NCBI GenBank assembly: GCA_964588985.1
Contig: CAZPQW010000009.1
Span: 1 to 64,000 of the forward strand
From: an uncultured Solirubrobacteraceae bacterium
GTDB lineage: Bacteria > Actinomycetota > Thermoleophilia > Solirubrobacterales > Solirubrobacteraceae
Direction of reading: 5' to 3'
Length of the DNA stretch: 64,000 nt
Under the pieces are notes generated by a model. The model worked only from the letters and a program-made list of their open reading frames with translations. It was not told the DNA's origin and searched no databases. Of this stretch, positions 1-64,000 are shown one piece after another. Every line of letters begins with the position of its first letter. The first letter of the stretch is position 1. A program made the position numbers and the translations under genes.

Positions 1-688
1 TCACGACGTTGTCGGCGTGGTCGCGCATCACCTCCAGCTCGAACTCGCCCCAGCCGATCACCGACTCATCCAGCAATATCTGCCCGATCGGCGAGGCCTC
101 GAGGCCCTGCGCGGCGATGTGCTCGAACTCCTCCGCCGAGCGCGCGATCCCTCCGCCGCGGCCGCCGAGCGTGAACGCTGGGCGCACTATGCACGGCAGC
201 CCCAGATCCGCGAGCGCGCCCTTCGCCTGCTCGATGTCGGTCGCGATCACGCTCCGCGGCATCCGCAGCCCCGCCTTCGCCATCGCCTCGCGGAACAGGT
301 CGCGGTCCTCGGCGCACGCGATCGCGTCGTAGTTCGCGCCGATCAGCTCCACGCCGAAGCGCTCCAGCGTGCCGTCGTCGTGCAGCGCCTTGGCGAGGTT
401 CAGCGCGGTCTGCCCGCCGAGCGTGCCGAGCAGCGCGTCGGGGCGCTCGCGCTCGATCACCTTCGCCACCGGACCCGGCAGCAACGGCTCGATGTACGTC
501 GCGTCGGCGAACTCGGGGTCGGTCATGATCGTCGCGGGGTTGGAGTTGACGAGCACGACCTCGAAGCCCTCCTCGCGCAGCACCTTGCACGCCTGCACGC
601 CGGAGTAGTCGAACTCGGCGGCCTGCCCGATCACGATCGGCCCGGAGCCGAGGATCAGGATCTTGTTTATGTCGTCACGCCGTGGCAA
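1..688 (-). CDS. carB: Carbamoyl-phosphate synthase large subunit (5' part, runs off window)
   Basis: Manual translation from TTG at 688: [34 protein letters not shown]...[10 protein letters not shown]...GGQTALN. Follows carA. Confidence 0.97.
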
Positions 689-1802
689 TTCGCTCCAGGA
701 ACCGGTCGAAGAGGTACAGGCTGTCGTGCGGGCCGGGGCCGGCCTCGGGGTGGTACTGCACCGTCCCGCCGGGCACGTCGAGCAGTTCGAGGCCCTCGAC
801 GGTGCGGTCGTAGAGGTTCACGTGCGACAGCGCCGCAGCGCCGAAGTCGGTCTCCCAGCGCACCGGCTCGTCGCTGTCGATCGTGCGTCCGCCGCCCGGC
901 CCGACCGCCGCGAAGCCGTGGTTCTGCGAGGTGATCTCCACGCGTCCGGTGCTCAGATCCTTGACCGGATGGTTCGCGCCGCGGTGCCCGAACGGCAGCT
1001 TGAACGTCTCGAGGCCGACCGCGCGGCACAGCAGCTGGTGGCCGAGGCAGATACCCCAAACCGGCTTCTTGCCGACGATCTCGCGGACCGTGTCGACGAT
1101 GTAGCCGAGGGCCGCGGGGTCGCCCGGGCCGTTCGACAGGAAGACCGCGTCGGGGTCGTCCGCGAGCAGTTCCGCGGCCGAGCTCGTGCAGGGGTGCAAC
1201 GCGACCCGAGCCCCGCGAGCGACAAGCTCGCGCACCATGGATGCCTTTATACCCGTGTCGATCACCGAGATCCTCGGCCCGTCGCCGCTGCCGTGGCGGG
1301 TCACTTCGCTCGGCGTCACGACCCTCGCGAGGTCCTGGCCGTTCATCGAGGGCTCAGCGTCGATCAGCTCGCGCGCTTCGCTCTCGGAGATCGTTGCGGG
1401 GAAGACGCCGCCGCGCATCGCGCCCGCCTCGCGGATGTGCATCACCAGCGAGCGCGTGTCCACGCCGCTGATCGCCTGCACGCCGCAATCCTCGAGCCAG
1501 TCGAGCCAGCCGCGCTCCGCGGTGGGCGCGTCTTCGCGGTTGCACGCCTCGCGCATGATCGCCGCGCGCGCCCACGCCCGCTCGGACTCCATCGCCTGCG
1601 CGCTCGTGCCGTAGTTGCCGATGTGCGGGTAGGTGAACGCGATCAGCTGCCCCGCGAACGACGGGTCGGTCATCGATTCCTGGTAGCCGGACATGCCCGT
1701 CGTGAACACCACCTCGCCCACCGTGTGGCCTTCCGCAGCACACACGTCGCCGTCGAAGCGCGTGCCGTCCTCCAGCAGTACGTATCCGGTCGCGCTCGCC
1801 AT
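675..1802 (-). CDS. carA: Carbamoyl-phosphate synthase small subunit
   Basis: [38 protein letters not shown] motifs. Start set at MASATGY (1802). Confidence 0.97.
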
Positions 1803-2326
1803 CAGATGATCAGCTTCTGGACGGCTTTGAACTCGGGGGTGCCGGCGCGCTCGAGCAGCTCGAACAGCACCGACTCGACGCTCGTGACGACCGCGCCCGC
1901 GGCCTGCATCCGCTCGAGGCCGCGCTCGTAGTCGAGCGTGTGGCGCGAGCCGACCGCGTCGGCGGGCACGTGCACTTCGACGCCGATGTCGAGCAGGTCG
2001 TGGACGGTCTGGCTCACGCACACGTGCGCCTCGATCCCGCACACGATCGCCTGCTCGCGACCGGCGAGCTCGAACCCGTCCGCGCGCGTCGCCGAGAACA
2101 CGCTCTTCTCGATCACCCGCTCGTTCAGCAGCCCCAGCTCCGGCGCGCTGTGGCCGAGCCCTTTGGGGTACTGCTCGCTCACGAGCGCCGGCACGTCGAG
2201 GATCCGCGACCCCTCGAGCAGCTTCGAGCACGCGCCCGCCACGCCCGCGAACGCGTCGTAGGAGCGAAAGCCGTCCTGGACGTCCACCACGATCAGCGTC
2301 GCGTGGCGGCGGATCAGCAGGCTCAT
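1802..2326 (-). CDS. Isochorismatase/cysteine hydrolase family protein
   Basis: VVDVQ, SEQYPKGLG, EKSVFSA, GIEAHVCV (D-K-C triad). Overlaps the pyrC stop and carA start. Confidence 0.9.
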   Translation of the reverse strand: MSLLIRRHATLIVVDVQDGFRSYDAFAGVAGACSKLLEGSRILDVPALVSEQYPKGLGHSAPELGLLNERVIEKSVFSATRADGFELAGREQAIVCGIEAHVCVSQTVHDLLDIGVEVHVPADAVGSRHTLDYERGLERMQAAGAVVTSVESVLFELLERAGTPEFKAVQKLII

Positions 2327-3675
2327 CGGGCGCCCACCACCGCGAGCGAGCGGTCGCGGTGCGCGATCGCGCCCGCCGCGAGCGTCAGCAGCACCCGGCC
2401 CTGCATCCGCCGTCCCGTGAAGCAGCAGTTCTCCGAGCGGCTCTCCCAGCCGTGCTCGCCCGCGATCCACTCCGCGTCGAGATCCACCAGCACGAGGTTC
2501 GCCGTCTCGCCGGTGGACAGGCGCGGCGTCGGCAGCTCGAACAGCTCGGCCCCCGCGCTCATCCGCTCCACCAGCACCGAGAGATCGAGAACCCCCGGAA
2601 GCACGAGGCCGGCGTACAGCGCCGCGAACGAGGTCTCGAGGCCCGTGGTGCCCATCGGCGCCTGCTCGAACGGCACCTCCTTCTCGTCGCGCGCGTGCGG
2701 CGCGTGGTCGGTCGCGACGCAGTCGATCGTCCCCTCGCGCAGCCCCGCGATCAGCGCCTGCCGGTCGGCCTCGGTGGTCAGCGGCGGGTGCATCTTCATG
2801 CGCGTGTCGAGGCCCCTCACGTCCGCGTCGGTGAGCAGCAGGTGGTGCGGGGAGACCTCCGCGCTCACGCGCCAGCCGCGCTGCTTCGCGTCGGCGACCG
2901 CGTCGAGCGACGCCGCGCAGCTGAGGTGCTGGAAGTGCACGCGCCCGTCCTCGTATCCGGCGAGCGCCGCGTCGCGAGCGACCATCGTGGACTCCGCGAT
3001 CGTCGGGATCCCCGCGATCCCGAGCGCCGCGCTGAGCGCGCCCTCGTGCATCGCGCCGCCGTTGGACAGCGTCGGGTCCTCCTCGTGCAGCGCGAGCACC
3101 CCGCCGCACAGCCGCTGGTACTGGAGCGCCTTGCGCAGCATCCCCGCGCTGCGCACCGGCTTGCCGTCGTCGCTGAAGCCGAGCGCGCCCTCCTGTCTGA
3201 GCTCCGCCATCTCGCTCAGCTGCTCTCCCTGCAGACCGCGCGTGATCGCCGGAAGGAAGCCCACCGGGACGCGCGCCTCGCGAGCGGCGGCGTCGCGCAG
3301 CGAGCGCAGCAGCGGCGCGGAGTCGAGCACGGGGTTGGTGTTCGGCATCGCGATCACGCCGCAGAAGCCGCCCGCCGCTGCCGCTCGCGTGCCCGTTTCG
3401 AGGTCCTCCTTGTGCTCCTGGCCGGGCGTGCGCAGGTGCACGTGCGGGTCGAAGAACGCCGGCAGCAGCCTCAGCCGACCGTGCCCCTCGATCAGCTCCT
3501 CGTCCGCGAACGCTTCGAGCGTCCCGGGCTCCGCCCACTCGGCGATGCTGCCGTCGCTCACGCGCACGTCGACGCGCGCGTCGTGACCCGTGCGCGGGTC
3601 GAGCGCGTGCACGTCGCGCAGCAACAGCGACGCCGCCGGCAGCGGCGCGCTCACGAGGGGCTCTGCGTGCCTCAC
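2323..3675 (-). CDS. pyrC: Dihydroorotase
   Basis: DPHVHLRTPG, MPNTNP, FSDDG, ATDHAPH; pyr operon context. Confidence 0.95.
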   Translation of the reverse strand: MRHAEPLVSAPLPAASLLLRDVHALDPRTGHDARVDVRVSDGSIAEWAEPGTLEAFADEELIEGHGRLRLLPAFFDPHVHLRTPGQEHKEDLETGTRAAAAGGFCGVIAMPNTNPVLDSAPLLRSLRDAAAREARVPVGFLPAITRGLQGEQLSEMAELRQEGALGFSDDGKPVRSAGMLRKALQYQRLCGGVLALHEEDPTLSNGGAMHEGALSAALGIAGIPTIAESTMVARDAALAGYEDGRVHFQHLSCAASLDAVADAKQRGWRVSAEVSPHHLLLTDADVRGLDTRMKMHPPLTTEADRQALIAGLREGTIDCVATDHAPHARDEKEVPFEQAPMGTTGLETSFAALYAGLVLPGVLDLSVLVERMSAGAELFELPTPRLSTGETANLVLVDLDAEWIAGEHGWESRSENCCFTGRRMQGRVLLTLAAGAIAHRDRSLAVVGAR

Positions 3676-4628
3676 GCCAGCTGGCCCTCGGTCACAGCGG
3701 CGGCGACATCCGTCTCAGCGCGCTCGGGTTGGCGCGCTCCGGCGAGCAGCTCGTAGAGGACCGCCATCCGCACCACCACGCCCGCCTCGACCTGTGCGGT
3801 GATCACAGCCTGCGGCGAGTCGACCACCTCGCCCGACAGCTCCACGCCGCGGTTCACCGGGCCGGGGTGCATCAGCACCTGGTGCGGGGACAGGCGCCGG
3901 CCGTTGAGCTGATACCACGCCGCGTACTCGCGCAGCGACGGCACCCACGTGTCGTTCATCCGCTCGCTCTGCATCCGCAGCGCGTACACCACGTCCGCCG
4001 TGTGGAGATCATCGAGCGTGAAGCGCACCTCACACCCTAAATCCTCGATCCCGCGCGGGATCAGCGTCGGCGGGCCCACGACGGTGACCTTCGCGCCCAT
4101 GCGCTGGAATGCGAGGATGTTCGACCGCGCGACGCGCGAGTGCGCGACGTCGCCCACGATCCAGATCGACGCGCCGTCGATCGCGCCCAGCCGGCGTTTC
4201 AGCGTGTAGACGTCCAGCAGCGCCTGCGTGGGGTGCTCGTGCTTGCCGTCGCCCGCGTTCACGATCGCCGCCGAGCACCATTTGGAGACCAGCTCGGAGG
4301 CTCCGACCCACGGGGTGCGCAGCACGATCGCGTCGGGCTTGTGCGCGGAGAGCGTCAGCACGGTGTCCTTCAGCGACTCGCCCTTCTCCACGCTCGACCC
4401 GCTCGCCGCGAAGTTCACCACGTCCGCCGACAGGCGCTTGGCGGCCAGCTCGAAGGAGCTGCGCGTGCGTGTCGAGGCCTCGTAGAAGAGGTTCAGCACC
4501 ATCCGCCCGCGCAGAGCGGGGACCTTCTTGATCTCGCGGTCGGACACCTCCGCGAAGCGCTCGGCCTGCGCCACGATCCGTTCGATCGCGTCGCGGTCGA
4601 GTTCCTCGATCGAGAGGAGATGCTTCAA
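3672..4628 (-). CDS. pyrB: Aspartate carbamoyltransferase catalytic subunit
   Basis: FYEASTRTRSSFE, NAGDGKHEHPTQ, MHPGPVNRGVE. Confidence 0.97.
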   Translation of the reverse strand: MKHLLSIEELDRDAIERIVAQAERFAEVSDREIKKVPALRGRMVLNLFYEASTRTRSSFELAAKRLSADVVNFAASGSSVEKGESLKDTVLTLSAHKPDAIVLRTPWVGASELVSKWCSAAIVNAGDGKHEHPTQALLDVYTLKRRLGAIDGASIWIVGDVAHSRVARSNILAFQRMGAKVTVVGPPTLIPRGIEDLGCEVRFTLDDLHTADVVYALRMQSERMNDTWVPSLREYAAWYQLNGRRLSPHQVLMHPGPVNRGVELSGEVVDSPQAVITAQVEAGVVVRMAVLYELLAGARQPERAETDVAAAVTEGQLA

Positions 4629-5200
4629 GCGGACGTCTCCACTGCGGCGGACGCTACCGGGGCACCGCCTGAGATGGCGACCTCGTCGACTCCGTCCAAC
4701 TCCTGCAGGCGGACGTGCACGTGCTCGCCCCTGGAGGTCGGCAGGTTCTTGCCGACATAGTCGGGGCGGATGGGAAGCTCGCGGTGGCCGCGATCGGCGA
4801 GCACCGCCAGCTGCACGCGCTCCGGGCGGCCGTAGTCGAACAGCGCCTCGATCGCCGCGCGCACCGTGCGCCCGGTGAACAGGACGTCGTCGACGATCAC
4901 CACCGTCAGTCCGTTGATGTCGAAGTCGATGTGCGAAGCGTGCACGACGGGCGCGTCCGGGCGGGTCGCGACATCGTCGCGGTAGAAGCCGATGTCGAGG
5001 TCGCCGAGCTTCACCTCGGTGTCGAGCAGATCCTCCAGCAACGCGTGCAGCCGCTGTGCGAGGAACGCGCCACGGCGATGGATGCCGACGAGGGCGGGAG
5101 CGGGATCGTGCGGGTTGCGCTCGACGATCTCGTGCGCGATGCGCGTCAGCGCTCGCCCAACTTCCTCCTCGTGGAGGACGACCTTCTCGTGGCTTTCCAT
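4625..5200 (-). CDS. pyrR: Pyrimidine operon regulator / uracil phosphoribosyltransferase
   Basis: RIAHEIVE, FYRDD, VDDVLFTGRT, DRGHRELPIRPDYVGKN. Confidence 0.97.
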   Translation of the reverse strand: MESHEKVVLHEEEVGRALTRIAHEIVERNPHDPAPALVGIHRRGAFLAQRLHALLEDLLDTEVKLGDLDIGFYRDDVATRPDAPVVHASHIDFDINGLTVVIVDDVLFTGRTVRAAIEALFDYGRPERVQLAVLADRGHRELPIRPDYVGKNLPTSRGEHVHVRLQELDGVDEVAISGGAPVASAAVETSA

Positions 5201-5204
5201 CTCT

Positions 5205-5237
5205 TCCTTCCTGGCCTCTCGGGACCGGGTTAAAGGA
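5205..5237 (-). promoter_or_regulatory. PyrR RNA-binding site overlapping the pyrR ribosome-binding site
   Basis: Minus strand reads TCCTTTAACCCGGTCCCGAGAGGCCAGGAAGGA, matching the CUUUAA...GUCCNGAGAGGC...GAAGG PyrR loop. A -10 TACATT lies at 5247-5252. Confidence 0.88.
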
Positions 5238-5252
5238 TCTACCGAGAATGTA

Positions 5253-6248
5253 TCAGGGGGATGCGACGGGCTGGGCCTCCGCGGAGGGCTGCCCGTCGGG
5301 GTTTCGCTCGCGCGCCTGGCGCTCGGACCAGCGCACGAGCGTCGCGTTGCCGCGCTCCGGGAACGGCACCTCGATCGTGTCGAAGTCGCGCGGCGCCTCG
5401 GTCGCGGCGAACGTTGCGCGGGCCTCGTCGCGCAGCTCGCCGCCCGCGTAGCGGCTCGAGAAGTGCGTCAGCGCCAGCAGCCGCACCTCCGCGTCGCGCG
5501 CCAGTTCCGCCGCCTGGCGCGCGGTGCTGTGCTGGGTCTGGCGCGCGCGGTCGGCCTCCTCCTCGGTGAACGTCGCCTCGTGGACGAGCAGGTCCGCCTG
5601 GTGCGCCGCGAGCGCGAGCGTCTCGCACGGCGCCGTGTCTCCCGAGATCACGATCTTGCGGCCCTCGCGGGTCTCCCCCATCACCTGCTCCGGTTTCACG
5701 CCGTCGACGGTCTCGCCGCGTTGCAGTCGACCGAAGTCCGGGCCGGGTCGCACGCCCAGCTCCTCCGCGAGCTTCGCGTCGAGGTGGCCTGGGCGGGAGT
5801 CCTCCACGAGCGCATAGCCGAACGCCACCCCGCCCTTGTGCTTCACCGGGATCGCTCCGATCAGATAACCGTCGCGCCTCACCGTCTCCGCCGGCTCCAG
5901 CTCCACGATGTCGAGGCCGTACGGTAGGCGACCGTAGACCACGTACATCGCGTCCATCAGATCCTTCAGGCCCCGGGGGCCGTAAACGGTGAGCGGCTCG
6001 CTGCGTTCGCGCAGCGCGAAGGACTTCAGCATTCCGGGAAGTCCCAGCCAGTGGTCGGCGTGGAAGTGCGTGATGAAGATGCTGTCGAGGTCCGCGAGTC
6101 CGACGGAGCGCAGCAGCTGGCGCTGCGTGCCTTCCCCGCAGTCGAACAGCAGCCGGTCTCCCCCGCGACGAATCAACACCGACGGCAGGCCGCGGCGCGC
6201 GCTCGGCACCGAGCCCGCGGTCCCCACGAAGAACAGCGACAGATCCAT
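5253..6248 (-). CDS. rnz: Ribonuclease Z
   Basis: GTAGSVP, FDCGEGTQRQ, HFHADH, SGDT, HEATF, HST, THFSSRY. Confidence 0.95.
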   Translation of the reverse strand: MDLSLFFVGTAGSVPSARRGLPSVLIRRGGDRLLFDCGEGTQRQLLRSVGLADLDSIFITHFHADHWLGLPGMLKSFALRERSEPLTVYGPRGLKDLMDAMYVVYGRLPYGLDIVELEPAETVRRDGYLIGAIPVKHKGGVAFGYALVEDSRPGHLDAKLAEELGVRPGPDFGRLQRGETVDGVKPEQVMGETREGRKIVISGDTAPCETLALAAHQADLLVHEATFTEEEADRARQTQHSTARQAAELARDAEVRLLALTHFSSRYAGGELRDEARATFAATEAPRDFDTIEVPFPERGNATLVRWSERQARERNPDGQPSAEAQPVASP

Positions 6249-6355
6249 GGTCGCTACGGTAGCGGCGGCGCGTGGGGCGCGGCTGGCCGCAGTGAGTGGG
6301 CGCGGGTCGCGGCGCTAAGCTCCGAGGGCTGGATGTCGTCCATGAGACGTCATTT

Positions 6356-6428
6356 GCGCCCGTAGCTCAGTGGATAGAGTGCTTGCCTCCGGAGCAAGAA
6401 GTCGCTGGTTCGAATCCAGCCGGGCGCA
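6356..6428 (+). tRNA. tRNA-Arg (anticodon CCG), CCA not encoded
   Basis: Acceptor stem GCGCCCG/CGGGCGC, D-arm TAGCTCAGTGGATAGAG, anticodon stem CTTGC-CTCCGGA-GCAAG, T-arm GCTGG-TTCGAAT-CCAGC. Confidence 0.97.
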
Positions 6429-6488
6429 TGGTAGCCGTGAGCACAGCAGCAGCTGGATTGCGCGCGTCCGACGAATCGCTGGCTGGCC

Positions 6489-6743
6489 CTACGCTGGCAG
6501 CAGTTGGTCGAAAGACGTCGTCTCGAAGTAGCTGGAATGCGTGTGCTTGACCGTTTCCAGCGAGTCGGCGCTGAGCAGCACGACGTCGAGGTCCCGATGT
6601 CCACGGGCCTTCTGCTCGGCCTCTTGGTACGCGTGCTGCGCAGCCTCGTAGTCACCAAACTCGACGACCGTCGTCTTGCGCCGCGTCACGTCACGCGTCA
6701 CGAGAAAGTGCTTGATGTCGTCACCTGGGTTCATCTTGATCAT
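6489..6743 (-). CDS. Putative antitoxin resembling the CapRel/PhRel antitoxin (pseudo-zinc-finger) module
   Basis: 84 aa with ATGA overlap to the upstream SAS. The C-terminal A..AY..AE....DVVLLSADSLETVKHTHSSYF resembles the DxVLVxxxSxxxLRxAYPNYF tail of fused CapRel. Confidence 0.7.
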   Translation of the reverse strand: MIKMNPGDDIKHFLVTRDVTRRKTTVVEFGDYEAAQHAYQEAEQKARGHRDLDVVLLSADSLETVKHTHSSYFETTSFDQLLPA

Positions 6744-7502
6744 CCCTTGTGAGGGTCTCGTGTCGCCAATGATGGCAGGCTCTTCAAGCTCGACCCTAGA
6801 TCGTCAGCTGAGACCTCGCCGCGGTCGAAGCCGGCGATCAGCTCGGCCATCGTCAGAAAGAGACTGTGGAAGCTCTCGTCGCCAGCGCCGAACTTGAGAT
6901 CGACGCCGAATTGTCTGCCGGTCTCCTCGACGGTGTTCGCCCATATGTCCTGCCCGATTGTCCGAAGCTGGACCTCTATCGTGTAGTCCATGCGTCTGAC
7001 GATCAGGTGAAGTGCTCTGTAGCCACTGCTCTTGGGCTCGGCGATGTAGTCCCTCTCCCTGACGATCGTCCAAGACTTCAACAGCCGACGCCTGACGAGA
7101 TACACGTGCCGTTGAGTAGGAAGCATCGCGCGAACGCCACCGATGTCCTGCATCTGCGTGACTTTCCCGCTCTCGCGCGCCAGCTTTCCGATCAGCGTGT
7201 CGAGGCGCTTCAAGCGCTGCGTAACCTCGATACGGTCGCGCACGCGAGCATCGGCACGATCGACGTGATGGCGAAGATTCGCAGCCACCGCTGACAGCGG
7301 GCGTGCGTGCAGGCTGCGCCACCACGTCAGCGCCTCCCACGCTTCGTCGAGCTTCTGCTCATCGAACCCAGCGACAGCCCTCTTGGCGTCCTGCCTCTGC
7401 ATTCGTTCGCGGAGGTCGAGCAGCAGGACGCCTGCTCGATTGACTTCGCCCTTTGTGGAACGGCGCTGCTATTTGCGGAGAGGCTGGACGATGCGCGGCC
7501 AT
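6740..7502 (-). CDS. RelA/SpoT-domain small alarmone synthetase (CapRel/PhRel-like toxSAS), with an apparent +1 frameshift near 7457
   Basis: WRSLHARPL, QRLKR, MQDIGGVR, DYIAEPKSSGYRALH, EVQLRT..QDIWA. The open frame has an ATG at 7402, but the motif TKGEVNRAG lies in frame upstream of it; the ATG at 7502 is one base out of frame. Confidence 0.85.
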
Positions 7503-7540
7503 CTCAGGGTTGTAGCGAACAACGGCGACGGGACTCAGGA

Positions 7541-8656
7541 CTACCGCAGAAGCGCAGCCTCCCCGACCAGCACGCCATCCTGCGGGTGCCCCGGTACCGA
7601 CAGTCCAGTACTCCCACCCCTGATGCAGGGCGGCGTGAGCGGGAGCGGTGACTTCGCGGGAAGCCGATCGACCACCTGGCTCTGGGAGTAGGCCGCCCAC
7701 GAGAGCACGCTTCCGATGGGAGCGTGAACCCCCCGCGCGCGACCGATCAGCACATCCTGTTCGGCAGCCAGCGCGCTGGTGGTGGCCGAGAAGATCAGCT
7801 CATGCCTTACCCCGTGGCTGTCGAACGCAAGCCCAACCCCCTGGCGTCCGAGCTTGTCAGTGACGGTCCCGAGTGATCTGACCCCCCGCAGACCGGCAGC
7901 AGCTCGATACAGCGCAGCACGCAGAGCCGGCGGCGCGTCGGTCTCGCGCAGCAGATCGCCGACCTGGGTGAACGCCTCCCCCGGTCCAGGCTGTCCGCCC
8001 TCGACCTTGCCGGTCAGCAGGCGCGCGCGCAGCCTCGCCGGATCTCTCGGTAGGCGGCCGAGCGGGATCGGGTCGATCGACAGGCAGCCCGGCGCCGCCC
8101 AGGTGTTGCTCACGCCCGCCGGCTGCGCCGGGACGTCCTTGCACGCTTTGGCTTCGCTGGGTGAGAGGAAGTGCGCCGGCCCGTCCGTCTCGCGGAACAA
8201 CCCTTCGCCGTTGGCTGCGACCCAGTTCTGCCGGTACTGCTCGAAGACCGTCTGGCAGTAGACGCCGCCGGGCAAGGAAGTGTCCGACCCGGTCAGCGAA
8301 TGCGACGCCGTGTACAGGTACTGCCCCGGTCCGGGGACCGCCGCCGGCTGGGCGGCGGCGACGCGTGCGAGTCGCTGGAGCAGCGGTCCGGCGGCGAGCG
8401 CAGGCTGCGGGGTCGACCCTGAGCGCACGGACGCTCCGAGGGCGATCGCAACCACTGCGAGCACCGCCGCGAGCGCGGCGCTGGCGAGCAGGCGGCGCCT
8501 CGATCGGACGCCTCCTCGATGGACGACGCCACCCGGCGCAAGCGTCTGCCGGCTCATCGCACGATCGAGCGACTGCCGCGCCGCTGCACGCGCCTGCTCG
8601 TTCGAGGGTGCAGGTTCGCTGCGATGACGCCGCAGCAGGTCGAGCTCGTCAGTCAT
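7541..8656 (-). CDS. CU044_5270-like membrane-anchored protein (probable anti-sigma partner)
   Basis: MTDELDLLR...ARAAARQSL, one TM helix, PGPGQYLY, LPRDPARLR, PPALRAALYRAAA, DKLGRQG. Overlaps the ECF sigma gene. Confidence 0.8.
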   Translation of the reverse strand: MTDELDLLRRHRSEPAPSNEQARAAARQSLDRAMSRQTLAPGGVVHRGGVRSRRRLLASAALAAVLAVVAIALGASVRSGSTPQPALAAGPLLQRLARVAAAQPAAVPGPGQYLYTASHSLTGSDTSLPGGVYCQTVFEQYRQNWVAANGEGLFRETDGPAHFLSPSEAKACKDVPAQPAGVSNTWAAPGCLSIDPIPLGRLPRDPARLRARLLTGKVEGGQPGPGEAFTQVGDLLRETDAPPALRAALYRAAAGLRGVRSLGTVTDKLGRQGVGLAFDSHGVRHELIFSATTSALAAEQDVLIGRARGVHAPIGSVLSWAAYSQSQVVDRLPAKSPLPLTPPCIRGGSTGLSVPGHPQDGVLVGEAALLR

Positions 8657-9239
8657 CTGTGCTCCTCGTGTTGAGTCCATGGGCGCGCGGCGCGTCGAGC
8701 CGCGATCTGAGGTGCGCTCGCGCTCGGGCGAGACGAGAGCGCACGGTGCCGATCGGGATGTCCAGCGCCTCGGCGATCTCCTCGTAGGAGAGCTCCTCCC
8801 AGGCGTGGAGCAGCAGCACGTCGCGCTGCGCCGAGTCGAGGGTCACCAACGCCTCGGCAAGCCGGTCCGTGTCCAGCCCCTCGCTCGCGCCGTCGCTGTC
8901 GGCTGGGCGTTCGGCGTTCAGCAGCGCGAGCGCTCCCTGCTCGCGGCGCGCGACGCGATGACGCTCGTGCAGGAGGTTGGTGGCGATACCCAGCAGCCAC
9001 GGTCGCGCGCTCGTGCTGTCTGGCCGGAAGCTGCGGCGGCGCTCGAACGCGATCACGAACGTAGTCGACGCGAGGTCGTCGGCCTGCGCGCCGGGAACTC
9101 GCCGGGCGAGGTAGCGATGGACCGCTGTGTAGTGGCGGTCGAAGATCTCCGCGAAGCCCTCGGGGCGCTCGAGCGAGCCCGCGATGGTCGCGCTGTCAGA
9201 GGTGGCCTCGGGGGCGAGTAGCGAGCGACCCATCACCAC
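8649..9239 (-). CDS. ECF RNA polymerase sigma-70 factor
   Basis: FAEIFDRH...VHRYLARR, ARPWLLGIATN, LSYEEIAEALDIPIGTVRSRLARAR. Confidence 0.93.
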   Translation of the reverse strand: MVMGRSLLAPEATSDSATIAGSLERPEGFAEIFDRHYTAVHRYLARRVPGAQADDLASTTFVIAFERRRSFRPDSTSARPWLLGIATNLLHERHRVARREQGALALLNAERPADSDGASEGLDTDRLAEALVTLDSAQRDVLLLHAWEELSYEEIAEALDIPIGTVRSRLARARAHLRSRLDAPRAHGLNTRSTDD

Positions 9240-9242
9240 CTA

Positions 9243-9283
9243 TTGTCGGTTGGCGCTCGAAAAGTTCCATTTGACGAGCGCCA
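9243..9283 (-). promoter_or_regulatory. Probable autoregulatory ECF promoter embedded in a 9-bp inverted repeat
   Basis: Minus strand GGAAC-N15-CGACAA directly upstream of the sigma gene. Inverted repeat TGGCGCTCG (9251-9259) / CGAGCGCCA (9275-9283). Confidence 0.55.
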
Positions 9284-9309
9284 CCCTGCTTCTCGAGCTG
9301 CCGGCGCGT

Positions 9310-12300
9310 CTACGACACCGTGATCGTGAACGTCGCGCTGGCCGCCTCACGCGCCCGCCCGTGGCGGTCGCTGACGGTCACCGTGAACGTGAACGTTCCG
9401 CCGTGGGGGTATTTGAGCACCGACACTTTCCCGTGCAGGAGGCCCGTCGAACCCAGGCTCAGTCCCTTCGGCAGACCGCCGGCCGTCGCTTTCCATTTCG
9501 GCGGAGCCATCCCGCCCGCCGCGGTCAGCTGGTAGCTGTACGGGAGACGCAGCGTGGCGTTCGGCACCGAGGTCGTCGTCACGTGCAGCCCGAGCACGGT
9601 CAGCGTGAATTGCTGGACGCTGTCGGACCCGACGCCGTTGTGCGCGGTCAGGGTGATCGGGAACGTGCCGGTCTGGGTGGGCGTGCCTGCAAGCGCTCCG
9701 GTGGTCGAGTCGAACGTTACACCCGCCGGCAACGCTCCAGACTCGCTCAGCGTCGGCGTCGGCGTGCCCGTCGCGGTGACCGTGAACGTTCCGGCGACAC
9801 CGCGGGTAAACGTCGTGCTCGCCTGCGACGTGACCGCCGCCGCCGAGTCGACCGTCAGCGTGAAGCTCTGGACCGAGAAGCCGATCCCGTTGGACGCGGT
9901 GAAGGAGATCGGGTACACCCCGTCCTGGGTCGGTGTGCCGGACAGGACGCCCGTGGCGGCGTCGAACGTCACGCCTTCCGGAAGCGTCCCCGACTCGCCG
10001 AGCGTCGGCGCTGGCGTACCGGAGGCCGTGACCGTGAAGCTGTCGACCGTGCCCTCGACGAACGTCACGCTCGAGCCCGAGGTGATCGCGGGCGCCGAGT
10101 CCACCGTCAGGGTGAAGCTCTGGACCGCATCCGAGCCGACGCCGTTGGAGGCGGTGAAGGTGATCGGGTAGACGCCGTCCTGCGTGGGGGTTCCCGACAG
10201 AACGCCAGTGGCGGAGTCGAACGTCACGCCTTCAGGCAGCGCGCCAGACTCGCTCAAGGACGGTGCGGGCGTACCGGTCGCGTTGACCGTGAAGCTGCCT
10301 GCGGTGCCCTCCGAGAACGTTTCGCTGCTGGGCGAGACGATCGTGGGCGCCGAGTCGACCGTCAGCGTGAAGCTCTGCACCGCTTCCGCGCCGACCCCGT
10401 TGGCGGCCGAGAAGGTGATGTCGAAGACGCCGTCCTGGGTGGGCGTGCCGGACAGGACACCCGTGGCGACGTTGAACGTCACACCTTCCGGAAGCGTCCC
10501 CGACTCGCTCAGCGTCGGCGCGGGCGTTCCGGTCGCCGTGACCGTGAAGCTGCCCGCGGTCCCCTCGGTGAACGTGGCGCTCGAGCCCGACGTGATTGCC
10601 GGCGCTTCGGTGACCTGCAGCGTGGCTTTGCCGGTCGACGAGGCGTAGTTGGAGTCGCCGCTGTACGTACCCGTCAGCTGGTCCGTGCCGGCCGCGCCGT
10701 GATGCGTGACACAGGTGGCGGTGTCGGGCGATCCGCCGCTCAGGGGCTGCGCGCCGCAGCCCGCGATCGGCCCGGAGCTGTCGGCGAAGGCCACCGTCCC
10801 GGTCGGGGTTCCCGTGCCGGGGGCGACCGGGGCCACCGTGGCGGTGTAGGTGACGGGTGCTCCCACTTCGCCGGTGCCGCCGTCGGAGGAGCCGAGCGAC
10901 GTGGTGCTCGACACGCCGGGCGCCGTCGCGGAACTCAGGTGCATGGTGAGGATGTTGCGGTAGATCGCCGGGTCCTTCGGGCCAATCGTGTACAGAGCCG
11001 AGGGGTTCGTGCCGAGCACCGTCGCGACCGTGGTGACCGGTTTCGGCAGGCGGTAGCCGCTGAAGACCATCGTCAGCGAGCCGTCGGGGTTCTGCACCAC
11101 CGACGGGCCATAGGCGCGGCCGGAGTAGTAGCCGCTCACGCCGAGCGGCGCGTCGACGCCTTTGGCGAGTTCTTCGTCCTGCTTCGCGGAGGCCGAGAAC
11201 GCGTATTCGGTGCTGAGCACGACCTTCGGCACCGACCATTCCCTGCCGTTGGTCGAGGAGGTGTAGAAGATCTGGTTGAACGCGTCGCTGTCGCCGTCGC
11301 TCGCCCACGCGCCCGAGAGGAACATGCCGTAGCTGCCGTCGGGGTTCGTGACGATCGTCCCGCGCGAGCCGATGAAGCGCAGCTCGGTCGTGTCGGGGCT
11401 GCCCGAGGGCAGGCTCGTCGGGCCCGTGCTCGACGGGCTCGTCTGCTGGAAGGGGTTCGACAGGTCGTTGTAGGAGCCGGTGTTGTTGCCGGTTCCGGAG
11501 GTCGAGCCGCTGATCGCGCCGAGGTCGGTGAAGTCGATCCCGTTTTCGGTGTACGCGGCGCGCAGGACGGTGTAGTCCTCATTGTTGGAGAACAGCTTCT
11601 GCGGGCCCTTGGAGGACGAGTTCTTGCCCTCGCCGATCTTTTCCAGCGACGAGTACGGCACGACCGCCGAGTTCGGTCCGCCGACCCAGTTGCCTTCCTT
11701 GACCGATCCCGTGCCTCCACTGCAGCCGGTGAGGTCGTAGCTGCCGGCGGGCACGCCCGTCTGCGTGGCTGGAGTCACACCGTTGCAAGTGACTTCCTGG
11801 ATCGGTTTGCCGACTTCGGTGCCGAGGTAGATCTTGAACGAGCCGGTCGTGGGCAGCGGCTCGCTGGGGTGCACCGACGGCGTGTAGACGATCGTCGCGG
11901 CGGGCAGCGCGACTGTCCCGGCTTTGTAGGTCGAGCCGCTCACCGAGCCGTTGGTGGTGCCGACGATGAAGTAGCCGAGGACCTTCTGCGTGTAGAGGAC
12001 GACCGTCGAGCCGGAGGGGGCGCCGGGGTAGCTCGGCAGGGTGCCGACGATCCCGTCGGGGGACTTCAGTCCGGTCGTGACCTGCGCGTGCGGCGGCAGG
12101 ATCGGGTCGCTCGTGATCGCGTCGCCCTGGTGGACGGTCAGCGGCCCGCCGCTCGCGGTCGTGCAGAACTCGATTTTGTTCGTCGGGTTGGCGTTCGACT
12201 GCGAGCAGTACACGGTCGCCCCGTCGATGTACACGCGGTTGGGCGCGTCTTCGTTGAGGATGAACGTCGTAAGCGGCGAGACGACCGGGTTCGCGTTGAG

Positions 12301-13431
12301 GATGCTCACCTTTTCCAGCCCGCCTTCGCCGGTGGTTTTGTTCGGCCCGGCGGGGATCGTGTAGGTCAGGCCCGTGCCGGGGTTGGCCGTGGCGATCACC
12401 TGGACGAGGTCGTCTCCGGCGGCGACGGTCAGGGGCGCGCCGCCCGCGACGGTGCATCCGGTCAGCGCGAGCGGGGACGTGCTCGTGCCGGTGCAGGTGA
12501 CGATCGATTTGGACGGCGAGGCTGCGTTGTAGTCCTCGTAGGGGCCGGCGACGATGTGCTCGGGCGAGCCTTCGGTGCCGAGCGTGGACACGGGGATGCT
12601 CACGCCGCCGCTCGTCGGGACGCTGGTTTCTCCGGTCGCGTACGTGTTGGGATCGAAGCCGACCGATTCGGTTGCCGGCAGCGCCGCGAGCGGGTTGGTC
12701 GCGGCCGGTTCGACGTTGTGGACGAGCAGGCCCACGCCTTCGTAGTCGCCCGCCGGACGGTTGAGCGTGTAGAGCTTGGCGCTGCCGCCGATCGTGGCGA
12801 CGTAGGGGTGTCCCTGGCCGTCGTCGTTGGTGTCGGCGGTCGGGCAATAGCCTTTGTTCTGCCCGAGCGACTCGCCCGTGGTGATCCAGGTTTTGCCGTT
12901 GTCGGTGGAGCGCGCGACGGTAATCGCCTCTTCGGCATCCTTCGGCCGGTAGTCGAAGTAGCCGGTCAGCGAGCCGTCGGCGTTGCGGACGATGTCGGGG
13001 AAGTAGTAGGGCGCGAACGGCAGCGTGCTGCCGGCCGGCTGGGACACGGGAGACCCGGTCTCGGGGTTCGCGCCGAGGCTCGAGCAGTAGCCGTCGAGCG
13101 GGCCGGGCGTACCGGCGACGCCGCTCGGGTAGGGCACCGAGCCGGTGCCCGGGTAGACCGCGACGTTCGGCTCGCTCACACCGCCCAGCAGAGTTTCGCT
13201 GCCGCCCTGCGTGAATGCGGGCAAGAGCAGCGAGTTGGAGTATTCGCCGCCGGCGGAGGGGTCTCCCTGCGAGGTGTTCCACGGTCCGCCCGCTACGCCG
13301 TCCACGATCGGGGTTTCGGGTGTGTACGCCGTGCCTGAAGCGAGCGCTGCCGAGGACGAGAGCGCGAGGACGCCGACGATCGCTGCGAGCAGCGCGAGAA
13401 CTGCGTGGAGCGGACGGGTGGTGCGGCGCAC
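9310..13431 (-). CDS. Large secreted/surface protein: Asp-box beta-propeller-like region plus a C-terminal Ig-like repeat stalk
   Basis: Signal peptide (...SSSAALA), Asp-boxes ARSTDNGKTW and TSSTNGREW, a Big_3-like domain (PTGTVAF...YSGDSNY), and He_PIG-like repeats (LPEGVTFD..TGVLSGTPT). Confidence 0.85.
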   Translation of the reverse strand: MRRTTRPLHAVLALLAAIVGVLALSSSAALASGTAYTPETPIVDGVAGGPWNTSQGDPSAGGEYSNSLLLPAFTQGGSETLLGGVSEPNVAVYPGTGSVPYPSGVAGTPGPLDGYCSSLGANPETGSPVSQPAGSTLPFAPYYFPDIVRNADGSLTGYFDYRPKDAEEAITVARSTDNGKTWITTGESLGQNKGYCPTADTNDDGQGHPYVATIGGSAKLYTLNRPAGDYEGVGLLVHNVEPAATNPLAALPATESVGFDPNTYATGETSVPTSGGVSIPVSTLGTEGSPEHIVAGPYEDYNAASPSKSIVTCTGTSTSPLALTGCTVAGGAPLTVAAGDDLVQVIATANPGTGLTYTIPAGPNKTTGEGGLEKVSILNANPVVSPLTTFILNEDAPNRVYIDGATVYCSQSNANPTNKIEFCTTASGGPLTVHQGDAITSDPILPPHAQVTTGLKSPDGIVGTLPSYPGAPSGSTVVLYTQKVLGYFIVGTTNGSVSGSTYKAGTVALPAATIVYTPSVHPSEPLPTTGSFKIYLGTEVGKPIQEVTCNGVTPATQTGVPAGSYDLTGCSGGTGSVKEGNWVGGPNSAVVPYSSLEKIGEGKNSSSKGPQKLFSNNEDYTVLRAAYTENGIDFTDLGAISGSTSGTGNNTGSYNDLSNPFQQTSPSSTGPTSLPSGSPDTTELRFIGSRGTIVTNPDGSYGMFLSGAWASDGDSDAFNQIFYTSSTNGREWSVPKVVLSTEYAFSASAKQDEELAKGVDAPLGVSGYYSGRAYGPSVVQNPDGSLTMVFSGYRLPKPVTTVATVLGTNPSALYTIGPKDPAIYRNILTMHLSSATAPGVSSTTSLGSSDGGTGEVGAPVTYTATVAPVAPGTGTPTGTVAFADSSGPIAGCGAQPLSGGSPDTATCVTHHGAAGTDQLTGTYSGDSNYASSTGKATLQVTEAPAITSGSSATFTEGTAGSFTVTATGTPAPTLSESGTLPEGVTFNVATGVLSGTPTQDGVFDITFSAANGVGAEAVQSFTLTVDSAPTIVSPSSETFSEGTAGSFTVNATGTPAPSLSESGALPEGVTFDSATGVLSGTPTQDGVYPITFTASNGVGSDAVQSFTLTVDSAPAITSGSSVTFVEGTVDSFTVTASGTPAPTLGESGTLPEGVTFDAATGVLSGTPTQDGVYPISFTASNGIGFSVQSFTLTVDSAAAVTSQASTTFTRGVAGTFTVTATGTPTPTLSESGALPAGVTFDSTTGALAGTPTQTGTFPITLTAHNGVGSDSVQQFTLTVLGLHVTTTSVPNATLRLPYSYQLTAAGGMAPPKWKATAGGLPKGLSLGSTGLLHGKVSVLKYPHGGTFTFTVTVSDRHGRAREAASATFTITVS
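9595..10605 (-). repeat. Four tandem ~255-bp intragenic Ig-like (He_PIG) repeats
   Basis: Repeated APAITS..S.TF.EGT..SFTVTATGTPAPTLSESG.LPEGVTF..ATGVLSGTPTQDG...QSFTLTVDS unit. Confidence 0.9.
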
Positions 13432-13497
13432 GAAGGACTCCGATCGTCGGTTGCGGACCGCAGCCTTCTACCAGCCCCCAACTCGATCGTGGCCACC

Positions 13498-13543
13498 GTT
13501 CACCCGATGGTCACCGCTCGTTAACGGGTGTTCACTTTGTAAC
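13498..13543 (+). promoter_or_regulatory. Tandem ~11-bp-period GTTCAC-type boxes (PhoP/GlnR-like OmpR-family site)
   Basis: GTTCAC at 13498, GGTCAC at 13509, GTTAAC at 13520, GTTCAC at 13530, GTAAC at 13539; upstream of the surface-protein gene. Confidence 0.55.
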
Positions 13544-13581
13544 GGCCGGGATTCCGAGAACCCGACAAAACGCTGGTCAAC

Positions 13582-16122
13582 TCATTCCAGCGGGCCTTCC
13601 CCGCTTTCAGCTGTGTGTCCGGTGAATTCGATCACCTGTTGGAAGGTGGAGCGGTTGGTCCAGCGCATCGTGTACGGGAGGATCCCTGGCGGGAATTCGA
13701 TCCGCACGCCCGCCGCGCGCCACGCCGACGGGGTTGGGCCCTGCGTCGCGGCGAGGTGTTCCGCCGCGGATTGGATCGCCGCCCACAGCGAGTTGCGGCA
13801 CGCTTCGAGGCTCCCGCCGCCGCAGTACTCACGGCTGTAGGGCTGCGCGACCGGCAGACCGAGCTCGGAGCGCAGGTCCTTGTACACGTACCCGTACCAG
13901 CCGCTGTCATAGGCCGAGCCGCTGCTCGACGGCGCGTCGTCGGGCGAGGCGATCGACTCGAATTCAGGTGTCAGTTCTCCGAGCACGGGGCCGAGCACCG
14001 CTTCTGAGATCTTCGTCCACGCCGCGTCCAGGACGGCGGCGCCCGGGGCTTTCGGGCGGTGCTGCCCTAGGCGGCTCGCGCCGTGTGCGACCCATTCGGT
14101 CACGATGTCCGCCGCTTCCTGGGCGAGTGTGCTCGGCGCGGGGCTGCCGGCGAGCACCTGTGCGATCGTCGGCCACACCTTCACCGCGCGCAGGTCCTGC
14201 GTGGCGGCGCGGTTCATGATCGACACGTCGCTCGCCTCGTTCATGCCGGTGGCGAAGCCGTTGTACATCTGCACGCGCTGCACCGGTCCGTAGGAGTAGT
14301 TGTCCGAGGAGGAGCCCCATTCGGGCGCGGGCTTGTTGTTCCAGTTCAGCAGCAGGTCGCTCGCAGGCGCGACCTCGTGCGGGTGCTGTTCGAGCGACAG
14401 GAAGCCTTTCCAGTCATACGGCCCGGTGCCGAGCGTCGGCAGGCTTGGGTCTGTGCCTGGCGCGAGCACCGGCAGGCGCCCGGTGGAGAAGAACGCGATG
14501 TTGCTGGAGTCGAGGAACGCCATGTTGAAGGTCGTCTCGAGCTCGTTGGCGGCTTCGAAGAACTGCTGCGGGGAGTGCACGCGGTCGGAGTCGAGGTCGC
14601 TGAACGCGAGCTCGCCAGCGGGCTCGCGCCCGCGGGTGGAGCGGTCGGTGGCGATCGCGTAGGGCTGACCGTTGACGAGCACGGTGCCGCTGACGGGACC
14701 GTGCACCGTTTCGTGGAACACGATCTCGCGTGCCGGTTCGCCGTTGCCTTCGCCCAGCAGACCCGCGTCCATCGTGCTCATCGGGATGCACTGGCCGTTG
14801 TATTCGTAGTGGTCGGATGCGCGCGAGGGCGGGCTGCTGTCGGGGTTGCAGAGCTTCTCGAGGAACTGCTGGGTGTTCTCGCTGCCGGCGCTCGTGAGGC
14901 TCCACGCGAAGTCGCGTCCGCGGCCGATGAACACATATGGCGAGATCGGCGCGATCACGCCCTCGGCGTCGATGCCGGGGCCGTGCATGTCGGCCTGCAT
15001 GACGATCTCCGGGTAGAAGTAGCCGAGCTGCGGGCCCATCACCGCGACCGGATGCCCGGACTTGGTGTGGTTCAGACCGGCCAGCAGGAAGTTCGACGCC
15101 TTGCGCCGCGATGCCTTCGCGACCTGCGCGGCCTTCACCGCGGAGGCGCTCTCGCTGCCGGGTTCGACGACGAGCGCGCCCGGTGTGGGTCCGCTCGGTT
15201 CCTGGTCGTAGGGGAACGGCTTGGAGGTGGTGGTCGGCGCTTCGGGGTCGTTGACCTCGCGCAGGTCGCGGAACACCTGTTGGCCGGCGCTCGCGCCGAG
15301 CTTCGCCTCCAGGCGCGCGAGGAAGTTCGAGTCGGTGAGTTCACCGCCGCCGCCGTTGCCGAAGATCGAGCCGATGAACGCGAAGCCGGCGATCGCGTCG
15401 GTCGAGGTGACGGTCGGCAGGCGATACGGCGGGGGCAGGGTCTGCTCGTAGGCGTTGATGCCTTCGGCCCACTCCGCGAGGTCTTCGAGCACCTGTTCGC
15501 CGCGCGGCCCTTTTTCGATCAGCGCTTTCTTCTGTTCTTCGACGAAGCTCACCGCCTGCGCGCTCGGGGTGAACGAGCGCTGACTGAGCAGCAGCCCGAA
15601 CGGGTTGACCCCGGGGACGCCGAGCGCGGCCGCGTAGGACGGCCCGAGACCCAGACGCAGGAGAAGGCCGCGGTCCTCCGCGGCGACCCAGCCGGAGCCG
15701 AACATCACGTCGGCGCGAGTTTCGCCGTAGATGTGCGGGATGTCATGGCTGTCGCGCACGATTTCGAGACCTGGCCGGCCGGTGTTCTCGACGCGCAGCA
15801 CCGGGCCGACGACGCCGAACTTCTCCGACAGGTAGTCGTGTTCGAGTTTGCGCGTCGTGACCTTGCCCTGCAGCGAGGTGAGCGCGTTGTAGAGGACGCC
15901 CTGGTCGGTGGAGAATTCGTTCGGCGGATAGCCGCCTTCCTCACCGGGAGCGAGGATCTGGAAGGCCCCGCCCGACAGGTCGGTGAAAGCGCCGGCCGGC
16001 GCGGCGGCGAGCGCGAGCAGCACGCAGGCGGCGAGCCCCCCAGCCAGAGCTCGCCGCCGGCAGCGGCCACGAAGCGATGCGCCCCTTCCCCCAAGCAACG
16101 TCCGCGTGACCGACATCCCCAC
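13582..16122 (-). CDS. Secreted penicillin acylase family (Ntn) amidase
   Basis: Signal peptide, IVRDSHDIPHIYG, catalytic A-SN (KASNFLLAG), GPQLG, WNNKPAP, NRSTFQQ. Confidence 0.92.
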   Translation of the reverse strand: MGMSVTRTLLGGRGASLRGRCRRRALAGGLAACVLLALAAAPAGAFTDLSGGAFQILAPGEEGGYPPNEFSTDQGVLYNALTSLQGKVTTRKLEHDYLSEKFGVVGPVLRVENTGRPGLEIVRDSHDIPHIYGETRADVMFGSGWVAAEDRGLLLRLGLGPSYAAALGVPGVNPFGLLLSQRSFTPSAQAVSFVEEQKKALIEKGPRGEQVLEDLAEWAEGINAYEQTLPPPYRLPTVTSTDAIAGFAFIGSIFGNGGGGELTDSNFLARLEAKLGASAGQQVFRDLREVNDPEAPTTTSKPFPYDQEPSGPTPGALVVEPGSESASAVKAAQVAKASRRKASNFLLAGLNHTKSGHPVAVMGPQLGYFYPEIVMQADMHGPGIDAEGVIAPISPYVFIGRGRDFAWSLTSAGSENTQQFLEKLCNPDSSPPSRASDHYEYNGQCIPMSTMDAGLLGEGNGEPAREIVFHETVHGPVSGTVLVNGQPYAIATDRSTRGREPAGELAFSDLDSDRVHSPQQFFEAANELETTFNMAFLDSSNIAFFSTGRLPVLAPGTDPSLPTLGTGPYDWKGFLSLEQHPHEVAPASDLLLNWNNKPAPEWGSSSDNYSYGPVQRVQMYNGFATGMNEASDVSIMNRAATQDLRAVKVWPTIAQVLAGSPAPSTLAQEAADIVTEWVAHGASRLGQHRPKAPGAAVLDAAWTKISEAVLGPVLGELTPEFESIASPDDAPSSSGSAYDSGWYGYVYKDLRSELGLPVAQPYSREYCGGGSLEACRNSLWAAIQSAAEHLAATQGPTPSAWRAAGVRIEFPPGILPYTMRWTNRSTFQQVIEFTGHTAESGEGPLE

Positions 16123-16187
16123 TCCTCACTGCCCGCGCGTGGGCGGGCCTCCCACTCCGTTCCCCATGCGAACCCCCTACCCGGCGC

Positions 16188-16217
16188 ACCCTAAAACATG
16201 TGCCGTCTTAGAGTCAA
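16188..16217 (-). promoter_or_regulatory. Sigma70-type promoter with a palindromic operator in the spacer
   Basis: TTGACT-N18-TAGGGT; imperfect palindrome CTAAAAC-N7-GTCTTAG at 16191-16211. Confidence 0.6.
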
Positions 16218-16222
16218 CCCCC

Positions 16223-17155
16223 TTAGCCTCTCGTGAGGTCGCGCAGGAAGTAGGCGATCGTGCGGTTGAGCAGCTCCGCGCGCTCCCACTGCAGGAAGTG
16301 CCCGGCGCGCTGCACCACGAACGGCCCGATCAGCTCGCTGAACGCGACTTCGCACATCTGCGGGAACTCCCTCCAGATCACGTGGTCGTCGGGCCCATAC
16401 AGAGCGAGCGTCGGCACCGGTGAGACCTCGAAGAAGCGCGGCGCCTCCGACAGCGGCCGCGTTCCCATGGCGCTCTCGTAATTGCCCCACCCCGCGCGCA
16501 GCCGCTCCGCGTCGGCGAACGGCTCGGTCATGAAGTCCACGTCGGCGCGCGAGAACGCGCCCGGCGTGGCCCAGAAGCGGTGGCCGTAGAACTCCGCCAC
16601 GTAGCGGCGGCGCCGCTCGGGCGTGTCGAGCTCGGCCGCGAGCGCGTCCGCTTCGCGTCCGTGGCGCACGAAGTAGTCCGCCGCCATCCGCACCTCCGCC
16701 GGCGGCGAGGTCGCGATCCCCGCCGCCTCGTACTCGGCGGGCAGCAGCGGCAGGATCGAGTTGAACAGCACCTGGCGCTCGACGAACCCCTCGAAGCGCA
16801 GGCCGAGATCCTGGATCACCCCACCGCCGAGGTCGCCGCCCGCGGCCGCGCAGCGCTCGTGACCGAGGATGCCGTGGACCAGCGCGTGCATGTCTCGGGC
16901 GTGCGCCGCGAGGTCGTAGAAGCCGTCGGGCGCGAGGCTCGACTCCCCGAACCCGCGCAGATCCGGCGCGATCACCTCGAAGCCCGCGTCGGCCAGCGGC
17001 TCGATGTTGCGCCACCAGATGCGCTTGGTCTCGGGCCAGCCGTGCACGAGCAGCAGCGGATATCCGCCCACGCCCGCGCGTACGAAGGCGATCTGCACGC
17101 CGTCGCGGACCTCGGCGCGCTCGACCGGAAGGGACGATGTTCGTCGGTTCTTCAA
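16223..17155 (-). CDS. Alpha/beta hydrolase (epoxide hydrolase-like)
   Basis: HGWP, PDLRGFG, GGDLGG nucleophile elbow, GHFLQWE. Start uncertain (TTG 17155). Confidence 0.88.
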   Translation of the reverse strand: MKNRRTSSLPVERAEVRDGVQIAFVRAGVGGYPLLLVHGWPETKRIWWRNIEPLADAGFEVIAPDLRGFGESSLAPDGFYDLAAHARDMHALVHGILGHERCAAAGGDLGGGVIQDLGLRFEGFVERQVLFNSILPLLPAEYEAAGIATSPPAEVRMAADYFVRHGREADALAAELDTPERRRRYVAEFYGHRFWATPGAFSRADVDFMTEPFADAERLRAGWGNYESAMGTRPLSEAPRFFEVSPVPTLALYGPDDHVIWREFPQMCEVAFSELIGPFVVQRAGHFLQWERAELLNRTIAYFLRDLTRG

Positions 17156-17286
17156 ATTCGATCCCTCGGTTCGTTTAGAGTCCCGGCCAGGGCGCCACGA
17201 GGGCCGTATTGGGGGGCGATCCAAGGACGGCGGGCCACCGGCCGCGTCGTGAACTCTAGAGCGAGAGAAGCGCGAAGGAGAAAGAC

Positions 17287-18006
17287 ATGAAGCTGATAGG
17301 CGCGGGCATGCCGCGAACTGGAACGTTGACGCAGAAGATGTCGCTGGAGATGCTCGGGCTGGGCCCGTGCTACCACATGGTCGACGTGCTGGCCGACCTC
17401 GAGCAGGCCGACCTGTGGAAGCAGGCGCTCGCGGGAGAACCGAACTGGAACGAGATCTTCGACGGCTTCCAGTCGACCGTCGACTGGCCCGGCGGCTACT
17501 TCTACCGCGAGCTGGCCGACTTCTACCCCGAAGCGAAGGTCCTGCTCAGCGTGCGCGACCCCGAGGCGTGGGAGCGCAGCATGCGCGAGACCGTCTGGGC
17601 CGTGCGCAACGGCGAGTCGCTGATCCGACTGCTCTCGAGCGCCCAGGGACACATCAACCCGCGCTGGCAGGGCTTCCTGAACATGGTCGACGGCCTGCTG
17701 TGGCAGGGCGAGGGCACGTTCGCCGCCGGACACTCCGAGCCCGGGCAGATGATCGAGGCGATGAACCGCCACAACGAGGAGGTCAAGGCGACCATTCCGC
17801 CCGAGCGTCTGCTCGTGTGGAGCGTGACCGACGGGTGGGAGCCGCTGTGCGAGTTCCTCGAAGTGCCGATCCCCGGGGTCCCGGTGCCGCACATCAACGA
17901 CCGAAAGGAGTTCCTCAACCGCATCATCGACGGCTCACTGGCGGCGCTGAACGAGTGGCGCGAGCAGGAGGCGTCGGTCGAGCCCGAGTTCGCCCTCAAA
18001 GGCTGA
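17287..18006 (+). CDS. Sulfotransferase-family P-loop protein
   Basis: GAGMPRTGT, GPCYHM, VDWP, VRDPEAW, HNEEVK...LL...DGWEPLCEFL; AGGAG SD. Confidence 0.88.
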   Translation: MKLIGAGMPRTGTLTQKMSLEMLGLGPCYHMVDVLADLEQADLWKQALAGEPNWNEIFDGFQSTVDWPGGYFYRELADFYPEAKVLLSVRDPEAWERSMRETVWAVRNGESLIRLLSSAQGHINPRWQGFLNMVDGLLWQGEGTFAAGHSEPGQMIEAMNRHNEEVKATIPPERLLVWSVTDGWEPLCEFLEVPIPGVPVPHINDRKEFLNRIIDGSLAALNEWREQEASVEPEFALKG

Positions 18007-18068
18007 GCTTCCAGTTCTGAGAGGCGCGCGGGGCGGGTTGGCGTGCCCGCCCCGTCGCTCCCTCTCCC

Positions 18069-18476
18069 CTAGAGGTCCAGGTAGCGGAGCACCACGCGGC
18101 CGACGACGATCACGTCGCCGTCGCACAGGTCCGCCTGTTGGATGCGCCTGCCGTTGACGAACGTGCCGTTCGCGCTGCGGTCGTCGAGGATTCGTGCTCC
18201 TCCCGGGCGTGGAACGAGGATCGCGTGGCGTCGCGACACCGAGCTCTCATCCAGGCGCAGGTCCGCGGTCAGGCCGCGGCCGATGTGCATCGCCTCGCCG
18301 TCGATACGGATGTGGAGGGTGCGCTCCGCGCCCTGGATCTCGACGTAGCGGCCCGGGGCGAGCGGCTCGGCGGGCTCGGCGCGATGGCGGACGCGCTCGT
18401 CCAAGCAGGCGACCGGGTCGAACCTCTCGGTCAGGCCGTCGGCGGCAGCGGGGCGGATGAGCGTTTGTGAGGTCAT
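18069..18476 (-). CDS. FHA domain protein
   Basis: IGRG, VSRRHA, DDRSANGTFVNG, LCDGDVIVVG. Confidence 0.9.
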   Translation of the reverse strand: MTSQTLIRPAAADGLTERFDPVACLDERVRHRAEPAEPLAPGRYVEIQGAERTLHIRIDGEAMHIGRGLTADLRLDESSVSRRHAILVPRPGGARILDDRSANGTFVNGRRIQQADLCDGDVIVVGRVVLRYLDL

Positions 18477-18631
18477 GCAGGTAAGCAAACCCCATGCTAC
18501 TCACGCTTACATGAAGCGCCGTTAAGAAATTACGAAACTTCGAAAAGGTTCGGTAGACGCACCTCTAGATGGGGGCTGACCAGACCGCGCGGCCGCCGCG
18601 TCTGGGCCACCGCTGGCGTACCCTGAAGTTG

Positions 18632-19540
18632 ATGCTCAACCTGCCATTCGCGGTCTCCGAGGATCTCTCCACGGCCTTCGAGATCGGGCCGCTTGCGATC
18701 GTCGCGGTGTTCTACGCACTCCGTGTGCGCACGCTCGCGGAGGGCGAGCACCGCGTGCCCGGCTGGCGTCAGGCGTGCTTCTACGCGGGCTTGGCCACGA
18801 TCGCCGCCGCGCTCACCGCGCTCGGCCGCGCAAGCGACGAACTGCTGTACGCGCACATGATCGAGCACCTCCTGCTCGGCGATATCGCGGCGCTCCTGAT
18901 CGTGCTCGGCCTGACCGGCCCGCTGATCGCCCCGATCCTGCGCATCGGCTTCTTCAACCGTCTGCGCGCGATCTCCCATCCGGCGATCGCTTTCCCGCTG
19001 TGGGCGCTGGACCTCTACACGTGGCACCTGCCGGTGCTCTACCAGGCCGCGCTGCGCCACTCCGGCGTGCACGCCCTGGAGCACGCGATGTTCCTCGGCT
19101 TCGGGATCAACATGTGGATGTGCCTGTTCGGCCCGCTGCCGATGCCCAGCTGGTTCGGCAACCTCGGCCGGCTCGGGTACATCGTCGCGGTCCGCCTGAC
19201 CGGCTCGGTGCTCGGAAACGTGTTCCTGTGGTCCGGCACCGTCTTCTACCCCTTCTACCTGCAGGGAGACGCGCGTTTCCACATCTCCCCCCTGGCCGAT
19301 CAGAGCCTCGCGGGCTCAATCATGATGGTCGAGGAGTCGATCCTCACGCTCGGCCTGTTCTGCTGGCTGTTCCTGCGCACCGCCCGCGAGGGCGAGGAGC
19401 GCCAGGACCTGCTCGACTTCGCGCACTCGCGCGGGCTGGAGCTCACCGACGAGCGTGCCGCCCGCGCGGTCGCGGCCGGCCGCGGAGGCGATCTGCGCCG
19501 CCGGCTGGAGAGCCGCAGCGGCGCGGCCGAGGGGTCTTAG
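18632..19540 (+). CDS. Cytochrome c oxidase assembly protein (Caa3_CtaG family)
   Basis: HMIEHLLL, WHLPVLY, HALEH, DQSLAGSIM; multiple TM segments. Confidence 0.88.
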   Translation: MLNLPFAVSEDLSTAFEIGPLAIVAVFYALRVRTLAEGEHRVPGWRQACFYAGLATIAAALTALGRASDELLYAHMIEHLLLGDIAALLIVLGLTGPLIAPILRIGFFNRLRAISHPAIAFPLWALDLYTWHLPVLYQAALRHSGVHALEHAMFLGFGINMWMCLFGPLPMPSWFGNLGRLGYIVAVRLTGSVLGNVFLWSGTVFYPFYLQGDARFHISPLADQSLAGSIMMVEESILTLGLFCWLFLRTAREGEERQDLLDFAHSRGLELTDERAARAVAAGRGGDLRRRLESRSGAAEGS

Positions 19541-19558
19541 CGGCTAATCTCCGAAGCC

Positions 19559-19795
19559 ATGTGCGCCGGTTGCGCAATGGCCGCCGCCTCGGCCGCCACG
19601 GGCTTTCGAACCTGGCTTCAGACCCACCACTTCGGCTGGCTTACGCCGCGCCGGATGCGCTCGCTGACGATCGGCGCGATGTGCGCAGCAGGCCTCGTCT
19701 CGACAGTCGGCTTCAGCGGCTCGACGCCGGCTCCGGCCAGCGCGGCGAACACGACGGCCCACCCCGCCGCTGCGTCAGCCCTGCAGAAGCGCTAG
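19559..19795 (+). CDS. Small hypothetical membrane protein with N-terminal MCxxC
   Basis: 78 aa, MCAGCAM..., hydrophobic segment; fills the gap. TAATCT lies 7 nt upstream of the ATG. Confidence 0.6.
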   Translation: MCAGCAMAAASAATGFRTWLQTHHFGWLTPRRMRSLTIGAMCAAGLVSTVGFSGSTPAPASAANTTAHPAAASALQKR

Positions 19796-20070
19796 CAGCC
19801 GCCCGCTACGGCCGGCAGGATCGTCAGCTCGGCCCCGTCGGCGACGGGTGTGGCGAGGCCGTCGAGGAAGCGGATGTCTTCGCCGGCGAGGTACACGTTG
19901 ACGAAGCGCCGCAGCGAGCCGTCGTCGTCGGCGATGCGCGCGCGCAGCTCGCCGTAGCGGGCGAACAGGCCGTCGAGGACCTCCTGCACGGTAGCGCCGT
20001 CGAGTTTGGTCTCCGCGTCGCCGTCGGCTGCCGCGCGCAACTGCGTGGGGATCTTGACGGTGACCGACAT
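19792..20070 (-). CDS. ThiS/MoaD/CysO-like sulfur carrier ending in GG-C
   Basis: MSVTVKIPTQLR...LRRFVNVY..GEDIRFLDGL.T...ILPAVAGGC; translationally coupled to the thrC-like gene. Confidence 0.92.
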   Translation of the reverse strand: MSVTVKIPTQLRAAADGDAETKLDGATVQEVLDGLFARYGELRARIADDDGSLRRFVNVYLAGEDIRFLDGLATPVADGAELTILPAVAGGC

Positions 20071-21341
20071 CAGACGGCCACCTTCTCCGCGAAGCCGGCC
20101 TCGAACGCCTCGATGCTCGGGGAGATCGTGGTCGTCTCGAACGTGCCGCGGACCGCGTCGAGCGTCTTCAGGCCCTCCCCGGTGATCACGAGCACCACGC
20201 GCTCGTCCGGGTCGATGTCGCCGCGCGCCGCGAGCTTCGCGAGCACCGCTGTCGTGACGCCGCCCGCGGTCTCGGTGAAGACCCCGGTGGTCTCCGCCAG
20301 CAGGCGAATGCCGGCGCGGATCTCGTCGTCGCTGACCGCGTCGACCGAGCCGCCGCTGCGGCGCGCGAGGTCGAGCGCGTAGGGGCCGTCGGCGGGGTTG
20401 CCGATCGCGAGCGACTTGGCGATCGTGTTCGGCTTCACCGGCCTGCAGACCTCCTGGCCGGCCGCGAACGCGCCCGCCACCGGCGAGCAGCCCTCGGCCT
20501 GCGCGCCGTTCATGCGCGGCAGCGGGCGGGCGGGATTCTCTATCAAGCCCAGCTCGGTCCATTCCTCGAAGCCCTTGGCGATTTTCGTGAACAGCGAGCC
20601 GGAGGCGACCGGCACGATGCAGCGGTCGGGGAGCTCCCAGCCGAGCTGCTCGGCGATCTCGAACGCGAGCGTCTTGGATCCCTCGGCGTAGTAGGGGCGC
20701 AGGTTGATGTTCACGAACGCCCAGTCGCGCTCCGCGCACAGCTCGGTGCACAGGCGGTTGACGTCATCGTAGTTGCCCTCCACGCCCACCAGGTTCGTGC
20801 CGTAGATGCCCGTCGCGAGGATCTTCTGCTCCTCCAGGTCTGAGGGGATGAACACGTAGGAGTCCATGCCCAGCGCGGCGCCGTGAGCGGCGACCGAGTT
20901 CGCGAGGTTGCCGGTGGACGCGCACGCGATCGTCTCGAAGCCGAGCTCGCGCGCCCGCGTCACGGCGACCGACACGACGCGGTCCTTGAAGGAGTGCGTG
21001 GGGTTGGCGGCGTCGTTCTTGACCCACACCTCGCGCAGGCCGAGGTGCTCGGCGAGCCTGTCAGCGCGGATCAGCGGCGTGCAGCCCGCTGGCAGCCCCA
21101 CGCGTGAGGCCAGACGCCCGGACGGCCCGGGAGGCCCACCGGCGAGCGGCAGGAAGTCGGCGTAGCGCCAGATGTTCTGCGGTCCGCCCTGGATGCGGCG
21201 GCGCAGCTCGCCGATGTCGCCGCTGGTCTGGCTGTGGTCGTAGACGACCTCCAGCGGACCGAAGCACTGCTCGCAGACGTACAGCGCCTCCAGCGGGTAC
21301 TGGGATTTGCACTCCTTGCACTGCAGATGACTGACAGCCAT
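20070..21341 (-). CDS. Threonine synthase-like PLP enzyme (probable O-phosphohomoserine sulfhydrylase)
   Basis: N-terminal CxxC...CxxC, NPTHSFKDR (PLP Lys), CASTGN, EGSKT, ITGEGLK; SAM riboswitch upstream. Confidence 0.88.
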   Translation of the reverse strand: MAVSHLQCKECKSQYPLEALYVCEQCFGPLEVVYDHSQTSGDIGELRRRIQGGPQNIWRYADFLPLAGGPPGPSGRLASRVGLPAGCTPLIRADRLAEHLGLREVWVKNDAANPTHSFKDRVVSVAVTRARELGFETIACASTGNLANSVAAHGAALGMDSYVFIPSDLEEQKILATGIYGTNLVGVEGNYDDVNRLCTELCAERDWAFVNINLRPYYAEGSKTLAFEIAEQLGWELPDRCIVPVASGSLFTKIAKGFEEWTELGLIENPARPLPRMNGAQAEGCSPVAGAFAAGQEVCRPVKPNTIAKSLAIGNPADGPYALDLARRSGGSVDAVSDDEIRAGIRLLAETTGVFTETAGGVTTAVLAKLAARGDIDPDERVVLVITGEGLKTLDAVRGTFETTTISPSIEAFEAGFAEKVAV

Positions 21342-21400
21342 TGGGGCTCCTTCGCTCGAGTCTTTGCCGTCACGTGTGGCAAAGAGCGCGAAGCTCCCCC

Positions 21401-21494
21401 ACACATCTCTCTGGAATTGGCACCTTCCCGCTGTGACTTGACGGTGGTTGCCGGGGTTTCGTAGGGCCTAGTCCCTCCACCCCTCTGGATGTGT
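21401..21494 (-). ncRNA. SAM-I (S-box) riboswitch
   Basis: Minus strand ACACATCCAGAGGGGTGGAGGGACTAGGCCCTACGAAACCCCGGCAACC...GGTGCCAATTCC..AGATGTGT, with P1 ACACATC/GATGTGT. Confidence 0.93.
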
Positions 21495-21603
21495 CCAGCT
21501 ATGTCTGTCGAGCATTGTATCGGACGAACGGCGGAAAGTCATGACGCATTTGCGATTCGTCGTGGACCGGTAACGCTAGCGCCACGCTGGTGTAGGCCCA
21601 CTG

Positions 21604-22629
21604 GTGAGCATCTCCACGCGCGAGCTCGACGAGCCCAACGGGCCTCTCCTCGACGACCAGCAGGCAGCTGAGGCCGAAGCGCCGTTCCGCTTCGCCTCCC
21701 CGGCGAAGAAGCGGCGCATGCTGATCATCGTCAATCCGTACGCGACGACTGTCTCCGACCGCCTGCGCCACCTCGTGGTCTACGCGCTGCAGGGCCGCTT
21801 CGAGGTCGACGCGGTCGACACCGAGGCGCGCGGGCACGCCACCGAGCTGTGTCGCGAGGCCGCGCACGAGGGCTACGACGTGGTCGTGGCGTTCGGCGGC
21901 GACGGCACGGTCAACGAAGCGGCCAACGGCCTGCTCGGCTCCCCCACCCCCCTGTGCTGCCTTCCGGGCGGCTCGGCGAACGTGTTCGGCAAGATCCTCG
22001 GCATCCCCGGCGACGTGGTGGACGCCACCGAGCACCTGCTCGCGATGGCCGACGACTGGAACCCGCGCCAGGTCGACCTGGGCGTGGTCAACGGCCGCTG
22101 CTTCACGTTCGCCTCGGGTCTCGGGCTCGACGCGAGCGTGGTCGAGCGGGTGGACTCCAACCCGCGCCTGAAGGCGCGCCTCGGCGCCTACTACTTCACG
22201 TGGGTGGCGGTCAGCACGTTCATGCGCCGCTACCTGGTGAGCCCCCCGCGGCTGGAGGTCGACGCGGGTGGAGAGACGCTCGAGGGCGTCACCGCGATCG
22301 TGCAGAACGGCTCGCCGTTCACCTACTTCCAGAACCGGCCGATCGACATCGCCGATGGCGCGGCGCTCGACTCGGGCGCGCTCACAGGCGGCGTGCTGCA
22401 CCGCGCGACGCTGCTGTCGATGCCCTCGATTGCGTTCCGCGCGTTCTCCAAGCACGCGCGCGTCGCCGAGCACCGCCAGGTGAGCGGTCTGCCGCACGAC
22501 ATGAGCGAGCTGACCGTGCGCAGCACCGACGGGCGCACGCTGCCGCTGCAGGTCGACGGCGACTATCTCGGCGAGGTCACCGAGGCCCGCTACACGGTGC
22601 TGCCGAACGCCCTCACCGTCGTCGCCTGA
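21604..22629 (+). CDS. Diacylglycerol kinase family lipid kinase
   Basis: IVNP, GGDGTVNE, PGGSANVF, QVDGD. Confidence 0.9.
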   Translation: MSISTRELDEPNGPLLDDQQAAEAEAPFRFASPAKKRRMLIIVNPYATTVSDRLRHLVVYALQGRFEVDAVDTEARGHATELCREAAHEGYDVVVAFGGDGTVNEAANGLLGSPTPLCCLPGGSANVFGKILGIPGDVVDATEHLLAMADDWNPRQVDLGVVNGRCFTFASGLGLDASVVERVDSNPRLKARLGAYYFTWVAVSTFMRRYLVSPPRLEVDAGGETLEGVTAIVQNGSPFTYFQNRPIDIADGAALDSGALTGGVLHRATLLSMPSIAFRAFSKHARVAEHRQVSGLPHDMSELTVRSTDGRTLPLQVDGDYLGEVTEARYTVLPNALTVVA

Positions 22630-22635
22630 TCTGGC

Positions 22636-25068
22636 TCAGGCGGACACGCCGCCGGCGGCGCCGGGCGTGACGCGGTAGGCGTCGAACACCGAGTCGGTGT
22701 TGCGCAGGCGGTTGATCGCACCCTTGAGCGCGTGGGTGTCGGCCACCTCGACCACGAAGCGGTTCTTGACCATCGGCGGCATCGATAGGCAGCGCGCTTC
22801 CATGATGTTCGCGCCGGACTCCGAGAACGCGCGCGAGAGATCCTCGAGCAGACGGTGGCGGTCCCACGCGTCGATCTGGATCTCCACGATGAAGCCGGTC
22901 GACTGGTCGCCTTCCCAGGCGACGTTCGCGAAGCGCTCGGGGCTCTTGCGCAGCAGCGTCGTGTTGGGGCAGTCCTCGCGATGGATCGTGATGCCGCGCC
23001 CGAGGGAGATGTAGCCGACGATCTCATCGCCCGGCACAGGCCGGCAGCACTTGGCGAGTCGCAGCATCACGTCCTCGACGCCTTCAACGCGGATGCCGTA
23101 CTGGCCTGAGGACTTGGTCGGCCGCCGGCGGGTGCGCCCGACGCGCAGCAGTTCGGAGGCGCTGTCGTCGCCGTCGGCGGACTCGCCCTGCTTCAGGCGC
23201 TGCATCACCTTGTTGACGACGAGCTTCGGCGAGATCTTGGCGGCGCCCATCGCGATGTAGAAATCGTCCGCCTTGCGGTAGCCGACCTCGCGGATCACGT
23301 CCGCGAGCAGCGCCGAGCCGGTGATCTTCTGCGCGGGCAGGCCCTGTTTGCGCAGATGCTCCTGCAGCAGCTCGCGACCGGTGTGCTCGGTGTCCTGGCG
23401 GGACTCGGCCTTGAACCAGGCCTTGATCTTGTTGCGCGCGCGGGTCGTCTTGACCGTCGCGAGCCAGTCACGCGAGGGGCCGCGGTCGCGCTTGGCGGTG
23501 AGTATCTCGACGATGTCCCCGGACTGCAGCTCATAGTGCAGCGGCACGATTTTCCCGTTCACGCGCGCGCCCACGCAGCGGTGCCCGATCTCGGTGTGCA
23601 CCTCGTAGGCGAAGTCCAGCGGCGTCGCGCCGAGCGCGAGCGACTTGACTTCGCCCTTGGGCGTGAACACGAACACCTCCTCTTCGAAGAGGTCGGTGCG
23701 CAGCGTCTCCATGAACTCGCCGGGGTCGGAGAGCTCTTTCTGCCAGTCGAGCATCGAGCGCAGCCACTTCAGCTTCGCGTCCTCCCCAGCGGCCGGCCAG
23801 CTCGTCGTGCGGCGCTGGGGCGCGCCGTCGGCCTCGCCGGCGCCGGGCTGCTTGTAGAGCCAGTGCGCCGCGACGCCGAACTCCGCCATTTCGTGCATCT
23901 CCCGTGTGCGGATCTGGATCTCCAGCGGCCGCCCCTCGGGCCCGATGATCGTCGTGTGCAGCGACTGGTACATGTTGAACTTCGGGACTGAGATGAAGTC
24001 CTTGAAGCGGCCGGGGAGCGGCTTCCACAGCGAGTGGATCACGCCGACGGTGCCGTAGCAGTCCTTCACCGAGTCGACGATCACGCGCATCGCGGTGAGG
24101 TCGTAGATCTCGTTGAACTCGCGGCCCTTCTTGGTCATCTTCGAGTAGATCGAGTAGAAGTGCTTCGCGCGGCCCGCGATCTCGGCCTGCACGCCGACCT
24201 TGGCGAGCTCCTCGCGCAGGTAGTCGCCGGCCTCGGTGACGTAGCTCTCGCGCTCCTCGCGCTGTTGGGCGACGAGGCCCTTGATCTCCTGGTACTTGCG
24301 CGGGTGCAGCGTGGCGAACGCGAGGTCCTCGAGCTCCCACTTGATCGCGTGGATTCCCAGGCGGTGAGCGAGCGGCGCGTAGATGTCGAGCGTCTCGCGC
24401 GCCTTGTCCATCTGCTTCTGCTTGGGCATCGCATCGATCGTGCGCATGTTGTGCAGGCGGTCGGCGAGCTTGATTAGGATGACCCGCACGTCGGTGGCCA
24501 TCGCGACCATCATCTTGCGGTAGTTGTTCGCCTGCGCCTCGTCGCGCGACTGGAACGTGATGCCCGTGAGCTTCGTCACGCCGTCGACGATCGCCGCGAT
24601 TTCCTCGCCGAAGCGCTCGCGCACCTCATCGAGCGAGGCGGAGGTGTCCTCGACGGTGTCGTGCAGCAGCGCCGCGCACAGCGTCTCTGTGTCGAGGCGC
24701 ATCCCCGCGCAGATCTGCGCCACGCCGACCGGGTGCACGATGAAGTCCTCGCCGGACTTGCGTCGCTGGTCCGCGTGGTGCTCGCACGCGAACACGAACG
24801 CGTCCTTCACACGATCACGGTCGATCTCCAGCGACGAGTCGGCGGCGTGCTCGGAGATGATCGCGAACAGGTCCCCGAGCAGCCGGCGCTCGGATGCGCT
24901 CAGCTTCACCGCCGTCCCCGCGTCGGCGGTCACGTGGGTGGGTGCCTTCCCGTTTGACCCCGAGGTTGGGCTCATCGCGGCGCTCGGCGCACCGGCCAGC
25001 TCCGCGACGCCCGCCTCGCGGGGGGCCTCGGTGGCCTGGGACCTGTTGGGTTCGTCGACGATGGCCAT
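22636..25068 (-). CDS. rel: Bifunctional (p)ppGpp synthetase/hydrolase
   Basis: RKSGEDFIVHP, LLHDTVED, KLADRLHNMRT, GRAKH, YQSLHT, EIQIRT, TGS and ACT domains. Confidence 0.96.
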   Translation of the reverse strand: MAIVDEPNRSQATEAPREAGVAELAGAPSAAMSPTSGSNGKAPTHVTADAGTAVKLSASERRLLGDLFAIISEHAADSSLEIDRDRVKDAFVFACEHHADQRRKSGEDFIVHPVGVAQICAGMRLDTETLCAALLHDTVEDTSASLDEVRERFGEEIAAIVDGVTKLTGITFQSRDEAQANNYRKMMVAMATDVRVILIKLADRLHNMRTIDAMPKQKQMDKARETLDIYAPLAHRLGIHAIKWELEDLAFATLHPRKYQEIKGLVAQQREERESYVTEAGDYLREELAKVGVQAEIAGRAKHFYSIYSKMTKKGREFNEIYDLTAMRVIVDSVKDCYGTVGVIHSLWKPLPGRFKDFISVPKFNMYQSLHTTIIGPEGRPLEIQIRTREMHEMAEFGVAAHWLYKQPGAGEADGAPQRRTTSWPAAGEDAKLKWLRSMLDWQKELSDPGEFMETLRTDLFEEEVFVFTPKGEVKSLALGATPLDFAYEVHTEIGHRCVGARVNGKIVPLHYELQSGDIVEILTAKRDRGPSRDWLATVKTTRARNKIKAWFKAESRQDTEHTGRELLQEHLRKQGLPAQKITGSALLADVIREVGYRKADDFYIAMGAAKISPKLVVNKVMQRLKQGESADGDDSASELLRVGRTRRRPTKSSGQYGIRVEGVEDVMLRLAKCCRPVPGDEIVGYISLGRGITIHREDCPNTTLLRKSPERFANVAWEGDQSTGFIVEIQIDAWDRHRLLEDLSRAFSESGANIMEARCLSMPPMVKNRFVVEVADTHALKGAINRLRNTDSVFDAYRVTPGAAGGVSA

Positions 25069-25109
25069 GATCAAAGGGTAGGGGACGGCCCAACCGGATT
25101 GAAGGGCGT

Positions 25110-26867
25110 CTAAAACAGCACGAGTTCCCCGGGCTCGCTGTTTACGGTCATCTCGTGGTCTTCATCGGCCGCTACGGGTGCGGCCTCGACCAGGGGCCGG
25201 GCCTGGCGGAGCACCAGGCGGGGCTCGCTGACGCCGTTCCATTCGTTGACCTCGAGCGTGAACGTGGCCTGCACGGGCGCCCCGTCGGCCACCGGGAGCC
25301 GCCCGCCGTTTCCGAACGCGACCGCGCGTGCGCGCGCGCCGCCGGACTCGACGGTGAAGCGGACGTGCTTGCCTTCGCCCATCGGCCGCGAGTCGGCGAA
25401 CGTCGCGTCGGCGAGCATCAGTGACACGCCGGGGTTGCCGCGGCCGAACGGCGCGAGCGCGGCGAGCTCTTCGGCCAGCGCCATGCCGAGCTCGGCCCCT
25501 TCCACGATCGCGTCCACGCGCTCGACGGGCACGAGATCCTCGGCTCCGAGCACGCGCTCTGTGTAGGCGCACAGCGCCGCGTCCAGCTCGGCCACGCGTC
25601 CACGCTCTATCTCCAGGCCCGCCGCCGCCCGGTGTCCGCCGTAGCGCAGCAGGTGCTCCTCGCAAGCGGTCAGGCCGGCGAGTAGGTCGAACGCGTCGAT
25701 GCTGCGCCCGGAGCCCTTGCCGGTCTCGCCGTCCAGCGCGATCATCACCACCGGGCGTCCGCTGCGCTCGACCAGACGCGAGGCGACGATCCCGATCACG
25801 CCCGCGTGCCAGTCCTCGCCGGCGAGGACGTAGGCGGGGCGCTCGCCGAGGGCGTCCATCTGCGCTTCGGCCTCGTAGCGGATGCGTGTCTCCACCGCCC
25901 TGCGCTCGTGGTTGGCGGCGTCCAACTCCTTGGCTATCTGCTGTGCTCGCGCGTGGTCCTCGGTGAGGATCAGCTCGAGTCCCGCATCGGCTCGATACAG
26001 GCGTCCGGCGGCGTTCAGCCGCGGGGCGAGCGCGAAGCCGACCGCGCGCTCGTTGACCTTGCCCGGATCGACGCCGGCGACCGACATCAGCGCGCGCAGA
26101 CCGGGCTTCGCGGTGCTCGCAAGCGCGCGCAGGCCGTAGCGCACGAGCGCCCGGTTCTCCCCCAGCAGCGGCACGACGTCCGCGATCGTCGCGAGGGCCA
26201 CCAGGTCGAGGTCGCGCCGCAACTCGCGGGTGTCCCGTCCTGCCGCGCCGTAGAGCGCCTGCGCGAGCTTGAAAGCGACCGCTGTCGCGCACAGCTCGGG
26301 ACACGGGTACCCGCACAGAGCCGGGTGCACGATCGGCGCCTGCGGCAGCTGCCCGTCGACGCGAGGCGAGTGGTGATCGGTGACGACCACGTCCATCGCG
26401 AGCGCCTTCGCCGCCGCGACCTCCTCGACCGCGGTGATCGCGCAGTCCGCGGTCACGAGCAGCCTCGTGCCGCGGGCCGCGAGTCGCTGCACGGTGCTCA
26501 TGCTCAACCCGTAGCCGTCGCCGGCCCGGTCGGGGATGTAGGAGTCCACGTCTCCCCCGAGCTCGCTCAGCGCCCGAACGAGGATCGCCGTGGAGCAGAT
26601 GCCATCGACGTCGTAGTCGCCGTGAATCGTGATCCGCGTGCCGGCCTGCACGTGAGCCAGGATCGACTCCACCGCCAAGCCGATGCCCGCGAACGCGTCC
26701 GGCGAGTGCGCCTCGTTGCCCGCTAGGAACGCACGCGCGCTCGTCGCGTCGGGCATGCCGCGGCGCACGAGCACCTGCGCGAGCGGCCCGCTGATGCCCA
26801 GCTCCGTCTGAAGATGGCGAACGTCCTCAGGCGAGCACTCGGAGATCTCGAAGCGGCAGTCGCTCAC
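25110..26867 (-). CDS. recJ: ssDNA exonuclease RecJ
   Basis: GDYDVDG, TDHH, TIADVVPL..ENR, PRLNAAGR, GSGRS, GGHRAAAG. Confidence 0.95.
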   Translation of the reverse strand: MSDCRFEISECSPEDVRHLQTELGISGPLAQVLVRRGMPDATSARAFLAGNEAHSPDAFAGIGLAVESILAHVQAGTRITIHGDYDVDGICSTAILVRALSELGGDVDSYIPDRAGDGYGLSMSTVQRLAARGTRLLVTADCAITAVEEVAAAKALAMDVVVTDHHSPRVDGQLPQAPIVHPALCGYPCPELCATAVAFKLAQALYGAAGRDTRELRRDLDLVALATIADVVPLLGENRALVRYGLRALASTAKPGLRALMSVAGVDPGKVNERAVGFALAPRLNAAGRLYRADAGLELILTEDHARAQQIAKELDAANHERRAVETRIRYEAEAQMDALGERPAYVLAGEDWHAGVIGIVASRLVERSGRPVVMIALDGETGKGSGRSIDAFDLLAGLTACEEHLLRYGGHRAAAGLEIERGRVAELDAALCAYTERVLGAEDLVPVERVDAIVEGAELGMALAEELAALAPFGRGNPGVSLMLADATFADSRPMGEGKHVRFTVESGGARARAVAFGNGGRLPVADGAPVQATFTLEVNEWNGVSEPRLVLRQARPLVEAAPVAADEDHEMTVNSEPGELVLF

Positions 26868-26911
26868 CCCGTGAGACTACGTCCAGGGCTAGACGGACCG
26901 GCTGACGACAG

Positions 26912-26946
26912 GCGAAGGCCCCGCCGGCGCTGGCCGGGGCCTTCGC
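26912..26946. terminator. Strong hairpin downstream of the secreted-protein gene
   Basis: GCGAAGGCCCCG...CGGGGCCTTCGC, a 12-bp perfect stem. Confidence 0.7.
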
Positions 26947-26959
26947 TGTGTCGGTTGCT

Positions 26960-27763
26960 CTACTTCTTGGCCGCCACCTTGAACACGGGCTGGTAGCCGG
27001 TCCAGCCGTTCGCGAGGCTGAACGTGCCGACCGTGCCGTGCGGTTCGGGTTCGTACATCGCGCTCCACAGCGAGTTGGCGTAGTCGTATTCAGGCAGAGG
27101 GTCACTGCCGACGCTCGGTGTGACCGGACCTTCTTCGGGGTCGGTCACCGCCACGTTGAGCGAGTTGTACGGCCCTTCTTCGCCTGTTGGTTTGGCGCCA
27201 TAGGTCTGCGTGTTGTATGCGACCGAGATGATTGCCTTTGCCGGCAGCGTGACTTCGGTCGGGTGGAACACGATCGCGTGCGTCTTGCCCTTGAAGCATT
27301 CTTTGCCCCAGCCTTTGCCTTCCGGCGACCCCGGGCATTTCTTGTTCTCGGTCGGTCGGTAGGGGATTTGGAACGTCTGCTGGGTCGTCGAGATCGGGGC
27401 GCCTTCGGGTTCGTGGGTGATCGCGTTCATGTTGTAGATGTTGAGCGTGATCTGCTGCGGGAACGTCGCCCCGGAGACCGTTGCGCATGTCGCTCCGCTG
27501 CCGAACTCGCATGACCAGACGGACATCACGACCGTCACCGCCGGTTCCCTGCGCTGCGTTGCGGCGAATTCGACGAGCCCCCCGAACTCCGAGGTCGATG
27601 TCGCCTCGAAGCCCACTGACGGCAGGTTGCCCGGCAGCGGCGCGGGGACGTTGTTGTAGACGACTGCCGCGCTCGCGGTCCCAACTGTGATGGCCGCGAC
27701 GGCCGTTGCTGCGACAAGCGCGGTAGCCAACTTCGCGACTCCGCGAGGAATCCTTGCGATCAT
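26960..27763 (-). CDS. Secreted hypothetical protein
   Basis: Signal peptide MIARIPRG...GTASA, GAGGAG SD, two Cys pairs, high-GC codon usage. Confidence 0.8.
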   Translation of the reverse strand: MIARIPRGVAKLATALVAATAVAAITVGTASAAVVYNNVPAPLPGNLPSVGFEATSTSEFGGLVEFAATQRREPAVTVVMSVWSCEFGSGATCATVSGATFPQQITLNIYNMNAITHEPEGAPISTTQQTFQIPYRPTENKKCPGSPEGKGWGKECFKGKTHAIVFHPTEVTLPAKAIISVAYNTQTYGAKPTGEEGPYNSLNVAVTDPEEGPVTPSVGSDPLPEYDYANSLWSAMYEPEPHGTVGTFSLANGWTGYQPVFKVAAKK

Positions 27764-27950
27764 CCTTGTCTCCTCTTCATTGCGGCCCGCAGAGCCACGT
27801 GGCCCTCGAGCATCGTGTAGCCCCTCCAGGGGCCTGTGCGGGCGACAGTCGCTTGGATCGCCAAGGCGCTTCCATGCTTTCACTGAGTGCAGCACCCGTC
27901 ACGGGCACACTACACGAACCCCAGCGCCTCAATAGGCTCGACCGATTCCG

Positions 27951-28241
27951 TTAATTGGACGTCGCTGCAGCCCGTTCGCGCCGCATGCCCTCGAGGTAGA
28001 TCAGCGCTATGCCGATCACCGCCCCGGGCACCGCGTACAGGATCACACCGATGTTCGTGGCCTTTTCGCCAGGTATCCGCAGCGCGGAGACCTTCACGCC
28101 GTAGATGATCAGCCCGACCACGATCGAGCCGACGAGCGATCCGACGAACGCGCCCACGATGCCGCCCCAGAAGCGGTCCGGCATGAAGATCGTGAAGTGC
28201 CAGATCGCGAGACCCATCATCACCCAGCCGAGAGCTCCCAT
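27951..28241 (-). CDS. Small 3-TM membrane protein coupled to secDF
   Basis: 96 aa, Gly-rich hydrophobic helices; start overlaps the secDF stop. Confidence 0.8.
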   Translation of the reverse strand: MGALGWVMMGLAIWHFTIFMPDRFWGGIVGAFVGSLVGSIVVGLIIYGVKVSALRIPGEKATNIGVILYAVPGAVIGIALIYLEGMRRERAAATSN

Positions 28242-31200
28242 CAGCGCGCCCTTCCGTGTCGTTTATTGCGAGGCCTGCGGCCTTTCTGGCGCTGCTTGGA
28301 GTCTTCCTTGAGCACGAGGTCCTCCGGCGTGAGATCCGCGGCGGGGTCGCGCTCCGGCTCCACGGGCGGCGCCTTCTTGGTGGCCGCCGCGGCTCCAGCT
28401 GCGCCGCTCGCCGAGCGGGCGCCGTTAGGCTTGCCCTCGACGTCGAGGTCACGCACCAGTTCCTGGAACTCTTCGCTGGAGATCTGCTGTCCGGGCTCCT
28501 CCGGTGCGATCAGGCTGCCGCGCCGTGTGCGCCTGCGCTTCTGCGTCGGTTCGACGTTTTCCTGCGCCCCGCTCGCGGTCACCGCGTATGCCGGCACCTG
28601 CCCCAGTTCGCCGAGAATGCGGGTGCGCCTGACGCGGTAGGTGCTCTCGCGCTCCTTCCAGTGGGTCAGCACCGGCGAGGCGATGAAGATCGAGGAGTAA
28701 GCGCCCGAGGCGATGCCGATCATCAGCGCGAACGCGAAGTCCTTCAGCGTTTCCCCGCCGAACAACAGCAGCGCGGTCACCGGCAGCAGCGTGCACAGGC
28801 TCGTCGCCAGGGACCGGGTCAGCACCTCGGACATTGAGCGGTTGACGATCTGGGAGAACGCCGCGCGCGGCATCCTCGGCACATTCTCGCGCACACGATC
28901 GAACACGATGATCGTGTCGTAGAGCGAATACCCGAGGATCGTCAGCAGAGCGGCGACAGTGGCCGTCGTGACTTCCCTCCCCGTGAGCGAGTAGACGCCG
29001 GCGGTGATCAACAGGTCGTGCATCAGCGCGATCAGCACCGGAACCGCGTACTTCCACTCGAACCTCAGCGCGATGTACGCGGAGATCACGAGCAGCGAGG
29101 CGATGATCGCGATGATCGCGCTCTTGGCGATCGTTTTCCCGAACGTCGGCCCGATCGAGCTGGAGGAGAAGTACGGCGTGCCGCTGTTCGACTTTCGGAT
29201 CCCGAATTTCGTGTCGAGCGCGGTTTCGACCTTCGTTACGCTCTCCGGCGCCACCTTGCGTGTTGAGATCTGGAAGCCGGAGCCGCCCACGCTCGCGTCT
29301 TTGATCTGCTGGACTTCGGCGTTATGGAAGCCGGCCGCGCTGAGCGCGTTGCCGATTTCGCTCGTGCTCGCCGGCTTCACGAACGACGCTTTGATACGCG
29401 TGCCGCCCTTGAAGTCCCTGCTGAAGTTCAGGCCGTTGCCGCCGATCGCGAGCGCGCCGATCAGCAGGATCGTGCCCGAGAAGGAGAAGAACCACTTCGA
29501 CGCCCCCATGAAGTCGAACGTCCAGCCGCGTCCGCGCCGCTCCGCCCCGAGCGCCGCGGGATGCGTGACGAGTTTCGAGCGCCCCATCGCGCCGAGCGCG
29601 GCCTGCGTGGCGAGCACGGCGGTGAACAGCGACACGAGCGTGCCGATGCCGAGCGTGAGGGCGAAGCCCTTGACTTCCGCGGTCGCGAGCGCGAACAGGA
29701 TGAACGCGGTCATGAACGTGACCACGTTCGCGTCCACGATCGCGGCGAAGCCGCGCTTGTAGCCGGTGGCGATGCCGGAGATGATCGATCTGCCGCCGCG
29801 GATCTCCTCCTTGACGCGCTCGAAGATCACGATGTTCGCGTCCGCCGCGACTCCGATCGTGAGGATCAGGCCGGCGATGCCCGGCAGCGTCAGCGTGACC
29901 GGGATGAGCTTGATCAGCGCGAAGAAGTAGGCGCCGTAGATGACCAGGCCGCCGACGGCGATCGCGCCGAGGACCCGGTAGAAGACCAGCAGGAACAGGC
30001 ACACCACGAGGAAACCCGCGAGACCGGCGACGAGGCCCTGGTTGAGTGCCTGTTTGCCGAGCGTCGCGGAGACCTGCGAGCGCGAGATCAGGGCGAGCTT
30101 GATCGGCAGCGCGCCGGATTGGAGCTCGTTGGCGAGGTTCTGCGCGGAGGTGATCGTGAAGCCGCCGGAGATCTGCGAGCCGGTGCTGGCGTCGATCCCT
30201 TCGGGGTACTTCGTGAAGTCGATCGACGGCGCGGTGATGATCTGGCCGTCGAGCGCGATCGCGAAGTGCTGCTGGGCGCCTTCCCTGCTCACGCCAGGGA
30301 GCTGCGCTTCCTGGCCGCGGTGGGAGATTTCCTTGGTGACCGTTTCGAAGACGCTCTTGCCGTGCGAGCTGAATTCGAACGTCACGTTGGGCTGGCCGCT
30401 GCCGCCGGCTCCTTCGTCGAAGCCCTGCCGCGGGTTCTTCACGTCGGAGCCGTTGAGCACCGGCTTGTCCCTGAGCACGTACCAGCTGTTGGGCGATTCG
30501 TTGATCACCTTCCCGGTTTTTTCGTTTTCGGTGGCGCGCGCCTGCACGACCACGGTCCCCGGGTTGACGCGTACCGCCTTCGGCTTGGAGCCCTTCGGCG
30601 GTTTGTAGCCGTCGGAGTAGAGGTTCTTTTCGGTTTCCTCGGGCGCGCAGGTCGGCTTACCGCCGTTGCACAGCATCTTTTCGTGGGCCGTGTCGAGCAG
30701 GTACCAGCTGCCGTAGATGCAGTCTTTGACCTGCTGCGGGGTGCAGCCCTTCGCCCAGGTCGTGTCGGTCGAGCGCAATTCCGGGGCGCGTTTGGCGGCG
30801 CGCAGGACCGCCTGGTACTCGAGCAGGCCGAAGTTCGCCGAGGCTGCCTGCGGTCCTCCGGTGACGGTCGTTTCCGTCGGCGCGGGTTCGCCGGTCGGGC
30901 CGATCACGTTCGGCTCCCAGTCGTAGAACTGCAGCTGCGCGGTCTTGCCGACCTCTTCCTGGGCGCGCGTGGCGTTGCTCACTTCCGGCAGCGCCACGTC
31001 GATTTCTTTTTCGCCCGAGCGCTGGATTTCCGGCTGCGCGACGCCGAGCTGGTCGACGCGCTTGCGCATGATGTCGATCGCGCGTTCCAGCGATTCCGTG
31101 TCCACCTTCGACTGGGCCGTGGGCTTGGCTTCGTAGACCAGTTCCACGCCGCCCTTCAGGTCCAGGCCGAGGCGCGTCTTCTTGCTCGCGACGGCCACGA

Positions 31201-31264
31201 CCGACCCGGCGATCAGCAGGGCGACGGTCAGCAGGACGAACAGGTTGCGGCGGCGGTCGGTCAT
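28241..31264 (-). CDS. secDF: Fused protein translocase subunit SecDF
   Basis: LGLDLKGG, IMRKRVDQLGVAQP, IGVAADANIVIFER, FSRDFKGG, GYSLYDTIIVFDRVRE. Confidence 0.96.
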   Translation of the reverse strand: MTDRRRNLFVLLTVALLIAGSVVAVASKKTRLGLDLKGGVELVYEAKPTAQSKVDTESLERAIDIMRKRVDQLGVAQPEIQRSGEKEIDVALPEVSNATRAQEEVGKTAQLQFYDWEPNVIGPTGEPAPTETTVTGGPQAASANFGLLEYQAVLRAAKRAPELRSTDTTWAKGCTPQQVKDCIYGSWYLLDTAHEKMLCNGGKPTCAPEETEKNLYSDGYKPPKGSKPKAVRVNPGTVVVQARATENEKTGKVINESPNSWYVLRDKPVLNGSDVKNPRQGFDEGAGGSGQPNVTFEFSSHGKSVFETVTKEISHRGQEAQLPGVSREGAQQHFAIALDGQIITAPSIDFTKYPEGIDASTGSQISGGFTITSAQNLANELQSGALPIKLALISRSQVSATLGKQALNQGLVAGLAGFLVVCLFLLVFYRVLGAIAVGGLVIYGAYFFALIKLIPVTLTLPGIAGLILTIGVAADANIVIFERVKEEIRGGRSIISGIATGYKRGFAAIVDANVVTFMTAFILFALATAEVKGFALTLGIGTLVSLFTAVLATQAALGAMGRSKLVTHPAALGAERRGRGWTFDFMGASKWFFSFSGTILLIGALAIGGNGLNFSRDFKGGTRIKASFVKPASTSEIGNALSAAGFHNAEVQQIKDASVGGSGFQISTRKVAPESVTKVETALDTKFGIRKSNSGTPYFSSSSIGPTFGKTIAKSAIIAIIASLLVISAYIALRFEWKYAVPVLIALMHDLLITAGVYSLTGREVTTATVAALLTILGYSLYDTIIVFDRVRENVPRMPRAAFSQIVNRSMSEVLTRSLATSLCTLLPVTALLLFGGETLKDFAFALMIGIASGAYSSIFIASPVLTHWKERESTYRVRRTRILGELGQVPAYAVTASGAQENVEPTQKRRRTRRGSLIAPEEPGQQISSEEFQELVRDLDVEGKPNGARSASGAAGAAAATKKAPPVEPERDPAADLTPEDLVLKEDSKQRQKGRRPRNKRHGRAR

Positions 31265-31276
31265 CTAATGCTCAGA

Positions 31277-31726
31277 CTACTTGTCGGGCGTGAGGACAAG
31301 CAAGAGCCCGCCGTCGTCGTCATACGCCGGGAACATGTCCGCTTTCGCGTTGGCCGCCACGTCGCGTTCGCCGCTGACGCGGACCGGCACCTCGAGCGCG
31401 CGCACTCCCCACTCGAGCACCGTGGCCACGGGATCGTCGCCGCTGGAGAAGTCCAGCCCGAGGACCTCCTCGACGCGCTGGCCGATCACCGCTTCCTCCT
31501 CCAGGCCCGTGAACGCGAACGAGTTCTTCCCGCAACCGATCACACGGCCCTCGCCGTCGCACACGAAGAACGCAGCATCCGGCGCGGGATAGTAGTCGTC
31601 GAGCAGTTCGAACAGGAACGCGAAGCCGCACTTCGTGCAGCCCTTGCGCTGACGCGTGAAGCCGAGATTGGCGTCCAGCTCGGTTGTGCGGTGACCACAG
31701 TTGGGGCAGATGAATGGATGAGCCAT
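31277..31726 (-). CDS. Zn-ribbon + PAS-like domain protein
   Basis: CPNCG...CTKCG followed by PAS-like AFFVCDGEGRVIG...AFTGLEEEAVIG. Confidence 0.8.
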   Translation of the reverse strand: MAHPFICPNCGHRTTELDANLGFTRQRKGCTKCGFAFLFELLDDYYPAPDAAFFVCDGEGRVIGCGKNSFAFTGLEEEAVIGQRVEEVLGLDFSSGDDPVATVLEWGVRALEVPVRVSGERDVAANAKADMFPAYDDDGGLLLVLTPDK

Positions 31727-31805
31727 CGTGGGCACACAGACTACGCAAGCCGGAGCACGGAGGCTCCCGCATGCGCCGGCACGTCGATCGCCCCCGCCGC
31801 AGGGC

Positions 31806-32831
31806 TCAAAACAACACCTGTCCGGCGCTCGCCACGGGCTCCAGACCGAGGTGCTCGAAGGCCGCGGGCGTGGCCGCGCGCCCACGCGGGGTGCGCTTGA
31901 TGAACCCCTCCTGCAGCAGATACGGCTCGTAGACGTCCTCGATCGTGTCCTGCTCCTCGCCCACCGCTACCGCGAGCGTGGAGAGACCCACGGGGCCGCC
32001 GCCGAACTTCGTGCAGATCACGTCGAGAATCCTGCGGTCGAGCCGATCGAGTCCCCGTTCGTCAACCTCAAGCATGTCCAGTGCGGCCTGCGCGGCCTCC
32101 GCGGTGACCACCCCCTGCATGCGCACCTCAGCGAAGTCGCGCACGCGCTTGAGCAGCCGGTTGGCCACCCGCGGCGTGCCGCGGCTGCGCGCGGCGATCG
32201 CGAGCGCGCCGTCCTCCTGCAGCTCGATGTCGAGGATGCCAGCGGAGCGGCGCACGATGATCGCCAGCTCCTCCACGCCATATGGCTCCAGGCGCGCCTG
32301 GATGCCGAAGCGGTCGCGCAATGGGGTCGTCAACAGGCCAGTCCGGGTGGTCGCCCCCACGAGCGTGAACGGCGGCAGCTCGAGCGTCACGACGCGCGCG
32401 CCGGCCCCCTGTCCGACCGTGATCGGCAGCCGGTGATCCTCCATCGCGGGGTAGAAGGTCTCCTCGAGCGTCCGCGGCAGGCGGTGGATCTCGTCCACGA
32501 AGAACACGCTGCGGGGCTCGAGGGCAGTCAGAAACGCGGCGATGTCTCCCTTGCGCTCGAGCGCGGGCCCGGCGGTCTGCACGAACGGCACTTCGAGCTC
32601 CGCCGCGACGATCTGCGCGAGCGATGTCTTGCCGAGCCCGGGCGGCCCGGCGAGCAGCAGGTGGTCGAGCGCCTCGCCGCGGGCGCTGCACGCCTCGATC
32701 GCGACCGACAGCTGCTGGCGCAGCGTCTCCTGCCCCACGAACTCCTCGAGCCGCTTCGGCCTAAGCGAGCGATCGAGCTCGTCCTCGGGCACGAGGTAAG
32801 GGGTCTGGATACGGGCCGCGATCTCGGTCAT
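31806..32831 (-). CDS. ruvB: Holliday junction helicase RuvB
   Basis: [43 protein letters not shown]...TPRGR. Confidence 0.98.
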
Positions 32832-32835
32832 GGCC

Positions 32836-33441
32836 TCACGATGCCCGCGCCGCGCGCAGCGCGTGGCTGATCAGATCCTCGGCGCTCTCGCCCTGCGCGT
32901 CGCGCAGTAGCTCCTCTGCCTCGCCGAGCGCGTAGCCGAGCTCGAGCAGCCCTTCGCGCGCAAGCATCCGCGGGTCCGGCGCTGCGCCGCGACGCGCCAC
33001 GATCGGCACGCGGCCTGATTCGGGCCCGCCCCCCGCCTCGACGCCGACCTTCTCGCGCAGCTCCACGATGATCCGTTCCGCCGTGCGCTTGCCGATCCCC
33101 GGGACCGCCTGGAAACGCGCCGCATCGCCGGCCGCGAGCGCCCCGATCAGCTCGCGCGGAGGTCCGGCGGAGAGCACCGCGAGCGCCACCTTCGGGCCGA
33201 CCGCCTGTACGGAGAGCAGCATCAGGAACAGGTCGCGCTCCTGCTCGGAGTGAAATCCGAAGAGGGCAAGCGCGTCGTCGCGCACGATCAGATGCGCGTG
33301 CAGCGTCACCTCCTCGCCGACCGGAGGCACGTGGCGCAGCGTCTCCGCCGACACCGCCGCGCGGTAACCGACAGCTCCGCACAGCACCACCACGTGGTCA
33401 CCTCGACGAACAGCCACCTCTCCGCGCAGCAGCGAGATCAC
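32836..33441 (-). CDS. ruvA: Holliday junction binding protein RuvA
   Basis: [33 protein letters not shown]. Confidence 0.96.
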
Positions 33442-33938
33442 GCGCTCGCCTCCGCGAGGGCCATCGCCAGCGGCGCGCAGTTGGCGTGGCACACCGCGAC
33501 CGCGAGCGCGTCCGCGGCGTGGTCGGGGCGCGGCTCCTCAACCAGGCCGAGCAGCGTCTTGACCATCCGCGCCACCTGGTCCTTCTCCGCGCGGCCGCTG
33601 CCGCACACCGCGCCCTTGACCTGCTGCGGGGTGTAGCTGGAGCATGGCACGCCGCGCTGGCCGGCCGCGAGCATCACCACGCCCCGCGCCTGCCCGACCG
33701 CGAACGCGGTGCGCACGTTCTGGCCGAAGTACAGCTCCTCGAGCGCGACCGCGTCGGGCTGGTGCTCAGCGAGCAGCGCCTCGATGCCGGCGTGGATGTC
33801 CGCGAGGCGGCGCTCGTGCGCGACGCCCGCGCGCGTCTGGATCACGCCGCCGTCGAGCGCGACCAGGCGCCCGCCGCGACGCTCCACCACGCCGTAGCCG
33901 GTGTTGGCCAATCCGGGATCTATGCCGAGGACGATCAC
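33438..33938 (-). CDS. ruvC: Holliday junction resolvase RuvC
   Basis: GIDPG, EELYF, GQARG, YTPQQVK, DHAADALA. Confidence 0.97.
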   Translation of the reverse strand: MIVLGIDPGLANTGYGVVERRGGRLVALDGGVIQTRAGVAHERRLADIHAGIEALLAEHQPDAVALEELYFGQNVRTAFAVGQARGVVMLAAGQRGVPCSSYTPQQVKGAVCGSGRAEKDQVARMVKTLLGLVEEPRPDHAADALAVAVCHANCAPLAMALAEASA

Positions 33939-33994
33939 GAGGATGTGATTCTGCGCTCGCCGTCGGACGCCTGCCTGCCTTAGGCTGGCGCGAC

Positions 33995-35113
33995 ATGGAC
34001 GCCGAGCACATCGACTTCGCCGCGGCGGGCCTGCTCGACGGGCTGGAGGGCGAGGAGCGCTCGGAGCGCCTCACACTGCTGCGAAACCTCGCAGCAGAGG
34101 GCGTGGCGCTGGAGGAGCTGCGCCGCTCGACCGTCAACGGGACGCTGCTGTTCCTGCCCGCCGACCGGCTGATCGTCGGCGGCGAGCGCTACACCGCGCC
34201 GACCGTCTCGCGGATCAGCGGCGTGGATCTGGAGTTCCTCGTCGCGGCGCGGCGCGCGATGGGACTGCCGATCCCCGAGCCCGACGAGGCGGTCTACACA
34301 GACGCGGATCTCGAATCGGCGCGCATGATCCACATCACGCGCGACGCGGGGCTACCCGACGAGGACATCCTCGAGCTGCTGCGCGTCCTCGGCCGCGGGC
34401 TCTCGCAGGCCGCGGAGACGATGCGCGCTCTCCCTCTAAAAATCGTTATCCAGCCCGGGATCAGCGAGCACGACCTGGCCGACAGCTACGCGGCGGCCAC
34501 CGAACGGCTCTACCCGCTCGTCGACCCGTTGCTGCGCAACCTGCTGATCCTGCACCTGCGCCAGGCGACGCAGGGCGAGGTTGTGAGCGCGGTGGAGCGC
34601 AGCGGCGGCGACCTTCCCGGCTCGCGCGAGGTGGCCGTGTGCTTCGCGGATCTCGTCGGCTTCACCCGCCTCGGCGAGGAAGTCCCGCCGGATGAGCTGG
34701 GGCGACTCGCGGCGCGCCTGGAAGCGCTCGCCACCGATGTCACCAAGCCTCCGGTGCGGCTCGTGAAGACGATCGGCGACGCGGCGATGCTCGCCTCGGT
34801 GGAGGCCGGACCGCTGCTCGACTCGGCGCTCGAGCTGATCGACGCGGCCGACGCCGAGGGCAACGACTTCCCCCAGCTGCGGGCGGGCGCCGCGCTGGGC
34901 CTCGCGGTGCCGCGCTCCGGGGACTGGTTCGGCAGGCCCGTCAACCTCGCCAGCCGCATCACCTCGCTCGCCCGTCCCGGCAGCCTGCTCGCCGAGCGCG
35001 AGGTGCGCGAGGCGGCGCGCGAGAGCCACAGCTGGTCGTTCGCGGGCGAGCGGCGGCTGCGCGGGGTGCGCGAACCAGTCTCGCTGTTCAGAGCGAGGCG
35101 CCTACCAGCCTGA
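33995..35113 (+). CDS. Class III adenylate cyclase with N-terminal regulatory domain (Rv1264-like)
   Basis: FADLVGFT, VKTIGDA, DWFGRPVNLASR; N-terminal GLLDGLEG..R...L. Confidence 0.9.
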   Translation: MDAEHIDFAAAGLLDGLEGEERSERLTLLRNLAAEGVALEELRRSTVNGTLLFLPADRLIVGGERYTAPTVSRISGVDLEFLVAARRAMGLPIPEPDEAVYTDADLESARMIHITRDAGLPDEDILELLRVLGRGLSQAAETMRALPLKIVIQPGISEHDLADSYAAATERLYPLVDPLLRNLLILHLRQATQGEVVSAVERSGGDLPGSREVAVCFADLVGFTRLGEEVPPDELGRLAARLEALATDVTKPPVRLVKTIGDAAMLASVEAGPLLDSALELIDAADAEGNDFPQLRAGAALGLAVPRSGDWFGRPVNLASRITSLARPGSLLAEREVREAARESHSWSFAGERRLRGVREPVSLFRARRLPA

Positions 35114-35834
35114 ACCAGGGCGCATCGCCAGAGGCCCACAGGTCGTTGAGCGCGACCGCATCCTTGTAGGTGTCCATGCACTCCCAGAAGCCCTCGTGGC
35201 GATGGGCGCGCAGCTGCTCCTCGGATGCCAGGCGCTCCAGCGGCGCACGCTCGAGAATGCTGTCCGGCTGCAGGTAGTCGAGCACGGGCGCCTGGAAGCA
35301 GAAGAAGCCGCCGTTGATCCAGTGCTCCGAGCGCGGCTTCTCGCGAAACCCGCGCACGCGGCCGTCGGGCTCGAGCTCGGTCACGCCGAACTGCAGCTCC
35401 GGGCGCACCACCGTCATGCTCGCAAGCGCCCCGTGGCCGGAGTGGAAGTCCAGAAGAGCCTGCAGGTCGATGTCGGCTACGCCGTCGGCGTAGGTCGCGC
35501 AGAAGGACTCCTCGCCCGCGAGCGCGCCCTCGAGCGCCTTGATCCTCCCCCCCGTCTGTGTCTCCAGGCCAGTGTCGACGCACTCCACGCTCACGCCGCC
35601 GGGCCACTCGTGCGTGGCGACGAACTCCTCGATCAGCTCGCCCTTGTAGCCGGTCGCGAGCAGGAAGCGCGTGAAGCCCTGGACGGCGTAGAGCTGGATC
35701 ACGTGCCACACGATCGGCATGCCGCCGATCTCCACGAGCGGCTTGGGGATCGCCTGGGTGTGCTCCTGCAGGCGCGTCCCCCTGCCCCCGCAGAGGATCA
35801 CGACCGGAGGCCTCGTGACCGCGCTATCGCTCAA
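35088..35834 (-). CDS. Glucose-1-phosphate cytidylyltransferase-like sugar nucleotidyltransferase
   Basis: LCGGRGTRL, PKPLVEIGG, DTGLETQTGGR, TYADG, INGGFF, FWECMDT. Confidence 0.88.
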   Translation of the reverse strand: MSDSAVTRPPVVILCGGRGTRLQEHTQAIPKPLVEIGGMPIVWHVIQLYAVQGFTRFLLATGYKGELIEEFVATHEWPGGVSVECVDTGLETQTGGRIKALEGALAGEESFCATYADGVADIDLQALLDFHSGHGALASMTVVRPELQFGVTELEPDGRVRGFREKPRSEHWINGGFFCFQAPVLDYLQPDSILERAPLERLASEEQLRAHRHEGFWECMDTYKDAVALNDLWASGDAPWFRLVGASL

Positions 35835-35838
35835 CGGT

Positions 35839-36588
35839 CTAGCCCGCGACGCGTTCGAGCACGTCGGTGGAGACGTCGAAGTTCGCATGCACCGCGCTGA
35901 CGTCGTCGTTGTCCTCGAGCGCTTCGATCAGCTTCATCAGCTTGCCCGCCTGCGCCTCGTCGACCGGCACGACGCTCGAGGGCCGGTAGGCGAGCTCGGC
36001 GCTCTGCATCTCCACGCCGGCCTCCTCGAGCGCCCTGCGCACCTGCATGAAGTCGGTCGGCTCGGTGATCACCTCGAAGATGTCTTCGTCGGTCGAGATG
36101 TCCTCCGCGCCCGCCTCCACCGCCGCCATCAGGTCATCTTCGGAGTAGCGCTCGGAGTCGACGACGATCGTTCCCTTCTTGTCGAACAGGTAGGCCACCG
36201 AGCCGGGCTCCCCGAGGTTGCCGCCGTTCTTGGAGAACGCGTGCCTGACGTCCGCGCTGGTGCGGTTGCGATTGTCGGTCAGCGCCTCCACCAGCAGCGC
36301 CACCCCACCGGGGCCGTAGCCCTCGTAGAGGACGCTTTCGATCGCGTCCGCCTCGCCGCCCTCTCCAGTGCCCTTGGCGATCGCGCGCTCGATGTTGTCC
36401 TTCGGCATCGATGCTTCCTTGGCCTTGCGGATCGCGAGATCCAGAGACGGGTTGCCCACCGGGTCGCCGCCGCCGTCGCGCGCCGCGACCGTGATCGCGC
36501 GCGTGAGCTTCGAGAACGCCGCGCCGCGGCGCGAGTCCACGATCGCCTTCTTGTGCTTGATGCTCGCCCACTTGGAATGCCCTGACAT
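35839..36588 (-). CDS. yebC: YebC/PmpR family protein
   Basis: MSGHSKWASIKHKK, YEGYGPGG, TDNRNRT. Confidence 0.97.
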   Translation of the reverse strand: MSGHSKWASIKHKKAIVDSRRGAAFSKLTRAITVAARDGGGDPVGNPSLDLAIRKAKEASMPKDNIERAIAKGTGEGGEADAIESVLYEGYGPGGVALLVEALTDNRNRTSADVRHAFSKNGGNLGEPGSVAYLFDKKGTIVVDSERYSEDDLMAAVEAGAEDISTDEDIFEVITEPTDFMQVRRALEEAGVEMQSAELAYRPSSVVPVDEAQAGKLMKLIEALEDNDDVSAVHANFDVSTDVLERVAG

Positions 36589-36673
36589 GCACGCAAGTCT
36601 ACGAACCCGCCGCGCGGGAGGGCGCTCGACGGCGCCTGGACCGAGTCAGCGCGCCGGTAGGATGCTCGGGCGC

Positions 36674-38089
36674 ATGACCCCCACTCTCTCCACCGAGATC
36701 TTCAAGGCGTACGACATCCGCGGCCTCTACGGCGAGCAGATCGACGGCGATGTCGCCGAGCTGATCGGCCGCGCGTTCGCGCGCGTGCTCTCCCAGCTCG
36801 CCGGCAAGCCCGTGGAGGAGCTGCGCATCGGGCTGGGACGCGACATGCGCCTGAGCGCGCCGGAGCTCGCCGCACGCTACCGCGCGGGCATGCTCTCCGA
36901 AGGCCTGCGCGTGATCGACGCCGGGCAGGTCGGCAGCGAGATGCTGTATTTCCTCGTCGGCTCGCGCGAGCTGGACGGCGGGCTGATGTGCACCGCCTCG
37001 CACAACCCCAAGGCCTACACCGGCGCGAAGCTCGTGCGCGAGGGCGCGATCGCGCTGTCGGGCGACTCCGGCATCCAGGACATCCGCCGCGAGGTCGAAG
37101 CCGAGCTGGCCGACGGCGGCACGCGCGCGGGCGGAGAGCCGACCGGCACCGTCGAGGAAGTCGACCTCTACTCCGAGTTCCAGGAGGCGGCGCTGCGGTT
37201 CGTCGATCCGGACGCGATCCGCGCGGGCAGCGGCGAGCGCAAGCTGAAGGTGGTGCTCGACGGCGGCAACGGCATGGCCGGCCCGATGGTGGGTCCGCTG
37301 CTCGAGCGCCTAGGCCTCGACCTGATCGCGACCTACTGGACCCCGGACGGCAACTTCCCCGACCACGAGCCCAACCCGCTGCTGCCCGAGAACCGCGAGT
37401 TCATCATCGAGAAGGTTCGCTCGAGCGGCGCGGACCTGGGGATCGCGTGGGACGGAGACGCGGACCGCTGCTTCTTCATCGACGACACCGGCGAGTTCGT
37501 CGACGGCGACTTCCTCACCGCGCTGCTCGCCGACTCGCTGCTGCGCAAAAACCCCGGCGAAGCGATCCTGTACGACGTGCGCGCGTCGCGCGCCGTCGCG
37601 GACACAGTCACCGCCGCGGGCGGCACGCCGTACGTGAACCGCGTGGGGCACGCGTTCTTCAAGACGCGCATGCGCAAGGAGGGCTCGCTGTTCGGCGGCG
37701 AGGTCTCCGGGCACTACTACTTCCGCGACTTCTACTGCGCGGACTCAGGAACGATCCCCGCGCTGCTCGTGCTGGAGCTGCTCGCCCGAGAGGGCAAGAA
37801 GCTGTCCGAGCTGCTCGCCGCCTTTCGTGGGCGCTACTTCATCTCCGGCGAGGTCAACTCAGAGGTGGCGGACCCGCTGGCGAAGATGGAGGAGATCGCC
37901 GCGACCTACTCCGACGCTCGCCAGGACCGCCTCGATGGGATCTCGATCGACTACGACGACTGGCACTTCAACGTGCGCCCCTCCAACACCGAGCCGCTGC
38001 TGCGCCTGTGTCTCGAGTCGCTCGTCTCGCACGAGGACATGGAGCGCCGCCGCGACGAGGTGCTTGCGTTGATCCGATCCGACTCGTGA
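36674..38089 (+). CDS. Phosphomannomutase/phosphoglucomutase
   Basis: FKAYDIRG, TASHNP, DGDADR, GEVSGHYY, RPSNTEP. Confidence 0.95.
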   Translation: MTPTLSTEIFKAYDIRGLYGEQIDGDVAELIGRAFARVLSQLAGKPVEELRIGLGRDMRLSAPELAARYRAGMLSEGLRVIDAGQVGSEMLYFLVGSRELDGGLMCTASHNPKAYTGAKLVREGAIALSGDSGIQDIRREVEAELADGGTRAGGEPTGTVEEVDLYSEFQEAALRFVDPDAIRAGSGERKLKVVLDGGNGMAGPMVGPLLERLGLDLIATYWTPDGNFPDHEPNPLLPENREFIIEKVRSSGADLGIAWDGDADRCFFIDDTGEFVDGDFLTALLADSLLRKNPGEAILYDVRASRAVADTVTAAGGTPYVNRVGHAFFKTRMRKEGSLFGGEVSGHYYFRDFYCADSGTIPALLVLELLAREGKKLSELLAAFRGRYFISGEVNSEVADPLAKMEEIAATYSDARQDRLDGISIDYDDWHFNVRPSNTEPLLRLCLESLVSHEDMERRRDEVLALIRSDS

Positions 38090-39123
38090 GCGCAGACGAT
38101 GAGGCCGAGCGCAACGCGCTCGCGGTAGCCGCGGACGCCGGCATCCACCGGCTGGCGATCCCCACACCGTTCATGGTCGGCCGCGTGAACGCGTACCTGA
38201 TCGAGGACGACCCGCTCACACTCGTCGACTCGGGGCCCAACTCGGCGAAGGCGCTCGACGAGCTCGAGCAGGAACTGAACGCGCGCGGGCACGCGGTCGA
38301 GGACATCGAGCTGCTGGTGATCAGCCATCAGCACATGGACCACTTCGGGCTCGCGTCGATCCTCGCGCGGCGCTCCGGCGCGGAGGTCGCCGCGCTGGCG
38401 CCGCTCGCGCCGTTCCTCGCCGCCTACGGCGCGCAGACCGACCTCGACGACAGCCTCGCGGAGATCCTGATGCTGCGCCACGGCATCCCCGCCGAAATCG
38501 TGACCGCCCTGCGAGCGGTGTCGGCAGGCTTCCGCGCCTGGGGGTCGGCTGTGGAGGTGACGCGACCGCTCGCGGCGGACTCCGAGCTGAAGCTGCGCGA
38601 CCGCACGCTGCGCATCCTTCATCGCCCCGGGCACAGCCCCTCCGACACGATCTTCCACGACGCCGAGCGTTCCATCCTGCTCGCGGCCGACCACCTGATC
38701 GCCCACATCTCGTCGAACCCGCTGCTAGCGCGACCGCTCGACGCCGGCGAGGAGTACCTCGACCGGGCGAGAGCCGGCGAGCGCCCGCAGGCGCTCGTCA
38801 CCTACATGGCCTCGCTCGAACAGACGCGAGCGATGGAGCTGGATCTGGTGCTCCCCGGCCACGGGCGCCCGATCGCCGACCACGCGGCGCTGATCGACGA
38901 GCGTTTCCGTCTGCACGCCCGGCGCGCGGAGAAGATCCACCGGCTGATCGCCGAGCAGCCCCGCAGCGCGCACGAGATCGCACAGGAGCTGTGGGGAAAC
39001 GTCGCCGTCACGCAGGCCTACCTCACGCTTTCGGAGGTGCTGGGACATGTGGATTTGCTGCTGAACGACGGGCGCGTGGTCGAGGTCGAGGACGAGGGCG
39101 TGGTGCGGTTTCGGGCGGTGTAA
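38086..39123 (+). CDS. MBL-fold metallo-hydrolase with C-terminal winged helix
   Basis: SHQHMDHFG, PGHS, LPGHG; GTGA overlap with the upstream gene. Confidence 0.9.
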   Translation: MSADDEAERNALAVAADAGIHRLAIPTPFMVGRVNAYLIEDDPLTLVDSGPNSAKALDELEQELNARGHAVEDIELLVISHQHMDHFGLASILARRSGAEVAALAPLAPFLAAYGAQTDLDDSLAEILMLRHGIPAEIVTALRAVSAGFRAWGSAVEVTRPLAADSELKLRDRTLRILHRPGHSPSDTIFHDAERSILLAADHLIAHISSNPLLARPLDAGEEYLDRARAGERPQALVTYMASLEQTRAMELDLVLPGHGRPIADHAALIDERFRLHARRAEKIHRLIAEQPRSAHEIAQELWGNVAVTQAYLTLSEVLGHVDLLLNDGRVVEVEDEGVVRFRAV

Positions 39124-39202
39124 CCGCCAGGCGACAGCGCACGTTCATGTCAGTCAAGGCGCAGCTGATGTAGACGACTGTCTCCATCGCTAGCGTGTGG
39201 GA

Positions 39203-39541
39203 ATGACCATTGCATACGCCGATGAGGCGATCCATATCCGCGATACCGGCCACCTCTCGGACCTTGACATCGCGCGAGCGACCGGTGCAGCTCCGAGCAC
39301 TGTGCGCGAATGGCTCTCACGCAGGAGCACCCCGAGCGGAGTGCGAGCCGAGCGTGTACTTGAGCTCTCATCGTTGGTCGAACGTCTCGCGCGAGTCATG
39401 CGTCCGACTTACATTCCTGTATGGCTGAGCAAGCCAGTCCCAGCACTTCAGGACGACAAGCCGATAGACCGTATAGCTAGAGGCGATTACCGCGCCGTCG
39501 CCCGCCTAATTGCTGGCATCGAGTACCCAGGCGCAAGCTGA
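39203..39541 (+). CDS. Xre/MbcA/ParS-type antitoxin (HTH + toxin-binding domain), no adjacent toxin
   Basis: HTH DIARATGAAPSTVREWL; C-terminal WLSKPVPALQDDKPIDRIARG. Confidence 0.85.
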   Translation: MTIAYADEAIHIRDTGHLSDLDIARATGAAPSTVREWLSRRSTPSGVRAERVLELSSLVERLARVMRPTYIPVWLSKPVPALQDDKPIDRIARGDYRAVARLIAGIEYPGAS

Positions 39542-39608
39542 CGCGACACTCGACTTCGATGCGTCGATGAGCTCTGCTCCGCGCTAGCGAAACGATCTGT
39601 TCAGCGCG

Positions 39609-40457
39609 TCACTCGCCGCCCGGTGGCCATGACCGCAGCGGCCGGCCTATTTCCCAATGGTGCCCAAACGGGTCGACGATCCTCCCGAGACGCCAGCCAT
39701 GTTCGTCGCCCACAGCGCGGACCTCGCTCGCGCCGGCGACTATTGCGCAGGCGGTCACAGCGTCTGGGTCGTCCACCACGAGCAGCAGCCTCGCTGAGCC
39801 TCCGTTCAGCGTCTCTGGGCTGAAGTTGAGGTGCTCGGGCGACTCGTCGGCGACCCAGAACGACGTGGCGCCAACGGAGAGCTGCGAGACGACCGGCTCG
39901 TGCTCGTCGGTGCCCCCGACCCGGTAGATCTCCCTCGCTCCGAACGCCTCGACGTAGAACGCGACCGCCTCGCGACCGCGCCGGACCGAGAGCTGAGCCG
40001 CAACGCCGCCGAGGTCACCCACACCGATCTCACGGAGGTGCGCCACGTTTGCACGATCGTCCGCCTCCGCGCTGGGCAGGGCCTCGAACCAGGCGTCGAG
40101 GATCTCGCCGAGCAGCGCCTGCGAGGTGCTGCGCAGGCTGAGCGCGAGCACGTTCGCGTCGTTCCACTTCCGCGCGCCCTCCGCGGTCGCGGCATCGCCA
40201 CACAGTGCTGCACGCACGCCGTCCACCTTGTTCGCGGCGATCGACGCGCCCGTGCCCGTCCAGCAGCACACGATCCCCTGCTCGGCGCGCCCCTCCGCCA
40301 CGTCGTGGGCGACTACCTCCGAGGCCCACGCCCAATCGTCGCGCTCGCCGTCCTTCAGCGCCCCGTGCGTGAGCGTCTGGTGCCCGCGCCCCTCCAGCTC
40401 CACCGCCAGCGCGGACGCGATCCCCGTGAGCTCGTCCGCGGAGATCGAGATCAGCAT
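39609..40457 (-). CDS. RpiB/LacAB-family isomerase fused to a VOC (glyoxalase/PhnB-like) domain
   Basis: GIVCCWTGTGASIAANKVDGVRAA...WNDANVL, then AVAFYVEAFGA...DEHGWRLGRIVDPFGHHW. Confidence 0.85.
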   Translation of the reverse strand: MLISISADELTGIASALAVELEGRGHQTLTHGALKDGERDDWAWASEVVAHDVAEGRAEQGIVCCWTGTGASIAANKVDGVRAALCGDAATAEGARKWNDANVLALSLRSTSQALLGEILDAWFEALPSAEADDRANVAHLREIGVGDLGGVAAQLSVRRGREAVAFYVEAFGAREIYRVGGTDEHEPVVSQLSVGATSFWVADESPEHLNFSPETLNGGSARLLLVVDDPDAVTACAIVAGASEVRAVGDEHGWRLGRIVDPFGHHWEIGRPLRSWPPGGE

Positions 40458-40462
40458 GAGGA

Positions 40463-41074
40463 CTACTCCGTCACCGGTTGCGCTGCCGTCGCGTCCATGC
40501 CGGAGTGCGACCTCGCCAGCGCGAGGAACAGCCGGTGGAGCCGGTCGTCGTCTCCGAGCTCCGCGTGAAAGGCGACCGCGATCATGTTGCCCTCGCGCGC
40601 TGCCACCGCGTGACCGTCAACCTCACCGAGGATCTCCACGCCTGGGCCGTGCTCGGCGATCCACGGCGCGCGGATGAAGATCCCGTGGATCGGCCCACCA
40701 TCGAGCCCACGCATGGCCACATCGGCCTCGAAGCTGCGGATCTGTCGACCGAACGCGTTGCGCTCCGCCTGGAAGTCCATCAAGCCGAGGTGGTCGCGAT
40801 CGAGCATGATCAGCCCTGCGCACGACCCCAGCACCGGCGCACCCGTCGCCGCGAACTCCCGCAGCGGCTCCGCGAGACCCTCACGCTCGACGCCGAGCGT
40901 CATCGTGGTCGACTCCCCGCCGGGTACGACCAGCCCGTCGAGGCCGTCGAGGTCTCTCGGCACGCGCACCTGGCGCGTGTCCGCGCCAAGGCCGTGCAGC
41001 ATCTGTTCGTGCGCCTCGAAGCCGCCCTGCAGCGCGAGAACGCCGACCAGGGGTGCGTCGCTCGGCGCTACCAA
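40463..41074 (-). CDS. pdxT: PLP synthase glutaminase subunit
   Basis: GVLALQG, PGGESTT, GSCAG, RNAFGRQ, FIRAP, FHAEL. Confidence 0.96.
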
Positions 41075-41952
41075 CCGCGCTGCGCTAGGAGCTGCTCGTC
41101 CTCGAGCTTGGAGCTCTCGAGGCTCACCATCGGCGTGCCCAGCCCGCGCGAGGCCTCTGTGACGCGCGCGGCGTCCTGCCAGTGCGTGGTCGCCTCCACG
41201 ATCGCCCGCGCCCGTGTGGGCGGGTCTTCGGACTTGAAGATGCCCGAGCCCACGAACACGCCTTCAGCGCCCAATGCCATCATCAGCGCGGCGTCCGCCG
41301 GCGTGGCGATGCCGCCGGCGCAGAACAGCACCACGGGGAGACGTCCGCCGACCGCCACGCTGCGCACAAGATCGACCGGCGCGGAGATCTCCTTCGCGGC
41401 CGTCGCGACCTCATCCGGGCCGAGCGTCGCCAGGCGGCGGATTTCGCCGGTGATCTGGCGCATGTGGCGCACCGCCTCGACGATGTCGCCCGTGCCGGCC
41501 TCGCCCTTGGAGCGGATCATCGCCGCGCCCTCACCGATCCGGCGCAGCGCCTCGCCGAGGTTCGTAGCGCCGCACACGAACGGCGCCTTGAAGTCCCACT
41601 TGTCGATGTGGTTGGCCTCGTCCGCAGGCGTCAACACCTCGGACTCGTCGATGTAGTCCACCTCGAGCGACTCCAGCACGCGCGCCTCCATGAAGTGGCC
41701 GATCCGCGCCTTCGCCATCACCGGGATCGAAACCGCCTCCTGGATGCCCGCGATCATCTCCGGGTCCGACATCCGCGCCACGCCGCCGTCGCGGCGGATG
41801 TCCGCGGGCACGCGCTCCAGCGCCATCACCGCGGCCGCTCCCGCGTCCTCGGCGACCTTCGCCTGCTCAGGCGTGACCACGTCCATGATCACGCCGCCCT
41901 TGAGCATCTCCGCCAGGCCGGTCTTGACCCGGAATGTCGCCTCGTCGCGCAT
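41068..41952 (-). CDS. pdxS: PLP synthase lyase subunit
   Basis: [46 protein letters not shown]. Confidence 0.98.
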
Positions 41953-42033
41953 GCCCGAGAGTCTACCCAGCGGCCGGGCGATCGCCCGATGCGCCACGCG
42001 ACCACACACGCCGCGCTCGATAGCCTGTGGATC

Positions 42034-42234
42034 GTGAGCGATCCCACCCAGGCCGCGTCCAAGGCCACCCAGCGCCTCGTGTTGGCCGCCCTGATCCTGC
42101 TCTACGTCGTGTACGTGATCGTGGCGGGAGCCGGAGGCCTGCTCGTGCTCCCAGTCGGGGCGTTCCTGCTGCTCGCCGCCGGCTATCTCGTCTACGGGTG
42201 GTGGTCCGCCCGCGCCGAGAAGCCGGCCGGCTAG
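42034..42234 (+). CDS. Small 2-TM membrane protein
   Basis: 66 aa hydrophobic ORF from GTG, with TAGCCT -10 seven nt upstream. Confidence 0.65.
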
Positions 42235-42258
42235 AGCCGAACCGAGATCCTCTGCCGT

Positions 42259-42771
42259 TCAGTGCGAGCTGGCGCTGAACTGGATCGTGCCCGGCCCGCA
42301 GCTCGATGTGAACGTCCCGGTGACCTTTTGCGAGAACGTGATCGATCCCGTGGCGGCCTTCCGGCCCGTGAAGCGACCGCTCACCGCGATCGTCGTCGTC
42401 GTGGTCTGCCCGGCGACCGTGTAGTGGGACTTGGCCCCGGAGACCGAGAAGCGACCGGAAGCGGACACCTTGACGCTACTCACGTGAAGGATCGAGGAGC
42501 CTGTGTAGGGGTTCACGCCAGGCCGAAAGCCGCCCGCGCCGAAGCAGCCGAAGGTGCCGAAGCTGAAGCCCTTCAGCGAGCGCCCGTCCTGTGAGACCGT
42601 GAACTTGACCGGCGCGTAGAAGCCCAGGACCGGCGAGGCGCTCGTGCGGCCGGTGAAGTGCGCTCCATGCGCCGGCTTCACAGCGAGTGCGACCGCCGCG
42701 AAGGCGATCGCGCAGGCGATCGCGGTCAACGACCCAAAGACAATGCGGCGGACAGCAGCAGCGCGTTTCAT
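42259..42771 (-). CDS. Secreted hypothetical protein
   Basis: Signal peptide, GGGAG SD, beta-rich with two mature Cys. Confidence 0.75.
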   Translation of the reverse strand: MKRAAAVRRIVFGSLTAIACAIAFAAVALAVKPAHGAHFTGRTSASPVLGFYAPVKFTVSQDGRSLKGFSFGTFGCFGAGGFRPGVNPYTGSSILHVSSVKVSASGRFSVSGAKSHYTVAGQTTTTTIAVSGRFTGRKAATGSITFSQKVTGTFTSSCGPGTIQFSASSH

Positions 42772-42953
42772 GCGATCTCCCTAACTTGAAGTCAAGATGC
42801 CAGAAGATACCCAACCGGCAAGACCGCGTGACGACCGGGGCGATGTCGTTCCTCCCCAACCCAACGCCCCAGCCAAAGCGGAGTCTCGAGATCAGGCTCT
42901 CGCCCGCAGCGAAGCTGCCGCGAGAGATGAGCTCGAGACGGAGCGCCTAGCGC

Positions 42954-43844
42954 CTACTTCAAGCGGAACGCCTTGATCCGGTCGTCGTACTGCGCGGTGT
43001 CCTGCGCGTACACGCCGTAGGCGAGTGCCTGGATGATGCTCAGCAGCGCGGTGTGCGAGCGCACGTACGCGGGGCTGTTGGACGAGTAGTAGAGCTTGAT
43101 CTGCGCGAGCTTCGCGACCTCGGAGAGCGTCGCGTCGGTGATCGCGGCGGTGTGCGCCTGACGGTGGCGCGCGAGCTTCATCGCGCGCACCACGAGCGGG
43201 TGCGGGCGCCCGGCGGAGAGCCCGATGACGAGCGTGCCGGGGTCGATGCGCCCGAGGCGGCTGAGCGCCTCCTGGGATGGGCTCGCGACGACGTCGACGC
43301 GCAGGTCGAGGAGCATCAGCAGGTGGCGCAGGTAGCTGGCGAAGAACGCCATCTGGTCGGTGCCCGCGACGAGCACCTTCTCCGCGCTGACGATCGCCTC
43401 GATGAGCGCGTCGACGGAGCTGCGGGAAACCTTGCGCGCGGTCTCCTCCACGTTCAGGTGGTCGGCCGCGAGCGCGGCCTCGAACTCGTTCTGGTCGAGT
43501 GAGAACAGCGGTGCCGAAGAAGACGATGTGCTCTCCTGCGCGGCCTTCGCGTTCACGCGCCGGTATTCCTCGCGCGCCGCGGCCTGCAGCTCGGGGAAGC
43601 CCTCGAAGCCGAGCGCCTGCGAGAAGCGCACCACGGTCGAGCTGGAGGTGTTCGCGCGACGGGCGAGCTCCTCCGCGGTCTGGAACGCGGCCTCGTCCAA
43701 ATGGTCGACGATGTACTGCGCGACGTCCTTCTGCGAGCGCGAGCACTCGTCGAATCGCGCCTGGATGTACTTGGAGAGACTCTGGTGCTCGCTGGTCCCG
43801 TTTGCGGGCGGACGCTCTGGTGTCTTGGTGGCAGCTCTCTTCAT
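42954..43844 (-). CDS. MurR/RpiR family transcriptional regulator
   Basis: HTH ELARRANTSSSTVVRFSQALGFEGFPEL plus SIS domain (AITD). Confidence 0.92.
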   Translation of the reverse strand: MKRAATKTPERPPANGTSEHQSLSKYIQARFDECSRSQKDVAQYIVDHLDEAAFQTAEELARRANTSSSTVVRFSQALGFEGFPELQAAAREEYRRVNAKAAQESTSSSSAPLFSLDQNEFEAALAADHLNVEETARKVSRSSVDALIEAIVSAEKVLVAGTDQMAFFASYLRHLLMLLDLRVDVVASPSQEALSRLGRIDPGTLVIGLSAGRPHPLVVRAMKLARHRQAHTAAITDATLSEVAKLAQIKLYYSSNSPAYVRSHTALLSIIQALAYGVYAQDTAQYDDRIKAFRLK

Positions 43845-43977
43845 CGGCGGTTCTGTTCGACGTGTGCACATCGCACTCCTCCCCATCAAACGTCCAGCTC
43901 GCACAAATTGATCTGCGCGCACATACCGTGCGTACCTAAGCTCAGAGGATGTTCACCGCCACGAAAACCGCCCGCAC

Positions 43978-45234
43978 ATGAGAATCGCGATCGTCGGCGC
44001 GGGCGTCTCCGGGCTGGTGGCGGCGCACCTGCTGCACCGCGAGCATGAGATCGTCGTGTACGAGGCGGGCGCCTACGCGGGCGGGCACACGAACACGATC
44101 CGCGTCGACACCGCCGACGAGACACACCACGTGGACACGGGGTTCATCGTGATGAACGACCGCAACTACCCCAACTTCACCCGGCTGCTCGATCGACTCG
44201 GCGTGGCCACCCAGTCGACGCACATGAGCTTCTCGGTGAAGGGCGAGGAGGAGGACTTCGAGTACTGCGGCACGCCGCGCGGACTGTTCTGCCAGCCGCG
44301 CAACCTCGCGAGCGTGCGCTTCCAGCGGATGATCCTCGACCTGCTGCGCTTCAACCGCGAGCTGCGCCGCCTGCTCACACAAACCGAGGATGAGCGCGCC
44401 GTCGAGGAGTCGCTCGGGAGCTTCCTAGACCGCCACCGCTTCTCGCGCACGTTCGTAGAGCGGCTGATCGTGCCGCAGGCCTCCGCGGTGTGGTCCGCGG
44501 ACCCGCGCCAGATGCGAACGTTCCCGGTGCGCTTCCTCGCGGAGTTCTTCGCCAACCACGGCATGCTCGGCTTCCGCGACCGGCCGGACTGGTCGACCGT
44601 CGCGGGCGGCTCGGCGCGCTACGTCGACGCTCTCACCGCACCCTTCCTCGACGGCATCCGCCTGAGCACGCCGGTGCGCACGATCGCGCGCCACGCCGAG
44701 CACGTGGAGGTGAGTGCGACGGGCGGAGAGCCGGAGCGCTTCGACCACGTGATCGTGGCGACCCACTCCGACCAGGCGCTCGCGATGCTGAGCGACCCGA
44801 GCGCGGGCGAGGCCGACACACTCGGCGCGATTCCCTATCAGCGCAACGAGGCGGTTCTTCACACGGACAGCTCGCTGCTGCCGCGCAGGCGCGCGGCGCG
44901 CGCGGCGTGGAACTTTCACCTGCTGCGCGAGCCCAAGCCGCTCAGCACCGTCACCTATTACATGAACCACCTGCAGCAGCTGCGCGCGGACCGCGACTTC
45001 TGCGTGACGCTCAACCGCACCGAGGCGATCGACCCTGCGAAGATCATCCGCACGATCTCCTACTCCCACCCCGTGTTCACCCCCGCTGGAGTCGCCGCCC
45101 AGGCGCGGCACGCGGAGATCGGCGGCCTCGCGACCCGTACGCACTACTGCGGCGCGTACTGGGGCTGGGGATTTCACGAGGACGGCGTGCGCAGCGCCCT
45201 GCGTGCGTGCGAGCCTTTCGGGGTGTCGCTGTGA
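43978..45234 (+). CDS. FAD-dependent oxidoreductase (COG2907, Rv0449c/UfaD-like)
   Basis: GAGVSG, GGHTNT, VDTGFIVMN..NYPN, ATHSDQAL, GAYWGWGFHEDG. Confidence 0.92.
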   Translation: MRIAIVGAGVSGLVAAHLLHREHEIVVYEAGAYAGGHTNTIRVDTADETHHVDTGFIVMNDRNYPNFTRLLDRLGVATQSTHMSFSVKGEEEDFEYCGTPRGLFCQPRNLASVRFQRMILDLLRFNRELRRLLTQTEDERAVEESLGSFLDRHRFSRTFVERLIVPQASAVWSADPRQMRTFPVRFLAEFFANHGMLGFRDRPDWSTVAGGSARYVDALTAPFLDGIRLSTPVRTIARHAEHVEVSATGGEPERFDHVIVATHSDQALAMLSDPSAGEADTLGAIPYQRNEAVLHTDSSLLPRRRAARAAWNFHLLREPKPLSTVTYYMNHLQQLRADRDFCVTLNRTEAIDPAKIIRTISYSHPVFTPAGVAAQARHAEIGGLATRTHYCGAYWGWGFHEDGVRSALRACEPFGVSL

Positions 45235-46004
45235 ACAGCTGCCTGTACGAGGGGTCGATCCGTCACCGCCGCCACCGTGAGGTGGACGACGAGTTCCGCC
45301 ACCGGCTGTTCATGGTGTACCTCGACCTCGACGAGTTGCCGCAACTGTTCGACGGGCGCTGGCTGTGGTCAGCGCGCCGTCCCGCGGTTGCGTGGTTTCG
45401 CCGCCGCGACCACCTCGGCGATCCGCACGTGCCGTTGGCGGATGAGGTGCGCGCACTGGTGCTGGAGCGGACGGGCGTGCGCCCCGACGGCCCGATCCGT
45501 CTGCTTACGCACCTGCGCTACTTCGGTCACTGCTTCAACCCCGTGAGCTTCTACTACTGCCACGAGCGCTCGGGCGGGCGCGTGAGCGCGGTCGTGGCGC
45601 ACGTCACCAACACGCCGTGGGGCGAGAGCCACTCCTACGTGATGCCCGTGGCGGACACTGCCGACCATGGCAGCGTCGCGCTGATCCAGGGACGGGTGGA
45701 GAAGGAGCTGCACGTATCCCCACTGATGGGCATGGAGCACGTGTACGACTGGCGCCTGACGGAGCCCGGCGAGCGTCTGTCTGTGCACATCGAGTCGCTC
45801 GATCCGGACGGGCAGAGCGTGTTCGACGCGACGCTCGCGCTGCGCCGCCGCGATATCACCCAGCGCTCGCTCGCCGGCGCGCTCGCCCGCGACCCGTTCC
45901 TCACGGCGCGGATCGTCGCGCGGATCTACGCCCACGCGCTGCGGCTGCGTTTGCGCGGCGCGAGCTACTTCCCGCACCCCAGCCGAGGAGCGGCGACGAC
46001 GTGA
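45231..46004 (+). CDS. DUF1365 family protein
   Basis: LYEGSIRHRR, FNPVSFYYC, VTNTPWGE, KELHVSP. Confidence 0.92.
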   Translation: MNSCLYEGSIRHRRHREVDDEFRHRLFMVYLDLDELPQLFDGRWLWSARRPAVAWFRRRDHLGDPHVPLADEVRALVLERTGVRPDGPIRLLTHLRYFGHCFNPVSFYYCHERSGGRVSAVVAHVTNTPWGESHSYVMPVADTADHGSVALIQGRVEKELHVSPLMGMEHVYDWRLTEPGERLSVHIESLDPDGQSVFDATLALRRRDITQRSLAGALARDPFLTARIVARIYAHALRLRLRGASYFPHPSRGAATT

Positions 46005-47244
46005 CCGCCCGCATTGGGAGACTCGCGGACCGCATGGCCCGCCGGGTGGTGCTGCGGATGCTGCGCCGCGTCCGTCGCGGGCGACTGGAGATCTGCGAGG
46101 ACGATCAGCGGCTGGAGTTCGGCGAGTCCGCCGGCGAGGGCGTGCCGCACGCGCTCATACACGTGCGCTCCGCTCGCTTCTACCGCGACCTGCTGCGCGG
46201 CAGCGTGGGGCTGTGCGAGTCCTACGTGGACGGTCTGTGGGAGTGCGACGACCTCGTCGCGCTCACGCGCATCGCCGCGCTCAACGTCGGCGGCCTGGAC
46301 CGCCTGCGCCGGGTGCTCACCCCGGTGCTGATCCCCGTGCAGCGCTGGGCGCGGTGGCTCGCGCGCAACACGCCGCACCGCTCGCGCAAGCGCATCGCGG
46401 CGCACTACGACCTCGGCAACGAGATGTTCTCGCTGTTCCTCGACCCCACGATGATGTACTCGTGCGCGGTGTTCGAGGAGCCCGGCGCGACACTCGAAGA
46501 GGCGTCGCTCGCGAAGCTCCAGCGAGTGTGCGCGAAGCTGGATCTCGGACCCGAGGACCACGTGCTGGAGATCGGCACCGGTTGGGGCGGCTTCGCCGTT
46601 TACGCGGCAGAGCGCTACGGCTGCCGGGTGACGACCACGACGATCTCGCGCGAACAGCACGACTACGCCCAGCAGCGGGTCCGGGCCGCGGGCCTGGAGG
46701 ACCGCGTGACGGTGCTGCTGCAGGACTACCGGGAGCTGGAGGGCCGCTACGACAAGCTCGTGTCGATCGAGATGATCGAGGCGGTCGGCTGGCAGTACTT
46801 CCCCACGTTCTTCCGCCGCTGCTCGGATCTCCTGAAGGACGACGGCGCGATGTTGCTGCAGGCGATCGTGATCGAGGACAGCGCGTATGAGGTGGAGAAG
46901 GCCGGCAGGAGCTTCATCAACACGTACATCTTCCCCGGCGGCTGTCTCCCCTCGCTCGACGTGATCTCGCGCACGCTCGCCCGCGCGGGCGATCTGCGAC
47001 AGGTGCACTTGGAGGACATCACCGCGCACTACGCCACCACGCTCGCGCACTGGCGCGAGCGCTTCCTCGCGAGCGCCGAGCGCGTGGCGGAGCTGGGATA
47101 CGACGAGCGCTTCCGCAGACTGTGGGAGCTGTACCTGAGCTACTGCGAGGGCGGCTTTCGCGAGCGGCGCATCCAGGACGTGCAGCTCCTGCTGGCCAAG
47201 CCCGGCCACCACGCCGAGCCAGCGCCGGTAGTGTCCATCGCCGC

Positions 47245-47248
<4 letters not shown>
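46001..47248 (+). CDS. Cyclopropane-fatty-acyl-phospholipid synthase family methyltransferase
   Basis: HYDLGNE, MMYSCA, LEIGTGWG, SIEMIEAVG, YIFPGG. Confidence 0.93.
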
Positions 47249-48402
<1,154 letters not shown>

Positions 48403-48441
48403 GGGTCGGCGACGAGTGGGTTGAGAGCCGCATAGCCCATG

Positions 48442-48468
48442 AAAAGAGCGGGTCGCTGCCCGCTCTTT
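48442..48468. terminator. Intrinsic terminator, probably bidirectional
   Basis: AAAGAGCGGG-TCGCTG-CCCGCTCTTT; U-run follows the stem on both strands. Confidence 0.8.
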
Positions 48469-48623
48469 GTGATGACCGATGTTGGGTTGAGTTCTCCCCC
48501 AGTTTTCTAGACGAGCCCATCTTGACGTAGTGCGTGCCACCAAGATGAACGGCCCCGGCGGTTTGCAGCCCCCTTAGCTGCGTATTGGGTCTGGGCAATA
48601 TTTGGGGAGGCATCCGACAAAGC

Positions 48624-48791
48624 TCAGCTTCGGCCTTTGCTTCTCTTTACTCGGATGCTCGGGGGTAGGAGTTTCACCTCAATCTCGAAGCCCACGCCTA
48701 ACGGCACTTCACGCACGAGCACGCGATAGGCCACAAGGGCTGCGACGAGGAGGCTAACCTGCACCACGACCACGGTCGCGATGAAGGCCAT
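48624..48791 (-). CDS. Small 55-aa single-TM protein, absent from the ORF track
   Basis: MAFIATVVVVQVSLLVAALVAYRVLVREVPLGVGFEIEVKLLPPSIRVKRSKGRS; lies between a promoter and a terminator. Confidence 0.6.
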   Translation of the reverse strand: MAFIATVVVVQVSLLVAALVAYRVLVREVPLGVGFEIEVKLLPPSIRVKRSKGRS

Positions 48792-48794
48792 TAG

Positions 48795-48839
48795 CTAACC
48801 CCATACCCGATGATTCCCTGTTTTTGGCACCTGCCTCAT
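48795..48839 (-). CDS. 14-codon leader ORF, in frame with the small TM ORF
   Basis: AGGAGAG SD then ATG; MRQVPKTGNHRVWG-TAG-CTA-ATG. Confidence 0.45.
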   Translation of the reverse strand: MRQVPKTGNHRVWG

Positions 48840-48920
48840 GTCGTTTCACTCTCCTATCTCGGTCCGGTTGACCAAGCATCAGCCGTTGCCCCGGCTGACC
48901 ATCCTGTTTGTCCGAACAGT

Positions 48921-48949
48921 CTTATAGTCGAGAACATCGTTGACCGCAA
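48921..48949 (-). promoter_or_regulatory. Sigma70-type promoter
   Basis: TTGCGG-N17-TATAAG on the minus strand, about 80 nt upstream of the leader ORF. Confidence 0.6.
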
Positions 48950-49080
48950 GGAGCTTTAACGCGGTCTTCACATATGCCCCCTGTGACAACCGCCCGTTTA
49001 CAGCTTTCCCGCAAATTGCGACCAAGCCCGGCCTGGGCGATGTATTACGATCTGTTCACGAGCAACTGGCGGATGACCGC

Positions 49081-51084
49081 TCAGCCCGCCTTAGCCATCT
49101 CCACGAAGTAATCCAACGACCGCGGGTTAGCCAGCGACTCGACGCTCGCCGCCTGCTCCGGCGGGGTCCCCATCAGGATCCGCTTCACCGGCACCTCCAG
49201 CACCTTCCCCGACAGCGTCCGCGGGACCTCCGCAATCTGACGAATCTCGTTGGGCACGTGGCGCGGTGAGCAGTCCTCGCGGATGCGCTTCTTGATCTGC
49301 GCGGTCAGCTCGTCTGTCAGCTCGACACCCGGCGCGAGCACCGCGAACAGCACCATCCACAGCTCGCCGTCGGGCTTCGGCACGTCCACCACGAGCGTGT
49401 CGAGCACGCCCGGCACCGCGTGCGCCGCGCGGTAGATCTCGCTCGTTCCCATCCGCACGCCCTGACGGTTGATCGTCGAGTCCGAGCGGCCGTAGATCAC
49501 CGCGCCGCCGCGCGGGGTGATGCGGATCCAGTCGCCGTGGCGCCACACCCCCGGGTACATCTCGAAGTAGCTCTCCCGCAGCCGCTGGCCGGTCTCGTCG
49601 CCCCACAGGAACAGCGGCATCGACGGCATCGGCTCGGTGATCACCAGCTCCCCCACCTCGTCCGCCACGCTGTTTCCCTGTTCGTCCCACGCCTCCACCG
49701 CGCAGCCCAGCGCCCTGCACTGCAGTTCGCCTTCGTAAACCGGCAGCAGCGGGCAGCCCGCAACGAACGCCGTGCACACGTCCGTGCCGCCGCTCGTCGA
49801 GAACAGCCACATGTCCGAGCCCACCGCCTCGTAGATCCAACGGAAGCTCTCCGGCGAGAGCGGCGAGCCAGTCGAGCCGATCGCCCTCAGCGCGCTCAGG
49901 TCGAAGTCGCGCGCCGGGTGAACGTCCCCCTTCTCGCAGCTCGCCAACAACCCAGCGCTCACGCCCATGCACGTGATCCGCGCGCGCTCCGCGAGACTCC
50001 ACAGGCAGTTCAGATCCGGATGCGCGGGGCTGCCGTCATAGAGAACGATGGCCGCTTCGCTGTGCAGGCACCCCACGAGGAAGTTCCACATCATCCAGCC
50101 CGTCGTCGTGAACCAGAACATCCGGTCGCCCGCTCGCAGATCCAGGTGCAGGCGCTTCTTCAGTTGCTCCACCAGGATCCCGCCCTGGCTCTGCACGATC
50201 GCCTTCGGCAGCCCCGTAGTGCCCGACGAGTAAAGGACCCACAGCGGGTGGTCGAACGGCACCTGCTCGAAACGCAGCTCCGAGCCAGCGCCCTTGGCCA
50301 GCAACTCATCCCATGTGAGGGCGCTACGCACGCCCGACAACTCAAAATCCTTGCCCGCCATGTAGCCCAGCACCACCGTGTGCTCCACAGTCGGCAGCTC
50401 CTCCAGGATCCCCTCCACCACCGCCGTGCGATCGAAGTCCTTGCCGCCGTGGCGGTATCCGTCCACCGCCAGCAGCACCTTCGGCTCGATCTGCGCGAAG
50501 CGGTCGATCACGCTCCGCGCGCCGAACTCGGGCGCCGCGCTCGACCAGATCGCGCCGATCGACGCCACCGCCAGGAACGCCACGAGCGTCTCCGGGATGT
50601 TCGGCATGTAAGCCACCACGCGGTCGCCGCGCTCCACCCCCAGCGCCCGCAGGCCGCCCGCCGCCGCCGCAACCTGCGCCGTCAGCTCCCCCCACGTGAT
50701 CTCGCCGAGGTCGCGCAGCTCCGAGGTGTGCAGCACCGCCACGGAATCAGGATCCCGCCCACCCCGCCCGTCTGAGCTAACCGGGCCGAGCAGCAGGTTC
50801 TCGGCGTAGTTCAGCTCCGCCCCCTCGAACCAGCGCGCGCCCGGCATCTCGTGCGAGCCGAGAACCCGGTCGTAGGGCTTCGACGCGCGCACGCCGCAGA
50901 ACTCCCAGATGTTGGCCCAGAACACCTCCAGCTCGTCCACCGACCAGCGCCACAGCTCGTCGTAGTCGGAGAACTCGCGGCCGTGGCGCTCGCCCGCCCA
51001 GCGCATGAAGCGCCACATCTCCGTGCGCTCGCGCTCCTCCTCGGTGGGCTGCCACAACGGCTGCTGCTGGCCGTCGCTGGTCAT
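49081..51084 (-). CDS. Acetoacetyl-CoA synthetase
   Basis: WFEGAELNYAEN, YSSGTTGLPK, TGWMMWN, SGGTD, WRHGDW, GRSDSTINR. Confidence 0.93.
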   Translation of the reverse strand: MTSDGQQQPLWQPTEEERERTEMWRFMRWAGERHGREFSDYDELWRWSVDELEVFWANIWEFCGVRASKPYDRVLGSHEMPGARWFEGAELNYAENLLLGPVSSDGRGGRDPDSVAVLHTSELRDLGEITWGELTAQVAAAAGGLRALGVERGDRVVAYMPNIPETLVAFLAVASIGAIWSSAAPEFGARSVIDRFAQIEPKVLLAVDGYRHGGKDFDRTAVVEGILEELPTVEHTVVLGYMAGKDFELSGVRSALTWDELLAKGAGSELRFEQVPFDHPLWVLYSSGTTGLPKAIVQSQGGILVEQLKKRLHLDLRAGDRMFWFTTTGWMMWNFLVGCLHSEAAIVLYDGSPAHPDLNCLWSLAERARITCMGVSAGLLASCEKGDVHPARDFDLSALRAIGSTGSPLSPESFRWIYEAVGSDMWLFSTSGGTDVCTAFVAGCPLLPVYEGELQCRALGCAVEAWDEQGNSVADEVGELVITEPMPSMPLFLWGDETGQRLRESYFEMYPGVWRHGDWIRITPRGGAVIYGRSDSTINRQGVRMGTSEIYRAAHAVPGVLDTLVVDVPKPDGELWMVLFAVLAPGVELTDELTAQIKKRIREDCSPRHVPNEIRQIAEVPRTLSGKVLEVPVKRILMGTPPEQAASVESLANPRSLDYFVEMAKAG

Positions 51085-51103
51085 GCGGGTATTCTCGCGG
51101 TTT

Positions 51104-52183
51104 GTGAGCCTCACCGCGCTGCGAGCCGAGTTTCCCGTGCTGGAGCGGCTCGCGTATCTCAACGCCGGCACCGACGGGCCGCTCTCCGCACGCGCCGTCG
51201 CCGCCGCACGCGAGGAGATGGAGCGAGAGCTAGCCGGCGGACGCACCCAGGCGCACTTCGCGCGGCGCACCGAGCTGAACGACGCCCTGCGCGTGTCCTA
51301 CGCCGCCGTCCTCGGCTGCTCGACCGAGGATGTCGCGCTCACCACGTGCACAACCGAAGGGATCGCTCAGGTGATCGACGGCCTGCGTCTCGGCCGCGGC
51401 GATGAGATCCTCACCAGCGACGAGGAGCATCCCGGCCTGCTCGGAGCGCTCGGCGCCGCCCGCCAGCTGCACGGCGTCGAGGTTCGCGAAGTCCCATTCG
51501 ACGATCTCGCGAGCGGGGTCGGCGCGAACACGCAGCTCGTCGCGTGCTCGCACGTCAGCTGGATGACCGGCAAGCTCGCTCCCGCGGAGCTCGGCGAGTT
51601 GGAGGTCCCCGTGCTGCTCGACGGCGCCCAGGGCGTAGGCGCCGTCCCCACCGACGCGCTCGCCCTTCGCTGCGCCGCGTACGCCGGCGCTGGGCAGAAG
51701 TGGCTCTGCGGACCCGACGGCACCGGCATGCTCTACCTCACCGCCGAGCTGCGCGAGCGCCTCGCCGTCACCCGTCGCGGCTACCCCAACCTCGCCGACC
51801 CGATGGCCGGTCTCGACGCGCACGTCCATGAGGACGCGCGGCGCTTCGACGCGCCCTCGCTCTCCGCCGAGGCCGTCGCGTGCGCGCTCGCCGGCATCCG
51901 CGTGCTGGAGGAAGCCGGCTGGGACGCCGTGCACGAGCGCTCCCGCGCGCTCGCCGCCACGCTCGCCGAGCGTTTGGCCGAGCTGGGGTGCGAGCCCACA
52001 CCGCGCGGGCCGAGCACGCTCGTGTCCTTCCCCAGCGCCGACCCCGAAGCCGAGCGCGACGCCCTCGCCGCCGCCGGCGTGATGGTGCGCAACATCCCCG
52101 AGCGTCCCTGGCTGCGAGCGTCCGTCGGGGCGTGGAACGACGAGGGCGACCTCGATCGGCTGCTCAGCGCGCTGCGCGGATGA
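51104..52183 (+). CDS. Class V PLP aminotransferase / C-S lyase family
   Basis: YLNAG, EHP, SHVSW.TG, DGAQG, GQKWL.GPDGTG. Confidence 0.88.
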   Translation: MSLTALRAEFPVLERLAYLNAGTDGPLSARAVAAAREEMERELAGGRTQAHFARRTELNDALRVSYAAVLGCSTEDVALTTCTTEGIAQVIDGLRLGRGDEILTSDEEHPGLLGALGAARQLHGVEVREVPFDDLASGVGANTQLVACSHVSWMTGKLAPAELGELEVPVLLDGAQGVGAVPTDALALRCAAYAGAGQKWLCGPDGTGMLYLTAELRERLAVTRRGYPNLADPMAGLDAHVHEDARRFDAPSLSAEAVACALAGIRVLEEAGWDAVHERSRALAATLAERLAELGCEPTPRGPSTLVSFPSADPEAERDALAAAGVMVRNIPERPWLRASVGAWNDEGDLDRLLSALRG

Positions 52184-54189
52184 TCCGCTCCCGCCGTCTC
52201 CCCCTCCGGGGACGATGCGGGCTCGTCGGGGTCGTCGCCGCCTCCGCCGTGCTCAACACCGTCCGGCTCTCCCAGAACGGCTACGCCAACGTCTTCTACT
52301 CCGCGGGCGTCAAGTCGATGCTCCGCTCGTGGCACAACTTCGTCTTCGTCTCCTTTGACCCCGGCGGGCTCGTCACCGTCGATAAGCCCCCGCTCGCCCT
52401 GTGGGTGCAGGCGGCGAGCGCCAAGCTGTTCGGCTTCTCGCCGCTCAGCCTGCTGCTGCCCGAGGCGCTCCTCGGCGCGGTCGCCGTCGGGCTGCTCTAC
52501 CTCATCCTCGAGCCGCGCATCGGCACCCCCGCCGCGTTCGCCGGCGCGCTCGCCATGGCCGTCTTCCCCTCGTTCGTCGCCGTCTCGCGCGAGAACGGCG
52601 TCGACACCGTCCTCATCCTGCTGCTCGTCCTCGCCTGCGGCGCCGCTCTGCGCGCCTGCGACACCGGCCGCCTGCGCGCGCTCGTCTGGAGCGGCGCGCT
52701 AGTCGGGCTCGCGTTCAACACCAAGACGCTCGCCGCCTATCTCGCCGTCCCCGGGATCGCCGCCGGCTACCTCGTGTGCGCGCCCGTGTCGCTGCGTCGG
52801 CGCATCGCGCACGTGGCCGTCGCCGGGGTCGCGATGCTCGCCGTGTCGTTCGCGTGGATCGCGTTCGTAGAACTCACCCCCGCCTCCAAGCGCCCCTACG
52901 TGGGCAGCTCCACCAACAACACCGAGCTCGGGCTCACGTTCCAATACAACGGCGTCGGGCGCGTCGAAGGGCAGGCCGGCGGACCGGGCCGGGTCGCCAC
53001 GCTGCCCGGCGCCTACGTCCCCGCCGCGCGCCAGCTCGAAGCTGCCGCCGCGGCCGCCGCCGCCCACCCGAGCGCAGCGAGCGAACAGACAAGTGGAGGC
53101 AACACCGCCCGCGTACCCAAGCCCACGCTCAAACCAATCGAAACCAGCGGCCGCGAACGCAACCCGATCCCCTTCGGCGGCTCGCCCAGCATCACGCGCC
53201 TGTTCGGCCGGGGCCTCGGCGACCAGGGCGGGTGGCTGCTGCCGTTCGCGTTCCTCGGCGCGCTCGCCCTCGCGCTGCTCGCTCTGCTCGAGCGCCCGCC
53301 CGAGGCGCGCTTCGACCGGCCGCGACTGGCGGTAGCGCTCGTGCTCGGCGGCTGGTTCCTCGTCGAGGCGGCCGTGCTCAGCCTCTCCAAGGGGATCGTC
53401 CATCCCTACTACGTCTCCGCGCTCGCTCCCGGCGCCGGCGCGATGGTCGGCGCGGGAGCAGCCGCGCTCGCCACGCTCGCCCGCGGCCATCGGAGGGTGC
53501 TGGGGCTGGCGCTCCTCGCGCTCGCGATCGCCGCCACCGTCGCCGTCCAGGTCGTGCTGCTGCACCGCGAGCACTACATGAGCTGGTTCGTCCCCGTGCT
53601 GCTCGTCGGGGCCGGCGCCGGGCTGTGCGCGCTGCTCGCGCTGCGACGGCTCGCCGCCCCCGCGCTCGCCGCGACGCTCGCGCTGCTGCTCGTCGCGCCC
53701 GCCGCCTACTCCGCCACCACGTGGCTCGCGCCCGCCGAGGGCACGTTCCCCGCCGCCGGCCCCGAACGCACCGCCGGCGCCGGCGCGTACGGGATCAACG
53801 CCAAAGACCTCGAAGTCGACGCCGCGCTCGCCGCGTACGTCAGCACGCACCGTCCCGGCTCGCGCTGGGCACTCTTCACCGTCGCCTCCAGCACCGCCGC
53901 GCCGATGATGCTCTTCGGCCTCGACGCGGGTGCGCTCGGCGGCTACAGCGGCACCGACCCCGCGCTCGACGGCCCCGGCCTCGCGCGCCTCGTCGCACGC
54001 CGAGAAGCGCGCTACGTGCTGCTCGGGGGCGAGTACTCGCTGCGCGGCGGCAACCGCGCCACCAAGGCCGTTCTGCGCGCGTGCAGGGAGATGGTCCCCG
54101 CCGAATGGAACAGCCCGCTCGGCTACCCCCTCGGGCTCGTGCTGTTTGACTGCGCCGGGCGCGAACGCGCGCTCTCCGCTGCGGGCTGA
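52180..54189 (+). CDS. GT-C (family 39, PMT/ArnT-like) glycosyltransferase
   Basis: YSAGVKSM..SWHNF, VDKPP, RENGVD, FNTK, RPYVGSS, YNG; many TM helices. Confidence 0.9.
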   Translation: MIRSRRLPLRGRCGLVGVVAASAVLNTVRLSQNGYANVFYSAGVKSMLRSWHNFVFVSFDPGGLVTVDKPPLALWVQAASAKLFGFSPLSLLLPEALLGAVAVGLLYLILEPRIGTPAAFAGALAMAVFPSFVAVSRENGVDTVLILLLVLACGAALRACDTGRLRALVWSGALVGLAFNTKTLAAYLAVPGIAAGYLVCAPVSLRRRIAHVAVAGVAMLAVSFAWIAFVELTPASKRPYVGSSTNNTELGLTFQYNGVGRVEGQAGGPGRVATLPGAYVPAARQLEAAAAAAAAHPSAASEQTSGGNTARVPKPTLKPIETSGRERNPIPFGGSPSITRLFGRGLGDQGGWLLPFAFLGALALALLALLERPPEARFDRPRLAVALVLGGWFLVEAAVLSLSKGIVHPYYVSALAPGAGAMVGAGAAALATLARGHRRVLGLALLALAIAATVAVQVVLLHREHYMSWFVPVLLVGAGAGLCALLALRRLAAPALAATLALLLVAPAAYSATTWLAPAEGTFPAAGPERTAGAGAYGINAKDLEVDAALAAYVSTHRPGSRWALFTVASSTAAPMMLFGLDAGALGGYSGTDPALDGPGLARLVARREARYVLLGGEYSLRGGNRATKAVLRACREMVPAEWNSPLGYPLGLVLFDCAGRERALSAAG

Positions 54190-54208
54190 GCGCGGCCAGC
54201 TTCTGAGG

Positions 54209-55747
54209 CTAAACAGCCACCGACAGCCCGTGGTGGAACGCGCGCGCGAACAGCTCGCGCTCGCGACCGGCCGCCCACCGCGGCACCGCCAGCTCGCCGT
54301 CGGCGATCAGCCGCAGCTCGACCTCGTCGTCTTTCAGCTCGAGGCTCGTCGCGCTCACCAGCTGGTCGCGCGAGCGCTCCAGGTCCTCCGCCAGGCGCAG
54401 CAGCGCCGCGCAGCGGTCCAGGCGCGCCGCGTCGCCGTCTCCGAACAGCGCCGCCATCGGCCCCGGCGAGGGCATGCCCTTGCGGTGGTAGCGCGCGGCC
54501 TGCGCCACGATCGCCGTCTCCACCGGCTCGAAGCCCGGCAGGCCGCCGTTGAGGATCAGGTAGCGGGAGTGCTTGTGGTGGTCGTCGTAGTCGATCGACA
54601 TGCCGATGTCGTGCAGCATGCACGCCGCCCACAGCAGTTCGCGCTCGCGCTCCTCGCCCTCGTGCAGACCGAGCTCCGCGAGCTTGTCGAACATCCCCAG
54701 CGCGAGCGTCGCGACGTGCTGGGTGTGCACAGCGTCCACCCGATATTGCGCCGCCATGTTCGTCACGCTCGAGCGCCGCACGTCGCGCAGCAGCGGCGGG
54801 TCGCGGTCGGCGAGCTGGCGCTCGAAGAACACGCCCTCGCGCAACCCCGCTTCGGTCGTCTCGATGCCCTCGAAGCCGCCCGCCTCGAGCACCCCTTGCA
54901 CCACCACCGCGCCCGCCAGGATCAGATCCGCGCGCGCAGGCTTGATCCCAGGCACGCTCGCACGCTCGCGCGCCGGCAGCGCCGCCAGGCGCTCCACCAG
55001 CTCGTCCAGCGCCTCGCGCGCGATCGTCGTGCCCTGTACGCCGTTCGACGGCAGGCCCGCCGCGCGCTGCGCCGCGGAGGCGAGGTTGCGCAGCGTGCCC
55101 CCGATCCCCACCAGGCGCCCTCCCCCGCCGGCCCGCGCGCCTTCGGTCAACCACGCCGCCTGCGCCAGCTCCAGCGCCACGTGCTCGCGCAGCTCCTCCA
55201 GCTGCTTGCGCTTCGCCGGGCCGTTCGGCGGCAGGAAGCGCTCGCTCATCAGCACCGTCCCCACCCGCCACGAGCCCGAGTGGCTCGCCAGCCGGTCCGC
55301 CACGCGCACCAGCTGCAGCGAGCCGCCTCCCAGGTCGAGCACGCAGCCGTCGCTCAACGTGGTCGAGTTGACCGCCGCGAGGTAGCCGTAGCGGGCCTCC
55401 GCGCCGCGGCTCAGCACGCGGATCGGCAGTCCGAAGCGCTCGCGAGCCCGTGCGAGGAACTCCTCCGCGTTCTCCGCGTCGCGGATCGCGCTCGTCGCGA
55501 CCGCGTCCACCGCGTCCGCGTCGAGGCCGCCCGCGCGACAGAAGTGCGAGAACACGTCGAGCGTCGCCAGCGCGCGCTCCATCGGCTCCTCCCCCAGCAC
55601 GCCCGTGTCGATCATCCCCTCGCCGATGCGCACCGGCTCGTGGATCTCATCGGTACGCCGCCACCAGCCCTGTCCTGCCATGAACACGACCAGCCGGAAG
55701 GAGTTGGAGCCTAGATCTATTACCGCGAGCCGCTCGCCTGGCCTCAT
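54209..55747 (-). CDS. ppx: Ppx/GppA phosphatase with C-terminal HD domain
   Basis: IDLGSNSFRL, ATSAIRDAEN, DLGGGS, GLREG, LHDIG...HHKHS. Confidence 0.92.
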   Translation of the reverse strand: MRPGERLAVIDLGSNSFRLVVFMAGQGWWRRTDEIHEPVRIGEGMIDTGVLGEEPMERALATLDVFSHFCRAGGLDADAVDAVATSAIRDAENAEEFLARARERFGLPIRVLSRGAEARYGYLAAVNSTTLSDGCVLDLGGGSLQLVRVADRLASHSGSWRVGTVLMSERFLPPNGPAKRKQLEELREHVALELAQAAWLTEGARAGGGGRLVGIGGTLRNLASAAQRAAGLPSNGVQGTTIAREALDELVERLAALPARERASVPGIKPARADLILAGAVVVQGVLEAGGFEGIETTEAGLREGVFFERQLADRDPPLLRDVRRSSVTNMAAQYRVDAVHTQHVATLALGMFDKLAELGLHEGEERERELLWAACMLHDIGMSIDYDDHHKHSRYLILNGGLPGFEPVETAIVAQAARYHRKGMPSPGPMAALFGDGDAARLDRCAALLRLAEDLERSRDQLVSATSLELKDDEVELRLIADGELAVPRWAAGRERELFARAFHHGLSVAV

Positions 55748-55837
55748 CGCTTCAGCGTATTCACCGCACCGGCTGGCTTTGAAACGCGATTCGACATCGA
55801 TACCGCCGCGCGCGGGAGGCGCCCCTACGGGATTCGC

Positions 55838-57106
55838 TCAGCGGTGCGTCTCGGGCCTCGCGCGCTTCGCCGCGTACATCGCCTGGTCGGCTTCCACGAG
55901 CGCTTTCTCCGCGCTTTCGACGCCTTCGTGCACGAGCGAGAAGCCGATGCTCGCCGAGGGGTGCAGGACGTCGTCGCCGACGTCGATGGTGCAGCCCTTG
56001 ATCACACGGTCCAGGCCCTCCGCCACCACAGCCACGCCCTCGCGGTCGATGTGCGGCAGGAGCACCGCGAACTCGTCGCCGCCGAGGCGTGCCACGAGGT
56101 CCGTTTCCCTCAGTCTGCGCGTCAGCGCGCGGGCGACCGCCTTGAGCGTGTCGTCGCCTGCCTTGTGGCCGTAGGTGTCGTTGACGCGCTTGAACTCGTC
56201 CAGGTCGATCACGATCAGCCCCGCGACCTCGCCGTAGCGCTGCGAGCGGGCGACCTGCAGGCGCAGGTCGTGCTCGAACAGCCGGCGGTTGCGCATCCCC
56301 GTCAGCGGGTCGTGGTCGGCGAGGTGGCGCAGGTGCTCCTCCAGGCGCTTGCGGTCGGAGATGTCCTGCACCTGGGCGATGTAGTGGAGCGGTGCGCCGT
56401 TGCGATCACGCACGAGCGACATCGACAGGATCGCCGAGACGGTCTCCCCGGCGGCGTCGAAGTAGCGCTTCTCCACCTGGAAGGCCGGGATCTGGCCGTC
56501 GAGCAGGCGCTGGCGCTGCTCGAGGTCGTTGAGCGCGTCCTCCGGGTGCATGATGCCGTCGAAGCGCTTGCCGATCAGCTCCTCGGAGGTGTAGCCGGTG
56601 ATGTCGCACAGCGCGCGGTTCACCAGCAGCCAGCGGCCTTCGCTGTCGAGCAGGCCGGTGCCGATCGGCGCGCGCTCGAAGACCTCCTCGAAGCTGCCGC
56701 TCCCGCGCGAGGGCGCGAGCAGATCCGCGTGTCTGCGCGCGGTGATGTCGAGCACCACCGCCACGCCGCCCGCGATCGAGCTGTCCTCCTCGCCGCCCGC
56801 GCCGTGCAGCCGCAGCGGCCCAACGTCGACCATCATGCAGTGGCGCTCCTCCGCGGTCCAGATCTCGCGCGAGCGCGTCTCGCCGTCGAGCGCCGAGCGG
56901 AACAGCGGCTCGAGCACCCGCCACAGCTCCGCCGGGAACGCCTCCTCCACGAGCTGGCCGTCGAGGCCGGCCTGCGGTGGGCCGAGACGCTCGAGCGCCT
57001 GCCCCGCGGTCAGCACGAAGCGCAGGTCCCTGTCGAACACCAGGATCAGCGCCTCGGGCAGCTCGCGCAGAGCAGCCGCAGCGGCCTGATCGGCGCTCGC
57101 GATCAC
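55838..57106 (-). CDS. PAS/PAC diguanylate cyclase
   Basis: Two PAS domains, HDPLTG, DLDEFKRVND.YGH.GD, RETD I-site, GGDEF. Start placed at GTG 57106 because the ATG at 57151 abuts the sigma28-like -10. Confidence 0.92.
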   Translation of the reverse strand: MIASADQAAAAALRELPEALILVFDRDLRFVLTAGQALERLGPPQAGLDGQLVEEAFPAELWRVLEPLFRSALDGETRSREIWTAEERHCMMVDVGPLRLHGAGGEEDSSIAGGVAVVLDITARRHADLLAPSRGSGSFEEVFERAPIGTGLLDSEGRWLLVNRALCDITGYTSEELIGKRFDGIMHPEDALNDLEQRQRLLDGQIPAFQVEKRYFDAAGETVSAILSMSLVRDRNGAPLHYIAQVQDISDRKRLEEHLRHLADHDPLTGMRNRRLFEHDLRLQVARSQRYGEVAGLIVIDLDEFKRVNDTYGHKAGDDTLKAVARALTRRLRETDLVARLGGDEFAVLLPHIDREGVAVVAEGLDRVIKGCTIDVGDDVLHPSASIGFSLVHEGVESAEKALVEADQAMYAAKRARPETHR

Positions 57107-57152
57107 GTAAGGGTTCTGGGGGCTCTCTCTGGTGGAGGGCGACACGCCCATC

Positions 57153-57216
57153 CCATCGGCCTCTGCGGCTGTCTACTTGACAGCGAACCGCCGATCGGGG
57201 CGGTTACTTGACAGCG
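57153..57216 (-). promoter_or_regulatory. Sigma28-like promoter plus 12-bp direct repeats flanking a palindrome
   Basis: TCAA-N16-GCCGATGG on the minus strand; TACTTGACAGCG at 57174 and 57205; AACCGCC-N6-GGCGGTT between them. Confidence 0.55.
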
Positions 57217-57248
57217 TGGGCGCCGTCTTGCACTGAGGGATGACTTTC

Positions 57249-58091
57249 TCAGGGGCGCACGAACGTGTCGGGGTCTGGCCCGATGCGGGTGTTCGTGTCG
57301 AGCGCCGCGATCGACTCCATCTCCGCATCGCTCAGCTCGAAGTCGAAGACGTGGAAGTTCTGCTCGATCCGCTCGGGCGTCACCGACTTGGGGATCACCA
57401 CGTTGCCGAGCTGCACGTGCCAGCGGATCACCACCTGCCCCGCCGTCCTCGAGTGCGCCTCGGCGATCTCCACGATCGCGGGGTCCTCGAGCGCCCTGCC
57501 CTGCGCGAGCGGGCTCCACGCCTCGGTCAGCATGTGCAGATCGTGGTGTTCGCAGCGCAGCTGCGGCTGCTGCAGGTAGGGGTGCAGCTCCACCTGGTTC
57601 ACCGCCGGCGTCTCGCCGGTCTCCTCGATCACGCGCCGCAGATGGGCGGGCTTGAAGTTCGACACGCCGATCGCGCGGGTCAGCCCTTCGTCACGCATCT
57701 CGACGAACGCCCTCCATGTCTCCACATATAGGTCGTGCGACGGCACCGGCCAGTGGATCAGATACAGGTCCACGCGGTCGAGCTGCAGGCGCTCGAGGCT
57801 CGCGTGCAGCGCGCGCTTGGCCCGCTCGTGGCCGTGGTCGTCGTTGAAGCACTTCGTCGTCACGAACACCTCGTCGCGACCCAGGCCGCTCTCGCGCAGC
57901 GCCTGCCCCACCTCGGCCTCGTTGCGGTACGCCGCCGCGGTGTCGATGTGGCGGTAGCCGGTGGCCAGCGCGTTCGATACGACCTCGACGGTCTGCGCGG
58001 GCGGGACCTGAAAGACCCCGAAGCCGAGCTGCGGGATATCCACCCCGTCGCCGAAGGGGATCAGCGGGACGCGGGTGGTGTGTGAGCTCAT
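57249..58091 (-). CDS. Aldo/keto reductase (2,5-DKG reductase-like)
   Basis: GFGVFQ, GYRHIDTA..Y.NE, LYLIHWP, IGVSNF, NQVELHP, IPKS. Confidence 0.95.
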   Translation of the reverse strand: MSSHTTRVPLIPFGDGVDIPQLGFGVFQVPPAQTVEVVSNALATGYRHIDTAAAYRNEAEVGQALRESGLGRDEVFVTTKCFNDDHGHERAKRALHASLERLQLDRVDLYLIHWPVPSHDLYVETWRAFVEMRDEGLTRAIGVSNFKPAHLRRVIEETGETPAVNQVELHPYLQQPQLRCEHHDLHMLTEAWSPLAQGRALEDPAIVEIAEAHSRTAGQVVIRWHVQLGNVVIPKSVTPERIEQNFHVFDFELSDAEMESIAALDTNTRIGPDPDTFVRP

Positions 58092-58160
58092 TGTGCTTGG
58101 CAATGCCCTCCGTCGAGCGATCCTAAACCTCTGAACCCGTCCGGCGATAATGTCGCGACG

Positions 58161-59387
58161 ATGCACCGTCACCGCCCCAGCGGCTGGCTGCGCCACTACG
58201 CGGGATTCCTCTCGCCGAACGCCACCGCCGCCCTGCGCGTGTTGCTGGAGCGAGACCGCGAGCAGCGCCTGCACCGCCTCGCCGCGACCGTCGGAGACAT
58301 CGCCCGCGAGCGCCGCTCGGGCTCGCGGCCACGGATGCGCGCGCTACAGGCCGCCCCCGGCGCGCGCCTGCGCTGGCGCTCGACGCCCGCGCCGCCCCCA
58401 CCCGGACCGTATGGCGCGGTGGTGCACCCGATCGCGTCCGCCACGTGCGACATCGACTGCCCGCTCGCGCTCGGCCGCAGCCAGTTCGCGCTGCCGCTGC
58501 ACCTCGGGCACGAATGCGTCGCGGACGTGCTGAGCGTCGGCGAGCGCGTCAGCACGGTCAAGCCGGGCGACCGCGTGATCGTGCCGTTCGAGATCAGCTG
58601 TGGGACGTGCGCCCCGTGCCTCGCGGGACTGCAGGGCAGCTGCACGTCGGTGCCGCCCGTCTCCGCCTATGGCATGGGCCTGGCGACGGGGCACTGGGGC
58701 GGTGCGTTCTCCGACGAGCTCGCGGTGCCTTATGCGGATGCGATGCTCGTGCCGCTTCCCGAGGGCATCGATCCGGTGGCCGCGGCGAGCCTCGCGGACA
58801 ACGTGTGCGACGCCTACCGCCACATCGGCCCGCATGTGCCGGTGCTGCTCGAGCGCGACCCTGACGCGGAGATCCTGATCCTCGCGGCGCTCGAGGAGCG
58901 CGTGCTGTTCAGCGGCAGCGTGGCGCTCTACGTGGGTCTGATCGCCCGCGCGTTCGGCGCGCGCAACGTGTGCATCGTCGATGCGAGACCCGCGATGCGC
59001 GCGCACGCCGAGCGCCTCGGGCTGCACGCGATCTCTCCACGCGAGCTGCGCCGCCGCCCGCCGGCGCCGCTGGTGGTGGACCTCACGATCGACAGGCTCG
59101 GCGTGGCGCTCTCCCACACCGCCCCGGACGGGATCTGCACAAGCTCCGGGAGCCTTCACCGCAGCGCCCGCACCCCGGCGCTTCAGATGTACGTGCGCAA
59201 CGTGACGCTTCACTTCGGGCGCACGCACGTGCGCGCGCTGATCCCGAAGGTGCTCGAGCTGATGCGCGACGGGCGCCTACGCCCAGAGACGGTCACGACC
59301 ACGGTGGGCTCGCTCGAGGACGCGCCGCAGGCGCTGCGCGAGCACTTCCTCGGCGGCGGCGTGAAGGCGGTCCTCACGACCGCTTGA
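58161..59387 (+). CDS. Zinc-dependent medium-chain dehydrogenase family protein
   Basis: ATCDID, LGHE, CGTCAPC...SC structural Zn site, VPYADAML. Confidence 0.85.
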   Translation: MHRHRPSGWLRHYAGFLSPNATAALRVLLERDREQRLHRLAATVGDIARERRSGSRPRMRALQAAPGARLRWRSTPAPPPPGPYGAVVHPIASATCDIDCPLALGRSQFALPLHLGHECVADVLSVGERVSTVKPGDRVIVPFEISCGTCAPCLAGLQGSCTSVPPVSAYGMGLATGHWGGAFSDELAVPYADAMLVPLPEGIDPVAAASLADNVCDAYRHIGPHVPVLLERDPDAEILILAALEERVLFSGSVALYVGLIARAFGARNVCIVDARPAMRAHAERLGLHAISPRELRRRPPAPLVVDLTIDRLGVALSHTAPDGICTSSGSLHRSARTPALQMYVRNVTLHFGRTHVRALIPKVLELMRDGRLRPETVTTTVGSLEDAPQALREHFLGGGVKAVLTTA

Positions 59388-59405
59388 CGCGAGAGCGGTG
59401 AGGCG

Positions 59406-59431
59406 CGGCGGCCACCCGTCGATGGCCGCCG
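59406..59431. terminator. Hairpin between convergent genes
   Basis: CGGCGGCCA...TGGCCGCCG stem. Confidence 0.6.
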
Positions 59432-59453
59432 TTGTGCCTCGAGAGGGTGCGGC

Positions 59454-59651
59454 TCAGGCCTTGAGGTTGATCTGGCCGGGGGTGATTTTGGCGGGAGAGG
59501 CCGCCTGGGTGAGAGCGTGTGCCGCGCCGTTGTCCGAGTCGCCGTCGTGGTCCGGCGCCCCCGGGACCTCGGCGGTCTCGGGCTTGGCGGGCGGCGTGGG
59601 GACTGCGTGGCTCTGGGCGGGCGCTGCGCCGCCGACTGGGGTGATGCTCAT
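59454..59651 (-). CDS. Small 65-aa protein with DHDGDSD motif, sigma28-dependent
   Basis: GAGGGAAGG SD; MSITPV...DHDGDSD...PGQINLKA; own promoter and downstream hairpin. Confidence 0.75.
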   Translation of the reverse strand: MSITPVGGAAPAQSHAVPTPPAKPETAEVPGAPDHDGDSDNGAAHALTQAASPAKITPGQINLKA

Positions 59652-59688
59652 GGGGCCGTTCCTTCCCTCGGGTTGGTTTGTGGTCGAT

Positions 59689-59715
59689 TCATCGGCCCGA
59701 GCTGTGTTGCCTTTA
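59689..59715 (-). promoter_or_regulatory. Sigma28 (FliA/WhiG) promoter
   Basis: TAAA-N15-GCCGATGA, one mismatch to the TAAA-N15-GCCGATAA consensus. Confidence 0.8.
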
Positions 59716-59732
59716 AGAGACTGAGCGGTCTC

Positions 59733-61208
59733 TCACAAACGGATCGCCGGGAGCGCAACCGCAGACGACCGTCCGAGCTCCGTGCCGTAGGCGTCGAGCG
59801 CACTCACGGCGAAGCTGGAGCCGACCGCGTCGGTGTGGAGCACGGTCTCGAAGCTCCTCGCTCTCACGGTCGCGACCGCCTGCATGCCGCCCGCTTTCGA
59901 GTCGACGAGCAGCTGCCACGCATGCACGTCGGTCGCGCCGTTCCAGCTGGCGTAGGCGGCGACCCTGCCTTCGCGGTGGTCAATCGCGAGCGCCGGCGCC
60001 TCCGCTGGCTGTGCGCTCCACGGCAGGCGAAACGCGCGGTAGCACTGGTAGCGAGCGCCGAGCTTCGCGTCGAACAGCAGGCGCCCGGAGGGGTCGAACT
60101 CGGAGACGCGGGGGATTTCCCCCCAGCCGACGAACACGTTGCCGTTGGCGAGCCGCTGCACGCTGCCCTGGCTGCCGGCGAGGATCCCCGCGTGGGTGTA
60201 CTGGCGCAGCAACGTCGCGGACATCTGCTGCTCGTCGAGGGCGAGGATCAGCCCGCGCGACTGCCGCTCCACCGCGGGCGTGGCGCCGTTGTCGAACACC
60301 GTGAGCGTGCCGTCGGACTGGCGGCGAGCGTGGTGCTGCCACGCGAAGCGGCTGCCCGGCCCCATCGCGAAGTCGCTGCTCCCGCCGCCGAGGCGCCAAA
60401 GGATGTTGCCCCGGCGGTCGAGCTTGTAGACGGTCTGGGTGCTGCGCGAGGAGATCAGCAGGCTCCCGTCGCCGTCGAGGGCGACGGAGTTGATGTGGGA
60501 GTAGTCCCAGTTGGCGCCCACGGGGGCGAAGGACTCCGCGAGCGGGATGTGCTCGAGGCTGTGCCACTCGAGCAGCACCCTGCCGGTGGCGAGGTCGACC
60601 TCCTGGAAGATCGCGTCCTGGATCGTGCCGTCGCGCGCGCCGCCGACGCTCGAGAGGTCGGCGCCGACGACCTGGTAACTGGTGATCAGCGCGGTGCCCT
60701 GGGGCGTGATGACGAACTCGTGCAGGTCGCCGCGCAGCCCGCCCGCGGCCTGGATGCGGCGCACGGTGCGGTAGGCGGTGTCGGCGATCACGTATTCGCC
60801 GACGCCGTGGCCGAGTTCGATGTGTCCCTCCCACCACGTGAGCACCGGCTCGCCGCGATAGCTCTGGACCTTGAAGTTGGTGGTCACGATGCCCGCGACC
60901 GGGTTCTCCCAGATCGGCTCGCCGTGGTGGTCGACGATCACCGCGCCCGCCTGACCGTAGGGGTTGTTGTAGGGGGCGATGAAGATCGGATCGGTGGAGG
61001 CGCCCTGCTCGTTGCGGAGCACCGTGAGCGCAGGGATCCTCAGGTCCGGGCGGCTGCGCCACGCGGGCGGCCTCGGCGAGCGCCCGCTGCGGGCAGTGGC
61101 GGCGAGCACGACCTCGGTGACGCTGCCGGCGAGACCGAGCGTCATCGCGCCGAGCCCCGCGGAGCGCAGCAGTTGACGACGAGTGACGCCGGTGCTTACC
61201 GTTGTCAT
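59733..61208 (-). CDS. Tat-exported arylsulfotransferase (ASST) family protein
   Basis: TRRQLL Tat motif, DLHEF, DYSHINSV, ISSR, WQHHAR, FDNG, SQGSVQ, YASWNGAT. Confidence 0.9.
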   Translation of the reverse strand: MTTVSTGVTRRQLLRSAGLGAMTLGLAGSVTEVVLAATARSGRSPRPPAWRSRPDLRIPALTVLRNEQGASTDPIFIAPYNNPYGQAGAVIVDHHGEPIWENPVAGIVTTNFKVQSYRGEPVLTWWEGHIELGHGVGEYVIADTAYRTVRRIQAAGGLRGDLHEFVITPQGTALITSYQVVGADLSSVGGARDGTIQDAIFQEVDLATGRVLLEWHSLEHIPLAESFAPVGANWDYSHINSVALDGDGSLLISSRSTQTVYKLDRRGNILWRLGGGSSDFAMGPGSRFAWQHHARRQSDGTLTVFDNGATPAVERQSRGLILALDEQQMSATLLRQYTHAGILAGSQGSVQRLANGNVFVGWGEIPRVSEFDPSGRLLFDAKLGARYQCYRAFRLPWSAQPAEAPALAIDHREGRVAAYASWNGATDVHAWQLLVDSKAGGMQAVATVRARSFETVLHTDAVGSSFAVSALDAYGTELGRSSAVALPAIRL

Positions 61209-61295
61209 AGCTAGCCCACAGCTAAGCGCACGAGCCGAAGGGGAACGTGAGGATCGCGTAAGACGTTTCTGGGGAGGCGCCGGCGCGCGGGTCGT

Positions 61296-62342
61296 CTAGA
61301 TCCAGCCGCGGGCGGTCGCCATGAGCACCGCCTGCGCGCGATCGATCGCGCCGAGCTTGCCGTACACGTTGTGCAGATGGCTGCGGACGGTGCTCGTTGA
61401 CAGTTCGAGCTCATCCGCGATCTGCTTGTAGATGCCGCCCTTGGCGAGGCCCTGGAGCACCGACAGCTCGCGGTCGGTGAGCGGGCACGGATCGACGTGG
61501 CGCGCACGTTGGTTGGCCGTGGTCGGCAGCTCGTACATCAGCCCCCGCAGCTCGCGCGGGCTGATCCCCACTGCGTAGGCGGTGCGGCGCATGTGCCGAG
61601 GGGAGACGTTCGCGCCCTGCTCGTAGCGGGCGAGCATGTCCGCTAGCTGGATGAATGCGGCCTCGCCTTCGACCTCCTCGTTGTGGTGCTGCTCGACCGC
61701 CGACGCGATCGTGCCGGGCAGGCCCCAGCGCCTGAGGAGCACGCCGCCGACGAGGGCGTGGTCGACGCCCAGCTCCCTGCGCTCCTGATGAATGCGCTCC
61801 TCGGGTGTGCTCGCGCCGTTGTGGATCCGGCTCGGGTAGCCGGGGTAGGCGTTCGCGAGCACGAGCTTGCCGACGTCGTGCAGGAGGCTCGTGACCGCGA
61901 GACGGTCGCGGTGTTTGTAGCCCACCGCGCACGCGATCCGGTCGGCGACCCGCTGCGTCGCGACGGCGTGCAGCCGGAAGCGCTCGGGCGCGAAGTCCCA
62001 GCCGGTGGCGTGCTCGAAGAACTCGAACGTCACCGCATTCTCGGCCAGCTCGCGGAGCGCTTCGGGAGACAGCGCCTCGACCGCGCCAGGAACCGTGTCG
62101 ATCAGCCCGCGACCCGACTGGCCGGCGTTCGCGCGGCGCAGGACGGCGATCACGAAGGCCACGTCGGACTCGATCGCCGAGACGACCTCGTCGGTGACGA
62201 CGTGATCCTTGGCGGTGGCGGACAGCAGACGTGCGCGCGACTCCTCCAGAGCCGGGAACGCATCGAGCGCTTCGAACGCCCTCGTCAGGCGACTGCCGTG
62301 GGTCTCGTTGTGGTGGCGCTGGGCAGCGACGGTTGCGGGCAT
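61296..62342 (-). CDS. HDOD domain + LuxR-type HTH regulator
   Basis: IESD...VLRRAN, LLHDVGK, GVDHALVG...WGLP...EQHH; C-terminal LTDRELSVL...YKQIA.EL.LS.STVRSH...YGKL. Confidence 0.9.
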   Translation of the reverse strand: MPATVAAQRHHNETHGSRLTRAFEALDAFPALEESRARLLSATAKDHVVTDEVVSAIESDVAFVIAVLRRANAGQSGRGLIDTVPGAVEALSPEALRELAENAVTFEFFEHATGWDFAPERFRLHAVATQRVADRIACAVGYKHRDRLAVTSLLHDVGKLVLANAYPGYPSRIHNGASTPEERIHQERRELGVDHALVGGVLLRRWGLPGTIASAVEQHHNEEVEGEAAFIQLADMLARYEQGANVSPRHMRRTAYAVGISPRELRGLMYELPTTANQRARHVDPCPLTDRELSVLQGLAKGGIYKQIADELELSTSTVRSHLHNVYGKLGAIDRAQAVLMATARGWI

Positions 62343-62616
62343 GGCAGGTACATCCCTCCTGTCTCGAGGCGACGGTGGGCTGCCTGCTGCGACGATCGCC
62401 GTGAGGGCGGCGAGGGCGGTGCGGTGGGAAAGGATCGCAGCGGCAGCCTCTGAGTTAACAACGGCTGGTTACCGGTGCTGCACGATCCGTAGTTAGCCCC
62501 TGATGTGGGTGTGGTTTGCCCGAGATTGATTGGCTGGCCTACGAACGGGGCGAACACCGTGGGGGCAACGCGCCCTCAACATGGACCCGCCGCCGCCTCC
62601 GGTATGGTTCTAATTG

Positions 62617-63735
62617 ATGGCTCTCCAAAACGAGATTGACCAGAGGCGCCGGGAGATTCAAACCGAGGGCTATCCCATGTCCGTTGGAGAGTTGCTGAAT
62701 ATCTATCGCGACGGAGATCTGGACATACATCCTGAGTTCCAGCGTTTTTTCCGGTGGAGCACTGCTCAGAAGTCCCGCTTCATCGAGTCTCTCCTACTCG
62801 GCATACCAATTCCGTCGCTGTTCGTTCATCAGCGTCAGGATGGTGTTTGGGACGTCATAGACGGCCTTCAGCGACTGAGCACCATTTTTGAGTTCGTCGG
62901 GGTTCTAAAGGACTCCTCAGATCAACTTGTCAGACCTACCGCACTCACCGCAACTGAGTATCTACCTTCACTCGCTGGCGTCGTCTGGGATGACAACACC
63001 GATGGCTCCATCCCACTGACCCCCGATCAGCAACGCCTTATCAAGAGGGCGTCCATTGATATAAAGATCGTAAAGCGCGAGAGCGACGAAGATGCAAAGT
63101 ACGATCTGTTTCAGCGCCTCAACACTGGCGGATCCCAACTGTCCGACCAGGAGGTTCGCAACTGTCTCCTAATCATGGTGCGACCGGACTTCTACGGGTG
63201 GGTAAGAGGCCTACGCGACCTGGCAAGCTTTCAGCGCACCATCGCAATTTCCGACCGGGCCGTTGATGAGCAATATGACATGGAGCTCGCCATTAGATTC
63301 CTTGCACTCAAGAATGCTGACGCGGCCATCCTGAGAAACATTGGCGATATGAGTGACTTCCTTGATAAGCGATCTCTAGAATTTGCGCGCAGCGACCAAT
63401 TTGACCTGGACACCGAAGGCAATACCTTTGCCCAGACCTTTGACATCCTAGACTCTGCCCTGGGAGACGATGCGTTTCGACGATACGACGGGGTCACCGA
63501 TAGGTTTCTTGGAGGATTTGCCGTATCAGCCTTTGAGGCCATCACGGTGGGAGTACACGCGAATCTCGACGCGTGGACCAAACTTGACGCAAGCGAGCGA
63601 AACGTAAGTTTGAGAGGTCGCGCTCAACAACTATGGAGCGATCAGGAGTTCCGGACCAACTCTGGTAGCGGCATTCGTGCTTCAGGACGGATTCCTAAGA
63701 CAGTACCTAGGGGCCGCGCACTGTTTACGCCGTGA
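62617..63735 (+). CDS. DUF262 (GmrSD/ParB-like) domain protein
   Basis: PEFQRFFRW, IESLLLGIPIP, VIDGLQRL, FQRLNTGG; markedly lower GC. Confidence 0.92.
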   Translation: MALQNEIDQRRREIQTEGYPMSVGELLNIYRDGDLDIHPEFQRFFRWSTAQKSRFIESLLLGIPIPSLFVHQRQDGVWDVIDGLQRLSTIFEFVGVLKDSSDQLVRPTALTATEYLPSLAGVVWDDNTDGSIPLTPDQQRLIKRASIDIKIVKRESDEDAKYDLFQRLNTGGSQLSDQEVRNCLLIMVRPDFYGWVRGLRDLASFQRTIAISDRAVDEQYDMELAIRFLALKNADAAILRNIGDMSDFLDKRSLEFARSDQFDLDTEGNTFAQTFDILDSALGDDAFRRYDGVTDRFLGGFAVSAFEAITVGVHANLDAWTKLDASERNVSLRGRAQQLWSDQEFRTNSGSGIRASGRIPKTVPRGRALFTP

Positions 63736-64000
63736 AGCTTCGTAGCCTGTCCGAGCTAGAACTGGCTGTTGACCGTGAGACGGCTTGGCGGAAGCGTGAG
63801 CTCGTCACGATCTTGTTCCACGCGCGAGAGTCCCGTGCTACTAAGGCGCCGACGGCATTGCGCGCCGGCGTGGCGCTCCTCTATGCGCATTGGGAGGGAT
63901 GGATTAAGAACATAGCGACCTATTATTTGGATTACGTAGCCCGCCAGCGATTGACTTACGAGCAGCTGAGTACTCCATTTTTTGCTCTTGCATTGAAGCA
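63732..64000 (+). CDS. HEPN nuclease, MAE_28990-like (5' part, runs off window)
   Basis: GTGA overlap with DUF262; MKLRSLSELELAVDRETAWRKREL...LRAGVALLYAHWEGWIK matches the WRxxEL...LYAHWEGF pattern. Confidence 0.8.
   Translation, partial: MKLRSLSELELAVDRETAWRKRELVTILFHARESRATKAPTALRAGVALLYAHWEGWIKNIATYYLDYVARQRLTYEQLSTPFFALALK

Follow-up and report, generated by a model that had tools for sequence, protein, structure and literature searches.

Known relatives of the system

The antitoxins of the toxSAS enzymes PhRel and CapRel are homologous to each other, and both systems have been validated as toxin-antitoxin pairs (PMC7229694). In fused CapRel-SJ46 (PDB 7ztb, 9erv), an anti-phage sensor with a known trigger, the phage capsid protein, toxin and antitoxin form a single 373-aa polypeptide that is neutralised in cis. 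A YXXY motif plugs R79/R116 of this protein, and its phage specificity maps to regions of the pseudo-ZFD outside the motif, as described in PMC9712102. According to the legend of Extended Data Fig. 1 in the same paper, unfused pairs are the usual state for CapRel in Actinobacteria and for PhRel. A validated example of the unfused actinobacterial CapRel:ATcapRel is found in Mycobacterium sp. AB308 (PMC7229694, PMC9712102), and the PhRel:ATphRel pair gp29:gp30 is carried by the temperate phage Phrann. According to PMC11782079, tRNA-targeting toxSAS are blocked at the ATP donor site, and (pp)pApp makers at the acceptor site.

A search of the full-text literature found no paper that brings Solirubrobacter together with toxin-antitoxin systems and alarmone synthetases. 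In three of the supplements of PMC7229694, the only entries for Solirubrobacter and Thermoleophilum are long Rel proteins.

Organization of the locus

Positions 6489-7502 of the window (the whole stretch of DNA analysed, 64,000 nt) encode a pair which, judged by its sequence, is a two-gene CapRel/PhRel toxSAS-antitoxin, an ordinary member of a family already known. This assignment, together with the mechanism suggested by homology, is probably correct; the functional state of the window copy is a separate matter that is taken up below. The features of the region are as follows.

6355..6429, forward strand: tRNA-Arg(CCG) (ARAGORN; Rfam tRNA, 71.7 bits)
6489..6743, reverse strand: antitoxin gene of the ATcapRel/ATphRel type, putative pseudo-zinc-finger fold (84 aa from ATG 6743)
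6525..6539, reverse strand: codons for H69-S-S-Y72-F73, the likely counterpart of the CapRel Y352-x-x-Y355 neutralising motif (hhalign alignment to AYPNYF)
6740..7402, reverse strand: toxSAS (toxSYNTH) ORF in its present reading (220 aa from an internal ATG; Pfam RelA_SpoT)
7403..7468, reverse strand: start-less in-frame extension of the toxin frame, encoding ...TKGEVNRAGVLLLDLRER, an N-terminal segment that is conserved throughout the family
7457..7458, reverse strand: single extra C causing a +1 frameshift (DNA alignment with 7 close loci)
7359..7502, reverse strand: 47-aa ORF that opens at ATG 7502, the ancestral start, with 15 residues of the family N-terminus (MAAHRPASPQIAAPF) and then reads on out of frame

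The two genes are co-oriented, with the toxin first, and share a 4-bp ATGA overlap, as the first-pass annotation had described. The overlap holds for the longest antitoxin ORF only. Translation may instead begin at a second ATG (6734), preceded at 8 nt by an AAGGGA box, which would give a protein of 81 aa; this is the start assigned to most homologues in the database (81-82 aa). The 3' end of the tRNA faces the end of the antitoxin gene, with 59 nt to the antitoxin stop, and GC content is 0.613 in 6489-7502 against 0.691 in the remaining window, so that the annotated low-GC patch beside tRNA-Arg is confirmed. The pair occupies a variable, lower-GC spot adjoining tRNA-Arg(CCG) on a Solirubrobacterales chromosome.

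A scan of 6300-7800 returned 0 promoters and 0 terminators. Between 6300 and 9400, neither an att-like copy of the tRNA 3' end nor a long repeat bounding an island was found, only short repeats at chance level, and no phage or integrase gene flanking the pair was found in a Pfam scan of the window ORFs. The window also encodes a full-length long Rel (22636-25074).

Compared by description, the pair resembles the unfused CapRel:ATcapRel of AB308 in phylum and in having two genes with the toxin first, and differs in host (Solirubrobacterales, Thermoleophilia, as against Mycobacterium) and in its broken toxin frame. The Phrann pair likewise consists of two genes in the same order, but lies on a temperate phage, whereas the pair in the window is on a chromosome and has no phage genes around it. 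The two-gene layout had earlier been taken to mark a "split" system, a reading that falls away given what PMC9712102 gives as the usual state of these families.

Identity of the toxin

The 220-aa protein matches Pfam RelA_SpoT (PF04607) with an E of 3.3e-19. By alignment, its R63, R91 and Y128 correspond to R79, R116 and Y155 of CapRel-SJ46 (numbering confirmed on the translated SJ46 gene), and Y128 corresponds also to Y143 of Phrann, the G-loop tyrosine. The annotated synthetase motifs are present. CapRel-SJ46 is the best solved relative by both sequence and fold, at about 30% identity, although it differs from the window system in being one polypeptide rather than two genes. A sequence search of the PDB placed CapRel 9erv_A and 7ztb_A at the top (E 3.3e-15), with RelP behind (1.7e-12). 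The AlphaFold model of the toxin (pLDDT 84) gave 75 PDB fold matches at E <= 0.001 in Foldseek, with CapRel chains in the first three places (E 1.8e-12 to 4.8e-12, TMq 0.68-0.71) and RelP/RelQ after them.

Profile searches point in the same direction. PDC-S33, a 349-position PADLOC candidate-system profile that CapRel-SJ46 matches end to end (7e-87), is matched by the toxin at positions 26-217 (E 7e-45), with 152-155 bits for the window toxin versus 82 for Phrann PhRel. Matches to NCBIfam were sub-threshold and far under the cutoffs, the best being YjbM at 48.7 bits. Phrann gp29, a 292-aa toxin with a longer C-terminal tail, is 34% identical to the window toxin over 163 aligned positions. In a small tree, 22 Solirubrobacterales rows and CapRel-SJ46 form a clade (95/96) with Phrann and WST1 PhRel outside it, so that between CapRel and PhRel the window toxin sides with CapRel-SJ46, in a tree of 26 rows with three references only and two very long branches.

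Identity of the antitoxin

Sequence comparison makes the small protein a homologue both of Phrann gp30 and of the antitoxin domain at the C-terminus of fused CapRel. Identity to gp30 is 39% over 61 aa (pairwise E 3e-9), and both proteins end in ...SLET[VL]K.THS.YF. Unlike gp30, it matches PDC-S33 (profile positions 263-331, E 4e-9). It also matches phrog_22117 and phrog_4773 (positions 269-339 of the latter, E 5.7e-7), and phrog_4773 displays the same division between toxin and antitoxin as PDC-S33. When a profile of 104 antitoxin sequences was compared with CapRel-SJ46 309-368, the region that includes the Y352xxY355 plug, hhalign returned an E of 5.8e-4 with a probability of only 29%, and THSSYF fell on AYPNYF. 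With these results the pair can be placed in the CapRel/PhRel clade, as the first-pass annotation had proposed.

The antitoxin model (pLDDT 72.8) has a beta-beta-alpha-beta arrangement (E11-18, E23-29, H32-46, E52-59) and short helices. In Foldseek 7ztb_A, 7ztb_B and 9erv_A ranked first (E 0.25-0.54) and ATfaRel2 (8pu2) tenth (TMq 0.52), within an overall range of E 0.25-0.71 and with 0 matches at E <= 0.001; the resemblance in fold falls short of significance. PDB searches with the single sequence and with profiles of 31 and 104 rows found neither a CapRel nor an ATfaRel2 chain; the best match, a cytidylyltransferase at E 0.05-0.5, was taken as chance. DUF1330 was likewise rejected (Pfam 16.8 bits, under the cutoff of 23), and tblastn against 50,697 phage records gave nothing at E <= 1.

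A frameshift in the toxin gene

In the window copy the antitoxin gene is intact, whereas the toxin frame is interrupted. The frame that starts with the ATG at 7502 begins with the same N-terminus as intact homologues, but where relatives read GTT-CAC[A/G]AAG the window reads GTTCCACAAAG, a +1 shift after ancestral codon 15. The extra C, near 7457-7458, is missing from 7/7 close loci in the DNA alignment. It severs ATG 7502 from the N-terminal segment [S/T]K..h.[R/K]AG, which is still encoded at 7403-7468, though start-less, and is present in related loci, CapRel-SJ46 and Phrann gp29. With this in-frame segment included, the PDC-S33 match begins at profile position 8 instead of 26. The first-pass annotation had set its outer limit at 7502 and spoken of a frame-repaired SAS, which agrees well with an ancestral frame shifted by one extra base.

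Programmed frameshifting was rejected as an explanation, the extra base being absent from all seven close relatives. As the sequence stands, what would be made is at best a 220-aa toxin that lacks the conserved TKGEVNRAG segment and starts at an internal ATG with no Shine-Dalgarno-like box upstream. With its toxin frame broken in this way, the module may not operate by the mechanism set out below, and the chances that the toxin is disabled or weakened in this copy are about evenly balanced.

Alternatively, the extra C might be an assembly or sequencing error, in which case the true gene, read from ATG 7502, would give an unbroken toxSAS of about 253 aa and the module would be fully active. The toxin gene is otherwise undecayed, with 1 deviation (G139D) at columns conserved in >=95% of sequences, which equals the median of 120 family members; both reading-frame pieces encode the family N-terminus almost perfectly; and single frameshifts occur in several related MAG loci, some of which could themselves be assembly errors. 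However, the C lies in a two-base run and not in a long homopolymer, and the 46 other window ORFs in the Pfam scan include no split gene, with the large multi-domain Rel, SecDF and RuvB all reading through. The protein database carries the 220-aa form as called, and five relatives (L062, L064, L065, L070 and L080) have real toxin deletions, so that loss of the toxin does occur in this family. We consider an error the less likely explanation, though a fair possibility.

Related loci and decay of the pair

The pair recurs widely in Solirubrobacterales. An antitoxin homologue follows the toxin in 79/80 related loci, the 80th being cut by a contig end, so the pairing is not due to chance. In 17 of the 80 loci the pair again has this tRNA downstream, at a distance of no more than 600 nt in 9 of these 17. 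In the genome collection 202 related stretches were confirmed, and the protein library holds 863 antitoxin cluster representatives. Transposases, a reverse transcriptase, a PIN toxin and a HicB-like gene were observed near related loci. Three family members that looked fused or odd were set aside: P0245 (316 aa) is a toxin with two frameshifts whose reading runs on into the antitoxin; in P0261 (220 aa) the reading passes from an integrase-like C-terminus into an antitoxin; and P0333 (2131 aa, 13 stretches) is a coiled-coil repeat with a spurious match.

Frameshifts and deletions have disrupted the toxin in 13/80 related loci (plus one probable and one ambiguous case), whereas all 79 of 79 antitoxins are undamaged and carry H[S/A]SYF. 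Were breaks to fall in proportion to gene length, about 4.3 of the antitoxins should be broken, against 0 observed (Poisson P of none = 0.014, for loci that are related and so do not represent independent events).

This asymmetry might be taken to mean that the toxin no longer functions and that the intact antitoxin is retained for a use of its own, for example to neutralise related toxSAS from phages or mobile elements (anti-addiction or immunity). Ordinary toxin-antitoxin decay predicts the same asymmetry, however, because a cell that loses the antitoxin dies for as long as the toxin is active. In addition, the type II toxSAS antitoxins in the cross-tests of PMC7229694 (Table 1) protected against cognate toxins only. 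Retention of the antitoxin for its own sake is accordingly improbable. It is equally doubtful that the window copy represents an "antitoxin-kept" state in which the His-type plug protein is under selection of its own, maybe as a stand-alone shield against toxSAS that phages or mobile elements deliver, or as a decoy for triggering phage proteins. An ordinary CapRel/PhRel-type module, with the toxin gene interrupted in this copy, is the reading preferred here.

Predicted interface and mechanism

Co-folding of toxin and antitoxin, which the first-pass annotation had named as a check, gave a score of 0.87 against 0.28 for the best of 3 controls. The pass mark was reached by 58/80 solved complexes and 2/110 mismatched pairs, and a pass may reflect resemblance to already solved complexes of the same family. 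The runs share >=79% of contacts, with a partner pLDDT of >=79, and place toxin residues 57-64 and 91-93 against antitoxin residues 53-60 and 63-71. T68 and H69 of the antitoxin touch T61 of the toxin, and T68 also touches R91 and residue 93; Y72 is absent from the confidently touching residues. The small protein is thus predicted, as a matter of modelling, to bind its cognate toxin at the ATP donor site, with the interface reaching R91, at the donor-site arginines.

By homology, the toxin would be a toxSYNTH pyrophosphokinase and the small protein a pseudo-zinc-finger antitoxin. The third strand of the antitoxin (53-60) would join strand beta1 of the toxin (57-64), and the T68-H69-S-S-Y72-F73 turn would be pushed between the adenine-coordinating arginines R63 and R91, thereby blocking the ATP donor site. 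A phage protein that pulled the antitoxin off might then free the toxin and abort infection, as in Phrann gp29/gp30 and CapRel-SJ46. From this analogy we infer the substrate, toxicity, neutralisation and phage trigger of the window pair, and an anti-phage role is suggested on the same grounds.

A similar geometry is described in PMC11782079 for FaRel2:ATfaRel2 of Coprobacillus sp. D7, for which the antitoxin (8pu2) and the complex have been solved: there too a strand pairs with toxin beta1 and an aromatic turn lies at two arginines, features that are predicted for the window pair. FaRel2 belongs to a different toxSAS subfamily, however, and ATfaRel2, described as a circular permutation of the fold, is a distant homologue for which no sequence-level match to the window antitoxin was found.

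It is very improbable that the synthetase is instead a nucleotide-alarmone enzyme that does not modify tRNA, either a housekeeping RelQ/RelP-like (p)ppGpp synthetase or a FaRel-like (pp)pApp toxin: RelP and RelQ structures come close behind CapRel when searched by sequence and by fold, and YjbM is the best, if sub-threshold, NCBIfam match, but the CapRel-family profile scores far above the generic one (152 versus 48.7 bits), the toxin groups with CapRel in the small tree, a full-length long Rel is already encoded in the window, and the partner is of the pseudo-ZFD type, a blocker of the ATP donor site tied to tRNA-targeting toxSAS in PMC11782079.

The HxxYF motif

HSSYF occupies residues 69-73 of the small protein (6539..6525) and is the counterpart of YPNYF at 352-356 of CapRel-SJ46, both motifs being as first annotated. 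The first plug residue is thus His (H69) in the window antitoxin and Tyr in CapRel-SJ46, while the second position retains Tyr (Y72). The contrast with YPNYF is not a distinguishing feature of this locus. A literal YXXY is absent from the validated relative gp30 as well, which reads THSRYF, and HxxYF occurs in 116/147 of the family representatives listed. Among 104 family members T68 and H69 are the sole invariant columns, and Y72 and F73 are conserved in >=90%. The suggestion that HSSYF points to a different trigger was not borne out: the motif would be an active-site plug and not a trigger-sensing surface, and is therefore uninformative about the trigger, phage specificity in CapRel-SJ46 mapping elsewhere in the pseudo-ZFD as described in PMC9712102.

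Implications for the family

The window pair opens no long-standing question. The first plug position is His in most free-standing antitoxins of the family, including Phrann gp30, and results from mutating Tyr-Tyr plugs may for that reason not apply to them without further work. The repeated loss of the toxin with the antitoxin kept provides a small natural data set on the decay of such modules. The locus also extends a defence-linked and well-studied toxin-antitoxin family into the Solirubrobacterales, a soil lineage known almost wholly from metagenome assemblies.

Layout of the toxSAS locus

The elements listed in the first-pass annotation for this locus, namely the two ORFs, their 4-bp overlap, the tRNA-Arg and the dip in GC content, are all present.

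Features of the toxSAS locus and the rest of the window
6355..6429, forward strand: tRNA-Arg(CCG), from tRNA prediction and Rfam; 59 nt from its 3' end to the end of the small gene
6489..6743, reverse strand: antitoxin ORF, 84 aa; its ATG overlaps the toxin stop as ATGA
6740..7402, reverse strand: toxSAS ORF, 220 aa, ATG start
7541-8680, reverse strand: 379-aa gene, no Pfam match; hydrophobic stretch near residue 75
8649-9239, reverse strand: ECF sigma factor (Sigma70_r2/r4), preceding the 379-aa gene with a 32-nt overlap
9310-13431, reverse strand: secreted-looking 1373-aa protein, five He_PIG Ig-like repeats and a Big_3_5 domain
20070-21404, reverse strand: PLP-dependent enzyme gene, SAM riboswitch directly upstream
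21400-21495, reverse strand: SAM riboswitch (Rfam RF00162, 75.2 bits)
22636-25074, reverse strand: long RelA/SpoT homologue, 812 aa, full-length, with HD_4, RelA_SpoT, TGS, AH/RIS and ACT domains

The pair is wedged between the tRNA and the 379-aa gene, where GC content dips to 0.60-0.63 (6250-7500) between flanks of ~0.68-0.74; it is 0.613 over 6489-7502 and 0.691 in the remainder of the window. The ECF sigma factor and the 379-aa protein look like a sigma/anti-sigma pair. Since a mere 38 nt separate the stop of the 379-aa gene from the ancestral start of the toxSAS, the toxSAS pair may be transcribed through from the sigma-factor operon. In L032, a related locus from the genome collection, both genes occur, but 4.3 kb from its own toxSAS. 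Scans of 6300-7800 gave no promoters or terminators, and a search of 6300-9400 turned up no repeat of the tRNA end.

The long Rel places the housekeeping alarmone enzyme of this genome 15 kb from the pair; its tblastn match to the toxSAS is weak (23% identity, E 1.4e-5). A long ORF on the forward strand (9184-13338), opposite the gene for the 1373-aa protein, was rejected as an antisense artefact of high GC content.

Identity of the toxin

The larger protein is, by homology, a toxSAS of the CapRel/PhRel clade, as had been proposed. It matches Pfam RelA_SpoT (E 3.3e-19); its NCBIfam matches all lie far under their cutoffs. The best relatives of solved structure by sequence are chains 9erv_A and 7ztb_A of the fused anti-phage toxSAS CapRel-SJ46 (E 3.3e-15, residues 9-201), followed by RelP (1.7e-12) and RelQ/YjbM (7e-12). 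The same CapRel chains took the top three places in a Foldseek search with the AlphaFold model (mean pLDDT 84; E 1.8e-12 to 4.8e-12, TMq 0.68-0.71), with RelP and RelQ after them. On the PADLOC profile PDC-S33, whose 349 positions are covered whole by CapRel-SJ46 (7e-87), the toxin matches positions 26-217 (7e-45), and phrog_4773 agrees. With tblastn, 37 of 50,697 phage records matched, the best including SJ46 and Phrann gp29. When aligned with the translated SJ46 and Phrann genes, toxin R63, R91 and Y128 fall on CapRel R79, R116 and Y155, and Y128 also on Phrann Y143; passages of PMC9712102 and PMC7229694 describe these as the adenine-coordinating arginines (R79/R116) and the essential G-loop tyrosine (Y155/Y143).

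A 26-row maximum-likelihood tree (22 Solirubrobacterales toxins, CapRel-SJ46 residues 1-270, Phrann gp29 and a WST1 homologue) was rooted on the synthetase part of the window's long Rel. CapRel-SJ46 and all Solirubrobacterales rows formed a clade with both PhRel sequences outside (support 95/96), in a tree with three references only and very long CapRel and outgroup branches. For these reasons the subfamily call for the pair is kept at the CapRel/PhRel clade, leaning to an unfused CapRel.

The antitoxin and its plug motif

Pfam and NCBIfam yielded no family for the small protein, which is, to judge from its similarities, the matching CapRel/PhRel-type antitoxin. It aligns with the C-terminal part of the fused profiles PDC-S33 (263-331, E 4e-9) and phrog_4773 (269-339, E 5.7e-7), and also with phrog_22117, a 66-aa phage family (4.5e-7). 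It is 39% identical to Phrann gp30 over 61 residues (E 3e-9, valid for a single pairwise comparison only). A profile of 104 antitoxin sequences was aligned by hhalign with CapRel-SJ46 residues 309-368 (E 5.8e-4, probability 29%), setting THSSYF against AYPNYF, with H69 at Y352 and Y72 at Y355. The modelled fold (pLDDT 72.8) has two strands, a helix and a third strand, then short helices; the same strand/helix topology is given for the pseudo-zinc-finger domain in part of PMC9712102. Foldseek ranked 7ztb_A, 7ztb_B and 9erv_A first and the ATfaRel2 antitoxin 8pu2 tenth, at E 0.25-0.71, none reaching 0.001, so that the fold evidence is suggestive, not significant. PDB sequence and profile searches with the antitoxin returned no CapRel chain, and tblastn against the phage collection nothing at E <= 1.

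The motif HSSYF had been noted in place of YPNYF and taken as a possible sign of a different trigger. The observation stands. The inference does not. Phrann gp30 and the WST1 homologue both carry THSRYF. T68, H69, S71, Y72 and F73 are invariant among 31 close homologues, and T68 and H69 are the sole invariant columns of the 104-sequence alignment (down to ~33% identity). The antitoxin profile, run against 1.84 billion representatives, retrieved 863 proteins (E <= 0.001), and HxxYF occurs in 116 of 147 new representative ids examined (P0245-P0391); the others mostly have a C-terminal truncation or frameshift, or variants such as HSSWF and HSNFW. Histidine at the first plug position is thus the norm in the family's free-standing antitoxins. 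The papers treat the motif as the neutralising element, and passages of PMC9712102 map CapRel-SJ46 phage specificity elsewhere in the domain; no mention of either 'HXXY' or 'histidine' was found in PMC11782079.

Nor is the split arrangement special: according to the legend of Extended Data Fig. 1 in PMC9712102, unfused pairs are usual for CapRel in Actinobacteria and for PhRel. The antitoxins of PhRel and CapRel are homologous, and one pair of each has been validated (part of PMC7229694). Two protein-library representatives only seem to be fusions. P0245 is a doubly frameshifted toxin read on into the antitoxin, and P0261 a tyrosine-integrase-like C-terminus read on into an antitoxin, a hint that some copies adjoin an integrase.

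Predicted binding

Co-folding and comparison with the CapRel structures, a check suggested in the first-pass annotation, placed the predicted interface at the ATP-donor arginines. The 220-aa toxin and the antitoxin scored 0.87 (best control 0.28), passing a mark that 58 of 80 complexes of known structure and 2 of 110 mismatched pairs also attain, a pass that may reflect likeness and not independent evidence because complexes of the family are already solved. Contact agreement between runs was at least 79%, and partner pLDDT at least 79. Antitoxin residues 53-60 and 63-71 are in confident contact with toxin residues 57-64 and 91-93, on the strands bearing R63 and R91. T61 is touched by both T68 and H69, and T68 also reaches R91 and residue 93; Y72 is absent from the residues named as confidently touching. 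The modelled interface matches published descriptions, in which the YXXY turn of CapRel is lodged between R79 and R116 (part of PMC9712102) and strand beta3 of ATfaRel2 pairs with beta1 of FaRel2 (part of PMC11782079). By analogy with the family (passages of PMC7229694, PMC9712102, PMC11782079 and bioRxiv 10.1101/2024.07.05.602228), the antitoxin would block ATP binding in trans, and a phage protein may release it.

A frameshift in the toxin gene

Intact toxin homologues (251-256 aa) start [M/V]AAHRP.SSQIAAPFTKGEVNRAGVLLLDLRERM...; in the window, the frame opened by ATG 7502 encodes MAAHRPASPQIAAPF and the toxin's own frame encodes TKGEVNRAGVLLLDLRERMQRQ.... DNA alignment reveals a single extra C at ~7457-7458, missing in 7 of 7 close loci, because of which translation from 7502 stops after 47 aa, at 7359. 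The sole start left is the internal ATG 7402, with no Shine-Dalgarno-like sequence upstream. Reading the stop-free stretch 6743-7468 by reference moves the start of the PDC-S33 match from position 26 to 8. The same N-terminal segment occurs in CapRel-SJ46 (YSKSQIEKAA) and Phrann gp29 (WSKGELKRLG); by alignment, what was lost is part of the domain. In FaRel2 a basic patch (K28, R29) mediates tRNA acceptor-stem recognition (part of bioRxiv 10.1101/2024.07.05.602228).

The toxin of the window copy might be disabled or weakened, with the balance about even. The rest of its gene is undecayed, with one deviation (G139D) at columns at least 95% conserved, the same as the median across 120 family members; no such deviation occurs in the antitoxin. 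That the extra base is an assembly error is less likely. A Pfam scan of the 46 other window ORFs found none split between frames, which mildly favours a real mutation over poor assembly.

Relatives in Solirubrobacterales

Scanning the genome collection confirmed 202 relatives, and 80 loci were retained; the MAGs of origin are all Solirubrobacterales or Actinomycetota. The pairing is conserved: toxin is followed by antitoxin homologue in 79, L071 being cut by a contig end. The toxin appears whole in 65 loci and is clearly disrupted in 13, by frameshifts or internal stops (L021, L023, L027, L039, L060, L066, L067, L072) or by deletions or truncations (L062, L064, L065, L070, L080); L073 probably has a disrupted toxin, and L025 is ambiguous. 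The antitoxin is uninterrupted in 79 of 79 loci (HSSYF in 77, HASYF in 2). Breaks proportional to gene length would predict ~4.3 interrupted antitoxins (Poisson P of none = 0.014), a result that is indicative only, given related loci of MAG origin.

In 63 of 67 full-length loci the pair has a lower GC content than its flanks (0.639 vs 0.676). A tRNA lies somewhere in 42 of the 80 loci; in 20 it is no more than 600 nt from the pair, with ten anticodon types involved. tRNA-Arg(CCG) is downstream in 17, between 19 nt and several kb away. The pair is followed by RNase Z, pyrR and pyrB in 15 loci and by RNase Z alone in 5 more, and the DNA on its other side varies. In a set of 35 ORFs from 11 loci there are two transposases, a reverse transcriptase, a PIN toxin, a HicB-like protein, a type IV coupling protein, an SRAP peptidase and ordinary metabolic genes. 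In loci L007 and L008, other conflict-type genes adjoin the pair:

L007:3669-5162, forward strand: reverse transcriptase (RVT_1), upstream of the toxSAS pair
L007:6942-7307, forward strand: HicB-like UPF0150 protein, between antitoxin and tRNA-Arg
L008:4077-4451, forward strand: PIN-domain toxin, adjoining the toxSAS pair

In the window the module is small and mobile-looking, at a variable tRNA-linked spot, and is not a recognisable prophage or island. Two MAGs hold two copies of the pair on separate contigs (L017 and L028 in isolate MFD00964.bin.1.307; L029 and L073 in isolate clean274), with toxins 50-75% identical to that of the window.

Significance

A full-text literature search found no paper on Solirubrobacter with toxin-antitoxin and alarmone synthetase, and in three supplementary files of PMC7229694 Solirubrobacter and Thermoleophilum figure only as long Rel entries. 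The host lineage is little studied. Validated systems already exist with this architecture, this type of antitoxin and a His-type plug; the one pattern that deserves following up is that loci repeatedly lose the toxin but keep the antitoxin.
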